A stretch of DNA of 64,000 nucleotides from Patescibacteria group bacterium (GTDB lineage: Bacteria; Patescibacteriota; Doudnabacteria; UBA920; O2-02-FULL-48-8), in the NCBI GenBank assembly GCA_036278915.1, contig DASUKB010000001.1, forward strand, positions 7,259-71,258, written 5' to 3'. Below are positions 1 through 64,000 of the stretch, one piece after another. Both the position numbers and the translations under genes were made by a program. Every line of letters starts with the position of its first letter. Position 1 is the first letter of the stretch. The notes under the pieces are model-generated. The model searched no databases. It was not told the DNA's origin and worked only from the letters and a program-made list of their open reading frames with translations.

Positions 1-2
1 AC

Positions 3-587
3 GAGTTGTTTTATGCGGGCGGGTTTACCGGAATTCCCGGCGCGGAAGTAGTGCTGTTTTTGCAGAATAAACAAACCGGAGAAACACAGCAATTTAGTAC
101 CACATCCGATGACCAGGGTGAATGGTTCTACCGGCATGACACATTTTTGTCCCCCGGTGATTATATGCTCTGGGGGCAGACGAAATCGGGGGACAATGAA
201 AGCCCGCCGTCGGCTCAGATTGAAATGACCGTAGAAAAAGGCGCGTTCCAGTTTGGCTCGAGCCGAATCAGCTTGCCTGTGCTGTATCTGATTATGATTA
301 TCACACTCCTGTTGATATTGGGGTTATTGTTGTCTTATATTTTTTATCATCTGCGCAGAATTCGGCAGAAACGAAAACTTATAGAAAAACAGGTTTTGGA
401 AATGGAAGCTTCTATCCGCCGCGGTTTTGCCGTGCTCAATCGCGATATCCAATCGGAACTTGCCGCGCATAGAGCCCGTAAACGCAACTCAATCCAAGAC
501 CAAGAAAAAGAACAACAGCTTCTGCGTGACCTGGAGCAGGTTGAGCAGCATCTGTCCAAAGAAATTTGGGAGCTTGAAGAATCCTAA
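3..587 (+). CDS. C-terminal fragment of a membrane-anchored surface protein, probably continuing upstream of the window; Ig-like/carboxypeptidase-regulatory-like beta segment, then one TM helix and a charged coiled-coil tail
   Basis: ORF open to the window edge; hydrophobic stretch LPVLYLIMIITLLLILGLLLSYIFY followed by an R/K/E/Q-rich helical tail. Confidence 0.45.
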   Translation, partial: ELFYAGGFTGIPGAEVVLFLQNKQTGETQQFSTTSDDQGEWFYRHDTFLSPGDYMLWGQTKSGDNESPPSAQIEMTVEKGAFQFGSSRISLPVLYLIMIITLLLILGLLLSYIFYHLRRIRQKRKLIEKQVLEMEASIRRGFAVLNRDIQSELAAHRARKRNSIQDQEKEQQLLRDLEQVEQHLSKEIWELEES

Positions 588-603
588 TTTGAGAATAAAA
601 AAG

Positions 604-634
604 GGCTGAACGGCACCGAAGGTGCGTTCAGCCA
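604..634. terminator. bidirectional rho-independent terminator hairpin between convergent genes
   Basis: GGCTGAACGGCACC-GAA-GGTGCGTTCAGCC perfect stem flanked by A-run on + strand. Confidence 0.7.
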
Positions 635-640
635 CAAAGG

Positions 641-943
641 CTATTCAGCCGTCAGCTCATGGATTTTTTCCACAAATTGCTGCAAGCTCGGTTTGGGGAG
701 ATCGTGGCCGTACACAAGAACTTTTTTGTCATGGAGCTGGTTGACGAACTTCACGACGTTAGCCTGCTTGAACGGCCCGCAAACGATGCAATCGTAATCG
801 TTGTCGCGGGTTTCTGCCTGGGCCAGTTTGAGGCTGTCGGCCTGATGCACGATGTGCGATTCATGTTTGAGGTAAAGGATCGCCGATTGCCAGAACGACA
901 AATCATCGCTCGTGAACAAAATCTTCATCCTACGGAATGCCAT
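641..943 (-). CDS. small CheY-like receiver-domain-like protein, probably a degenerate pseudo-receiver
   Basis: N-terminus MKILFTSDD resembles a receiver-domain start; about 100 aa alpha/beta pattern; canonical phospho-acceptor context is unclear. Confidence 0.45.
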   Translation of the reverse strand: MAFRRMKILFTSDDLSFWQSAILYLKHESHIVHQADSLKLAQAETRDNDYDCIVCGPFKQANVVKFVNQLHDKKVLVYGHDLPKPSLQQFVEKIHELTAE

Positions 944-1095
944 TAGCCCTCCTTTGCGCCTGACAGTATATGTTACCGATTTTTGACGGAATTGTCAAAC
1001 CTTTCGCATTAGAACTTTTGACAATTGAGTAAGTCATTGCCTGAATTATAATAAAATCTCCTCAAGGAGGAGATTTTTTATGTTGCCAAAAATTT

Positions 1096-1785
1096 ATGGA
1101 CATACATACTCCCAAACAATTAGTACTCATACGCCACGGGCAGTCGCTGCTGCAGGAAGCGCGGCCCGGCCGCTATTTTGAAACGCAAGAATCCAAACAG
1201 AAAATTAAGGGCTTGCCCGACCATCGTATTGAGTTGTCGCGCGAAGGCTTGCGCCAGGCCTTGTCCGCGGGCAAAAAATTACCGGAATTGTTTGGCGAGT
1301 TTGACGCAATTTACCATTCCGGATTTATGCGCGCCAAACAAACGGCGCAGGCGCTTATGGCAAGTACGGGTTCGGACAGCAGGCTTTTGGAAAATATTTT
1401 GCTCAATGAGCGCGATACCGGCTACACGCATGGCCTAACCGCGGCTGAAGTTGAAATACACTTTCCCTATTTGTCGAGCTACCATGAATCTGTTGGAGAG
1501 TTTTATTTCCGATTCCCAGGCGGGGAAAGCTTTGCCGATGTCTGCGAACGCGCGCGCGTCTGGCTCACACAAATTGCCGTAGCCTATGCCGGCAAAAATG
1601 TCTGCGCCGTTACGCATTGGGGGATGATCGTAGCCATCCGCTACAACCTAGAAAGCTGGGATGAGGACAAGTTTATGCGCCGCGTGGGGACAGAAGAGAT
1701 AGGCAACTGCTCGGCTACTTTATTTACCTATGACGCGGATTATTATAAGCTTGTCTACCGCAATACAGAGGTACTGGCTCAATAA
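1096..1785 (+). CDS. histidine phosphatase superfamily protein (phosphoglycerate-mutase-like)
   Basis: LIRHGQS (RHG catalytic motif) near the N-terminus, second His in VTHWGMI, length 229 aa. Confidence 0.8.
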   Translation: MDIHTPKQLVLIRHGQSLLQEARPGRYFETQESKQKIKGLPDHRIELSREGLRQALSAGKKLPELFGEFDAIYHSGFMRAKQTAQALMASTGSDSRLLENILLNERDTGYTHGLTAAEVEIHFPYLSSYHESVGEFYFRFPGGESFADVCERARVWLTQIAVAYAGKNVCAVTHWGMIVAIRYNLESWDEDKFMRRVGTEEIGNCSATLFTYDADYYKLVYRNTEVLAQ

Positions 1786-1822
1786 TGCTGACATTCTCCA
1801 CATTTTATGCCCAAATAAAGTG

Positions 1823-1851
1823 TTGACAGAGCCATAAAAATCCTCTATTAT
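1823..1851 (+). promoter_or_regulatory. sigma-70-type promoter for the 16S rRNA gene
   Basis: TTGACA, 17 nt spacer, TATTAT about 500 nt upstream of the mature 16S 5' end. Confidence 0.6.
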
Positions 1852-2355
1852 ATGTACAGTCATTAAAAACCAAATTAAGGAGCAACTAAAAACACTCGGT
1901 TTTTGAGCAAATTTCTTTGATCCCTGTTGTTGTATGGGATATCGAGGAACACGAAAGGCTCGTGTTTTTTACTTGCTAAAGTGGTTTTGTGAAGTACCTT
2001 AACAATTGCATACCCAAGAATTATCAATTAGATAATCAGTCTCGCAAAGTGCGGGATCGACAACCAATTGCAGATAATTTATTGGGAATAAGACGCCGAA
2101 CCTTTTGCCGTCAAGCTAAAGGGGAGGCAAAGACGTCAATTACTTTGATTCTAGATTCCCGTTTACGGGAACAAAGGTTTGCAATTTGACCTTTTAAAAA
2201 AATAAATTGCGCCAGTTTAATCTGATTTCAGATTACACTCACAAAATTATGACCTCACTCTTTTATTAAAGGGAAAGAGGTTAGCAAATACGGCTCTGCC
2301 GGATTTGCGATGTAGGAGAAAACCGCTAGGTTGTCTCCTACACATAATTCATTGA

Positions 2356-2399
<44 letters not shown>

Positions 2400-2516
2400 G
2401 ACATGCAAGTCGAGTGGGTTTAGACCCACGGCGAACGGGTGAGTAATACCTGGGAACTTTCTTCTAGTTGAGGATATCCTCCCGAAAGGGAGAGCAATAC
2501 TCGATGTGCCCAGCCC

Positions 2517-2805
2517 TTTTCTTAGTTGTATAATGTTAATTATGTATTATGTATATATAATCAAACATGATCCTTCCGGAGATATCTATATTGGATTCTC
2601 GGACAATGTTGATGCGAGATTGACTGCTCATAACAATGGGCAAAATACCTCAACACGAAGATTGTCTGGCCAATGGATACTAACATACACAGAAGCTTAT
2701 CGTTCAGAGCAAGATGCTCGTGAAAGAGAACGAAAGCTGAAACAGTACGGAAGCGCCAAACAGAGATTACTAAAAAGGATCTCAAGAAGTTTTGGAAACT
2801 GAGAA
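2517..2805 (+). other. intervening sequence (IVS) in the 16S gene, closed by a 12-bp stem
   Basis: CCCAGCCCTTTT at 2508-2519 pairs with AAAAGGGCTGGG at 2806-2817; the AT-rich interior interrupts otherwise conserved 16S sequence. Confidence 0.75.
2533..2802 (+). CDS. small GIY-YIG nuclease-superfamily protein (YhbQ/UPF0213-like) encoded inside the 16S IVS
   Basis: YVYIIKHDPSGDIYIGFSDNVDARLTAHNNG followed by an E/R/K-rich helix matches the GIY-YIG core; start codon uncertain (GTG 2506, ATG 2533 or ATG 2542). Confidence 0.7.
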   Translation: MLIMYYVYIIKHDPSGDIYIGFSDNVDARLTAHNNGQNTSTRRLSGQWILTYTEAYRSEQDARERERKLKQYGSAKQRLLKRISRSFGN

Positions 2806-2935
2806 AAGGGCTGGGTAAAGCAGCAATGCGCTAGATGTGAGGCCCGGGCCCCATCAGCTAGTTGGTAGGGTAACGGCCTACCAAGGCTATGACGGGTAGC
2901 GGAAGCGAGAGCTTGATCCGCCACACTGGGACTGC

Positions 2936-2968
<33 letters not shown>

Positions 2969-3463
2969 TTGGAATTTTGGACAATGGGCGAAAGCCTGAT
3001 CCAGCGACGCCGCGTGCACGAAGAAGGCCTTCGGGTTGTAAAGTGCTTTTGCTTGGGAAAAATTTTTGATTGTACCAAGAGAATAAGAGGTTGCTAACTC
3101 TGTGCCAGCAGCAGCGGTAATACAGAGACCTCAAGCGTTATCCGGAATCATTGGGCGTAAAGCGTACCGATAGGTGGTTTTGCAAGTTTTGGGTAAAAGC
3201 CAGAAGCTCAACTTCTGCGTTTGCTCAAAATACTGCAATACTAGAGGGACAAAGAGGTTGCTGGAACGAACGGTGTAGTAGTGAAATGCGTTGATATCGT
3301 TCGGAACACCGAAAGCGAAGGCAGGCAACTGGGTGTCACCTGACACTGCTAGGACGAAAGCGTGGGGAGCGAATGGGATTAGATACCCCAGTAGTCCACG
3401 CTGTAAACGATGAGTGCTAGGAATGCGCGAGTATCGACCCTCGTGCGATCCGTAGCTAACGCG

Positions 3464-3560
<97 letters not shown>

Positions 3561-3970
3561 GTAAGCGAGGAACCTTACCAAGGCTTGACATTCTTCTGCA
3601 AGCGCACGGAAACGTGTGACCTTCGAGGGTGAAGAACAGGTGCTGCACGGTTGTCGTCAGCTCGTGTCGTGAGATGTTCCCTTAAGTGGGAGAACGAGCG
3701 CAACCCCCATGTTATGTTGATTTTCATAACAGACTGCCGGCGTTTAAGCTGGAGGAAGGCGGGGATGACGTCAAATCAGCGTGGCTCTTACGCCTTGGGC
3801 GACACACGTGCTACAATGGATAGGAACAATGGGACGCAACACCGTAAGGTAGAGCAAATCCTCTCAAAAACTATCCTCAGTTCAGATTGAGGGCTGCAAC
3901 TCGCCCTCATGAAGCTGGAATCGCTAGTAACCGCAAATCAGCCTCGTTGCGGTGAATACGTTCTCGGGTT

Positions 3971-4001
<31 letters not shown>

Positions 4002-4341
4002 GGTAAGTACCCAATATTTGCGCAAGCGAACGAAGGTAAGTATCATGACTGGGGTGAAGTCGTAACAAGGCATCGGTAGCGGAAGCTGTCGATGGATCAC
4101 CTCCTTTCTAAGGAGAATTCTGCAGAAACAGGAATCATTTCGATGAATCCTGCGGAGCAGTAATGATGGTCGATTCAGAATTGAAGCTCGCAAGAGCAGA
4201 TATTCTGAACACATCAAGACTCTGACGTTTATGTGGTTTTCGAAAGAGAATCGCAATCTTATTCCCAATAAATTGTCTGGAACCTGAAGGGTTTCTTATG
4301 ATGGAAAGCCTGGTGGCCTCACGGTCACAGGCTTTTTAAAT

Positions 4342-4364
4342 TGGTACGTACCACGTACGTACCA
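4342..4364. promoter_or_regulatory. dyad operator-like site TG-GTACGTAC-CAC-GTACGTAC-CA just after a -10-like TTAAAT
   Basis: two copies of the self-complementary octamer GTACGTAC spaced by 3 nt; the same architecture recurs at 49540-49562. Confidence 0.5.
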
Positions 4365-4427
4365 TGCCATTTTGCCATTTGGGCTCGCGACCTCGACAAA
4401 GTCGAGCGCCGGAGTTATGCTTGGGTT

Positions 4428-4991
4428 ATGTGGACAGAAGTTCTAAAATTTGTGGGCAGTATTGTCGGAGGCAGTGCCGTTCTTATAACAGCATTCACTT
4501 ACCTTTCCAAAAGGCTTATTGATCATCAGTTCACTAAAGAGATTGAAAAATTTAAAAGTGATCTTGTTATTGCTGCGAATAGAGATTCTACTACTTATAA
4601 AGAACTACACGCAAGACGAGCTGATGTCATTCACCAGCTTTATAAGAAAATAACTCGAACATATCGAGCGTATGAATCTTTAATTAACCCAATGCAATTT
4701 TTTAGTGAATTAAGCCCAGACGAAAAGAAAAAAATTGCCTCTGATGCATATAAAGACCTATTCCAATATTTTGATGAGAGACGCATATATTTTAAAGAGG
4801 AAATCGAGAATAAAATAGACCGTTTTACATCAGACATAATAAATATTAATAATGAATTTATTATGAAAGATTTCGTGTCCGTAACAAAAATTGAAAAATG
4901 GAATAAAGTCTGGATCAGATTAAAAGAAGAGACCCCAAAGATACAAAAAGAAATTAAAGACGAATTCAGATTAATCATGGGCATTAATTAA
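4428..4991 (+). CDS. hypothetical lysine-rich protein with one N-terminal TM helix and a helical cytoplasmic domain; low-GC (about 30%) gene
   Basis: ORF 4341-4991; probable start at MWTEVLKFVGSIVGGSAVLITAF; composition deviates strongly from the neighbours. Confidence 0.5.
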   Translation: MWTEVLKFVGSIVGGSAVLITAFTYLSKRLIDHQFTKEIEKFKSDLVIAANRDSTTYKELHARRADVIHQLYKKITRTYRAYESLINPMQFFSELSPDEKKKIASDAYKDLFQYFDERRIYFKEEIENKIDRFTSDIININNEFIMKDFVSVTKIEKWNKVWIRLKEETPKIQKEIKDEFRLIMGIN

Positions 4992-5036
4992 TTGCACTTT
5001 TATTGCTCGCGGTATCGGTGGGGTCTGATATCTAGT

Positions 5037-5064
5037 TTGCGTATACGCATGCGTATACGCAAAT
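5037..5064. repeat. 28-bp perfect palindrome TTTGCGTATACGCATGCGTATACGCAAA (two tandem GCGTATACGC palindromes)
   Basis: read directly; lies between the low-GC gene and the convergent small gene, with no U-tract on the + strand. Confidence 0.6.
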
Positions 5065-5096
5065 AAAAAATCGGCGGCTCTATGGAGAGTCGCCGG
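5064..5096 (-). terminator. rho-independent terminator for the minus-strand small gene
   Basis: hairpin CGGCGACTCTCCATAGAGCCGCCG followed by T-run on the minus strand. Confidence 0.65.
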
Positions 5097-5283
5097 TTTC
5101 GGTCCAAACAGTGTTATCGTGGGCTTCGAGAAGAAAAAACAATCCATCCTCAAAGCCGAGGGTCAGAATCTCCGCAGCTCTTCTGGCTTTCGCTTCCGCA
5201 AGTCCACTGCTGCACTTATGTTTGCGGGCAAGTTCTGCCACCAGTTCATCGGTTGGCAATCCGTCGAAGTCCTGACTATCCAT
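5080..5283 (-). CDS. small hypothetical protein (about 67 aa)
   Basis: internal ATG preceded by a strong SD (CAGGAGGAATCATG); terminator downstream. Confidence 0.5.
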   Translation of the reverse strand: MDSQDFDGLPTDELVAELARKHKCSSGLAEAKARRAAEILTLGFEDGLFFLLEAHDNTVWTETGDSP

Positions 5284-5455
5284 GATTCCTCCTGATAGCA
5301 AGCTATCATTTAAATTTAAACAAATCAAGAGCCTGGGTTAGGCTCTTTTTTTGTCCCGACTACGCTAAAGCTTCGTCGGGCAGGCTTGACTTTTGCCGGA
5401 AAATGAACTAAAGTAATCTGTCACCTTGTGCGATGGCTTTTTTGTAGGAGGAGTT

Positions 5456-5746
5456 ATGGAGGTTGTTCTATTCTTGGATACAGAGTACATCAAGGTCAAT
5501 CCTATAAGTCTAGGCCTTGAGCTTCCAGCGTTTCCGGACAAGTTTGTTTACATCCTTCCCAACTTAGATCAGGTTGGTCTTGAGGTGGAGACTATCGAGT
5601 TCTATCCTCAGAAGAATTTGTACGTTGTCGACCTGCGCCTGGGGGTTGGATTCCAAAATCTTGCATCGGAAGAGATGGTCTTCGATTATCTCCAAAAGTC
5701 AGGGTGGAAGAACTGGGAAGACATCGATCCTTCCGAGGAGGAGTGA
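5456..5746 (+). CDS. small acidic hypothetical protein (gene 1 of a 3-gene mini-operon)
   Basis: strong SD GTAGGAGGAGTTATG; stop 2 nt before the next start. Confidence 0.55.
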   Translation: MEVVLFLDTEYIKVNPISLGLELPAFPDKFVYILPNLDQVGLEVETIEFYPQKNLYVVDLRLGVGFQNLASEEMVFDYLQKSGWKNWEDIDPSEEE

Positions 5747-5748
5747 GG

Positions 5749-6075
5749 ATGACGAGGATCAAGTTGACCGCAGCCCAACTCAGCAATTTAGACGCTGGGA
5801 TTCTGAAGAAGTTTTTTGAAGCGTCAATGGAAGCTGTGCTAAGTGAACGCATGGCTGGTACCCACCAACGTGAAGGGCTCGAACTCAATTTTGAGGAGGC
5901 TGAGACTGCCTTGCGACGCCTGCAAGAAAGAAGGAAGCGCGCCGTGACGATTCAGCATCTGGTTAATGCTTTGCCCCGGAACGCTTGGGCCAAGGATTTG
6001 GCAGAGATTGCAAAAAAACACACGAGGCAGAAAAACAGGCCTTTCGAAATGCGTCTAGTCGAAAATGGCAAGTGA
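5749..6075 (+). CDS. small basic helical hypothetical protein (gene 2 of the mini-operon)
   Basis: SD GAGGAGGAGTGAGGATG; translationally coupled to gene 1. Confidence 0.55.
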   Translation: MTRIKLTAAQLSNLDAGILKKFFEASMEAVLSERMAGTHQREGLELNFEEAETALRRLQERRKRAVTIQHLVNALPRNAWAKDLAEIAKKHTRQKNRPFEMRLVENGK

Positions 6076-6086
6076 GGAGGAGTGAG

Positions 6087-6344
6087 ATGGTATTAGCTAA
6101 GATTTTCCGGCATGGACTAGGCGGTGAGCGAATCCTGGATAGTACATACTTCGTGGCTTGCGAAGATCCTAATGAAGTGAAAGGGATCATGAGGAAGTCA
6201 GGGTGCGATCCAGACCGTGGGTGGCGCACCGGCTATCACTATAGCGCAGAGGTCTCGATGCATCAGCCTATAACTCTCAAGAGTTTCCAGAATATCTTTC
6301 AAGAGCAATCGCCTAAGAAGAAAGTTGTTGGAAAGCGAAAATAA
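6087..6344 (+). CDS. small hypothetical protein (gene 3 of the mini-operon)
   Basis: SD GTGAGGAGGAGTGAGATG; followed by a tandem terminator. Confidence 0.5.
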   Translation: MVLAKIFRHGLGGERILDSTYFVACEDPNEVKGIMRKSGCDPDRGWRTGYHYSAEVSMHQPITLKSFQNIFQEQSPKKKVVGKRK

Positions 6345-6385
6345 TTAGAGTGTTCGCGTTGGACGTTCAAATGTTCCGCGAACAC

Positions 6386-6440
6386 CCGCCCGTACCGAAT
6401 AGTTATCGCTTAATTGCGGTACATTCGGGCGGGTTTTTTC
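6386..6440 (+). terminator. rho-independent terminator (second of two hairpins after the mini-operon)
   Basis: CCCGCCCGTACCGAAT...ATTCGGGCGGG followed by TTTTTTC; preceded by hairpin GTGTTCGCG...CGCGAACAC at 6351-6386. Confidence 0.75.
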
Positions 6441-6500
6441 TTGAAAAAATTTAATTAATATGTTATAGTAGGCTAGTAAAATCAATCATTCAGAAATAAA

Positions 6501-9413
6501 ATGATAAACAAATTTCAACGTTATAGTTTGCCCCTGACGGTTCTAGTTTTTGCTTTCGCTTATCTTTTGTTGGCGGCGCCGCACGCACACGCCGCAACCA
6601 ATTATTATGCCTCACCGGCTGATCAAGGCTTGGGAGATTGTTCATCGGCCGGCAACGCTTGCGATTTGTTGCAAGCGCTGACCGCGGCATTTAATAACAC
6701 GACTGATTCGACTGTAATGATGTCGGCCGGGACTTATGCCGGTTTTTTCAGTTTTGATACTTCCTTTGGCCATGTCTTCACCCTCACAGGAGCCGGAAAT
6801 GATGTGACTATAATTGAGCCGACAGGAAGCACTGGCATGGAAATTGGGACGCTATCCACTATCAGCATTAATGATGTCGCATTTGATAATAATGCCGACG
6901 GTCGGGGACTGACGATTGATTCTGAAGGGAGTTTGACTGTAAACGACTGCGTGTTCTCCGGTAATGCCGGCGGCGGCCTTATTGACACTCACTTCGCGAA
7001 TACCGGCAGCGTGAGCATCATCAACGACACATTTACCAATAACAGTTCCAGTGGCGATGGCGCGGCATTTTCCTTTACTGACAACGGTACGACTGCGGCT
7101 ATGCCGATCACGGTCTGGGATACCGATTTCGAGAATAATACCTCGACCGGTGGTTCGGGAGGAGCCATCTCTATTGGTTCCAACTCGAATTCTTCACCCG
7201 TATTGATTAGAAGCAATAATTTCAGCGGCAATACCGCGGCCAATATCGGCGGCGCTGTTTATGCTTTCACTACCGGTACAAATTCTGGAATTACTTTAGG
7301 CGATGGAGGGTTGGGGCATGACAACACGATTACCGATAATACAGCCCACGTGGACGCCGGTGGATTTTATATAGATACTGATGGCGACGGCAGTCCTGTC
7401 ACCATTGAAAATAACACTGTCGGTACGACAGGCCACGGCAATAGTTCCGGTGATTTCGGCGGCGGCGGTAAGGTTTTTGCTGGGTCTGGCCTCACCTTGA
7501 TTGGCAATACCTTTACGGATAATACCGCGGGAGGCAATGCCGGCGGCTTGGGCGTACTAATTGACAGAGACGACGGCAATACTTCCGATAATTCTATCGC
7601 CAACAACACTTTTACAAACAACACCGCGCACTTTGATGGCGGTGGCCTAAATCTGAGCGTAAGTTATGCGGGTAATTTAACTGTCGACGCCAACACTTTT
7701 ACAAACAACACCGCAACTACAGGAGAGGGCGGCGGCTTTCGGTTGCAGCAGTTTGCGTCTAGCTCGCAAGTGGTTGTGACCAACAATTTGCTCGTGAATA
7801 ATACCTCCGGTACGGAGTCTGGAGGGTTTGATTACTACGATCAATCATCCGCGGGTTTAGACTTTATCAACAACACAGTTGCCGACAATATCGCCGGGAA
7901 CAAAGTCGGTGGCGCGAATTTCGGAGTGGATAATATAACCGCCGATTTGAATATTTATAATAATATTTTTTGGGGAAACACCAGCAATTCCGCCCACGAC
8001 GTGCATATAGATCATTTCAACTTTGATGTGACAAAGTTCTATAACAACGATTCATTTGATTTTTGCCTGCACGTTGAAGCTCTTGACGAAGACAGTTGCT
8101 TCGACTCAACCGGTATGGCACCAAATTTTAACGGTGATGCGGGTGTTAACGGAGTTTATGATCTAGGGAGGGGCAATATAAAGGATGACCCGGAATTCAC
8201 AGATGCGGATAATGGCGACTACACGCTGACGGAATTCTCTCCGGCTTTGGATAGCGGGTTGGATACGGCTCCGAATTTGCCCGGGCACGATATTACCGGC
8301 AATGGCCGCATCCAACATACCCACGCAGATATGGGAGCGTATGAATTAATCATTCCGGCTCAAGATTTGGTTCCGTATGTTTTAACTGCCATAACTCCAA
8401 TCCCGGATCATGTGGATGGTACGACTGCAACTTATACTTTTTCCGCTACCGGAACCGGAGAAGCGGAATATGTAGCTCAAACATGCGGCGGGAGTTCCCA
8501 AGCCAGCATGACGGAGATTACGGATCATCCGGAGGCCCAGCAATTTATTGTCACCAATTTAACACCCGGTCAGACTTATTCATGCAATTTTGAGGTTTTA
8601 TCCATTGCTGGTTATTCCAACCAACTAGACGTGGGTCCGTTCACAGTAAATGATAACGGGGCTGTCCCCGTGCAATTTTTGATTGATCAAACAAGAGCCA
8701 CAGCGCATCCGGACGGTACGCTCGTGCTGGATGGCCAGACAGTGTACCTCATCAAAGACGGCAAACGGTATGGCTTCCGTGATCCGAGCGAATACGAATC
8801 CTACGGATACAACTTTAGCCAAGTGGTGCCAGCTAACGATTCCGACATCAGATTGGGATTTGATCCTGCAAATATTATGAAAGCCATGCCCGGGACATTG
8901 GTGCTGGACAAGTCCGACGGCCGCACCGTATATATGATTGGAGAAAATTATACCAAGCGTGGGTTTGTCTCATCTGCAGTGTTTAAAGATTTGGGGTATA
9001 CGTTTAAAAATCTGCCGACGATTGATTTGTCGGATTACCCGACCGGCCCTGCCGTTGACTCAGCAACAGATGCCCATCCGGAAGGGTCGCTCGTGTTGGA
9101 CAGCAAAACTGTCTGGTGGATTTTGAATGGCGTAAAGCTTGGATTTGAAAGCATGACTGTGTTTAATACCTACGGATTTTCCCTGAATCGCGTGGTCAAA
9201 GCGGACAGCTCAGATTTGGAGCTGCCCACGGGCAATCTGATTCCGTTGCGCGACGGCACACTTGTGCTAGATGGCGGAAATTATTATATAATCTCCGATG
9301 GCGCCAAACGCCAGTTTGCTACACCTGCGGCTCTATCCAACTGGGGTTATAAAAGTGGCAACGCGGTAAATACAACGATATCATCTTATCTAGATGGCCA
9401 GCTGATTAATTAA
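6501..9413 (+). CDS. giant secreted protein: signal peptide, long right-handed parallel beta-helix (pectin-lyase-fold) region, then four C-terminal 60-aa repeats
   Basis: N-terminal signal MINKFQRYSLPLTVLVFAFAYLLLAAPHAHA; many N-N-T-F-T-N-N-T-A/G-G-G repeats; four GTLVLDG..VY.I..G.R..F...F...GY.F repeats at the C-terminus. Confidence 0.7.
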   Translation: MINKFQRYSLPLTVLVFAFAYLLLAAPHAHAATNYYASPADQGLGDCSSAGNACDLLQALTAAFNNTTDSTVMMSAGTYAGFFSFDTSFGHVFTLTGAGNDVTIIEPTGSTGMEIGTLSTISINDVAFDNNADGRGLTIDSEGSLTVNDCVFSGNAGGGLIDTHFANTGSVSIINDTFTNNSSSGDGAAFSFTDNGTTAAMPITVWDTDFENNTSTGGSGGAISIGSNSNSSPVLIRSNNFSGNTAANIGGAVYAFTTGTNSGITLGDGGLGHDNTITDNTAHVDAGGFYIDTDGDGSPVTIENNTVGTTGHGNSSGDFGGGGKVFAGSGLTLIGNTFTDNTAGGNAGGLGVLIDRDDGNTSDNSIANNTFTNNTAHFDGGGLNLSVSYAGNLTVDANTFTNNTATTGEGGGFRLQQFASSSQVVVTNNLLVNNTSGTESGGFDYYDQSSAGLDFINNTVADNIAGNKVGGANFGVDNITADLNIYNNIFWGNTSNSAHDVHIDHFNFDVTKFYNNDSFDFCLHVEALDEDSCFDSTGMAPNFNGDAGVNGVYDLGRGNIKDDPEFTDADNGDYTLTEFSPALDSGLDTAPNLPGHDITGNGRIQHTHADMGAYELIIPAQDLVPYVLTAITPIPDHVDGTTATYTFSATGTGEAEYVAQTCGGSSQASMTEITDHPEAQQFIVTNLTPGQTYSCNFEVLSIAGYSNQLDVGPFTVNDNGAVPVQFLIDQTRATAHPDGTLVLDGQTVYLIKDGKRYGFRDPSEYESYGYNFSQVVPANDSDIRLGFDPANIMKAMPGTLVLDKSDGRTVYMIGENYTKRGFVSSAVFKDLGYTFKNLPTIDLSDYPTGPAVDSATDAHPEGSLVLDSKTVWWILNGVKLGFESMTVFNTYGFSLNRVVKADSSDLELPTGNLIPLRDGTLVLDGGNYYIISDGAKRQFATPAALSNWGYKSGNAVNTTISSYLDGQLIN

Positions 9414-9470
9414 TTTTCTTCGAAAAAAAGAGCCGGTAACTCTGGATCTTTTTATTTTGCCTTAGGCAAC

Positions 9471-9505
9471 CTTGACCTTCAGAGAAAAATATTATAAATT
9501 GGTAT
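9471..9505 (+). promoter_or_regulatory. putative sigma-70 promoter for a short GC-rich transcription unit
   Basis: TTGACC, about 17 nt, TAAATT/TATAAA. Confidence 0.4.
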
Positions 9506-9542
9506 TTCTGGCAGTTGAAAACATTTAACAGGAGGAAAATAC

Positions 9543-9830
9543 ATGAGAAGGCCGTTGCTCAGTCCGCCGGGGTATGAGGCCGCTGCCGACGCTTGTGCCA
9601 GCAGAGAAGTCTGCGGGTTCAGGTGCGGGGCTTTCGATCTCCCTGTCATCATTGAATCATTGGTCCCGCGCGGCGGTTCCTACGAATTCAAAGGGAAAAG
9701 CCCGACCGGGTCCGGCACGCATTCGCGCGTCTTCGGGTATGTCAACCCAAGCACAGGCTCCGGTTGGATTGAAATTGAAGACAGAATCCCCCTTGCTTGT
9801 AACAGGAGGGGAGTTGAATGGAAGGACTGA
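9543..9830 (+). CDS. hypothetical 95-aa protein in an anomalously GC-rich (about 58%) segment; may instead be a structured ncRNA
   Basis: near-ideal SD AACAGGAGGAAAATACATG; its own promoter and terminator; no recognisable domain. Confidence 0.35.
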   Translation: MRRPLLSPPGYEAAADACASREVCGFRCGAFDLPVIIESLVPRGGSYEFKGKSPTGSGTHSRVFGYVNPSTGSGWIEIEDRIPLACNRRGVEWKD

Positions 9831-9841
9831 TCATTGGATAG

Positions 9842-9894
9842 GCCCATCTGAAATGTTACGCAATAGCAATACATTTCGGGTGGGTCTCTTTTTT
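9842..9894 (+). terminator. rho-independent terminator
   Basis: CCCATCTGAAATG...CATTTCGGGTGGG stem followed by TCTCTTTTTT. Confidence 0.7.
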
Positions 9895-10031
9895 CTATCT
9901 AAATTTGTAAGTCTTGCACAAAAAATCCTCCGGAATTTTGTAACTTTGCCTTTAGACATAAATTTTTTTTAGCATTATAGTATACAAAGGTGAATAATTA
10001 ATTCCCAAATATTGGGAGAAGAGGAGGTTTT

Positions 10032-10868
10032 TTGAAGAAATTAATTTCTATGGTATCCACAGCCGGGCTTCTGGTGGCATCGTTTGCGTTTTTTGCCAAT
10101 GTCGCGCCGGCCGCGGCGGATACGATAGTGGTCGTGACCCCGGCCAATACTCAGGGCTGGTCCACGGCGGACACCAATGCTGGTGGTACGGTCAATTTTA
10201 TAACTGATACTAGTTCGCCTGCGCCGAGTGGCGCGCTTCAGTTGGCCACTGATACTACAACCACGGCCAAAGCCCAGTACGTGCACGAATCAAACGTGCC
10301 ATTGGCGGATGTTTCGGGTTTAAGTTACTCCACCAAACAGAACGCGCCAGCAGGAATTGTTGCTGATCCTTCGTATCAGCTCATAACCTTTCTCAATGGT
10401 GGCACCTCGGGCTTTACGACTTTGGTGTTTGAGCCTTACCAAAATCCCGGCAATAATGGCAACCCAACCATTGTACCCGGTACCTGGCAGCAGTGGGACG
10501 TAAGCAATGGATTGTTTTGGTCCACTAGGACTGTGACCTGCAGCAACGGCACCATAGTGGGCACGCCCGGCGGTCCCTCCTCATATACTTTGGCCCAGAT
10601 TGAATCCACGTGTCCCGACTCCGTAGTAGCCGCATTTGGCGTCAATATCGGTTCCAATAACCCCGCATACAATGTTGAGACGGATCTGGTGAGTTTCAAC
10701 GGTACGACTTATAACTTTGAGGTGACGAATGCGCCGACAAGCAAGGACCAGTGCAAAGACGGCAACTGGCAGAACCTGACTGATTCGCAAGGTCAGAGCT
10801 TTAGAAACCAGGGTGACTGCGTGAGCTTCGTGGCTACAAACGGTCGAAACACCGCTTCGGGGAGATAA
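10032..10868 (+). CDS. secreted hypothetical protein (signal peptide, T/S/N/G-rich)
   Basis: MKKLISMVSTAGLLVASFAFFANVAPAAA signal; SD GAGGAGG upstream. Confidence 0.6.
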   Translation: MKKLISMVSTAGLLVASFAFFANVAPAAADTIVVVTPANTQGWSTADTNAGGTVNFITDTSSPAPSGALQLATDTTTTAKAQYVHESNVPLADVSGLSYSTKQNAPAGIVADPSYQLITFLNGGTSGFTTLVFEPYQNPGNNGNPTIVPGTWQQWDVSNGLFWSTRTVTCSNGTIVGTPGGPSSYTLAQIESTCPDSVVAAFGVNIGSNNPAYNVETDLVSFNGTTYNFEVTNAPTSKDQCKDGNWQNLTDSQGQSFRNQGDCVSFVATNGRNTASGR

Positions 10869-10878
10869 TTTGTAAGAT

Positions 10879-10907
10879 AAAAAGAGCCGGTCCTCGGCTC
10901 TTTTTTA
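10879..10907 (+). terminator. rho-independent terminator
   Basis: AAAAGAGCCGGTCCTCGGCTCTTTTTT. Confidence 0.85.
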
Positions 10908-10968
10908 GTCTGCTCTTGGCAATTCAGATATTATATGCTAAAATTCCTGTCTTGAACAAGGAGGAATT

Positions 10969-11133
10969 ATGCGGCGAAAGTTTGTGGGAATCATGTGTTC
11001 TTGCCAGCATCGTCAGATGCTCCACAAGCTGGTGCACAAGACAAACGAGGATCCGTACTACGTCTGCACGAGCTGTGGTAAGCGCAAGGAAGTCAGGCCA
11101 GAACACAGCCTCTCGCACATTGAGCAACACTGA
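10969..11133 (+). CDS. 54-aa zinc-ribbon protein (CxC...CxxC); below the 60-aa cut-off of the ORF track
   Basis: SD CAAGGAGGAATTATG; translation MRRKFVGIMCSCQHRQMLHKLVHKTNEDPYYVCTSCGKRKEVRPEHSLSHIEQH. Confidence 0.5.
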   Translation: MRRKFVGIMCSCQHRQMLHKLVHKTNEDPYYVCTSCGKRKEVRPEHSLSHIEQH

Positions 11134-11144
11134 AAGCAGGGAAG

Positions 11145-11534
11145 ATGGCATACAAGCTGGTGGTGATTGTGGCCGTGTGCTGGCTGACGTGGTTTATGGT
11201 GCGCACTGTCCTGGCCGGCCGGGTATTGGCGACCGTCTTCTACGATGAGGACAGGCTTGCACTCCACCGAGATAGCGCCCGTCTCTGCCTTTGGTTGACT
11301 TTTGGACTAGTTGCCCTGATAGAGTTCGGGGTGCGCTGGCACAGCAAAGCCAACTATGGATTGATGTTCGAGATCCACCTTTGCTTTGCTCTGCCATTTC
11401 TGGCTCTGCTTGTGGTACTCAACCGGTTTGCCACAGGTCTGAAGAGTGCAAACCACGGGCTCTTGGCTTACTTGTGTCTTGCAATGTTTGCGGGCATGCT
11501 CGTCACTGGCACAGTGCTGCTGTATCGTCTTTAG
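11145..11534 (+). CDS. small 4-TM membrane protein, hypothetical
   Basis: four hydrophobic helices; starts 12 nt after the zinc-ribbon ORF. Confidence 0.55.
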   Translation: MAYKLVVIVAVCWLTWFMVRTVLAGRVLATVFYDEDRLALHRDSARLCLWLTFGLVALIEFGVRWHSKANYGLMFEIHLCFALPFLALLVVLNRFATGLKSANHGLLAYLCLAMFAGMLVTGTVLLYRL

Positions 11535-11607
11535 GCAGAAGCCTCAATTGAAAAAGCTACTTAAGAGAGAAATCCTTAAGTAGCTTTTTACTTTTGGCGT
11601 AAAAATT

Positions 11608-12450
11608 TTAACTCACTCCAATCATAATGCTAAATACTAATAACAAAATTAGTGAGAATCTATACATGCGTCTGGCCCAAAGCCCCGTGTCGGGAGTATT
11701 TAATCCGCGAAAAGCCATTGCCAGCCAATATAGTCCCAAAATTCCCACGACCGCCAAGTACCGCCAGCCGACAAATCTGAAGACATATAGCATGGACGCA
11801 GATACAAGATAAAGAACGATAAGCACGATTATAGAAAGTTTCGTGTAGCGGATGCCCTTCTCTGCCGGCAGTACGGGCACGTGCGCTGCTTGGTAATCGC
11901 GCAGCCGATATATTGCGATCGCATAAAAATGCGGCAATTGCCAAATGACCATTATTAAAAATAAAATCAAACCTTCCCACCCTATGCGGCCAGTGACTGC
12001 GGTAAACCCGGCCAATATAGAAACCGCGCCTGGCAAAGTGCCAATAGTGGCCGCATGCAAGGTGCGGACTTTGAGCGGCGTGTAAACCCCGACATAAAGC
12101 AGTATGCCGGATAAGACTACAAGCATAGTTAAAGTGTTGGTAAACCAAAACAGTATAGCCAGTCCGACTGCGGCCAAAATTACGGCAAAGATAACGGCGT
12201 TTCTGGTTCCGGTTTGGTTTAAAATTTGCCGCCGGTTTTGAGTGCGCGGCATAAGTTCGTCTATGCCGCGATCCAGTAAATTATTTAGAACACAGCCTGC
12301 AGCAATAGATAATGCTACTCCTGCCAGCATGGCCACAAAAAGTCCTGGATGAAAGACGTCTTTTGAAGCTAAGAAAAATGCGGCAATTGCCGTGAGGCTG
12401 TTGCCATAAATAATACCCGGTTTGGTGAGCCGATAGTAAGCCGAAAGCAT
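11608..12450 (-). CDS. cyoE: protoheme IX farnesyltransferase (heme O synthase, UbiA family)
   Basis: UbiA-type polytopic membrane protein directly downstream of cyoD in conserved operon order. Confidence 0.85.
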   Translation of the reverse strand: MLSAYYRLTKPGIIYGNSLTAIAAFFLASKDVFHPGLFVAMLAGVALSIAAGCVLNNLLDRGIDELMPRTQNRRQILNQTGTRNAVIFAVILAAVGLAILFWFTNTLTMLVVLSGILLYVGVYTPLKVRTLHAATIGTLPGAVSILAGFTAVTGRIGWEGLILFLIMVIWQLPHFYAIAIYRLRDYQAAHVPVLPAEKGIRYTKLSIIVLIVLYLVSASMLYVFRFVGWRYLAVVGILGLYWLAMAFRGLNTPDTGLWARRMYRFSLILLLVFSIMIGVS

Positions 12451-12792
12451 TTAGAATCCTCCTTCCTGGCTTGTGATGTAGTCCTGAATTTGCTGGGGCG
12501 TCATATTGTAATTAAGATTGGCCATAATCCAAAGACTGCCGACGACGATAATCAAAATTAATCCTACCGTTGAGACAAACATTGCCAAGTTCCAGTGTGG
12601 ACGTGGCTCTGACCCCACGTGCAGGAAAAATATCAGCTGCACCACAAGCTGCACCAAAGCCAGTGTCAGAATGGCGAAAATTAGTTTATTGCCGGCAAAC
12701 GTCTGGTCCACTACCAGCTTGTATGCTAAGAGCGTTAAAAAGATAGACAGCAGCAAACCCAAGACATATTTAAATACGGTTTTTTGGTTCAT
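12451..12792 (-). CDS. cyoD: cytochrome bo3 ubiquinol oxidase subunit IV
   Basis: MNQKTVFKYVLGLLLSIF...WIMANLNYNM matches CyoD; ATGA overlap with cyoC; the ORF track's longer N-terminal extension is rejected. Confidence 0.85.
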   Translation of the reverse strand: MNQKTVFKYVLGLLLSIFLTLLAYKLVVDQTFAGNKLIFAILTLALVQLVVQLIFFLHVGSEPRPHWNLAMFVSTVGLILIIVVGSLWIMANLNYNMTPQQIQDYITSQEGGF

Positions 12793-13382
12793 CGGGCGGC
12801 TCCCATAAGGTAAACAATAGTAAAGATAAAGATCCAAACGATATCCAGGAAATGCCAGAACAGACCCAGCCGGACGAGTTTGCTTTTGATGCTCGCAGTT
12901 AAGCCTCGCACATGCATCATAACCATAGACACTGCAATCCAAAACAGGCCTACTGTAATATGCAAGCCGTGCGTGCCAACGAGCGTGAAGAACGCGGACA
13001 GAAATCCGCTGTTGCGAAAGCTTTGGCCGTCTGCCAAAAGATGCGAAAATTCGCGCAGCTCTAAGCCCAAGAAAGTCGCGCCAAGTAAGAATGTGATGCC
13101 AAACCAAAGATAGGCTTGCTTTTTGCTGCCGGCATTTGCGGCCAGAACTGCCAGGCCGCAGGTAAAACTGCTGGTAAGCAAAATCAAAGTTTCTGCCAGA
13201 GCTTGCGGCAATTTCAGAAGTTCGCCAGCGGTTGGGCCGCCGAATGTGTTGTTGCGAAGTACGGCGTACACCGCAAACAACACGGCAAACATCGTCAGGT
13301 CTGTCATAAGATAGACCCAGAAGCCGAAAATGACTCTGTCGTTATGTTCGTGTTCTACGGGTTGGATGTTGTTATCGGCCAT
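12789..13382 (-). CDS. cyoC: cytochrome bo3 ubiquinol oxidase subunit III
   Basis: MADNNIQPVEHEHNDRVIFGFWVYLMTD... is CyoC-like; start 4 nt after the cyoB stop. Confidence 0.85.
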   Translation of the reverse strand: MADNNIQPVEHEHNDRVIFGFWVYLMTDLTMFAVLFAVYAVLRNNTFGGPTAGELLKLPQALAETLILLTSSFTCGLAVLAANAGSKKQAYLWFGITFLLGATFLGLELREFSHLLADGQSFRNSGFLSAFFTLVGTHGLHITVGLFWIAVSMVMMHVRGLTASIKSKLVRLGLFWHFLDIVWIFIFTIVYLMGAAR

Positions 13383-13386
13383 AAGT

Positions 13387-15357
13387 TTAGTGTAATGTTT
13401 CTTTTTCTTCCAATTGTCGCAGTTCGGAAGCGGTAATAACGTACTCGGTGTCATCGTCGTACGCGCGGATAATGACGCAGATGATTGCACCGGCAAATCC
13501 CAAAATTCCAAGCCAGAGAATATGCCAGACAAACGCAAAGCCTAACAGAAATATAAATCCCGACAGATAAATTCCGAGCCCGGTGTTTTTGGACATCGTA
13601 ATATCCTGGTAATTTTTCGGTTTGGTCAGGCCCTTCTGTTTCATATTCCAAAATGCATCGCGGCTCTCAACCGTCGGTATGACCGCGAAGTTATAATGCG
13701 GCGGCGGGGAGGATGTGGCCCATTCCAGAGTCCGGCCATTCCAAGGATCACCTGTTAGATCCCGATTTTCTTTGCGCTGTTTGAAGCTTACGAAAATCTG
13801 AAGGACTTGCAAGAGCGCGCCAATGCCAATGATGCAAATGCCAATGAGCGCTGTTATAAAGAGCGGTTGCCACCCGGTGCCGGCGTCATAATGATCCAGC
13901 CGGCGCGTGGCGCCCATTAGTCCAAGCAGATACAGCGGCGTGAATGCCGTAAAAAATCCGACCAGCCAGCACCAGAACGCGTATTTGCCGAGGCGTTCGT
14001 TGAGCCGGAAGCCTGTGACTTTGGGAAACCAGTAAGTGATGCCGGCAAATATGCCAAATAGCGCGCCGCCGATGACCATGGTATGGAAATGCGCCACCAA
14101 AAATAAAGTGTTGTGCAGTTGAAAATCCGCCGCGGGCGAAGCAAGTAAAAGTCCTGCGATGCCGCCAAACGTAAAGGTGCTTATGAATCCCAAAAACCAA
14201 AACATCGGAGTCTTGAAGATAATCCGGCCGCGGAACATAGTGAGAAGCCAGTTGAAAATTTGCACCGCAGTTGGGATGCCGATAATCATAGTCATGATGC
14301 CGAAGAAAGCGTTGACGTCGGCGCCGGCGCCCATGGTAAAAAAGTGGTGGAGCCAGACTACGAACGCGATACCGGTAATGCCAAAGGCCGCGGCTACCAT
14401 TGAGTAGTATCCGAATAATTTTTTCTGCGAGAAAGTAGATACGACTTCCGAGTATATGCCGAAACCAGGGATAATAAGCACGTAGACTTCCGGATGTCCC
14501 CAAGTCCAAATGAGGTTGACGTACATCATCATATTGCCGCCAAATCCTGCGGTGAAAAAATGCATGCCGAAAAACCGGTCGAGCCAGAGCAGGGCAATAG
14601 TCGCGGCCAGAATCGGAAAGATAGCCACAACAAGCGACGAGCTAAGGAGTGCGGTCCAGGTAAACATCGGCATCCGGAAAAGCGTCATGCCAGGCGCGCG
14701 CATTTTGATGATGGTTACCAGAAAATTAATTCCGCCAAGCATGGTGCCCAGCCCGGAAATTTGCAGGCTCCATATCCAATAATCCACGCCCGTACCCGGA
14801 TTGAACGCCAGTTCTGACAATGGCGGCAAGGCCAGCCAGCCCGTGGCCGCAAAGTCGCCGCCAATGACAAAAAATAAATTGATAAACACCGCGCCCGCCA
14901 CATACAGCCAAAAGCCCAAAGAATTGAGAAATGGAAACGCCAGGTCGCGCGTGCCGATTTGCAGGGGCACTATGAAGTTGAGCAGGCCGAACAAAAATCC
15001 CATAGTCACGAAAAAAATCATAATGTCGCCGTGGGCCGTGAAAATCTGCTGGAAGTGGCTCGGGTCCAGGTAACCGTATGAAGCACCGGAAGATAAAGCC
15101 TGCTGGAGCCATATCATAACCGCATCCAGGGCGCCGCGGAAAAGCATAAGCGAAGCCATAATGATATACATAATCCCAATCCGTTTAGGATCAGTGGAGG
15201 TCAGCCACTCAGTCCAGAGCCATTTCCACCGTTTGGTGTAGGTGAGGAACAGCACGACGACTACGGACATAAGCAAAATAAAGCACGTCCCTCCTAAGGT
15301 GAACCATTGGTGGGGGAGCGCATCCGTCGTAAGATTTCCAATCAAAAAGTGTTGCAT
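13387..15357 (-). CDS. cyoB: cytochrome bo3 ubiquinol oxidase subunit I (heme-copper oxidase)
   Basis: near-verbatim CyoB blocks WIWSLQ, KMRAPGMT, NMMMYxNLIWxWGHPEVY, NRDLTGDPWxGRTLEWATSSPPP. Confidence 0.95.
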   Translation of the reverse strand: MQHFLIGNLTTDALPHQWFTLGGTCFILLMSVVVVLFLTYTKRWKWLWTEWLTSTDPKRIGIMYIIMASLMLFRGALDAVMIWLQQALSSGASYGYLDPSHFQQIFTAHGDIMIFFVTMGFLFGLLNFIVPLQIGTRDLAFPFLNSLGFWLYVAGAVFINLFFVIGGDFAATGWLALPPLSELAFNPGTGVDYWIWSLQISGLGTMLGGINFLVTIIKMRAPGMTLFRMPMFTWTALLSSSLVVAIFPILAATIALLWLDRFFGMHFFTAGFGGNMMMYVNLIWTWGHPEVYVLIIPGFGIYSEVVSTFSQKKLFGYYSMVAAAFGITGIAFVVWLHHFFTMGAGADVNAFFGIMTMIIGIPTAVQIFNWLLTMFRGRIIFKTPMFWFLGFISTFTFGGIAGLLLASPAADFQLHNTLFLVAHFHTMVIGGALFGIFAGITYWFPKVTGFRLNERLGKYAFWCWLVGFFTAFTPLYLLGLMGATRRLDHYDAGTGWQPLFITALIGICIIGIGALLQVLQIFVSFKQRKENRDLTGDPWNGRTLEWATSSPPPHYNFAVIPTVESRDAFWNMKQKGLTKPKNYQDITMSKNTGLGIYLSGFIFLLGFAFVWHILWLGILGFAGAIICVIIRAYDDDTEYVITASELRQLEEKETLH

Positions 15358-15362
15358 CTGAT

Positions 15363-16268
15363 TTACATATGCATGCCCGGCATGTCGGCATCTTGTCCGG
15401 CTTCCGGGGCCATAAATTTCATAATCACTTCGTTGTAAAGGTTGGGTTCCACTGGCGCAAAGAAGGCTTGCGGATTATATTCGCTCGGCTTTGCCAGGTC
15501 GTTATACCCGGCTAAAGTCAGCTCAGAGGATGTTGCCTGCATCGAGTTTAGCCAGGAATTGAAATCATCTGAAGATACGGATTTGGCCGTAAACTTCATG
15601 CCCGCAAAACCTGCGCCATTGATTTCCGCGGCCGTGCCCGCGTATTCACCAGCGGAGTCGGCCATAAGGTTGAGCTGGGTGACCATACCCGGCATAGCGT
15701 ACATTTGTCCTCCTAATTGTGGAATCCAAAACGAACTCATTGGTGCGTCTGCTGTTAACTGGAAATTCACGGGCGTATTTTGTGGAAATTCCACGAAGTT
15801 TACCGTAGCGATATTTTGTCCAGGGTAGATAAACAGCCACTTCCACTGCAGGGCCACGACTTGGATGGTCAAAGTTTTTGTGCCTGGGTCAATTTTTTTG
15901 TAAGGGTCCACGGCGTGGCTTGTGTTCCAGGTCAAAATTCCAAGCAATACAACAATAGCCGCTGGCAGGCCCCATCGAATGAATTCCCATTCCAGATTGT
16001 GGTCCCACTCCGGCTGGTAGTCTGCTTGTTCGTTTGTGGCCCGGTACTTGTAGGCGATTACAAATGTCGCTACCAAAAGCGGCACGGCCAAGGTCAGCAT
16101 AAGCAGTACCGCCGTAAACATAGTACTGCGTTCTTGGTGCGCGATAATGCCTTGAGGATTGAGTAACTGGAAATTGTGCCCGCGCAAAAGGAGGCTGATC
16201 GTGATAATGGTTGCAGCAACTAGCAAAATCGGCAGAATAATTTTTAATTTTTTTGAAATTTGTTTCAT
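15363..16268 (-). CDS. cyoA: cytochrome bo3 ubiquinol oxidase subunit II
   Basis: signal/TM start MKQISKKLKIILPILLVAA, quinol-oxidase subunit II fold; TATAAT-like -10 and GAGG SD just upstream of the ATG at 16268 (ORF track extends to 16301). Confidence 0.85.
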   Translation of the reverse strand: MKQISKKLKIILPILLVAATIITISLLLRGHNFQLLNPQGIIAHQERSTMFTAVLLMLTLAVPLLVATFVIAYKYRATNEQADYQPEWDHNLEWEFIRWGLPAAIVVLLGILTWNTSHAVDPYKKIDPGTKTLTIQVVALQWKWLFIYPGQNIATVNFVEFPQNTPVNFQLTADAPMSSFWIPQLGGQMYAMPGMVTQLNLMADSAGEYAGTAAEINGAGFAGMKFTAKSVSSDDFNSWLNSMQATSSELTLAGYNDLAKPSEYNPQAFFAPVEPNLYNEVIMKFMAPEAGQDADMPGMHM

Positions 16269-16350
16269 TCGGAATTGCCTCAAATGCATTATATCACGCA
16301 AAAAAACAACGGAGAAGTCAAGTCTGGCTTTTCCGTGTTGTTCCTTGAAT

Positions 16351-16692
16351 TTAAATTTGAAAAACCAGATACAGCGCGGTGAAGAACAGTCCTACGTCGC
16401 GGAAGGTTTCCAAGAAAATTCCTCGGCCAAAGCCGTTGAGGAAAATAATCGCCAAAAAATCCAAAGCCGTAAGTGCTGCAAACACGCGCGTCTTCCAGTT
16501 GGACAGCAATAGCAGCCCTAAGATAATTTCTCCGCCGCCGTGCAAATGAAGCGCGAGTTCTCGGCTAACCCCGAAATTTTCTACCCAGGCCGGAACAAAC
16601 CCGACCCAGTCGTTGATGTGCACAAACGAGTCAATGCCGGCAAACAAGAGCGTGAACGCCAACCCGACTTGCAGCAGGTATTTGGTTTTCAT
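16351..16692 (-). CDS. DoxX-family small membrane protein
   Basis: 113 aa, three to four TM helices, DoxX-like pattern; immediately upstream of and co-oriented with cyoA. Confidence 0.55.
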   Translation of the reverse strand: MKTKYLLQVGLAFTLLFAGIDSFVHINDWVGFVPAWVENFGVSRELALHLHGGGEIILGLLLLSNWKTRVFAALTALDFLAIIFLNGFGRGIFLETFRDVGLFFTALYLVFQI

Positions 16693-16722
16693 AAGTTTTG
16701 TTTTTAATTTTGTTTTCGGAAA

Positions 16723-17322
16723 TTATTCAGAAAACTGGAAACTGTTGAGCACATCATCCAATTTGGCCTGAACGTCTGCGCTGTCCACTTCCGTAACTGA
16801 CCCTGCCGGGTAATTGCCGATGTTTGAAGTGTGGATGGTTTCGTCTATTTCAATGCAATTGTTGTTGTGCAATGTCCGGTAGACGTTGGATTCATAAATA
16901 TTGCCGGCCCCCGCGCCGTTGGACTTGGTCATGTTGAATTGGGTGCCGTTGATGGTGACGGCGGTTTTGAATCCGTCGCCGCCTTCGGGCGGTGTGAGCG
17001 CCAGGCAGTCGGAAAGAGATTTGGCAAACTGGGTGCTGACTCCAAACGCGGCGTCCCCGAAGTTGGTGCCGGGGTATTGATCCTGTCCAATCTGTATTTG
17101 TACAACCTTGTCATCAAGATTGGGGTAGGTTGGCGTGACAAACTGCATTGAGTTGGGATAATCAAAACTGAACCCATAAGTGGAATTGCTGTAGGTTTGG
17201 GTGTTGCTGGCTGGCGGATTTTGGGTGTTGCCGGTTTGGTTTGGGTTATTTTGCGTGGCGGACTGGTTGCAAGCGGCGGCAATTAGAGCGACCACACCGG
17301 CAACAATGATAAGCTTTTTCAT
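16723..17322 (-). CDS. lipoprotein, hypothetical (N/T/Q-rich)
   Basis: MKKLIIVAGVVALIAAAC lipobox at the probable start. Confidence 0.6.
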   Translation of the reverse strand: MKKLIIVAGVVALIAAACNQSATQNNPNQTGNTQNPPASNTQTYSNSTYGFSFDYPNSMQFVTPTYPNLDDKVVQIQIGQDQYPGTNFGDAAFGVSTQFAKSLSDCLALTPPEGGDGFKTAVTINGTQFNMTKSNGAGAGNIYESNVYRTLHNNNCIEIDETIHTSNIGNYPAGSVTEVDSADVQAKLDDVLNSFQFSE

Positions 17323-17455
17323 ACGTTTTAGATTAATAATGTACATATATTATACGTCAAAACCGCATGCTTGCAACCGTTAAAATGGACAGATTGACAA
17401 AACCTGGCCAAAAGCTTAAGGTTTGTAGGTAATCTGGCATTAATTTTTCATTTTT

Positions 17456-19081
17456 ATGTCCATTTTTGACCGTTTTGCAACCGATAAAAACCGCTGGTGG
17501 GCATTGGTGTTTTTGGCTGTTGGCCTGGCAATTGTCATCATCGACAACACTGTTTTGAACGTGGCAATTCCATACATACTCCGTGATCTGAGCGCATCGC
17601 TGGACGGGATCCAGTGGGTGGTGTCGGGATACGCGTTGATTATTGCAACTTTGCTGATTTTGGCCGGGCGCTTGGGCGATATTTTCGGCCGGCGGAAAAT
17701 ATTTGTGATTGGCATCGTCCTGTTTGCGGTGGGATCGTTTATCGCATCCATTGCCAAATCCATTGGCATTTTATTTTTAGGTGAGGCAATAATCGAAGCT
17801 ATCGGCGCGGCCGGCATGCTGACCTCATCGTTGTCGCTTCTGGTCTCCGAATTTCAAGGCCGCGAACGTGCCATTGCTTTCGGCGTCTGGGGTTCGGTAG
17901 CGGGCGCGTCCGCCACAGTCGGACCGCTTCTGGGCGGATATTTTACGACCTACCATTCTTGGCGATGGTCCTTGCGCATCAACGTTGTAGTGGCTGTTAT
18001 TGCAATCTTAGGCTCGGTGTTTATAAAAGAGTCCAAGGGCGAAGCATCCCGCGGCCGGTTTGACGTGCTTGGGACCGTACTTTCAGGGCTGGGATTGTTC
18101 AGCTTGGTCTTTGGGTTTATAGAAGCGCAAAAATATGGCTGGTGGAATGCCTTGCAAGTATTTAAACTCGGGTCATGGTCGCTGTCATTTGGAACTTTGT
18201 CGATCGTGCCCGTGGCATTTGCGGTTTCCTTATGTTTGCTGGCGTGGTTCGTTTTTCATGAAATCAGGATTGAACGCCAAGGAGGCTCGCCGCTTTTGCG
18301 CATGAGCATGTTCCATAATAAATCCTTCAGTTTCGGTCTTGTGACATTGCTGATTATCGCGCTCGGCCAGTTTGGCGTGTTCTTTATCTTGCCGATATTC
18401 TTGCAAAATGTTTTGGGCCTGACGGCTCTGGGCACAGGCGTCGTGTTTTTATCAAGTTCCTTAACTGTCATGATAGTAGGGCCTTTGTCGGGTTTTTTGG
18501 CTGCTAAATTCGGCATTAAATCTGTGATCACGGTAGGGATGATCGCATCTGTAATTGGCACGTTCTGGCTGGCGTTGTCCATAAACCCTAACGCGACTGG
18601 TTGGTCACTTGCGCCCGCATTTATAATGTTTGGCATTGGCGTGGGCGCGACTGCCGCCCAGTTGACTAACCTCGTGCTGTCATCAGTGCGCGTCAGCCTA
18701 GCCGGAGAGGCATCCGCTATAAACAATACCATTCGGCAGGTGGGCACAAGCATCGGCATTGCAATTCTGGGTACAGTGCTAGCTTCCATGATTGGCTCAA
18801 ATCTTGGACAGAATATCAACTCTGATCGAGTTATTCCGGATGACCAAAAATCACAAATTATCTCAAGCATTTCCAGCAATTCCGTGGAAAGTGGTGAGTC
18901 CGAAGCCGTCCAAAAATACGGCGGCGATTTATTGGTGGGTTTGGCTGTCAAAAACGACGTCAATGCCGCGCTCACGCAATCGGCAAAAGACGCGCTCAAC
19001 ACCGCCGGCGTGTTTGTGCTTCTGGGCACAATTTGTTCATTCTTTATACCCACATCTATCACAAATCACGAAGAAAATTAG
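17456..19081 (+). CDS. MFS transporter, DHA2 (14-TM drug:H+ antiporter, EmrB/QacA-like)
   Basis: 541 aa with about 14 TM helices; GRLGDIFGRRK motif typical of MFS. Confidence 0.85.
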   Translation: MSIFDRFATDKNRWWALVFLAVGLAIVIIDNTVLNVAIPYILRDLSASLDGIQWVVSGYALIIATLLILAGRLGDIFGRRKIFVIGIVLFAVGSFIASIAKSIGILFLGEAIIEAIGAAGMLTSSLSLLVSEFQGRERAIAFGVWGSVAGASATVGPLLGGYFTTYHSWRWSLRINVVVAVIAILGSVFIKESKGEASRGRFDVLGTVLSGLGLFSLVFGFIEAQKYGWWNALQVFKLGSWSLSFGTLSIVPVAFAVSLCLLAWFVFHEIRIERQGGSPLLRMSMFHNKSFSFGLVTLLIIALGQFGVFFILPIFLQNVLGLTALGTGVVFLSSSLTVMIVGPLSGFLAAKFGIKSVITVGMIASVIGTFWLALSINPNATGWSLAPAFIMFGIGVGATAAQLTNLVLSSVRVSLAGEASAINNTIRQVGTSIGIAILGTVLASMIGSNLGQNINSDRVIPDDQKSQIISSISSNSVESGESEAVQKYGGDLLVGLAVKNDVNAALTQSAKDALNTAGVFVLLGTICSFFIPTSITNHEEN

Positions 19082-19130
19082 TCATTTGCTCCTGAATCTG
19101 CTATAATTATTCGGTCATTAAAAAAAACTT

Positions 19131-19418
19131 ATGGAAAAAAACACCAAAGACAAAGAAGCTGTGTATTGTTCTTGCGACAACTGTCGGCCTGGCTACTCCA
19201 TGCACCGCCATTTTTGGTTGCGGTGGCTGCTTGGCCTCATCATTATCGGCATGGTGTTTGCGGTCGGATTTAAGATCGGGGAGTTCAAGGGCTATTTTGA
19301 TACAACTTTTGGCCAACCGTCCCCGGTGCGCGGTAATTTTTATCGCGTTTATCAGCCTATGGTCACAACACCTACGCCGGCACCGACGGATGACAGCAGT
19401 TCTAGAGCTGCTCAATAA
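19131..19418 (+). CDS. small membrane protein with an N-terminal Cys cluster, hypothetical
   Basis: CSCDNC motif, then one TM helix. Confidence 0.4.
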   Translation: MEKNTKDKEAVYCSCDNCRPGYSMHRHFWLRWLLGLIIIGMVFAVGFKIGEFKGYFDTTFGQPSPVRGNFYRVYQPMVTTPTPAPTDDSSSRAAQ

Positions 19419-19424
19419 AACAAC

Positions 19425-19832
19425 ATGAGACAGCGCGGGTTTACTCTGATTGAATTATTAGTGGTGATTGCCATCATCGGCATTTTGGCCGCGGTTGTTT
19501 TGATCAATGTCAGCGCCGGCCGAGTGAAGTCGCGCGATGCGCGCAGGCTCAGCGACATGCATGACATCCAGACTGCTTTGGAAATCTATAACAACGATTG
19601 TAATCAGTACCCGGCAACTTGGAGCTTGGACGAGAGTTCCGGGTGTCCTGACGGTACAACTCTAAGCAGCTTTTTACCAGTCTTGCCTAAAGACCCCACG
19701 GATCCGCAATATACATACAATTATACCTACGATTCTGATAATCAAACTTACACTATGACTTTCACTTTGGAAGACACGGCGGCTGGATTGCCCGCGGGAT
19801 CTCATACACTGACTCCGAACAGCATCCAATAA
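19425..19832 (+). CDS. type IV pilin (prepilin with class III signal)
   Basis: MRQRGFTLIELLVVIAIIGILAAVV N-terminus. Confidence 0.9.
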   Translation: MRQRGFTLIELLVVIAIIGILAAVVLINVSAGRVKSRDARRLSDMHDIQTALEIYNNDCNQYPATWSLDESSGCPDGTTLSSFLPVLPKDPTDPQYTYNYTYDSDNQTYTMTFTLEDTAAGLPAGSHTLTPNSIQ

Positions 19833-19877
19833 TTTTACGGCTTTGTTGGAAGCCATGGTTTGTGTTATAATGTCTGC

Positions 19878-20387
19878 ATGATTGATAAGTCCTTGAAACA
19901 AAAATTGCTCCAGCTCAATCCGCTGGCTATTTTTTATTATTTTTGCGCGACTATCGTGGTCGTGCGCGGCGTTATTTTTCTGTCTTTGTTTTGGAACCAC
20001 ACACCTGCTATATTTGTGCGTGGCTGGCATATCCACCATTTTATTTTCGGCTTCTTATTTTTACTCCTGGCGCTAGATGAAACCGGCAAGGCTAAATTTC
20101 CGAGATTTTTGCTGGAGATTTTTTACGGCATCGGATTTGGACTCATCTTTGATGAATTTGCATACTGGACATTCGGCCGGTTCGATTATTGGAGTATCCA
20201 TAATTTTTACGCCATGGTCGCGTTGTCTATTGCCGCTGGGATTCTTACAGCCATAGACCAACAGACCTACCATTTCAATGTTCATCGGAAGAAAACTCGA
20301 CCTGCAAAATTTTCGTTCAAGCGGCATTTCTGCATCCCATGCCTGTCATTTATGGGGCTGTTGAGCATTTTCTTTCTGATTAGATGA
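19878..20387 (+). CDS. polytopic membrane protein, hypothetical
   Basis: several TM helices; ATGA overlap with the next gene. Confidence 0.5.
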   Translation: MIDKSLKQKLLQLNPLAIFYYFCATIVVVRGVIFLSLFWNHTPAIFVRGWHIHHFIFGFLFLLLALDETGKAKFPRFLLEIFYGIGFGLIFDEFAYWTFGRFDYWSIHNFYAMVALSIAAGILTAIDQQTYHFNVHRKKTRPAKFSFKRHFCIPCLSFMGLLSIFFLIR

Positions 20388-20878
20388 TTGCCACCATAGT
20401 TAGCATCGTTTTGCTGGCTGCCTGCATTGGTATGATTTGGTATATAATGCAGGGGCCTTTTTTTGTGCCCACCCTCGCCCTTACCGTGGCGCAGATGGTG
20501 GAATTATCAGGTATCAAGCCCGGACAAAAATTTGCCGATTTGGGATCCGGTGATGGACGGGTGGTGGTGGCATTTGCGCGCGCCGGAGCGCAAGCGACGG
20601 GCTTTGAAATCAACCCTTTGCTGGTTTGGTACTCGCGTTGGAAAATCCGCAGGTTTAAACTATCCAACGCGCAGATTTTGACGTCTAATTTTTGGCATAA
20701 AAATTTAGGGGAATATGACTGTCTAACTGTGTTTGGGATAGACCACATTATGCCAAGCTTGGGCAAAAAACTTGTTGCCGAACTTGGACCTCAGGCGATA
20801 GTGATTTCAAACGCATTTCGGATTCCGGGGCTTACGCAAATCGGACAGAAAGGCAGTTTGATTATTTATAAAAAATAA
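20384..20878 (+). CDS. class I SAM-dependent methyltransferase with an N-terminal TM anchor
   Basis: motif I DLGSGDGRVVVAFA. Confidence 0.7.
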   Translation: MIATIVSIVLLAACIGMIWYIMQGPFFVPTLALTVAQMVELSGIKPGQKFADLGSGDGRVVVAFARAGAQATGFEINPLLVWYSRWKIRRFKLSNAQILTSNFWHKNLGEYDCLTVFGIDHIMPSLGKKLVAELGPQAIVISNAFRIPGLTQIGQKGSLIIYKK

Positions 20879-20949
20879 TTACTTGCGCTGCTGGTATTTT
20901 AATAAAATTGTGATAACATAAGGACTTGGTTTGAACCCGGGGGTGTTAA

Positions 20950-21312
20950 ATGAGTCGTCGTGCAAAGATCCGTCGTAGAATCAGGAGGAGCACAAGCTCA
21001 ACCACGAGACAAATTGGTCCATATCTGCCCGTGCGCGATTCTCTGTCTCAAAGGTTTCGAGCCGTTAGGTTCGCAGGAGTACTGACGCTCGGATTCTTTC
21101 GGAGGTTCGTACCTGGATACCTGGCTTACCCCAAGTCAATTTCCAGAGCTACGGTTCTGAACCTGCTTTCTGGCACAAATTGGTCAGAGACAAAGATCCG
21201 CCGAAGCTTCGGTAGGATTTGGGCTGAGGACAAGCCCAAAGACTACCTGCGCGGGTTGGGCAGGCTGCAGCGCGAAAGCTGGGAATACAACAAAGGAGGG
21301 GACACACAATAG
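20950..21312 (+). CDS. arginine-rich hypothetical ORF in a GC-rich segment; coding status uncertain
   Basis: weak SD; ends before terminator hairpin GAAGGTGGGCCTAACGGTTCACCTTC at 21329-21365. Confidence 0.3.
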   Translation: MSRRAKIRRRIRRSTSSTTRQIGPYLPVRDSLSQRFRAVRFAGVLTLGFFRRFVPGYLAYPKSISRATVLNLLSGTNWSETKIRRSFGRIWAEDKPKDYLRGLGRLQRESWEYNKGGDTQ

Positions 21313-21420
21313 GAGGTGGAAATTTTACGAAGGTGGGCCTAACGGTTCACCTTCATTTCTTTACAAAACGCGTCTTTTCTGCTAAATTATGTGGGCAAAT
21401 CTAATTTATCATCCGATGAA

Positions 21421-21497
21421 GGGCGACTAGCTCAGGTGGTTAGAGCGCGTCACTGATAATGACGAGGTCGATGGTTCGAGTCCATCGTCGCCCACCA
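21421..21497 (+). tRNA. tRNA-Ile (anticodon GAU)
   Basis: cloverleaf GGGCGAC/GTCGCCC acceptor, anticodon loop CTGATAA, T-loop TTCGAGT, encoded CCA. Confidence 0.9.
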
Positions 21498-21526
21498 TTG
21501 GCGGATAAATATTTTAAAACCAAAAC

Positions 21527-21766
21527 ATGAGATTTATTTGGGGCCTCGTTTGGATAGCCATCGGCGTCGGCGTTATAAAATACAGTTTTCAAATTACGAA
21601 TTTTTTCGGACATGTGCCTTGGGCCGAACAGCATATCGGCGGCGGCGGCACTTACACAATGTATAAAATTGCCGGGATCGTAATTATAATATTCGCGTTT
21701 TTGTATATGTTCGGCAATACTGGATTTTTAACTGGCCGTCTGGCACCTCTTTTTGGCGGAGGCTAA
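21527..21766 (+). CDS. small 2-TM membrane protein, hypothetical
   Basis: two hydrophobic helices, Gly-rich ends. Confidence 0.4.
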   Translation: MRFIWGLVWIAIGVGVIKYSFQITNFFGHVPWAEQHIGGGGTYTMYKIAGIVIIIFAFLYMFGNTGFLTGRLAPLFGGG

Positions 21767-21830
21767 TGTTTTCTACGTGAATTAAAACGCCAGCGCGGTT
21801 TGATTTTGTGAGGAGCGGTATGTTCGGGGA

Positions 21831-21904
21831 GGGCCGTTAGCATAGTGGTAGTGCAGTCGGTTTGCATCCGACAGGCGCGAGTCCGATTCTCGCACGGTCC
21901 ACCA
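21831..21904 (+). tRNA. tRNA-Ala (anticodon UGC)
   Basis: anticodon loop TTTGCAT; G3:U70 alanine identity pair in the acceptor stem; encoded CCA. Confidence 0.8.
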
Positions 21905-22116
21905 AAGAAGACTTTTTCAAGAGTTTGGAAAGGTCTTTTTTGTTTGTTTATGTTCTAATTTGACAAAGCATTTCATTTCTGACATACTTGGGGAGAAGTT
22001 GGTCTTTGAACCTCCATCAAAATTCAGAAACAAACTATAGATAACCTTTGTCTCACCAATCATCCCCGGCCCTTCTTTGTCGAGGGAGAAGGGAGTCCTA
22101 AAAGGTAGGGAACCAA

Positions 22117-23163
22117 ATGTTATTTGCCAAACAAAAAAACCAACTCGGCATAGATATTGGCACGTCCAATATCAAATTGGTGGAACTTAAACCAACGGAA
22201 CAAGGGTTTGTTTTAAATACATATGGAATAGCCAATGTCTCCTATAGTTTGGCGGGCAAAGACAGCGCATCGGCTATTACGCAGGCCGCGACAGTACTTA
22301 AGGAGCTTATGAAGCGTTCGGGCACGACCACTACCAAAGCGGTCGCAAGTCTTCCCAACAATGTGGTGTTTACATCCGTTATTGAATTGCCCAAAATTCC
22401 GGAAAACGAGATGAAGAAAGCCATAGAGTTTGAGGCCAAAAAATATGTGCCTCTGCCTTTGGAAGAGGTTGCTCTTTCCTGGAGTATAGTCGGGGACAAA
22501 AATGCCGTCATTAAGGAGACGGGGATGAGGGCTTCCGAAGACAAGCAAAAGATCCTTTTGACTGCAGTACCAACTGTGGTCATAGACAATTACATAAAGA
22601 TGTTCCATCTGGCCGGGGTTACGCCGCAGGCACTAGAAATCGAAGCACTGGCTCTAATCCGATCCGTAGTTGGTGAAGATGTCAAATCCATTTTGCTTAT
22701 AGATATCGGAGCTAAAAGCACAAGCATCAATTTGGTGGACAACAACTATCTTCGGTTATCCAAATCGTTGAGTGTCGGCGGAGATACTATTACCAATAGT
22801 TTGTCCCAGAGCCTGTCTGTCAACTTTGCCCGAGCCGAACAATTTAAAAAAGACTTTGGCATGACAGAAGAAGGTTCTCAGATTCCGCACGTTATCCGGC
22901 CGGTGCTTGATTTAATCAAGAACGAAGCAAGCCAGCTCATAAATTTATTTGAAAGCCGGGGTAATGTTCTGGGAAGAGTCGTTTTTTCCGGAGCTGGTTC
23001 CAGACTTCCAGGCCTACCGGAATATTTCGCTGGTTTGGGCAAACCAGTATCGCTGGCCAATCCTTGGACTCGGGTTGTTTATCCGCAAGATTTAAAGCCG
23101 GTTATAAATCCCTTGGGCATTAATCTAGCCGTGGCAATAGGTCTTGCAATGCGACCAAACTAA
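22117..23163 (+). CDS. pilM: type IV pilus assembly protein PilM (actin-like ATPase fold)
   Basis: N-terminal LGIDIGTSNIKLVEL; 348 aa; first gene of a pilMNO cluster. Confidence 0.85.
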   Translation: MLFAKQKNQLGIDIGTSNIKLVELKPTEQGFVLNTYGIANVSYSLAGKDSASAITQAATVLKELMKRSGTTTTKAVASLPNNVVFTSVIELPKIPENEMKKAIEFEAKKYVPLPLEEVALSWSIVGDKNAVIKETGMRASEDKQKILLTAVPTVVIDNYIKMFHLAGVTPQALEIEALALIRSVVGEDVKSILLIDIGAKSTSINLVDNNYLRLSKSLSVGGDTITNSLSQSLSVNFARAEQFKKDFGMTEEGSQIPHVIRPVLDLIKNEASQLINLFESRGNVLGRVVFSGAGSRLPGLPEYFAGLGKPVSLANPWTRVVYPQDLKPVINPLGINLAVAIGLAMRPN

Positions 23164-23179
23164 ACTTTCATAAAACCAA

Positions 23180-23737
23180 ATGCAAGAAATTAATTTACTT
23201 CAAAACAAAATCAAGGACCGGACGCTCCAGTACGAACGTTCTAACCGGATTGTTTTGGTTATATTTACCCTCATAGTTCTGGCAGAGCTTGCCTCAGTCG
23301 GTGGTTTGTTGCTTTTGACCAAAAGTACCAATAGTAAATCAGCTGATGTCGCAGCTAAATCGGCAGACATCCAGAATTCCATGGACTCAAGCCAGAGCGA
23401 TTTGACTACGGCCAAAGGTGTGCAAGCCCAACTTAAAAATGTTAGTGCTATTTTGACTAACCGGCTGTACTGGACTTCGTTTTTTGATCAGATCTCAAGC
23501 TTTATCCCAACTAATGTTCAATTAAACAACATCAGCGGCGAAAACCAGGATAATCAATTTCAACTCCAGGGCACGGCTCCCAGCTATTCAGATGTCGGCC
23601 GGATAATTTTGGCTTTCAGTACTTCGGATAAATTTCATGATGTGAAACTGACAACGCTTGCCCCGTCCGGCGGAACGACTGCGGGTTTTGATTTTGGTTT
23701 AAGCTTTACCGTGGATAATTCAATATTTAAGAAATAG
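23180..23737 (+). CDS. pilN: type IV pilus assembly protein PilN-like
   Basis: N-terminal INLLQ motif and single TM helix, directly after pilM. Confidence 0.7.
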   Translation: MQEINLLQNKIKDRTLQYERSNRIVLVIFTLIVLAELASVGGLLLLTKSTNSKSADVAAKSADIQNSMDSSQSDLTTAKGVQAQLKNVSAILTNRLYWTSFFDQISSFIPTNVQLNNISGENQDNQFQLQGTAPSYSDVGRIILAFSTSDKFHDVKLTTLAPSGGTTAGFDFGLSFTVDNSIFKK

Positions 23738-23738
23738 T

Positions 23739-24284
23739 ATGAGCTTCTCCGCAAAAAGTATCACTTCATTGATCCTGGTCGTAGGCGCAGTTGTGTTGGG
23801 CTATTTTGTGGTATTACCGCGTTGGAATGCTTACAGCGCTGCTAAGCAGGTTTTGGCCACCAACCAAGAACACGAAACGCAGTTGGAACAAAGCCAAACC
23901 CAACTGGATGCATTTCTGGCCGAATATAAAGCCCACACCGCAGATGCACAAACTTTGAATCAGGCTCTGCCGTTGTCCCGGCCCCAAATTTATGACGTGC
24001 TCAACAGTTTGGACGTCCTTACAGCTCAAAGCGGTCTGGCTTTGGGTGCAACTGGTTTCCAGGATACACCACAAAGCGACACGTTGAATGCCGCGTCCGA
24101 TTCCATACAGCCTATAGATATGACACTATCCGTATCGGGTGACTATAACGGCTTCAAAAATTTTATAAGTCTCTTGGAAACTAACCTCCGATTGATTGAC
24201 GTCAATTCGGTGTCTATTCATTCAGGAACAGCGGCCAACGTTTTAGATTTTACTATCTCTTTAAGGACCTATTACCAACAATAA
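23739..24284 (+). CDS. pilO: type IV pilus assembly protein PilO-like
   Basis: single TM plus coiled-coil periplasmic domain in canonical position. Confidence 0.6.
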   Translation: MSFSAKSITSLILVVGAVVLGYFVVLPRWNAYSAAKQVLATNQEHETQLEQSQTQLDAFLAEYKAHTADAQTLNQALPLSRPQIYDVLNSLDVLTAQSGLALGATGFQDTPQSDTLNAASDSIQPIDMTLSVSGDYNGFKNFISLLETNLRLIDVNSVSIHSGTAANVLDFTISLRTYYQQ

Positions 24285-24288
24285 TTTT

Positions 24289-24624
24289 ATGCCAGCCAAT
24301 AGAAACAAATTATATATCACAATTATCGTCATCTGCCTGTTGGCCACAGGCTTGGTGTTGTATTTTGGATTTTTCAAAAGTTCTGGAGGCAATGGACCAA
24401 TTCCTGAGTCGCACCCTGTAAGTACTGACGTTACTACGACCCCTGACACTACTATCACCACCGGTTCTTTAGATGTGGTCAATCTTGGCGCGCCAGCGGT
24501 TTTTCCGCAAGACACGACTTTTGACTGGAAATTGGTGGATTCCGATGCATTTCAGACGCTGAAACCTCTGCCGCCGCTTTCGCAAGGACCGTTGGGGCGA
24601 GACAATCCATTTACGAACCCCTAA
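24289..24624 (+). CDS. membrane-anchored T/P-rich hypothetical (possible PilP-like)
   Basis: position between pilO and pilB; one TM helix. Confidence 0.35.
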   Translation: MPANRNKLYITIIVICLLATGLVLYFGFFKSSGGNGPIPESHPVSTDVTTTPDTTITTGSLDVVNLGAPAVFPQDTTFDWKLVDSDAFQTLKPLPPLSQGPLGRDNPFTNP

Positions 24625-24627
24625 ACT

Positions 24628-26394
24628 ATGGCTCAAACAGGTACTGTGACAAAAGCTCCTCCGGTAGTCAGCTTTGAGAACTTCTTGGTGGAAAAGAAGT
24701 TTTTAAGTGCGGAGGCTTTGGCTAAGGCCCAGACCGAATCCACGACAGCCCACCGCAACCTGTTTGATTATCTGGTTTCAGAAAAATATATCGCTGAGGA
24801 AGATTTAACCCAGGCTCGGGGTTTGTTTTTTAACCTGCCCTACGTGGATTTGCGCAATAAGACCATCAAGAAAGAAGTAGTTGCAGCGGTTTCACGCGAT
24901 ACTTTGGCGAATTACAAATTTATTCCGTTTGACCTCACTGGTAATGTTCTCAAAGTTGCGGTTACGGATCCCACAAACCTCTCAGCGCTGTCCGCGCTGG
25001 AATTTTTGTCCCAGAAGGACAATCTTAAGATAGAGACTTACATTACCTCGTTTGCCAGTTTCCTGTCGGCTTCGCGCAAATCCGGCAATCTAACGACCGA
25101 AGTTTCCCAGGCACTACGAGAAGTTGCGAAAAAAGAACAGGAATTCCAGGATAAAAAAGTCGTCCGGACGGAGAAACCGCTGGAGCAGTCAATTGTCGAC
25201 GAGGCTCCGATTTCCAAAATCGTGGATGTGGTTCTGCGGCATGCCATTGAGGGCCGCGCCTCTGACATTCATATTGAACCAACTGAAGACGACCTGCGCG
25301 TCCGATACCGTATTGACGGCGTGCTGCATTCTTCTTTGATCCTTCCCAAAAGCGTGCATTCGGCCATAGTCTCGCGCGTAAAGATTTTGTCTAATCTCAA
25401 AATTGACGAGCAGCGCCTGCCGCAGGACGGCCGGTTCCATATCAATTTGGATGGCAAGCCGATTGATTTCCGCGTCTCAACGTTTCCAACGGTCATCGGT
25501 GAAAAAGTCGTGTTGCGTATTTTGGATAAGTCCACGGGTGCTCCTACTCTTGAGGAGCTTGGAATTTTTGGCAAGCATCTGGAAATGGTTTTGGATTCAA
25601 TAAAAAAACCACACGGTATGTTCCTTATGACCGGTCCTACCGGATCCGGCAAATCCACAACGTTGTATTCAATTTTATCCATGCTCAACCAACCCGGAGT
25701 AAATATAGTCACATTGGAGGATCCAGTGGAATATTTCATGGACGGGGTCAACCAGGCGCAGGTCCGGCCGGAAATTGGCCTGACATTTGCCTCGGGACTC
25801 CGATCCATTTTACGCCAAGATCCAAACATCATTATGGTCGGCGAGGTCCGGGATCGCGAGACAGCAGAACTGGCAGTCAACTCCGCGCTCACCGGCCACT
25901 TGGTATTTTCTACCCTCCATACAAACAGCGCGGCTGGGGCTATCCCGCGACTTATGGATATGGGCATTGAACCTTTCCTGCTGACCGCATCGTTGAACCT
26001 GGTTGCGGCCCAGCGTTTGGTCCGTAAAATCTGCGACAAATGCATTACCGAAACCAAGCCTACTGCTGGCATTGCCGAAATTATCAAAAAGGAGTTAGCT
26101 GGTGTGAAAGCGGAAGATTTGAAGGGGATTGATGTTAACCAGACCAAAGTCTTTGTGGGGCGAGGATGTCCCGTGTGCGGCAACACTGGTTACCGGGGCC
26201 GGATCGGAATTTATGAATTTATCAAAGTCACGCCAAAAATTCAGGAGCTTATCGAATCCCGGGTTTCTGCTTCAAAAATTTCACAGGTCGCCCTGGAGGA
26301 AGAGGGGATGATTACGATGCGTCAGGATGGCGTAATTAAGGCGTTGAGAGGTCTAACCACAGTTGAGGAAGTGGTGCGGGTCACGAAAGAATAA
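24628..26394 (+). CDS. pilB: type IV pilus assembly ATPase PilB (GspE family)
   Basis: N-terminal GspE-N domain, Walker A GPTGSGKST, tetracysteine CPVCGNTGYRGR. Confidence 0.92.
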   Translation: MAQTGTVTKAPPVVSFENFLVEKKFLSAEALAKAQTESTTAHRNLFDYLVSEKYIAEEDLTQARGLFFNLPYVDLRNKTIKKEVVAAVSRDTLANYKFIPFDLTGNVLKVAVTDPTNLSALSALEFLSQKDNLKIETYITSFASFLSASRKSGNLTTEVSQALREVAKKEQEFQDKKVVRTEKPLEQSIVDEAPISKIVDVVLRHAIEGRASDIHIEPTEDDLRVRYRIDGVLHSSLILPKSVHSAIVSRVKILSNLKIDEQRLPQDGRFHINLDGKPIDFRVSTFPTVIGEKVVLRILDKSTGAPTLEELGIFGKHLEMVLDSIKKPHGMFLMTGPTGSGKSTTLYSILSMLNQPGVNIVTLEDPVEYFMDGVNQAQVRPEIGLTFASGLRSILRQDPNIIMVGEVRDRETAELAVNSALTGHLVFSTLHTNSAAGAIPRLMDMGIEPFLLTASLNLVAAQRLVRKICDKCITETKPTAGIAEIIKKELAGVKAEDLKGIDVNQTKVFVGRGCPVCGNTGYRGRIGIYEFIKVTPKIQELIESRVSASKISQVALEEEGMITMRQDGVIKALRGLTTVEEVVRVTKE

Positions 26395-26398
26395 CTTT

Positions 26399-26749
26399 AT
26401 GAGGAAACTTTTATTTATAAATCCGGACCCAACACTTGCGGCAATTTACAAGAGATCACTGCTGCAGCATTTTGACGTGGAGGAGACCGAAAGCGGTTTG
26501 GAAGGGTTGCGTCTAGCCAAGCTTTCACATCCTGAAATTATAGTAAGTGAATATGTTCTGCCGGATATTGCGGTCTCGTCATTACTGCAGCAGCTGCGCC
26601 GTAATCCCAGGCATATCTCAACGCCGGTGATAATTTTAAGCAGACGGGCTCCAACAGTGGATGCTTTGAATTGGGGGGCGCAGGCTTGGCACCGAACGGC
26701 GGAGACTGGGCCGGAACTATTTGCCGAATCGTGTTTGAAATTTTTATGA
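26399..26749 (+). CDS. CheY-like receiver-domain-like protein (degenerate)
   Basis: MRKLLFINPDP start and receiver-like alpha/beta pattern; the phosphoacceptor Asp is not obvious. Confidence 0.45.
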   Translation: MRKLLFINPDPTLAAIYKRSLLQHFDVEETESGLEGLRLAKLSHPEIIVSEYVLPDIAVSSLLQQLRRNPRHISTPVIILSRRAPTVDALNWGAQAWHRTAETGPELFAESCLKFL

Positions 26750-26897
26750 GTGAAAACATATGTCGGGTAGTAGAAATTTGATATTTGTTCGCGTAACGAA
26801 CAAATCAAGAATGCAATTAATTCAACTCACCCGCTGATTGTTAAAATAGGTATTTAAACTTTCCAAATTGGTCTTAAATCAAATTTTCACTACCCAT

Positions 26898-27977
26898 ATG
26901 TATAAATCTACGGAACTTGAAATCAACAAATTGTTGGCAATTGTCTTGCAGAAAAATGCATCAGACCTGCACTTAGTGGCAGGCAAGCCGCCGACGATCC
27001 GCATAGACAGTCGTCTGACAGAGCTGAAGGAGTACGACGTGCTCTCAGGCGCTGCAATTGCCGCCATTGTGGAAGTGCTTTTGGGCGATGATGTGCGCCG
27101 CAAACAGTTCAAGGAAAACTTGGAACTGGATTTTTCTTATGCATACAAAGATAACGTCCGGTTCCGAGTCAACGTTTATATGCAGAAGGGTTACGTCGCG
27201 GCTGCGCTCCGGCTTATTGCCAGCAGTATCCAAACCGTGGAGGAACTCAACCTTCCCGAACAGTTGCTGAAGTTTACAGATTACAAACAGGGTTTAGTGC
27301 TGGTGGTCGGACCGACTGGGCACGGCAAATCCACAACTTTAGCCGCGCTCATAGACCGAATCAACCACTCGCGCGAAGAAAATATTTTGACCATAGAAGA
27401 TCCAATAGAATACGTTTACATTGCCGACAAATCACTCATTAACCAACGCGAAGTCGGGCAGGACACGAAAAGTTTTGGCCGTGCTCTACGTTCGGCTCTG
27501 CGCGAAGATCCTAATGTTATTTTGGTCGGTGAAATGCGCGATTATGAATCAATCGCCACCACCATCACCTTGGCCGAAACTGGGCATCTCGTATTTGCCA
27601 CTCTTCATACGAATGACGCAGCACAGACGATCGACCGTATAATTGACGTTTTCCCCGCCTACCAGCAGAATCAGACCAGAAGCCAATTATCCACTATTCT
27701 TTTGGGCGTGATTTCCCAGCGCCTCCTGCCCAAAATCGGCGGCGGCCGACTTCCAGCCGTGGAGATTATGATCAACAGCAATGCCGTGTCCAATGTTATC
27801 CGTGAGGGTAAAACTTATGAACTGCCAAACATTATAAATACGTCCGCCACCCAGGGCATGATTTCCCTGGACCGAAGTTTAGCCGCAATGGTTCAGAAAA
27901 ACTTGATTACGCGGGAAGATGCTTTGCTTTTTGCGGCAGATCCGGATTCATTGCGCGGGCTCATCGGCGGCAGTTAA
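26898..27977 (+). CDS. pilT: twitching-motility ATPase PilT
   Basis: Walker A GPTGHGKST, His-box, about 360 aa; start chosen at MYKSTELEINKLL (ORF track begins at 26868). Confidence 0.9.
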   Translation: MYKSTELEINKLLAIVLQKNASDLHLVAGKPPTIRIDSRLTELKEYDVLSGAAIAAIVEVLLGDDVRRKQFKENLELDFSYAYKDNVRFRVNVYMQKGYVAAALRLIASSIQTVEELNLPEQLLKFTDYKQGLVLVVGPTGHGKSTTLAALIDRINHSREENILTIEDPIEYVYIADKSLINQREVGQDTKSFGRALRSALREDPNVILVGEMRDYESIATTITLAETGHLVFATLHTNDAAQTIDRIIDVFPAYQQNQTRSQLSTILLGVISQRLLPKIGGGRLPAVEIMINSNAVSNVIREGKTYELPNIINTSATQGMISLDRSLAAMVQKNLITREDALLFAADPDSLRGLIGGS

Positions 27978-27999
27978 TTTTTAAAATTTAGCGACACAT

Positions 28000-29202
28000 A
28001 TGGAATATACATACCAGGCCAGAGACGAGAAAGGCAATTTACGCACAGGCACCGTGGAGGCGGCAAGCGAAGCCGCGGCTTTTGATTCGCTCAAAAATCA
28101 CGGATTTATAGTCATAAGCCTTGGCGCATCCCAAAAAAGCGGCTTTTTGGACAAGTTTAATTTTCTCAATCGAGTTTCGCCCAAAGACATAGTTTTGTTT
28201 TCACGCCAGCTGTCGACGCTTATAAACGCCTCAGTCCCCATAGTCCAGTCTTTGCAGATCCTTCAGTACCAGGTCAGTTCCGTAAACCTGCGCAAGATTA
28301 TAATAGAAATTACGCAAAAAGTTGAGTCAGGCGACAGTCTGTCATCAGCTCTGGGCCAGTACCCGCACGTATTCTCTGCGCTCTATGTTAATTTGGTGCG
28401 TTCCGCAGAATTATCAGGCACCCTAGACAGTGCATTTAATTATTTGGCCAACCAATTGGAAAAAGATTATGATATGCGCGGCAAAATTATCGGCTCGCTG
28501 ACGTATCCGGCGTTTATCGTTTGCGCCCTGTTTGTGGTTGGATTTTTGATGTTTATCTACGTCTTGCCGCCGTTGGTGGGCGTGTTGCAGGAATCCGACG
28601 TCGCGCTGCCGTTTACGACTAAAATTTTAATTTCCACCACGCATTTCGTGCAGAATTTTTGGTGGCTGATTATTTTCATCATCTTTGGTGGCGGTCTAGG
28701 GTTGCGGTATTACTCCCAAACTTTCGGCGGCAAGTACGCGATGGACTATATTAAGGTTAAAACTCCGTTCATTGGCGGCATATTTCAGAAAATCTATATG
28801 GCGAGGTTTTCACGCAATCTCGCGACCCTCGTGGCCGGCGGCATTCCGATTGTCAAAGCTTTGGAGTCTGTAGCCGACATCATAGGAAACCAGGTTTACC
28901 ACGACATAATTATGGATGCAGCGCAGCAGGTCAGAAACGGCAAGTCGATTGCCATGGCTTTGGTGGACCGGCCGGAATTTCCTCCAATTATTTCGCAAAT
29001 GACGCAAATTGGCGAGTCCACAGGCAAATTGCAGGATATTTTGGATAAGCTGGCCGGGTTTTATGAAAAGGAAGTCAATACCGTGCTCTCAACCTTGACG
29101 ACGCTTCTGGAACCGGTGATTATGGTTCTGTTGGGGTTGGCGGTGGCAGTCATGGTTGCAGGAATTTTGCTGCCGATATATAATTTAGCTGGTGCACAAT
29201 AG
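28000..29202 (+). CDS. pilC: type IV pilus platform protein PilC (GspF family)
   Basis: 400 aa, two GspF repeats, three TM segments. Confidence 0.9.
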   Translation: MEYTYQARDEKGNLRTGTVEAASEAAAFDSLKNHGFIVISLGASQKSGFLDKFNFLNRVSPKDIVLFSRQLSTLINASVPIVQSLQILQYQVSSVNLRKIIIEITQKVESGDSLSSALGQYPHVFSALYVNLVRSAELSGTLDSAFNYLANQLEKDYDMRGKIIGSLTYPAFIVCALFVVGFLMFIYVLPPLVGVLQESDVALPFTTKILISTTHFVQNFWWLIIFIIFGGGLGLRYYSQTFGGKYAMDYIKVKTPFIGGIFQKIYMARFSRNLATLVAGGIPIVKALESVADIIGNQVYHDIIMDAAQQVRNGKSIAMALVDRPEFPPIISQMTQIGESTGKLQDILDKLAGFYEKEVNTVLSTLTTLLEPVIMVLLGLAVAVMVAGILLPIYNLAGAQ

Positions 29203-29358
29203 CAGCCCATGTTTGATACAAAATTAAAGTGAAACCTCAAGTTTATAAGGGGGATTAAGGGGACTGAAAAATTGCCAAATAGTTGGCTTATTTTCCAATT
29301 TCCTTTCTGCCTCTGATGAATCAAAGAGGTTTCCTAAATGGAAGGGGGTGAAATCAAA

Positions 29359-29814
29359 ATGCAAAAATTAAAGAAATATTCAGGTTTTACATTGATCGAA
29401 CTTTTGGTGGTTATTGCCATCATTGGTATTTTGGCCGCCGTAGTTTTGGTTTCGTTAAGTTCGGCCCGCGCCAAATCACGTGATGCCCGAAGAATTTCGG
29501 ACATGAACCAAATGCAGACCGCGTTGGAATTGTTCTATAACGATACTGGCGCGTATCCTGCGACTGTGGCGACGGATGGTACGGGTACAATTACTTGCGG
29601 CACCGGTGATTATTTGGATCCAGTTCCAAAAGATCCAACCGGCACCGGGTCATTCGTTTACACCTATGCCGGAACTGGGACAGGTGGAAGTACCACTGTT
29701 TGCGGTGGCACAGTAAACACCAAGACTGATTATAGCATCAGTTTCACGACAGAACAGCCGAGTTCTTTGGGAGCAGCCGGAACACACACGGCCACGAGCA
29801 GCGGTCTCCGTTAA
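29359..29814 (+). CDS. type IV pilin, probable major pilin
   Basis: KKYSGFTLIELLVVIAIIGILAAVVLVSL; G/T-rich C-terminal domain with a Cys pair. Confidence 0.9.
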   Translation: MQKLKKYSGFTLIELLVVIAIIGILAAVVLVSLSSARAKSRDARRISDMNQMQTALELFYNDTGAYPATVATDGTGTITCGTGDYLDPVPKDPTGTGSFVYTYAGTGTGGSTTVCGGTVNTKTDYSISFTTEQPSSLGAAGTHTATSSGLR

Positions 29815-29863
29815 GTTTACTTCTCTTCTCCAAGATTTTCTTGGAGAAGGATAGTGCACTTAA

Positions 29864-30268
29864 ATGAATGACTCCACTATACAAAAACCAAACCCGATAA
29901 AGTTTGCGATTCTGTGTCTTTTGGCCTTGCTGCTGGTGGTGACTGCCACAGCAGCTTTTTTTGCAGGGAGAACGCGCGCGCAGAATCAAATCCGGCTGTC
30001 AGAAGTCGCTCTTATCCAGAAATTTCTTGAAGCTTACAAACTAGACAACGGCTACTATCCCGCTGCGGTTAATAACCAGCCTTCAAGCTTCCAGAAATAT
30101 TTATCCAGCTTGCCTGTACCTGCTTCGGATTCCAAATGCGGAAGTGCCAATCAATATATTTATGAGCAACTCAACTCGGGTTCCAGTTATAAATTGTCAT
30201 TTTGCTTAAACTCAAAAACGGAAGGTTTTTCTGCGGGTATTAATTCTTTTGGGCCTCCAGCAAATTGA
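29864..30268 (+). CDS. pilin-like protein with a non-canonical N-terminus
   Basis: hydrophobic N-helix, then NGYYPA motif shared with the neighbouring pilins and a C-terminal Cys pair. Confidence 0.45.
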   Translation: MNDSTIQKPNPIKFAILCLLALLLVVTATAAFFAGRTRAQNQIRLSEVALIQKFLEAYKLDNGYYPAAVNNQPSSFQKYLSSLPVPASDSKCGSANQYIYEQLNSGSSYKLSFCLNSKTEGFSAGINSFGPPAN

Positions 30269-30274
30269 ACCCGT

Positions 30275-30751
30275 ATGAAAATTTCACCACGATCGGGATT
30301 TACGGTCATTGAATTGCTTATAATTGCCGCGGCTGGGGCTTTGGCTATATCCATCGCGGCTGTTATTTTAAGCAGTATCCGTTTCAAAAGCGATAATATA
30401 ACAGCCTTGCGCGATTCCAGGCGGTTGCAGGATTTGGCGTCGCTTCGGGTGGGTTTGGATTTATATCAATCCCAGGCCGGAGGATATCCGGATTCTTCTC
30501 TTTGGCATGCTGGCGGTGAAATCTCCTGTGGTAAAGATGAGGGTATCTTGCGCATTCCCTACGATCCCTTGGTCGGCAATCCATATACCTATAAAGGGGA
30601 AGGGGACAAAAAAGCATCTCCTGGTTGCGGAGGTAATGTTTGGAGCAAGTATGCCGTCTCTTTTTATACCGAAGGAAGCACATATCTTGGACCAGCTGGC
30701 GATTACTGCCTGACTTCGAATCGGGGATTTGTAGTTGGGAGTTGCCCATGA
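30275..30751 (+). CDS. type IV pilin-like protein
   Basis: SGFTVIELLIIAA prepilin motif. Confidence 0.8.
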   Translation: MKISPRSGFTVIELLIIAAAGALAISIAAVILSSIRFKSDNITALRDSRRLQDLASLRVGLDLYQSQAGGYPDSSLWHAGGEISCGKDEGILRIPYDPLVGNPYTYKGEGDKKASPGCGGNVWSKYAVSFYTEGSTYLGPAGDYCLTSNRGFVVGSCP

Positions 30752-31533
30752 TTATAATTTTGGCATTTATTTTTGGTTTGCTGATTGGAAGCTTTTTGAA
30801 CGCGGTTATATATCGCCTCTACCGCAATTTGCCATTGGGCGCGGATCGGTCCATGTGCCCGCATTGTAAACATGTACTAAGCCCTTTGGACCTGGTACCT
30901 ATCTTGAGTTTCATTTGGCTGCGCGGCCGGTGCCGATATTGCAAGGCAAAAATTTCCTGGCAGTATCCAATTGTGGAATTACTTACAGGGATAAGTTTTG
31001 CGCTGCTTGCATATAATTACGGATTACGGATTACGGATTACGGATTCTGGTTTCAGTTGGCATTCATCGCGTTTTTGATTCTGATTGCCGTGTTTGATCT
31101 CAAATATTATTTAATTTTGGATAAAGTTTCAATTCCCGCAATTGTCCTGGCGGTCATTTGGAGGATAGTTTCGGATTTCCACTCGAATAATTTCGGCTGG
31201 CATTCGCCGCTTGCAGGCGGTGTTTTCGGCGCAGTGATTATTTCAGGATTTTTTGGATTGCAGTATCTGGCCTCCCGGGGCCGGTGGATTGGCCTGGGTG
31301 ATGTTAAGCTTGGCCTGTTTTTGGGACTGATTTTTGGAGTGGGGCAAGGTTTGGTTTACCTTTTGCTTTCATACTGGATTGGCGCGTTGGTTGGTTTAGT
31401 TCTAGTGGCGGCCAACCAAAAGAAGATGTCCGGTAAATTGCCATTTGGCACAATCCTCGGGTTTTCTGGTATAATAATGTTGCTATACGGATCAAGTCTT
31501 TTGGCTTGGTATCTGCATCTTGTTGGTTTCTAA
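30748..31533 (+). CDS. pilD: prepilin peptidase PilD (A24 family)
   Basis: CPHC...CRYC zinc-binding N-terminus, polytopic; ATGA overlap with the upstream pilin; ORF-track N-extension rejected. Confidence 0.9.
   Translation: MIIILAFIFGLLIGSFLNAVIYRLYRNLPLGADRSMCPHCKHVLSPLDLVPILSFIWLRGRCRYCKAKISWQYPIVELLTGISFALLAYNYGLRITDYGFWFQLAFIAFLILIAVFDLKYYLILDKVSIPAIVLAVIWRIVSDFHSNNFGWHSPLAGGVFGAVIISGFFGLQYLASRGRWIGLGDVKLGLFLGLIFGVGQGLVYLLLSYWIGALVGLVLVAANQKKMSGKLPFGTILGFSGIIMLLYGSSLLAWYLHLVGF
31016..31043 (+). repeat. tandem heptamer (ATTACGG)x4 plus one degenerate copy inside the pilD coding region
   Basis: read directly: ATTACGGATTACGGATTACGGATTACGGATTCTGG encoding YGLRITDYGF. Confidence 0.9.
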
Positions 31534-31556
31534 AGGCGTTTTTGAAACAAATCTGA

Positions 31557-32135
31557 ATGAAAACAGAATCCAAAATTTTATCGGGATTTACCCTTATAGA
31601 ACTGCTTGTGGCCATGGCTATAATTGCATTGTTGGCAACGGTAGTTTTGTCTAACTTCAACCAAGGCAATAGATCCCGGGCCACGGCCCTGGCCGCAGAC
31701 GTGGTCTCTAACTCATTCCGGACCGCGCAAAATGATGCGCTTAACCCCCAGAGCTTTCCGGGTTTTTCGTGCAGTTCGGGTAAGGTTCCAGCCGAGTATC
31801 ACCTCTACTTTGATTCCAATACTCCGACTTATTACACTCTCAATGCGGTGGACAAATGCGGTGATGCGCCGGTCCTGCTTCAAAGGTTTACACTGGCAAA
31901 TAATGTCGTGATCAAAAAAAATAATGGTTTAGCTGTGGATAGCACGGGCGTAGGGAGTGACGGGGGAACGATAGAACTTAAATTTCTACCGCCCTTTTCT
32001 CAGGTTACCGCGTCATTCAATGGCGGCGATTATGAAGAATTTAATTCAGCCGAAGTGATTTTGGAGTCTTCAGACGGGAGTTCATCTCGGACTATCACTT
32101 TTGACGGTGTATCCGGTCGGGTGGACATTAAATAA
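31557..32135 (+). CDS. pseudopilin/minor pilin
   Basis: SGFTLIELLVAMAIIALLA. Confidence 0.8.
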   Translation: MKTESKILSGFTLIELLVAMAIIALLATVVLSNFNQGNRSRATALAADVVSNSFRTAQNDALNPQSFPGFSCSSGKVPAEYHLYFDSNTPTYYTLNAVDKCGDAPVLLQRFTLANNVVIKKNNGLAVDSTGVGSDGGTIELKFLPPFSQVTASFNGGDYEEFNSAEVILESSDGSSSRTITFDGVSGRVDIK

Positions 32136-32139
32136 TTTT

Positions 32140-32928
32140 ATGCGCAACCAAACAGGCCAGACTCTTATAGAAACAATTGTCGCCATCTTTATTTTGACGA
32201 CGGCGCTTACCGCTGGTCTAGCTTTGACCATTTACGTTTTTTCAAATTCACAATCCAGTATAAGTTCAATTGCCGCGACGAATCTTGCGAGACAGGGCGT
32301 TGAAATTGTCCGTAACATGCGTGACAGCAATTGGCTTCAGGCCGACAAGGCAAACACCAGTGCCGGCAAACTCCAGGCCTGCAGCGGCCTAGGCAGCGTG
32401 CTTTGTTATCCACAAGCCTACCACGAGAATAATAACGATAATATGATTATTCGTCTTAATTCTACGGACACCAACACGTACACTAACTCCAGCACACATC
32501 CTTGTAGTGGCAACTTATGCAAAAATCTTAACTGGAGCATGAGCCTCAACAGTTGGCCACAGCTTTCGCCGTTTTCCGCGGCCTCTTCTACGGGTATTTC
32601 TCCGACCGCGTCTGGAAAATATAATGTCTATTTGCATCCAGATGGCGTTTACTATAACGAAACGAATCCTTCCGGTCTGCCATGTTCACCAAATTGCGTA
32701 CCGGATTTTATCCGCAAAATAAAACTGACCAAAACCACTGGCGGCATTTTCCCATCTGACGGCAACTGCACTACCAGCAAAACCGATTGCTATGGACTCA
32801 AAGTCCAAGTTTATGTCGCTTGGAGTAGCAAGCATTGCCCGAGCATCACAGACCAGGATCCGGAAAAACTCAACACTTCTTGCAAAGTGGTTTTGGAAGA
32901 AGACCTGACGAATTGGAAGGATTACTAA
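32140..32928 (+). CDS. minor pilin (PilV/PilW-like)
   Basis: GQTLIETIVAIFIL class III signal-like N-terminus; multiple Cys. Confidence 0.7.
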   Translation: MRNQTGQTLIETIVAIFILTTALTAGLALTIYVFSNSQSSISSIAATNLARQGVEIVRNMRDSNWLQADKANTSAGKLQACSGLGSVLCYPQAYHENNNDNMIIRLNSTDTNTYTNSSTHPCSGNLCKNLNWSMSLNSWPQLSPFSAASSTGISPTASGKYNVYLHPDGVYYNETNPSGLPCSPNCVPDFIRKIKLTKTTGGIFPSDGNCTTSKTDCYGLKVQVYVAWSSKHCPSITDQDPEKLNTSCKVVLEEDLTNWKDY

Positions 32929-32929
32929 A

Positions 32930-33586
32930 ATGGAGCATGAGACACAAAACATGAAGCATGAATCCGCTTTTACCCTAATCGAAGCCATAGTTGCGGCCTC
33001 TGTGTTTGCGTTAGTTGTATCGTCGATCTTGGGCATATATGTCTCGGTTCTGCATTTAGACACGCGCACACGCGCGCAGAGGACATTGGCAGACAATAGC
33101 CGTTTTATAATGGATTTTTTTGGCAAGGAAATTGACAATGGCCACATTGATTATGCCTCTTATCCAAATAACGTTATCTGTAAAAATGGCACCGCGATGC
33201 CGTGTGATATAAGCGGCAATGATGCTCCGGGCACCACTGAGCTGTATATCGTGAACCAGGCCGGAGACGCTGAACACTTTTATCTGTATAATGAAAATAC
33301 GAAAAGCATTGAGCATACGTATTCCAATTGCCAGACAGTGAATTGTGATTTGGTCTTGACCAAAAATTCCGGCACCGCGTCCAACCTGAATTCCTCGGAT
33401 GTGCGAGTGACCAATCTTCAATTTTACACCTCTCCCACCAGCGATCCTTTCAGCAGTGCCAAAAATTTCAGTTACCAGCCGCAGGTCACGGCTGTGTTGG
33501 AACTGACTGCTAATACAGGAAAACGCGACCAGATAAAAATTAATTTACAGAGCACTTTTTCAGAGCTCTATTACCCAAGCCGATGA
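32930..33586 (+). CDS. minor pilin (PilW-like)
   Basis: SAFTLIEAIVAASVFALV N-terminus; true start may be the internal Met at 32951. Confidence 0.65.
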   Translation: MEHETQNMKHESAFTLIEAIVAASVFALVVSSILGIYVSVLHLDTRTRAQRTLADNSRFIMDFFGKEIDNGHIDYASYPNNVICKNGTAMPCDISGNDAPGTTELYIVNQAGDAEHFYLYNENTKSIEHTYSNCQTVNCDLVLTKNSGTASNLNSSDVRVTNLQFYTSPTSDPFSSAKNFSYQPQVTAVLELTANTGKRDQIKINLQSTFSELYYPSR

Positions 33587-34371
33587 ACACACCTTCACAC
33601 AACTCCCAGGAATCCGGCGTAACTTTGCTTCTGGCAGTGTTCCTGATGTCCGGATTGGTACTCATCTCAACGACTATCGCGTTTCTGACTGTCCAGCAGA
33701 TCCGCCAATCGCGTGCGGCGACTTACTCAGAACCGGCATTTGCCGCGGCCAAAGCGGGAGCTGAGCAGGGGATTTGGCAGATTAAGCGGTCCGAAAGTTC
33801 CGGTATCAGTTCCTGCGATGATGGCAGTAATAATCTGCCTTTGTCCAACGCCACTGCGGCGTACTGCACATCAAATGGCGAAGCGACTTTCAATATCAAG
33901 GGCAGCGATCCTTATATCTTTTATCTTTATGATCCCGAGGATCCAAATACTGACTTAGATCTATCCGGCATGCGAGACGGCGGGTATCATAATATGACCG
34001 TAACCCTGCAATCGGGAAAACACAATATGAATTTAAGTATTACTCGGGTCAGCGGCGATCCTGTGGGCACTCCGGTTTCATACCCGGTACCGGTAACTTT
34101 GGCTGTGGGTGGTACCAAGATCATTAATAACCTTAATGGGCTGCAAAACGGCGCCCCTGGCGAAGACGATCGCATGCAGGTTACACTCCAATGCAGCAGC
34201 TGTGCGGCCAATGACTTAACCACCATGGTTGTGAATACTGATGTCGGTATGCCGACATTCCCCACAGTTGACTCCATCGGTTGCGCTGGGGTGGTGACTC
34301 CTGATGCCGGATGCGCCGGGACCAACTCGGACCAATACAACCGCAGAATTCAGGTGACGGTACCAGAATAA
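33583..34371 (+). CDS. PilX-like minor pilin/tip protein
   Basis: hydrophobic N-helix GVTLLLAVFLMSGLVLISTTIAFL, then QQIRQS...; last gene of the pilus operon. Confidence 0.55.
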   Translation: MNTPSHNSQESGVTLLLAVFLMSGLVLISTTIAFLTVQQIRQSRAATYSEPAFAAAKAGAEQGIWQIKRSESSGISSCDDGSNNLPLSNATAAYCTSNGEATFNIKGSDPYIFYLYDPEDPNTDLDLSGMRDGGYHNMTVTLQSGKHNMNLSITRVSGDPVGTPVSYPVPVTLAVGGTKIINNLNGLQNGAPGEDDRMQVTLQCSSCAANDLTTMVVNTDVGMPTFPTVDSIGCAGVVTPDAGCAGTNSDQYNRRIQVTVPE

Positions 34372-34557
34372 GGCCGCTCGGGCAGAAAAATTTTTCCCGA
34401 ACACAAAAATCCACTATTTGAATGTACTTCAAAGTGGATTTTTGTTCTATTGTGATTTCTTAAGAAATCACAAGGAGTCGGAAAAATTTTTCTGCCCTCG
34501 CTAAATAAATCATTATGTGTCCACATTGCGGCTGGCCTCGTTAAATAATTTTCAATG

Positions 34558-34597
34558 AAAAAAAAATTAAACCCGCCAGGTTGGCGGGTTTAATTAA
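34558..34597. terminator. bidirectional rho-independent terminator
   Basis: AAACCCGCCAGGTTGGCGGGTTT with A-run before and T/A-run after. Confidence 0.75.
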
Positions 34598-34622
34598 TTC
34601 TGTTTTAGTTTGGGTTTTAAAC

Positions 34623-35228
34623 TTAAGGGAGTTTGATTACCTGTCCGGCTGTCACGAGATCGGACTTCTGCAGATTGGGGTTGACGGCAATAATGTCATC
34701 GGTAGTTATATTGAATTTCTGGGCGATAGAAGCCAGAGTTTCGCCAGCGCCTACTGTATAGATCTTATTTGGGACTTGGCTTGTGGTGGCCTGCGGAATC
34801 TTGAGGGTGTCACCGGCATGGAGCACGTAGGGCTCGGCAAGGCTGTTGACCTGGGCGATGAGATCCCACTTAATGTTGTATTTCTGGCTGATGTTAAATA
34901 GGGTATCGCCGTCTTTGACTATATATGTGGTGAATTGGTCTGAAGCCTGTGTGGTTGAGGTAGCATCCGCAGTTGGATTTTGGGTTGAGGCGCCGAGTAC
35001 CGCCTGGGCCTGGTCAGTGTTGAGGTCATTTGCCAAGTTTAGTTGTGCAAATGTCGCAACTGATTTATTATTATTCTGTATATTGCTTTTGGGCCAGAGA
35101 TTATATGTCAGGAAGGCTGAGAGCAGCAAAAAAAATACACCAGCCATCGCGTACTTACCATCGCGCCGAGAGTGAGGAGTGATGCGTGAGCGAAGTTCTG
35201 GTGACAAATGTGGTTTGATTGCTTTCAT
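34623..35228 (-). CDS. LysM-domain (x2) peptidoglycan-binding protein with an N-terminal TM anchor
   Basis: two copies of Y.V..GDTL..I...Y......L...N. Confidence 0.8.
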   Translation of the reverse strand: MKAIKPHLSPELRSRITPHSRRDGKYAMAGVFFLLLSAFLTYNLWPKSNIQNNNKSVATFAQLNLANDLNTDQAQAVLGASTQNPTADATSTTQASDQFTTYIVKDGDTLFNISQKYNIKWDLIAQVNSLAEPYVLHAGDTLKIPQATTSQVPNKIYTVGAGETLASIAQKFNITTDDIIAVNPNLQKSDLVTAGQVIKLP

Positions 35229-35301
35229 TTTTTCTCTCGATTTGTTTTTTACTTTTTCAACAACCTAATTCTAACTCACAAAAAATTGCCCGTCAAAGCT
35301 T

Positions 35302-37293
35302 ATGTCAACACTTGATGCAAAAAAAAGGATAGAATATCTTACGAAGCAGTTAAATCAGCTGGCTTTTGAGTATTATGTCCTGGATAAGCCGTCTGTTTCG
35401 GATGCCGTTTATGATAATTTATTCCGCGAACTTCAAAGTCTGGAGGCGAAATATCCACAAGCCAAATTGAAAAATTCGCCAACTGTTCGAATCGGAGGTG
35501 AGGCTTTGGATAAATTCCAAAAAATCCAGCATGCCAACCGGATGCTTTCCATTCAAGATGCGTTTACATTTGAAGAAGTACAGGAATGGCAGAATAGGAT
35601 TTCCAAATTGTTGCCAGCTCAAAAACTGGATTATTTCTGCGAACTCAAATTCGACGGGCTGGCTATAAGCTTGCGGTACATCAAAGGGGAGTTGGAGACC
35701 GCTTCCACCCGCGGGGACGGCTTCGTCGGCGAGAATGTCACAGAGAATATAAAAACCATAAAGTCAGTGCCGCTGACATTGCCCGGCAGAGCTGATGTTG
35801 AAATTCGAGGTGAAGCTATAATGCCCAAGAAGGCCTGGGAGGAACTCAATAAGCAACAAGAAAAATCCGGCAAACTCTTGTATGCCAATACGCGCAATGC
35901 CGGCGCAGGATCCATCCGTCAACTGGATCCGAAAATCACCGCGGCTAGAAATTTGGAATTTTATGCTTACGATATTATTAATTCAGGGTTAAATTCCCAC
36001 GAGCAAGTTCACGAGCAGCTCAAAAAATGGCAATTCAAAACAACTGTTTACCAAAGGCCGGCAAAAAATCTGGAAGAGGTAAAAGAATTTTACGAAGAAG
36101 TCGGCAGGATCCGAGACAAACTTCCCTTTGGCATAGATGGTATCGTGATTTCGGTAAATCATTTAGAAAGCTTCAAAAGGTTAGGGGTGGTCGGCAAAAC
36201 TCCCCGCGGCATGGTGGCATATAAATTTGCCCCGGAGCAGGCTACGACCGTGGTTGAAAACATTGGTATTAATGTGGGACGTACAGGTAAACTTACACCC
36301 GTGGCGCATTTGCGACCGGTGTTTGTGGGAGGCACCACTGTTTCGCGCGCTACATTGCACAACGAAGGGGAGATCAAACGCCTGGGGCTTTTGGTTGGCG
36401 ATACGGTTGTAGTCCAGCGCGCGGGTGATGTGATCCCTGATGTGGTGGAAGTCCTGCCCAAGCTTCGTACTGGCAAAGAGAAAAAATTTGTTATGCCGAA
36501 GAGGTGCCCCGTGTGCGCTGAGCCGGTCGTGCGGCGCGTGATTGGCAGCAAAGAAGAAGCCGGTGCCGATTATTTCTGTGATAACAAGAATTGTCCCACT
36601 AAGAATTTGCGGGCGATGGAACATTTTGTTTCGGCTTTTGATATTTATACCGTCGGGCCCAAAATTTTACAGCGCTTCAAGGACGAAGGTTTGATCTCGG
36701 ACGTGGTGGATCTGTTTTATCTTAAGAGGGAGGATATCCAGTCACTGGCGCGTTTTGGCGAAAAAAGCGCGGATAACATTGTTAACTCAATTCAAGAACA
36801 TAAAAAAATTACCCTGGCTAAGTTTATTTATGCACTTGGAATTCCTCATGTGGGTGAAGAAACCGGTTTTGACCTTTCGCAACGATTCGGCTCAGTGGAA
36901 AAATTGATGGGGGCATCTGTGGAAGAAATCAACGCCATCCCAAACATCGGCGGGGTCGTAGCCAAATCTGTGTGTGATTGGTTCTCCGCCAAAGCAAACA
37001 AGGAATTAGTGAGAGGCCTTATTAAAGCTGGAATCAAAATTGAATCGATCAAAATCAAAACAACTCCGCTGACAGGTAAATCGGTGGTTGTGACGGGTTC
37101 GCTTGATTTCATGAGTCGCGACGAAGCCAAAGAAGCAGTACGCGAGGCAGGCGGAAACTGGGTGAGTTCAGTTTCCAAAAATACAGATTTTCTGGTAGTC
37201 GGCGAGAACGCCGGATCCAAAGCAACGAAAGCGGAGAAGCTTGGGGTGAGGATGATTGATGAGGAAGAATTTTTAAAATTACTCGGGAAATAG
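35302..37293 (+). CDS. ligA: NAD-dependent DNA ligase
   Basis: adenylation motif CELKFDGLAIS, Zn finger CPVC...C, HhH and C-terminal BRCT. Confidence 0.95.
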   Translation: MSTLDAKKRIEYLTKQLNQLAFEYYVLDKPSVSDAVYDNLFRELQSLEAKYPQAKLKNSPTVRIGGEALDKFQKIQHANRMLSIQDAFTFEEVQEWQNRISKLLPAQKLDYFCELKFDGLAISLRYIKGELETASTRGDGFVGENVTENIKTIKSVPLTLPGRADVEIRGEAIMPKKAWEELNKQQEKSGKLLYANTRNAGAGSIRQLDPKITAARNLEFYAYDIINSGLNSHEQVHEQLKKWQFKTTVYQRPAKNLEEVKEFYEEVGRIRDKLPFGIDGIVISVNHLESFKRLGVVGKTPRGMVAYKFAPEQATTVVENIGINVGRTGKLTPVAHLRPVFVGGTTVSRATLHNEGEIKRLGLLVGDTVVVQRAGDVIPDVVEVLPKLRTGKEKKFVMPKRCPVCAEPVVRRVIGSKEEAGADYFCDNKNCPTKNLRAMEHFVSAFDIYTVGPKILQRFKDEGLISDVVDLFYLKREDIQSLARFGEKSADNIVNSIQEHKKITLAKFIYALGIPHVGEETGFDLSQRFGSVEKLMGASVEEINAIPNIGGVVAKSVCDWFSAKANKELVRGLIKAGIKIESIKIKTTPLTGKSVVVTGSLDFMSRDEAKEAVREAGGNWVSSVSKNTDFLVVGENAGSKATKAEKLGVRMIDEEEFLKLLGK

Positions 37294-37298
37294 TTAAT

Positions 37299-37311
37299 GC
37301 CGCGATCGCGG
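37299..37311. repeat. palindrome GCCGCGATCGCGG (copy 1; copy 2 at 40926-40939)
   Basis: read directly; the two copies bracket the giant gene 37412-40879. Confidence 0.8.
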
Positions 37312-37411
37312 AAGACGAAAGAAAACAGACAACTTTTTTACAAATTGTGGTCCATACAAGACTTGCATAAAATGATGGAATTTGCTATAATAGTCTTAGG
37401 TTATTGGTGGC

Positions 37412-40400
37412 ATGAAACAAAAACAAAATTTGAAAAAAAAAGTTGACAAAATTGGAGTGATCATCCTAATTTCCTTGATTTCTGCTGGGCAGTTTTTTGT
37501 TATGCCCAAGAAAGCGGGAGCAATCACGGAAACATATTACGTGGATGCCACAAACGGCAGCGATGCCAATACGGGAACGGATACCTCTCATCCATGGCAA
37601 ACGATAGCAAAAGTCAATTCATCAGTTTTCCAACCAGGAGATTCCGTACTATTTAAACGCGGGGAAACATGGCGGGAAACTTTGATCCCGCCGTCTTCTG
37701 GCACATCTGGAGATGTAATCAGTTTTGGCGCGTATGGAAGCGGGACGAATCCGGTAATCACCGGCGCGAATTTAATTTCTTCGTCATGGACACAGGCCAC
37801 GGAGCCGTATGATATCGTCCTCCAAAGGACAAGCGGAGTAGACTCTTCCAACTTCCCAAGACTTACTGGAGAGTCTGGCGGAACTACATACCCGGACGGC
37901 ATAGTTACAAGATTTAATTCTACTGATGGGACTTGGGGTAATCCATTTGATGGAGATCTTTACTTCAAAACCTATGACGACAGTTCAGCGGTTGTGGACC
38001 AGCAAGCGCTTAGTAATTTTCCATTTTTAAATTTGTCGAACGTTGCCAGTCAAACCAAATGGTCGCAGGGGTACAAACCGAGCGTTAATTTTTCTCTTTC
38101 TCAAATTGTACTGAAGATGTATAAATCGGGCAATCCTACAGACAACGTTTTTGTCACCATCAACAAAGATGAAAACCAAGCACCTGGTGCAGTGATTCCA
38201 AACGGACAAAGTTCTAACGTTAGCTCGACCACTCTGACTTCCACTTCTCCGGGGACTGATGTTACTTTTACTTTCCCCGTAGCGCCCAGCCTGGTCCACG
38301 ATGCTGTTACCAACGTCTGGCAGACCACAGTGGCGACCCAACCCGAAGTCGTGGAATTTGACGGAGTGTTTGGGAACAAAAAAACATCCGTAGACGACCT
38401 CGCGCAGGCGAATGATTGGTATTGGTCGGGAAACACATTGTATGTATATTCCACAACAGACCCCGCTGTTACGTATGCGAATCCAGGAATTGAGATTGCT
38501 CAGCGGAATTATGCTTTGGACTTTAATGCCAAAAGCAATCTCGCGTTCCAAGATATAGACTTTGTGGCTGGTAATACTTATGACATTTTTATGGAAGGCA
38601 CTGCGACCGATATACTTTTTGATTCAGTGGGAATCTATGGTGCCTACGAAGAAGGCATAAACCACCAAAGTGCGTTTCACGCTTCAAACATTGATATCCA
38701 GAATTCAACCGTTGCTTACAATGGCGCAGAAGGAATTGCGGCTGTGGGGAACAGCGACCATTGGATTATTCAAAACAATATTGTGCACAACAACGGTTAC
38801 ACCGACGAAAGCGGAGGAGTGGAGAATACCTGGGGGTCAGGGATCAAACTCGTGGGTGCGATCGGTGGGATTACTGTTTCGGACAGCATTGTCCAGTATA
38901 ACGACGTTTACTATAACGGATATAAAGATAATGGAATAACGAGAGTCCATGCTACGGCCAATAAAGGATTTGGCATTTGGCTTGATCTGGTAGATTCCGG
39001 CGATGTCCAGTCAGACGGCAACATTATCCGTTACAATAATGTCCACAACAATGCTGATTCGGGATTGATGATCGAAAAATCCCGTTATCAAACTTGGTAT
39101 GGCAATGTTTCGTATAATAACGCAGAATACGGCTTGCGCGTGGATGCGGACGCGAATGGGCCTGTATTGCACAACAATTTCTTCTACAACAATAGTTTCT
39201 TTGGCAACAGTTCGGGAATTTATGCGGCAGGCGGATATATGCAGGATGGCAATTACATTCAGGATAACGTGTTTGAAAATAATATATCTTCCGGCAATAC
39301 AAATTATCAGCTGCTCGCCAAATGGGGTGGCAATAACGACGGCACGCTTGGTTCCGGGAATATTTACGAATACAATTCTTTTGGACCGGAATCCCCGAAC
39401 TTTATAGAGTGGGGTGATGGTGTTTTCAAATCCACCTACGCCCAATTTGATGCAGCTTACGGCGCGGACACTCATTCTGCTTCCGGGGACCCATCGTTTG
39501 CCGCGGCCGGTTCCGCTAATTTTGCCTTAAGCTCCGTCTCTCCGGCTATCGATTCCGGATTGAATTTAGATAGTGTATTTCAGGCGGGTCTGGCCGCTGG
39601 TTCTGTCTGGCCGTCGTCGGTGACCACTCTCAGTCAAGACGGCAACGGGTCAGGTTGGGACCTCGGAGCGTTTGTGTATACACAATCAACTTTGCCGTTA
39701 GTTTCAATTACCAATCCCAATACCACGAATATTTCTGGCAAGTTGACGATTAGCGCTTCCGTGACCGTCAGCCAGCCCGCGACTATATCCCAAGTCCAAT
39801 TCCAATTGGATGGATCGGATTTGGGAAGCCCGGTCACCTCTGCACCGTACAGCATGGCATTAGATACGACGACTCTGATTAATGGGTCGCATACGATTAA
39901 TGCCACAGCCTTAGACAACTTCGGCAATACGGGAAGTTCAACAATCACCGCATTTGTTTCCAATGGCGGCAGCGGGCTTCCGGCAAGTGCCTTCAATCCT
40001 CCGGTAATTCCGGATGGCGGATTTAAAGTCATAATCAATAATGGCGATACCAGCACAACGGCTCAAACAGTTACATTGGATATGAATGCCGGATCCGACG
40101 TGGCCCGGATGGCAGTTTCCAACAGTTCGGATTTGGATTCAGCTGGGCAGCAAACCTATGCTCCTGACACTACTTGGGATTTGTGCGCCGGGTTCTCCTC
40201 CTGCGACGCAGGTTTAAAGACTGTGTATGTGAAATTCTATACATCTTACGGGCACGCCTCGGATCTTATTTCCGCTTCAATTAATTTCACGGCTACAGGG
40301 TCCGGTCAGGCCACATCGGTGAACTCAAATCTCGTAAACGACAACGGGACATATTATCTTATCCAAAATGGCCAAAGGCTGGGCATAACCTCTCCGGGAA

Positions 40401-40879
40401 TTCTCTTTACTTACGGATATGAATTCAAGGATGCGAGAGGATACTCTCCAGCCGATGCAAATATCCCGCTGGGACCTTTACTTACTCCTGACAATGGATC
40501 CTTAGTCAAGTCAGATAAAAATCCGACTGTATACCTTATTTCTCAAAATCAGAAACACGGCTTTGTGTCGGAGGAAGTCTTTCTGGGGTTGGGCTATAAA
40601 TTTTCATCCGTACTCACAGTCACCGATCCGGAACTTGCAAGACTTTCAAATGGTTTGGATCTCGCGACAGACCAGGCCAGTCATATGGACGGAATAAATG
40701 TTTTAGACAACCGGGGCACCATTTATTACATAGACCACCAGACTCTGCGGGCTTATCCATCGCAAGATATCTACAACAGCTGGCATTTGGATAATAATTT
40801 TTCAAATGTTGTTGCCGCGAACGCGTATGATTTGGCCTTGCCCAGAGTGAAGGACATTGACTTCAGACAGTCAAATTAA
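37412..40879 (+). CDS. giant secreted surface protein: signal/TM anchor, parallel beta-helix region, Ig-like domain, and a C-terminal 60-aa repeat module shared with the 6501-9413 protein
   Basis: beta-helix repeats NNIVHNNG/YNNVHNN; Ig-like segment around VSITNPNTTNISGKLTISA; C-terminal TYYLIQNGQRLGI / PTVYLISQNQKHGF / GTIYYIDHQTLRAY repeats. Confidence 0.65.
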   Translation: MKQKQNLKKKVDKIGVIILISLISAGQFFVMPKKAGAITETYYVDATNGSDANTGTDTSHPWQTIAKVNSSVFQPGDSVLFKRGETWRETLIPPSSGTSGDVISFGAYGSGTNPVITGANLISSSWTQATEPYDIVLQRTSGVDSSNFPRLTGESGGTTYPDGIVTRFNSTDGTWGNPFDGDLYFKTYDDSSAVVDQQALSNFPFLNLSNVASQTKWSQGYKPSVNFSLSQIVLKMYKSGNPTDNVFVTINKDENQAPGAVIPNGQSSNVSSTTLTSTSPGTDVTFTFPVAPSLVHDAVTNVWQTTVATQPEVVEFDGVFGNKKTSVDDLAQANDWYWSGNTLYVYSTTDPAVTYANPGIEIAQRNYALDFNAKSNLAFQDIDFVAGNTYDIFMEGTATDILFDSVGIYGAYEEGINHQSAFHASNIDIQNSTVAYNGAEGIAAVGNSDHWIIQNNIVHNNGYTDESGGVENTWGSGIKLVGAIGGITVSDSIVQYNDVYYNGYKDNGITRVHATANKGFGIWLDLVDSGDVQSDGNIIRYNNVHNNADSGLMIEKSRYQTWYGNVSYNNAEYGLRVDADANGPVLHNNFFYNNSFFGNSSGIYAAGGYMQDGNYIQDNVFENNISSGNTNYQLLAKWGGNNDGTLGSGNIYEYNSFGPESPNFIEWGDGVFKSTYAQFDAAYGADTHSASGDPSFAAAGSANFALSSVSPAIDSGLNLDSVFQAGLAAGSVWPSSVTTLSQDGNGSGWDLGAFVYTQSTLPLVSITNPNTTNISGKLTISASVTVSQPATISQVQFQLDGSDLGSPVTSAPYSMALDTTTLINGSHTINATALDNFGNTGSSTITAFVSNGGSGLPASAFNPPVIPDGGFKVIINNGDTSTTAQTVTLDMNAGSDVARMAVSNSSDLDSAGQQTYAPDTTWDLCAGFSSCDAGLKTVYVKFYTSYGHASDLISASINFTATGSGQATSVNSNLVNDNGTYYLIQNGQRLGITSPGILFTYGYEFKDARGYSPADANIPLGPLLTPDNGSLVKSDKNPTVYLISQNQKHGFVSEEVFLGLGYKFSSVLTVTDPELARLSNGLDLATDQASHMDGINVLDNRGTIYYIDHQTLRAYPSQDIYNSWHLDNNFSNVVAANAYDLALPRVKDIDFRQSN

Positions 40880-40888
40880 TTTGAAACA

Positions 40889-40920
40889 GAAAATGTACTT
40901 ACTTAAAATAAGTACATTTT
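40889..40920 (+). terminator. rho-independent terminator
   Basis: AATGTACTTAC-TTAAAA-TAAGTACATT then TTTT. Confidence 0.7.
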
Positions 40921-40925
40921 AGTTT

Positions 40926-40939
40926 GCCGCGATCGCGGC
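40926..40939. repeat. palindrome GCCGCGATCGCGGC (copy 2)
   Basis: read directly. Confidence 0.8.
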
Positions 40940-41124
40940 AGGATGTCCATTTCTTTTCTAGAAAAGAAATGGACGAAAGAAAAGTTGCGACACGGGAAAA
41001 AATTCCGGAATTCTTAGCTCGCTTTCGCTTATTGGTTGCGAAGGTTTTTTCGAACTCTCGTCGCGCGAGTCTGTTCGTCCGAAGCGCCGTAAATAAATCC
41101 TACGGCGCTTATTTTTTATAACAC

Positions 41125-41153
41125 TTGACTTCGTATATGTACTGAATTAATAT
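41125..41153 (+). promoter_or_regulatory. 23S-5S operon promoter P1
   Basis: TTGACT, 17 nt, TAATAT. Confidence 0.6.
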
Positions 41154-41212
41154 AGCCAAGTGCCTGGAGTTTCACGAGTCAAATTTACTCACATCTTGTC
41201 CCCAAAAGTCTC

Positions 41213-41241
41213 TTGACAGGGGGGTATAAAAAAGTTATAAT
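41213..41241 (+). promoter_or_regulatory. 23S-5S operon promoter P2, perfect sigma-70 consensus
   Basis: TTGACA, 17 nt, TATAAT. Confidence 0.75.
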
Positions 41242-41704
41242 TGGAACAAGCTAATGCCAAAACAAACAAAAACCTCAAGTTTTAACGTAAAAAATATGAA
41301 ATTCTCCAGCAACTCACTTCAACGAAAGGCGGTTATGTAAACTGGCGCTTTAGTTTGTGCCCAGAATTCAACCGCCGAAAGGCGTTTTTTTGTTCCTTAC
41401 AACTAACATCTAGAATTCAGTGCTTCACCGCATTGCTTGACTTTAAGCAGGTTCTGAAAGTAAGCACTGTATTCTGGATGTAAGCGGATAGAACTTTAAC
41501 AATTTACCGGCATCTAAGAGATATATTTTCAGTTTGCCAAACGTATGAGAGATGATGAGTCTCGAAGGTAGGCGTTTAGCAAAACATAAGTTAGTGCTTA
41601 TGAATATATCTGAATCCAAATCCTCGGCATTGTAACCGGGGTAACTCTGGCTTAACTGTCGGAGTATAAAAAATAGCAATCACTAATTGCTAGTCAAGAA
41701 TCTG

Positions 41705-45168
<3,464 letters not shown>

Positions 45169-45239
45169 TTAAATTTTTGACTAGCGTTTTGTGATTATTA
45201 TCACAAGTTCATTTACATCCCCGCTTTCGCGGGGACAAG

Positions 45240-45778
45240 ATTGTTTGCCGGAAAATGGAATGGCCACCTCATTATTATTCTCGCCCGCGAAGCGGGAGAG
45301 ATGTCACGCATCAGCGTGACAGAGAGGGTGGTTTAAAAGTTTGGGAGCCATGTCAGACATCTGGGCTTACGCTCAATCGCTGAAACATGCGAGCAACACG
45401 AGCCACGAGCATAAAACATCTGTCTGTCTCAAGCTCCCATTCAGTTAGGAGTGATTTGGTGTTTTGAAAGATCAGGGACGGCTCATAACCCGAACTGATT
45501 GTTCCGGTTCGTACCACCTTGAGTGGCAACCGCCGTGAACCAGGCGCCAGAAAACTCCTCCGGGATGATCTCCATCTGCCACTTCTTGGAGTCTCCCGGT
45601 CATTTCGATACTGGGGAACGGTGAAAAATTGGATTTGTGTTCATTCTGCCCTAAGACACACTCGGGCGGAATTTGAGCCGAGTCCAAGGTGTTCCTATCT
45701 CTCCTTTCACCTCTCCGTTTCCCAGACCTTTCTCCCGACGAGCTTTAAGCTTGTCGGGCCCATTTTCCGGCAAACAAT
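45240..45778. repeat. 539-bp element bounded by perfect 19-bp inverted repeats (ATTGTTTGCCGGAAAATGG / CCATTTTCCGGCAAACAAT) in the 23S-5S spacer; MITE-like or a large structured spacer RNA
   Basis: inverted repeats read directly; the interior is rich in GC hairpins (CTCGCCCGCGAAGCGGGAG, TGTCACGCATCAGCGTGACA) and has no credible ORF. Confidence 0.6.
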
Positions 45779-46134
45779 ACAACTCCGACGTTTTGCATAA
45801 CAAAAGTCGGAGTCCTGACTTGCATTTTTGTGCATCGTCGGGATTGACGGCGATTTTTGCTCTTTCCATAATGATTCCAAACTGCTATAATTAATCAGTT
45901 GGAACTAATATGGATTTGCTAATGCAAAGATATTCGCCTTCGCTTAAATTGGTAGGACTTATAATCGTTATCGCGGCCATGGGATTTATAATCTTCGCGC
46001 TTACGAAAAACACCCTGCCAATGCAGTAATACAGCGCTTCGCACTGTAATTTCTAAGCCCTAATATCTAAGCTCTAAACAAGATTAGAAATTAGTAATTA
46101 GAACTTAGAAATTGCAGCACGTAAGTGCTGAATA

Positions 46135-46252
46135 TCTCCTCGTGCTTCAAGGGCCGCTGCCCCACCCGATCCCATCCCGAACTCGGAAGTGAAACGCGGC
46201 ACCGCTCATGATACTCCAGTGTAAGACTGGTGGGAAAGTAGGCAGTGCGGGG
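46135..46252 (+). rRNA. rrf: 5S ribosomal RNA
   Basis: CCACCCGATCCCATCCCGAACTCGGAAGTGAAACG loop C/helix III block and 3' GAGAGTAGG-like segment; boundaries approximate. Confidence 0.8.
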
Positions 46253-46446
46253 TTTTTTATTTATATTGAGGGACGAACCTACGGTTCTTCCCTCAACGCG
46301 CCGTCAGCAAAGCTGATTTTTGCTTCGCAAAAACAAGCGGCGCTGCTCCTTTCTCCCTTCTTAATTGACCTAATTGGTCTTTTTTGTTGTCCTAAAAAAT
46401 AGTGGCTTCGTTTAGAAAATTTTTTTGTGTTGGGCGAGGAAATTTG

Positions 46447-46471
46447 AGGCCCTGGCGAGGGGCCTTTTTAA
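46447..46471 (+). terminator. rho-independent terminator after the rrl-rrf unit
   Basis: AGGCCCTGGCGAGGGGCCTTTTTA. Confidence 0.7.
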
Positions 46472-46513
46472 ATGGTATTCTTACCTTAGATATTAACTCG
46501 CTAAAATAAATTT

Positions 46514-46843
46514 ATGCCAAGAGAATTTGGTTATTCGCCAGAAAATCCTTTTCCGCCAGAAAAATTAAGCCCCATTTCTCCCGAAGATCAGAAAAGAGCA
46601 GGGGAGAGTTTGGAGGAGTTCAGAGAAGAAAAGCGGCAGAACCTGCTGAGTCAGAAAAAAATCAATCGGGAAGGGCAGGAAGATTTGTATCTTGATAAAG
46701 CAGATAAAAGCAAAAAAACACTCAAAACGCGTCATGCGGGACCGGTGGCCAAGCTCAAGCGCGGCGCCAAAGAACTTTCGGACAAATTCAATAAACCCGC
46801 TTTGAAAATCAAAATTGAAAAGAAGTGGGATAACGAGGAATAA
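46514..46843 (+). CDS. small charged hypothetical protein
   Basis: 109-aa ORF rich in E/K, no domain recognised. Confidence 0.4.
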   Translation: MPREFGYSPENPFPPEKLSPISPEDQKRAGESLEEFREEKRQNLLSQKKINREGQEDLYLDKADKSKKTLKTRHAGPVAKLKRGAKELSDKFNKPALKIKIEKKWDNEE

Positions 46844-46908
46844 TCAAAGTCCCAAATGTCGTTTTCGCTTGATTTGACTTGCAGTTGGAAACACGATAAA
46901 TTTACGAC

Positions 46909-47223
46909 ATGAATTATGAAACCAATGAAAACTACAGCGCGCATCCGGAACTCCTGAAAAAGACCGAGGAATTTTTCTTTTTTTGCCAAAACAATATGAC
47001 CCAGGATGCCAAAAACACTGTTTGGCGCTTTCTAAACCTGGCTCGTCAGGCTTACCCGAAGAGTCCGCACAAACAGCAGTGGGACATAATGCTCGAAAAC
47101 CTTCAGACGATTATGGACGATTTCCATAACGATTATTCGGCTAAATCCGAACTCAAACTTGCAGCCGTACACCGCAATGCCGAAGAAATTGTCGAAGAAG
47201 ATCGCAAGCCGATCGAATTTTAG
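46909..47223 (+). CDS. small hypothetical protein
   Basis: 104-aa ORF. Confidence 0.4.
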   Translation: MNYETNENYSAHPELLKKTEEFFFFCQNNMTQDAKNTVWRFLNLARQAYPKSPHKQQWDIMLENLQTIMDDFHNDYSAKSELKLAAVHRNAEEIVEEDRKPIEF

Positions 47224-47295
47224 ATTAAAGAGTTTGTCCTTGAACTTGACAGGTTATTTCTAAAGGGCTAAACTCTTTTTTGTATTTAGGCATTA

Positions 47296-47682
47296 ATGAA
47301 ATCAAAAGTAATGTACGGCGAACCAAGCGATAAAGGGAGCGAATATTTTGATCGGTTTAGTGGTGTCGATTTGGATAATGAATTGGACAAGGACAGTGAA
47401 GACTCTGATGCAGAGCAAATTGTTGCGGATCTTCGGCAGGCCCACGATGATGTCCGGACCAAATTGCCGCCATCATTTAATGATAAGATCGAAGATATTA
47501 TTGGTACTATCGAAATTTATTTTGACAGTGGCAACAACTCCTGGCAGGAGATCGCGGATGAACTGTCTGATTTTCTAATGGATATGGAGCGGTCGGATGA
47601 GGATGTGATTGAAGACCGAGCCTCGGACTTGGCCGTCTTGCAAAAAAATACACTTGAGCTAGCAAAGAAAAAGACACATTAG
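47296..47682 (+). CDS. small acidic hypothetical protein
   Basis: 128-aa ORF, D/E-rich. Confidence 0.4.
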   Translation: MKSKVMYGEPSDKGSEYFDRFSGVDLDNELDKDSEDSDAEQIVADLRQAHDDVRTKLPPSFNDKIEDIIGTIEIYFDSGNNSWQEIADELSDFLMDMERSDEDVIEDRASDLAVLQKNTLELAKKKTH

Positions 47683-47701
47683 TTTTGCCCGCAACAAATA
47701 C

Positions 47702-56488: not shown

Positions 56489-59095
56489 TTGACCCGGAAA
56501 TTTATGTTTACTATAATTAAGGCAATGTTTAAAGTAAAAGAAACAAAAATCAAGCAGAATATAGGATTGCGAAAAGCTATCCATTGGGCGCTCATCTGCG
56601 CCTGTTTAGTGTGGTTTTTAAATTTCCAATTGCCGCCTTCCGGTCCGGCCCGCGCTGCCGCAACGGCTGCCTTGCCTCAAGTTTTCTTGGATACGACATA
56701 TCCTGCGCTTTCTGCCTCCAGAAACATTAGAAATGTCAAACCGTCTTGCTCTTCCGGCGAGACGCTTTGTTATACATCATTACAGTCTGCAATTAACGAC
56801 GCCGTGCCAGGCGATGAGATTGTGATTACTGCCGGTATGACTATCACCGGGCCAATTACGCTCAAACACAAAACTGGGGGCGGTTGGATAATTATCCGGA
56901 GTTCAAATATGTCTGCGCTGCCGGCCGCTGGCCATCGCGTAGGGCCAAGTGATGCTGCGGCTATGCCCAAAATTGTCGCGCCTGGATCAAATGTGTCGGC
57001 TTTGGTAACGGAGGATAATGCCGATAACTATCGACTGGTTGGCATTGAATTTACCAAAGTCAATCCCTCGGTTGTCACGGGTGTTATGGTCCAGCTGGGC
57101 CGATCCGATGGCCAGACTTCTTACTCACAGGTTCCAAAAAATTTGATTTTGGATCGGGATTACATCCACGGCGATCCCGCTTCGGATCTTAAGCGCTGCG
57201 TGGAGTTGGATAGTTCGTACACCTCAATTATAGATTCATACATTTCAGAATGCCATGTGGTCGGCCAGGATGCGCAGGGCATAACTGCTCTCAATGGGCA
57301 AGGGCCATTTAAGATTGTAGATAATTATGTTGAGGCCTCCACAGAAAATATCCTGTTCGGCGGCGATGTGCCTAGAATTTCGGGACTAGTGCCCTCGGAC
57401 ATAGAAGTTCGCGGCAATTACCTCACCAAGGATCTCGCGTGGAAGGACACTACTCCGCATTGGGCGGTCAAGAACGATTTGGAATTCAAAAATGCCCAGC
57501 GTGTGTTGGTGACGGGCAACATCATAGAAAACGATTGGTTGGATGGCCAGACTGGGACTTTGATTGTCATTACGCCGCGCAATTCTGGCGGCTGCAGAAC
57601 TTGCGGCGCGACGTGGGCCACGGCTTCGGATCTAACTATCACCGACAACATTGTGCGTCACGGAGCCGGGGCTCTGGAGTTCCAGGGTTACGATTACTAC
57701 TCAAGCGATGGTCTGGATTCGGCGGGCAGCCTTCAGGTCAAAAATGTTTATATCGCGAATAATCTATTTTACGACATCAGCCGTGATTGGGATGCCAAAG
57801 CTCCTCTGATTCTAATGTCTGACCAGCCGGCCAACATTACTTTGGACCATAATACTTTTATAAATTCCGGCGGCAATAATCTGACACTAGACAGCTCCAG
57901 ATCCGATGGCACTTACGACACGGTGCTTGGTTTGACTTTGTCCAATAATACGATGTTTCATACAAGTTATGGCGTTATGGGCGGCGGGCTTGCGGAGGGA
58001 AATTCAACAATGAATGCCTACACACCGGGAGCCGTGTTCACACACAACATCCTTGCTTCAGATACAAGCATTTCTTCCAGATACCCTAGCGCTAACATTT
58101 GTGGTGCGACTTGCTATCCGACCGAAGCGACGTGGGAAAGTCAATTTTTGGATTATAACCAGGCGATAGCAGGAAATATTTCCGACTTTGCCCTTAATTC
58201 AGGCAGTGCGTACAAAAACGCAGGCACTGATGGCAAAGATTTGGGCGCAGATATTGCTGCAATTAGCTCGGCTACTGCCAGTGCGGCTGCGGGATCGGAT
58301 TCAGGCGGCGGGAATACAACATCGGACACTACGAAACCAGTTGTTGCAAGTTTTACCGTGGCGCCCCAAAGCGGTTCGGGTCCGGTCACTGCGACATTTA
58401 CGGCCACAGACAGCGGTGGCTCATTTTTGGCCTCTGCGGAGCTGTTGCGGGCAAATGCCAATACTACTAGTTGTCTTCTCGGCAACATTTCTGGTTGTTC
58501 TTGGACGCATTTACAAACCATCGCCGCTCCGTCAGGAGTTAATTCCTGGACCAGCAGTTTTACGGATTCGCCGCCTGCGGGTACATATCTTTATGGCACG
58601 CACGTCCATGATGGCGCGGGGAATATTGGCTTTGAGCCGGCTGTGGTGTCCGCAATCGTTGGCAGCTCGAGCTTGAGCAGAAGCATCAGTATCCAATCTT
58701 TGCAAGGCAAGACTTCCAAAGCAGTGACAGGCACGCTGGATATTCTGGATTCCGGGCACAATCTTCTAAATTCTTATCCATTCACCACTAATGCGTCAGG
58801 TTCAGCAACTTTGAGCTTAAATGTTCCGATCCAGAGCGTGTTTTTACGCATTCGGGCGGTGCCGTATTTGGTTCAAACCAGTTCGGCGGATTTGAACCTG
58901 ACCGGAGCCTACAGTATCCCTATGCTCAGGACAGGGGATATTAATCAGGATAATATCGTCAATTCAATTGATTTTTCGCTTTTGAATGCCAAATGGTTCA
59001 GCGCTGACGCGATTTCAGACCTCAACGGCGATGGGCTGGTAAATTCCCTTGATTTTTCCCTTCTTAACCAAAATTGGTTTGCTGTGGGCAATTAG
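56489..59095 (+). CDS. giant secreted parallel beta-helix protein with a C-terminal dockerin-like module
   Basis: TM/signal anchor; pectin-lyase-fold repeats; C-terminal pair GDINQDNIVNSIDFSLL / DLNGDGLVNSLDFSLL typical of dockerin Ca-binding repeats. Confidence 0.65.
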   Translation: MTRKFMFTIIKAMFKVKETKIKQNIGLRKAIHWALICACLVWFLNFQLPPSGPARAAATAALPQVFLDTTYPALSASRNIRNVKPSCSSGETLCYTSLQSAINDAVPGDEIVITAGMTITGPITLKHKTGGGWIIIRSSNMSALPAAGHRVGPSDAAAMPKIVAPGSNVSALVTEDNADNYRLVGIEFTKVNPSVVTGVMVQLGRSDGQTSYSQVPKNLILDRDYIHGDPASDLKRCVELDSSYTSIIDSYISECHVVGQDAQGITALNGQGPFKIVDNYVEASTENILFGGDVPRISGLVPSDIEVRGNYLTKDLAWKDTTPHWAVKNDLEFKNAQRVLVTGNIIENDWLDGQTGTLIVITPRNSGGCRTCGATWATASDLTITDNIVRHGAGALEFQGYDYYSSDGLDSAGSLQVKNVYIANNLFYDISRDWDAKAPLILMSDQPANITLDHNTFINSGGNNLTLDSSRSDGTYDTVLGLTLSNNTMFHTSYGVMGGGLAEGNSTMNAYTPGAVFTHNILASDTSISSRYPSANICGATCYPTEATWESQFLDYNQAIAGNISDFALNSGSAYKNAGTDGKDLGADIAAISSATASAAAGSDSGGGNTTSDTTKPVVASFTVAPQSGSGPVTATFTATDSGGSFLASAELLRANANTTSCLLGNISGCSWTHLQTIAAPSGVNSWTSSFTDSPPAGTYLYGTHVHDGAGNIGFEPAVVSAIVGSSSLSRSISIQSLQGKTSKAVTGTLDILDSGHNLLNSYPFTTNASGSATLSLNVPIQSVFLRIRAVPYLVQTSSADLNLTGAYSIPMLRTGDINQDNIVNSIDFSLLNAKWFSADAISDLNGDGLVNSLDFSLLNQNWFAVGN

Positions 59096-59182
59096 GGTGA
59101 TTTGGCGGTTCAAACTTGCCAATTTCCTTTTTATTCAGTAGAATAGGAGACGAATAAAATCAAGAATTAACGAAACAAACAA

Positions 59183-61783
59183 ATGGATTTTCTTAATCCC
59201 AAAATACGTACGCAACCGCAGGTTTCCATGTCTAACGCAAACGCAGCAAACCCAAACCAATCTTCTTCCGTTTCGATGCCCGCAACACAGACGAACGTTT
59301 TCACTAAAATCATCAATTATAGTTTGATAGCTTTGGTTTTTTTGATACCGTTGTTTTTTCTTCCGCTAACCTCGGAAGTCCGCGAATTCAATAAACAAAA
59401 TTTGCTTATTTTAGGCGTGTTGATCATGCTGGCAGCCTGGGTCATACGCGTTTTGTCTACCAGACGGGTATCCTGGGTCAAAACCTCACTGGATTACGTA
59501 ATCTTGGCTTACGCGGCTATTTATGTTCTGGCAAGCTACTTATCGATTGACCGGCCATCGTCATTTCTGGGATATGTCGGGCGATTTTCGGGCAGTTGTA
59601 TTTCGGTCATTGCCCTAGTTTTGCTTTATTTTCTAGTAGTCAACAATGTCCGCGGACAAAAGATCACGCAGCGGATTATGGACGCGCTGATTGCCGCAAG
59701 CGGACTTGCGACTATTTATGGTTTGCTCCAGACGCTTAAATGGTACGTACTGCCTGCTTTTACACATTCGCAATCGTTTAACTCAATCGGAAGCATGGTG
59801 GCATTGAGCATCTTCGGTGCGATGTCTATAACGCTTTACCAATGGCAGCTCTTGGCCTCTCCGAAATCCTCGGTGCTCAAGAAATCTGTCTTGGGCGTGC
59901 TTATGGTTTTGTCGCTTATCCTGATGTTTTTGATTAACGCATTCATTGGCTGGCTTGTTTTAGCCATTGGCATGGTCGTTTTTACCGCTCTAGGCATGAT
60001 GATAGTAGGCACCGAAGAGGGAAGCGATCAGCAGTCATGGTTTTGGAGGCCGATGGTGGTATTGGTTATTGCGATTTTGTTTGTGGCTTTTCAGATTTTG
60101 CCTGCTTCCATAAATCCGCGCAATCTCGTAAGTAACAACCTCAACTTGCCCGTGGAGATTCAACTCTCCAACTCCGCGACTTTCAATTTGGTCAAAAATT
60201 CCGTAAGTTCCGGCGCCAAAACCGCAATCTTTGGGTCTGGTCCTGGCACCACAGGAATTGCCTTTGGCCAGATTAAACCTGCTGATTTGAATAAAACTGT
60301 GGTTTGGAGCCTCAACTTTGACCGAGCCTCAAGCGAGATAGCCAACATTACCATAGAAACTGGCATCCTCGGTCTGGTGGCGTTTGAAGCCGCATCCATC
60401 TTGTTTCTTATTTACGCGCTATATTTTTTACTTAAGCGCGCTTACCACGTCGGCAAAATGTATGCATTTGGATTCTTTACGATATGGTCCGTACTGTACC
60501 TGGCTCATTTCTTTTATTTCTTCAATACAACTTTCTATTTCCTGTACTGGCTTGCAATTGCCGCATTTATGGCTGTCGCGCATTGGAACTTTGCCAACCA
60601 GCAAGATCCGGATATGAATATGAACACTTCGCCGCGAACGGCATTGTCTTGGATGTTTGCCTCCCTGCTGATGCTGGCACTTATCTTGGTAGGCGCGTTC
60701 TTTGAGGCTTCGGTGTACGTAGCGGAAGCTTCATACACGTCTGGCGTCAAAAATTTGAGCCAATCCAATCCCGACTTCAATCAGGCACAAAGCCAGTTTA
60801 ATCGCGCGGTGAGCCTGAATCCTTACCGAGATATATATCACCTGGCCAGCGCTCAGAATCAAATCTTTTTGGCTTCAATTGAGGCGGCCAAAGACAAACC
60901 CGATGTCAATCAAGCGATTACCTGGATTCAGGGTGCGATAGCTGACGGCAATGCCGCGACTCAGATTTCACCCAATAACGCCGGCAACTGGTCGGCTTTG
61001 GCCCAAATCTATAACGCAATTAGTCCTTTGGGGGTAGAAGGAACGGCTTTGCAGGCCAGTACGGCATGGCAGGAGGCTATAAAGCACGACAGTCAAAATC
61101 CGGCTCTGGAAGTCCAACTGGCCAACGCTTACTATGATGCGTCCACGACAATTGACCCCAAAATTTTGGGTACGGGGACGGATTCCGATGGCGATGGCCT
61201 GACAGATCAAGCAGAAGCGACATTCAAGTCCGACCCGCATAATTCCGATACCAATGGCAATGGTACGCCGGATGGAGCCGAAGTTTTGGCAGGGTTTAAT
61301 CCCGCGGGAGTCGGCACGTTGGATAATTCGATTCTGAACCAATACCAGAGAGTGGATAATTCCCTCCTTAAACAGGCCGCAGACGCCGCCAACCAATCTA
61401 TTAACCTCAAAAATGACTTTCCGGACCCGTACATCGTGCTGGCGCGCGTTTACGAGAAAGAAAACCAATTGACTGACGCCAAGAAAGTTTTGGATGACGC
61501 AGCTATTAAATTTAACCGCAACCCTGATATATTGTTTGAACAAGGTCGGATTACGTTCAACAGCGGCGACTCGGCTACGGCGGAAAAAATATTCAATGAC
61601 GTGTTAACTCTCGAGCCTAATGATGCCGACGCGCTGTTCTCACTCGGTCTCATCTATGAGCCAAAAGATCCAGCCAAGGCTTTGGACTATTATCAGCAGG
61701 TGCGCCAAATCACAGGCCCCAACGTTGACCTGGATAAAAAGATAAACGATTTGAAAGCTTCAGTCTCAAACTCGGCAAAATAG
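59183..61783 (+). CDS. polytopic membrane protein with an O-antigen-ligase-like (Wzy_C) domain fused to C-terminal TPR repeats
   Basis: about 10-12 TM helices over the first 450 aa, then TPR-like helical repeats. Confidence 0.55.
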   Translation: MDFLNPKIRTQPQVSMSNANAANPNQSSSVSMPATQTNVFTKIINYSLIALVFLIPLFFLPLTSEVREFNKQNLLILGVLIMLAAWVIRVLSTRRVSWVKTSLDYVILAYAAIYVLASYLSIDRPSSFLGYVGRFSGSCISVIALVLLYFLVVNNVRGQKITQRIMDALIAASGLATIYGLLQTLKWYVLPAFTHSQSFNSIGSMVALSIFGAMSITLYQWQLLASPKSSVLKKSVLGVLMVLSLILMFLINAFIGWLVLAIGMVVFTALGMMIVGTEEGSDQQSWFWRPMVVLVIAILFVAFQILPASINPRNLVSNNLNLPVEIQLSNSATFNLVKNSVSSGAKTAIFGSGPGTTGIAFGQIKPADLNKTVVWSLNFDRASSEIANITIETGILGLVAFEAASILFLIYALYFLLKRAYHVGKMYAFGFFTIWSVLYLAHFFYFFNTTFYFLYWLAIAAFMAVAHWNFANQQDPDMNMNTSPRTALSWMFASLLMLALILVGAFFEASVYVAEASYTSGVKNLSQSNPDFNQAQSQFNRAVSLNPYRDIYHLASAQNQIFLASIEAAKDKPDVNQAITWIQGAIADGNAATQISPNNAGNWSALAQIYNAISPLGVEGTALQASTAWQEAIKHDSQNPALEVQLANAYYDASTTIDPKILGTGTDSDGDGLTDQAEATFKSDPHNSDTNGNGTPDGAEVLAGFNPAGVGTLDNSILNQYQRVDNSLLKQAADAANQSINLKNDFPDPYIVLARVYEKENQLTDAKKVLDDAAIKFNRNPDILFEQGRITFNSGDSATAEKIFNDVLTLEPNDADALFSLGLIYEPKDPAKALDYYQQVRQITGPNVDLDKKINDLKASVSNSAK

Positions 61784-61794
61784 TAAATCAATCA

Positions 61795-61830
61795 AAAACC
61801 CCGCCTCTGAAAGAGACGGGGTTTTATTTA
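61795..61830. terminator. bidirectional rho-independent terminator
   Basis: AAAACCCCGCCTCTGAAAGAGACGGGGTTTTATTT. Confidence 0.85.
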
Positions 61831-61832
61831 GA

Positions 61833-62555
61833 CTAGACGATTCTGGTTACCAAAAAAATAAAGCAAACGCCAATTACAGTCAGCATGATTGTTTTTACAG
61901 ACGAGTGCCTGCTGTGCGCTTCCGGTAAAATATCCGAGGCGCCGATGTAGAGCAGGAATCCGGCAAAAAATCCCAGATACCACAACAGGCCGGCATCTGA
62001 AATTGTAAATAGATACGTGGCCAGAGCACCGAGCAGGGGAGCGATTGCATCCAACCCCAGCAATGTCACAGATCTTCGGTTGGTATTGTGGTTTACAAGC
62101 ATCAGGGACACTGTATTGAGACCGTCGGAGAAATCATGGGCGACCACGGCAATGGCAACCAAAATACCAACGCTGGACGAAACATGGAAAGCCAAGCCAA
62201 TGCCTACGCCATCTAGAAATGAGTGCGCAGACAAGGCTAGGGCCGATATAAGCCCCACAGTAGGGTGCGTATGAACGCCCCAGCGACCCTCATGACCCTG
62301 GTGGATGAGCACGGATTTTTCCACGATATGGAACAGCAAAAACCCGCATACGAGGGCAATCATAGGCCATACCGGATCCGTGGCCGTGGACTGGATGAGG
62401 CGAGTAATCTCCGGAAACAGATCAAACGCAACCACAGCCAGGAGCACCCCGGCCGTGAATCCCATAACCAAATGTAAGCGGTCGCGGTAGCGGAAAGCGA
62501 CCAGGCCGCCCAAACAAGTGGAGAGCAGGGCAAACAAGCTTAAAATAATTGCCAT
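61833..62555 (-). CDS. ZIP-family divalent metal transporter (ZupT-like)
   Basis: 8 TM helices, His-rich loop HEGRWGVHTHP, HDFSDGL motif. Confidence 0.8.
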   Translation of the reverse strand: MAIILSLFALLSTCLGGLVAFRYRDRLHLVMGFTAGVLLAVVAFDLFPEITRLIQSTATDPVWPMIALVCGFLLFHIVEKSVLIHQGHEGRWGVHTHPTVGLISALALSAHSFLDGVGIGLAFHVSSSVGILVAIAVVAHDFSDGLNTVSLMLVNHNTNRRSVTLLGLDAIAPLLGALATYLFTISDAGLLWYLGFFAGFLLYIGASDILPEAHSRHSSVKTIMLTVIGVCFIFLVTRIV

Positions 62556-62596
62556 AATGCTTTAAGTATAGCAATTTGCCGTGGTTTGCGGTAGGT

Positions 62597-63013
62597 TTAT
62601 TGGTACTTATCCAGGTCTTTGCCCCACTGCCATTTCGGCTTTTCCCCTTTGCGGTAGGCAATACGCAGCAGCAGGGACGTGAGAATAATGAATGGCAGCA
62701 CAAGCATCAATCCTATTTCGCGCGGGCTGGAAGAGTCGTCTAGGCTGAATGCAAACGCCATAAGCAGACCCACGTAGACTATGACGCACAGCCAGCCCTG
62801 CCAGGTTACTGGCGTCCAACCCCAGCCTACTAGACGACGCTTAAACCAGACGTGCTCGGGGTTGTCCTGGGCATAGCGGATAAAGATTGGGAGCATTAAG
62901 ACCACAAGCATTATTGTAAACGCCGCAATACCGAGGGCGATATTTTGGATGAGCCAGCCCAAGATGATGCCTGTGGCTGCGGCAAGCGCAATTTTAAACA
63001 GAAGCTTATTCAT
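62597..63013 (-). CDS. 4-TM membrane protein, hypothetical
   Basis: hydrophobicity pattern only. Confidence 0.45.
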   Translation of the reverse strand: MNKLLFKIALAAATGIILGWLIQNIALGIAAFTIMLVVLMLPIFIRYAQDNPEHVWFKRRLVGWGWTPVTWQGWLCVIVYVGLLMAFAFSLDDSSSPREIGLMLVLPFIILTSLLLRIAYRKGEKPKWQWGKDLDKYQ

Positions 63014-63019
63014 TGATTT

Positions 63020-63289
63020 TTATTCGACCATGAGTTCGTCAATATAGCACCATCTCCAATTTTCGCCCGGCTGGAATGATTTTATGACTGGATGTCCGGT
63101 TGCATGGAAATGTTTGGTGGCGTGCTTGTTTTTGGAACTATCGCAGCAGCCCACGTGCCCGCAGGTAAGGCAGAGCCGCAGATGGACCCACGTGTCGCCA
63201 ATCTCAAGGCACTCTTCACAGCCATTTGGAGTTTTGGGTTCAGTATTTGGATTTGCGTCTTGAATGTGAGCACAGATTTCACTTTGCAT
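63020..63289 (-). CDS. UBP-type zinc-finger (zf-UBP) protein
   Basis: C..C...HLRLCLTCGHVGCC.....HATKHFHATGHPV pattern. Confidence 0.75.
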   Translation of the reverse strand: MQSEICAHIQDANPNTEPKTPNGCEECLEIGDTWVHLRLCLTCGHVGCCDSSKNKHATKHFHATGHPVIKSFQPGENWRWCYIDELMVE

Positions 63290-63306
63290 GTTATTGGGTT
63301 ATGATA

Positions 63307-63666
63307 TTAGCTGGATTTGAAATTTACGAAGGCTTTGGTGTCAAAAAATATCGCGCAGTATGTGAGTTTTTCACCATCGGACTTCCATATCTCTACTACA
63401 TCGCAGACGCCTTGCTTGCCAGATGGGGAGCGCAATGTATACCTGGCTTGCGCACAGACGCGATTGTCTTCAGCGATATAATCACGAACTTCTACCGCGA
63501 TTGTGTCCGTAAAAAAATTACCTGCGGCCTGCACATAGGCGCTTTTGCCTTGTTTTATGTTGTCGAAATTGGAATTGATGAATGTAATATCATCGGCAAT
63601 ATACGATTCCCATCCGCCGCTGTGTATGGCGGGAAAATATTTTTCTAGAATTTCTTTAGTAGTCAT
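63307..63666 (-). CDS. SnoaL-like / NTF2-like (ketosteroid-isomerase fold) protein
   Basis: 119 aa, pattern typical of the SnoaL_2 fold. Confidence 0.6.
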   Translation of the reverse strand: MTTKEILEKYFPAIHSGGWESYIADDITFINSNFDNIKQGKSAYVQAAGNFFTDTIAVEVRDYIAEDNRVCAQARYTLRSPSGKQGVCDVVEIWKSDGEKLTYCAIFFDTKAFVNFKSS

Positions 63667-63832
63667 AAATTATCCTTGAGTTAATTCGGCATCTTAAAAT
63701 TTTATTTTCGATACCGTTGTAACTGCCGTAATCATTAATTAATCTCTTTAACTTAATCATAGCATAGTTTAATTTCCATCAGGGGTCAAACAAAAAACAC
63801 CAGGATTACTGATGTTTTTTGTTGGGGTGGTA

Positions 63833-63909
63833 TACGGGATTTGAACCCGTGACATCCGCTGCCACAGAGCGGCGCTCTACCAGCTGAGCTAATACCACCA
63901 ATATAAAAT
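63833..63909 (-). tRNA. tRNA-His (anticodon GUG) with genome-encoded G-1
   Basis: reverse complement G-GTGGTAT...anticodon loop CTGTGGC...T-arm ACGGGTTCAAATCCCGT...ATACCAC-C-CCA. Confidence 0.85.
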
Positions 63910-63918
63910 TATCTTACC

Positions 63919-64000
63919 GCGGCCATCACGATAAATACGATAATCGTCAATACCGCGAGCCAACCGATTGTATAACCGAAAAACTGCAAGGCTTCTTTTT
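63919..64000 (-). CDS. 3' end of a membrane-protein gene continuing beyond the window
   Basis: open frame to the window edge ending ...IVFIVMAAVR-stop. Confidence 0.3.

Follow-up and report, generated by a model that had tools for sequence, protein, structure and literature searches.

In this Patescibacteria genome, a long spacer separates the 23S rRNA gene from the 5S rRNA gene; is it occupied by a mobile DNA element or by a folded RNA? In the window, by which we mean the whole 64,000-nt stretch of DNA that was analyzed, the 23S gene (41704-45172) and the 5S gene (46138-46253), both delimited by Rfam matches, are separated by 965 nt, in line with the ~950 nt that an earlier note on this DNA had estimated and called unusually long. 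On the rRNA strand, the spacer holds a segment bounded by a perfect 19-bp inverted repeat, with the arms ATTGTTTGCCGGAAAATGG (45240-45258) and CCATTTTCCGGCAAACAAT (45760-45778) separated by 501 nt, exactly as that note had described. When up to three mismatches are allowed, the arm occurs at only two sites in the 64-kb window, against a chance expectation of 0.06. The note had left two readings side by side, a MITE and a structured RNA domain with a possible processing stem. The reading that we favor, on balance rather than with confidence, is that the element is a folded RNA cassette bounded by a processing stem, which lies in the rRNA transcription unit of Doudnabacteria-like Patescibacteria and is cut out at the helix formed by the two arms (P1). 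The features discussed below are as follows.

45162-45200, + strand: 3' strand of the 23S processing stem, trailer TTTGACTAGC..GTGATT (RNAduplex with leader 41679-41711, -49.7 kcal/mol)
45240-45258, + strand: 5' arm of P1, ATTGTTTGCCGGAAAATGG (inverted repeat; homologous arms in 10 other lineages; covariation)
45262-45333, + strand: module M, two hairpins enclosed by GGCCACCU/AGGGUGGUU (minimum-free-energy (MFE) fold; comparison by eye)
45343-45438, + strand: long hairpin GGGAGCC...AGCUCCC, specific to the window (MFE; no BLAST counterpart in relatives)
45438-45572, + strand: domain R1 (BLAST, 79%; RNAalifold; pair counts; covariance model; MFE)
45573-45733, + strand: 3' half, several hairpins, specific to the window and lacking an R2 match (cmsearch; MFE)
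45734-45758, + strand: terminal hairpin adjoining the 3' arm of P1 (counterpart in every element examined)
45760-45778, + strand: 3' arm of P1, CCATTTTCCGGCAAACAAT (inverted repeat; covariation)
45782-45830, + strand: post-element hairpins, one followed by a T run and terminator-like (not conserved in relatives)
45844-45891, + strand: promoter-like sites TTGACG-17-CATAAT and TTTCCA-17-TATAAT (consensus scan)
45910-46029, + strand: small ORF of 39 aa with one hydrophobic helix (14 lineages compared)
46138-46253, + strand: 5S rRNA gene (Rfam)

The element differs from its surroundings in base composition, with 50.8% G+C compared with 38-40% in the remaining spacer, and it folds far better than shuffled sequences. 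On the + strand, the predicted RNA fold reaches -233 kcal/mol (z = -9.1), and on the - strand -219 kcal/mol (z = -7.6), so that the GC-rich, hairpin-packed interior described earlier holds up. The MFE structure of the window element is multi-branched and closed by the 19-bp helix P1. The same helix closes the MFE fold in all three lineages folded, with z-scores of -9.1 for the window, -7.1 for L021 and -7.5 for L017.

A protein-coding gene is the least likely explanation. A 93-aa ORF with a TTG start does exist at 45519-45800, but 23 short overlapping ORFs cross the spacer on its two strands, this one among them; non-coding DNA would be expected to look this way, and none of the 23 resembles a gene. 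The ORF extends over the 3' arm of P1, and in the spacers of relatives no homolog of its region was detected, whether sought with BLAST or with cmsearch using the R2 model described below. The earlier view that the interior holds no credible ORF thus stands, and the chance that this or another short ORF in the element encodes a protein is close to nil. Known RNA families did not account for the element either. At the gathering threshold, the 4227 models of Rfam 15 matched only rRNAs and tRNAs in the window, and at E<=10, where matches below ~15-20 bits would go unlisted, three spacers or elements (window, L018 and L021) returned only chance miRNA or CRISPR-repeat-like matches.

The same locus was compared across relatives, taken from around homologs of the endonuclease Q gene (47702-48964 in the window; its product is identical to a protein of a 'Patescibacteria group bacterium' MAG, and its closest relatives are annotated Candidatus Doudnabacteria) and from metagenome contigs scanned for a lineage-specific 23S 3' end. 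This yielded 23S-5S spacers from 17 further distinct lineages (among them L018, from GCA_037200925.1), making 18 with the window. A stem-bounded element is present in the same spacer in 11 of the 18: the window, L009, L015, L017, L018, L021, L024, L026, L029, L038 and L039. The L024 element is cut off by a contig end, leaving ten complete elements with that of the window. The seven remaining lineages (L011, L022, L023, L025, L028, L030 and L040) are element-free, and in six of them the spacer measures only ~205-290 nt. All spacers share one order, in which the 23S end is followed by the trailer TTTGACTRGC.., the optional element, a promoter-like TTGACG-17-TAAnAT, a small ORF and the 5S gene. 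The trailer is conserved in every relative, including those without an element. The insertion polymorphism that the earlier note proposed to look for is therefore present, and since seven lineages have no element and the carriers have different domain sets, the segment is not an ordinary spacer kept alike in all relatives. Near-identical assemblies (L009/L010, L015/L016 and others) offered no informative polymorphism within the elements. Carriers and non-carriers interleave in a neighbor-joining tree, with the window grouping with the element-free L011; the tree is rough, having been built from 5S and small-ORF sequence that is short and noisy. Such a pattern implies repeated loss, or less likely gain, among close relatives, and hence an element that is dispensable.

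Evidence on the nature of the element comes from its closing stem. When the ten complete arm pairs are aligned, 93.7% of cells fall in standard pairs, and five positions (13 cells) have changed on both sides. These are position 6 (U-A to G-C), position 10 (C-G to U-A), position 11 (G-C to A-U), position 13 (A-U to G-C) and position 1. The observed covariation score was reached by none of 500 shuffles, and partners slid out of register pair at only 36-43%. The picture is the same with eight sequences as with ten, and the covariation counts, both here and for R1 below, rest on four to ten related sequences. Conservation is concentrated in the arms, which are 89% identical on average, whereas full-length elements, arms included, show 34% column identity in a MAFFT alignment of eight elements that is very gapped and usable only at the arms and a few blocks; domain-wise alignments were used instead. 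Judged from the aligned arms, these patterns show that selection maintains P1 as an RNA helix. The mismatches also carry a strand bias. On the + strand, eight cells read as G.U or U.G, where the other strand would have A.C, and one cell shows the opposite. Counted as independent events the ratio is ~6 to 1, which is suggestive rather than conclusive of an RNA made on the rRNA strand.

Terminal repeats bound by a transposase would likewise undergo matching changes in both arms, so the argument for RNA rests on the ~6-to-1 excess of G.U, on the single locus and on the conservation of the arms. This bears directly on whether the element could be a MITE, that is, a non-autonomous DNA transposon whose 19-bp arms are terminal inverted repeats recognized by a transposase acting in trans. 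The resemblance is considerable: a perfect inverted repeat, a length of a few hundred bases, no ORF and presence or absence between related lineages. The position of the element is also not fixed with respect to (T)AAGATGCC, a short motif that in element-free spacers stands ahead of the promoter. This motif follows the element in most carriers (the element lies between ATTTACA and AAGATGCC in L015, L017, L018 and L021) and precedes it in L029, where the element lies between AAGATGCCA and TTGACG. In L038, the motif stands on both sides of the element, with AAGATGC in each flank, on the left ~25 nt from the left arm. Local rearrangement or movement, rather than simple inheritance, could account for these two positions.

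However, the element does not behave as a family of mobile copies. With up to three mismatches allowed, neither the 64-kb window nor ~304 kb of related loci contained a second copy of either arm type. A search of 185,579 species genomes for the exact 19-mer of the window gave seven single matches in unrelated taxa, about the number expected by chance, none of them paired and none with further similarity, and a degenerate arm pattern run against viral contigs gave five unrelated matches, none with a right arm. The additional copies of the termini that would have marked a MITE are thus missing from all of these sets. Nor is there a consistent target-site duplication. The ACAA that the earlier note had seen on both sides does not survive inspection as a clean duplication, as the flanks read ..ACAAG before the element and ACAAC.. 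after it, and by eye no direct repeat is shared in the flanks that were compared for the nine other elements. The element is found in one and the same spacer and in one orientation throughout, its neighborhood has no transposase gene, and the arm mismatches are mostly G.U on the rRNA strand. Finally, the interiors have diverged and the arms have been conserved, whereas decaying MITE copies would show the reverse. We therefore regard a transposon as very unlikely.

Inside the arms, the elements are mosaics. The interior measures ~320-720 nt and differs in domain content between lineages, and the only parts found in every element are P1 and the hairpin next to its 3' arm. One interior domain, R1, is a three-way junction made up of a long helix, a hairpin with the loop CUCAUAA (45482-45488) and a nested helix with the conserved CAACCGCC. 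It is carried by five lineages (window, L015, L017, L026 and, in part, L024) and is missing from five of the ten complete elements. Between lineages R1 is ~79% identical by BLAST, whereas the element sequence around it cannot be aligned. RNAalifold assigns it 36 pairs, eight of them with compensatory change, and 88.9% of cells are paired, with an observed score reached by none of 500 shuffles; the pairs were counted on the same alignment from which the structure was derived. The R1 helices are also predicted by the single-sequence MFE fold of the window. A covariance model built on R1 scores 118-133 bits in four lineages and found no other match in the window or in 19 other loci. Of the two original readings, it is thus the structured RNA domain with a possible processing stem that gains from the comparison, through its recurrence in the same spacer of 11 lineages, the compensatory and G.U changes of P1, and the covariation within R1.

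A second domain, R2, combines two hairpins, the first of them long (GGGAAGUURCC.../...GGUAACUCC), with the motif AAUUYYAAGGAGA. Its model was seeded with L017, L018 and L021, and beyond these seeds it is significant in L029 (41 bits), L009 (37), L026 (23.5) and L015 (21). L018 has a second copy (19.9 bits), and matches in L038 and L039 are weak. R2 is clear in seven of the ten complete elements; that of the window is not among them, its best score being 4.1 bits in a cmsearch run with the filters off. A smaller unit, module M, directly follows the left arm in the window and in L009, and by eye it also stands alone, without a 19-bp stem, in L023/L032.

Such variability raises the possibility that only the closing stem matters, either as a processing signal or because it is tolerated, and that the interior is fast-evolving filler without function, much like the intervening sequences (IVS) of 23S rRNA. 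IVS occur in helices 25 and 45 of 23S rRNA in Salmonella, Leptospira, Campylobacter and Rhizobiales and are removed by RNase III at their stem. Like the elements, they are stem-bounded extra segments (~100-750 nt) with a variable interior and a sporadic distribution among close relatives. That P1 is universal while the interiors vary greatly in length and domain content, and that the 3' half of the window element is without counterpart elsewhere, would also suit a passenger of this kind. Yet IVS lie inside the mature 23S rRNA, which is fragmented by their removal, whereas the element belongs to the 23S-5S spacer; the 23S Rfam match is complete to model position 2925 of 2925 at 45172 and the element starts at 45240, so it is outside the mature 23S rRNA. 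Moreover, the element interior is partly conserved across lineages, with covariation (R1 and R2). An R1 that remains ~79% identical amid unalignable surroundings and has eight compensatory pairs is difficult to reconcile with filler, as are an R2 that is recognized in four elements beyond its three seeds and weakly in two more, and z-scores of -7 to -9 in all three folded elements. We consider a functionless passenger a serious but less probable explanation. At the same time, as only P1 and the adjacent hairpin are universal, the window lacks R2 and half of the complete elements lack R1, a single function shared by all interiors is doubtful.

Several interiors are linked to tRNA. In L015, L018, L029 and L038, tRNA or tRNA-like genes lie inside P1, which indicates that in these lineages the enclosed stretch is made into RNA. 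The L015 element contains a tRNA-Glu-like gene, and that of L018 a tRNA-like gene with an insert of ~30 nt together with tRNA-Cys. The tRNA-like genes map to 8153-8252 in L018, 4240-4333 (- strand) in L029, and ~530-630 and 957-1034 in L038; they have either an insert of 20-35 nt that extends the anticodon arm or odd anticodons (four bases in L029 and ACA in L038, as called by ARAGORN), and they perhaps do not function in decoding. In the window element (45240-45778), ARAGORN calls no tRNA and there is no Rfam tRNA match at E<=10. R1 itself includes a hairpin, GGCUCAUAACCCGAA, with 15 nt identical to what we take to be the anticodon arm of the E. coli initiator tRNA, and the CAU of its loop is retained in the diverged L026 version. 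Together, this hairpin and the tRNA-like genes of the relatives point to modules that mimic tRNA or descend from it. Taken further, the elements might be a family of stable RNAs of 350-760 nt with exchangeable modules that mimic parts of tRNA (the CUCAUAA loop of R1, the tRNA-like genes) and act in trans. Such RNAs would, for example, bind a factor that recognizes initiator or methionine tRNA, or serve ribosome or tRNA quality control. We offer this extension as speculative and rather doubtful.

The proximity to tRNA also brings RNase P to mind, and we considered whether the element could be an rnpB gene, its RNase P RNA highly diverged and its terminal helix formed by P1. By eye, GGAAAGUUUGGG, just after P1, resembles what we take to be conserved region I; a likeness to presumed stretches of type A RNase P RNA is seen in GGUAACUCC..CCGG and CAAUUUUAAGGAG. 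tRNA genes adjoin the elements or lie inside them. RNase P RNAs of the candidate phyla radiation (CPR) can also escape Rfam models: according to Lui et al. (2021, PMC8172020), they were undetectable at Rfam cut-offs in 10 of 35 complete CPR genomes, with helices missing or extended. Nonetheless, the window spacer, the L018 spacer and the compact L021 element gave no match at E<=10 to any Rfam model, RF00010 and RF00011 included, and inspection did not reveal a 3' strand of P4 of the ACAGAA..CCGGCUU type. GGAAAGU follows P1 in some elements only. Apart from P1, no domain is common to all, given that the window is without R2 and five of the ten complete elements are without R1, and seven sister lineages have nothing at the locus. 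The absence of a shared core and the sporadic presence are unlike an essential ribozyme with a universal core. With no universal core, an empty locus in seven lineages and no P4 3' strand, identity as RNase P RNA was rejected as very improbable.

The surroundings of the element place it within the processing landscape of the rRNA. Its start lies ~40 nt past the end of the 23S processing stem (45200), on the same strand as the rRNAs, and a consensus scan found no promoter-like site between that stem and P1. Downstream, by eye, a TTGACG ... TAAnAT pair stands ahead of the small ORF in most spacers, whether or not an element is present. Since this promoter-like site downstream of the element is conserved, it may also allow the small ORF and 5S to be transcribed separately. 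The -10 box is only ~7-20 nt upstream of the ATG, and a Shine-Dalgarno sequence is not seen, so the small ORF may have a leaderless mRNA that is produced jointly with 5S rRNA.

The small ORF is 32-39 aa long with the core M-x-K/R-Y-K/S-x-S-F/L-K/R-L-V-G-L-L-L..A..G..V-F/Y-x-V-T-S/K-N-T-L. Homologs are found in L009, L011, L015, L017, L018, L021-L023, L025, L026 and L028-L030, and by eye in L038-L040. Across 14 lineages, the differences per codon position are 0.27/0.15/0.56, and on this substitution pattern the conserved ORF is a coding sequence, for a predicted membrane peptide. It stops ~25-30 nt before 5S in most of the 14, with or without an element. In the window, the gap between the ORF and 5S instead contains an AT-rich long hairpin (46044-46117; 34-nt arms, 79% complementary) with tandem 14-nt units (TAATTTCTAAGCCC and similar), where most relatives have only the ~25-30 nt.

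Other small repeats were seen in the relatives. The elements of L017 (~2055-2125) and L039 (~6365-6440 and ~7130-7200) are flanked, in L039 on both sides, by copies of a palindromic unit, ..GGTGCAGGTTTCAG..TTTTTCTGACCCCTG..CCCCTCAGCGCTGACCCCT..; by eye this unit resembles a small REP-like or MITE-like repeated hairpin. In the element-free L040 (~3550-3950), the promoter-like site occurs twice (TTGACC.. and TTGACGATTGCG..), and an insertion of ~130 nt with a long hairpin seems to interrupt the start region of the small ORF.

In the window, the rRNA genes are dispersed over 44 kb, with 16S at 2349-4107, tRNA-Ile at 21421, tRNA-Ala at 21831, 23S at 41704-45172 and 5S at 46138. The intervals between them, some 17 kb and 20 kb, are taken up by protein genes that mostly share their strand (beta-helix proteins, an MFS transporter, type IV pilus, DNA ligase). 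The 16S gene (1759 nt versus a 1533-position model) and the 23S gene (3469 nt versus a 2925-position model) must both carry insertions. No group I intron was called in the window; in relatives, group I introns with LAGLIDADG ORFs lie inside 23S (1666-3388 in L013/L016; 1905-2540 in L040). Unlinked rRNA genes with other genes in between are common in CPR, as described by Lui et al. (PMC8172020).

Set in this context, the folded RNA cassette that we favor would work as follows. Transcription on the rRNA strand would make the element the 3' tail of the 23S precursor, and the ends of the element would pair to form the 19-bp helix P1. RNase III, or a similar RNase specific for double strands, would cut P1 as at the neighboring 23S stem, separating the 23S part of the precursor from the downstream RNA and releasing the cassette as an RNA of 350-760 nt with paired ends. 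By analogy, the working mode of P1 may resemble that of the leader-trailer stems of 16S and 23S rRNA. These RNase III substrates are likewise long helices, formed by the flanks around an RNA that is to be released, and they show compensatory change. P1 differs in that it encloses variable folded domains, with no rRNA and, in the window, no tRNA; it is absent from several relatives, and its cleavage is predicted. Within the cassette, the conservation of R1 and R2, at the least, seems sufficient to imply a role for these domains themselves, perhaps one connected with tRNA.

A description of a stem-bounded spacer element was not found in the literature, and the element belongs to no described RNA family, though it is related in kind to rRNA processing stems and to intervening sequences. 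Spacer and distal tRNA genes of rRNA operons provide a partial parallel, as relatives have tRNA or tRNA-like genes inside the stem, whereas the window element has none. GOLLD and ROOL RNAs are also several hundred nt long, with a multi-domain fold and an association with tRNA genes; however, they are located in prophages, whereas the element lies in an rRNA spacer, has no Rfam match and is not constant in its domain content. tRNAs and protein genes in CPR rRNA spacers are described by Lui et al. (2021, PMC8172020), the available portion of which does not mention the 19-bp stem, R1 or R2.

For annotation, the locus is a caution that a perfect inverted repeat around an ORF-less segment of an rRNA spacer can be an RNA helix, not a transposon. 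With coordinates in 11 lineages, P1, R1 and R2 make a defined candidate for structure probing and metatranscriptome mapping, and the element contributes to what is known of rRNA operon rearrangement in the candidate phyla radiation. If our reading is true, uncultivated bacteria with very small genomes would keep a large folded RNA in their single rRNA transcription unit, with its closing helix maintained while the enclosed contents are swapped.
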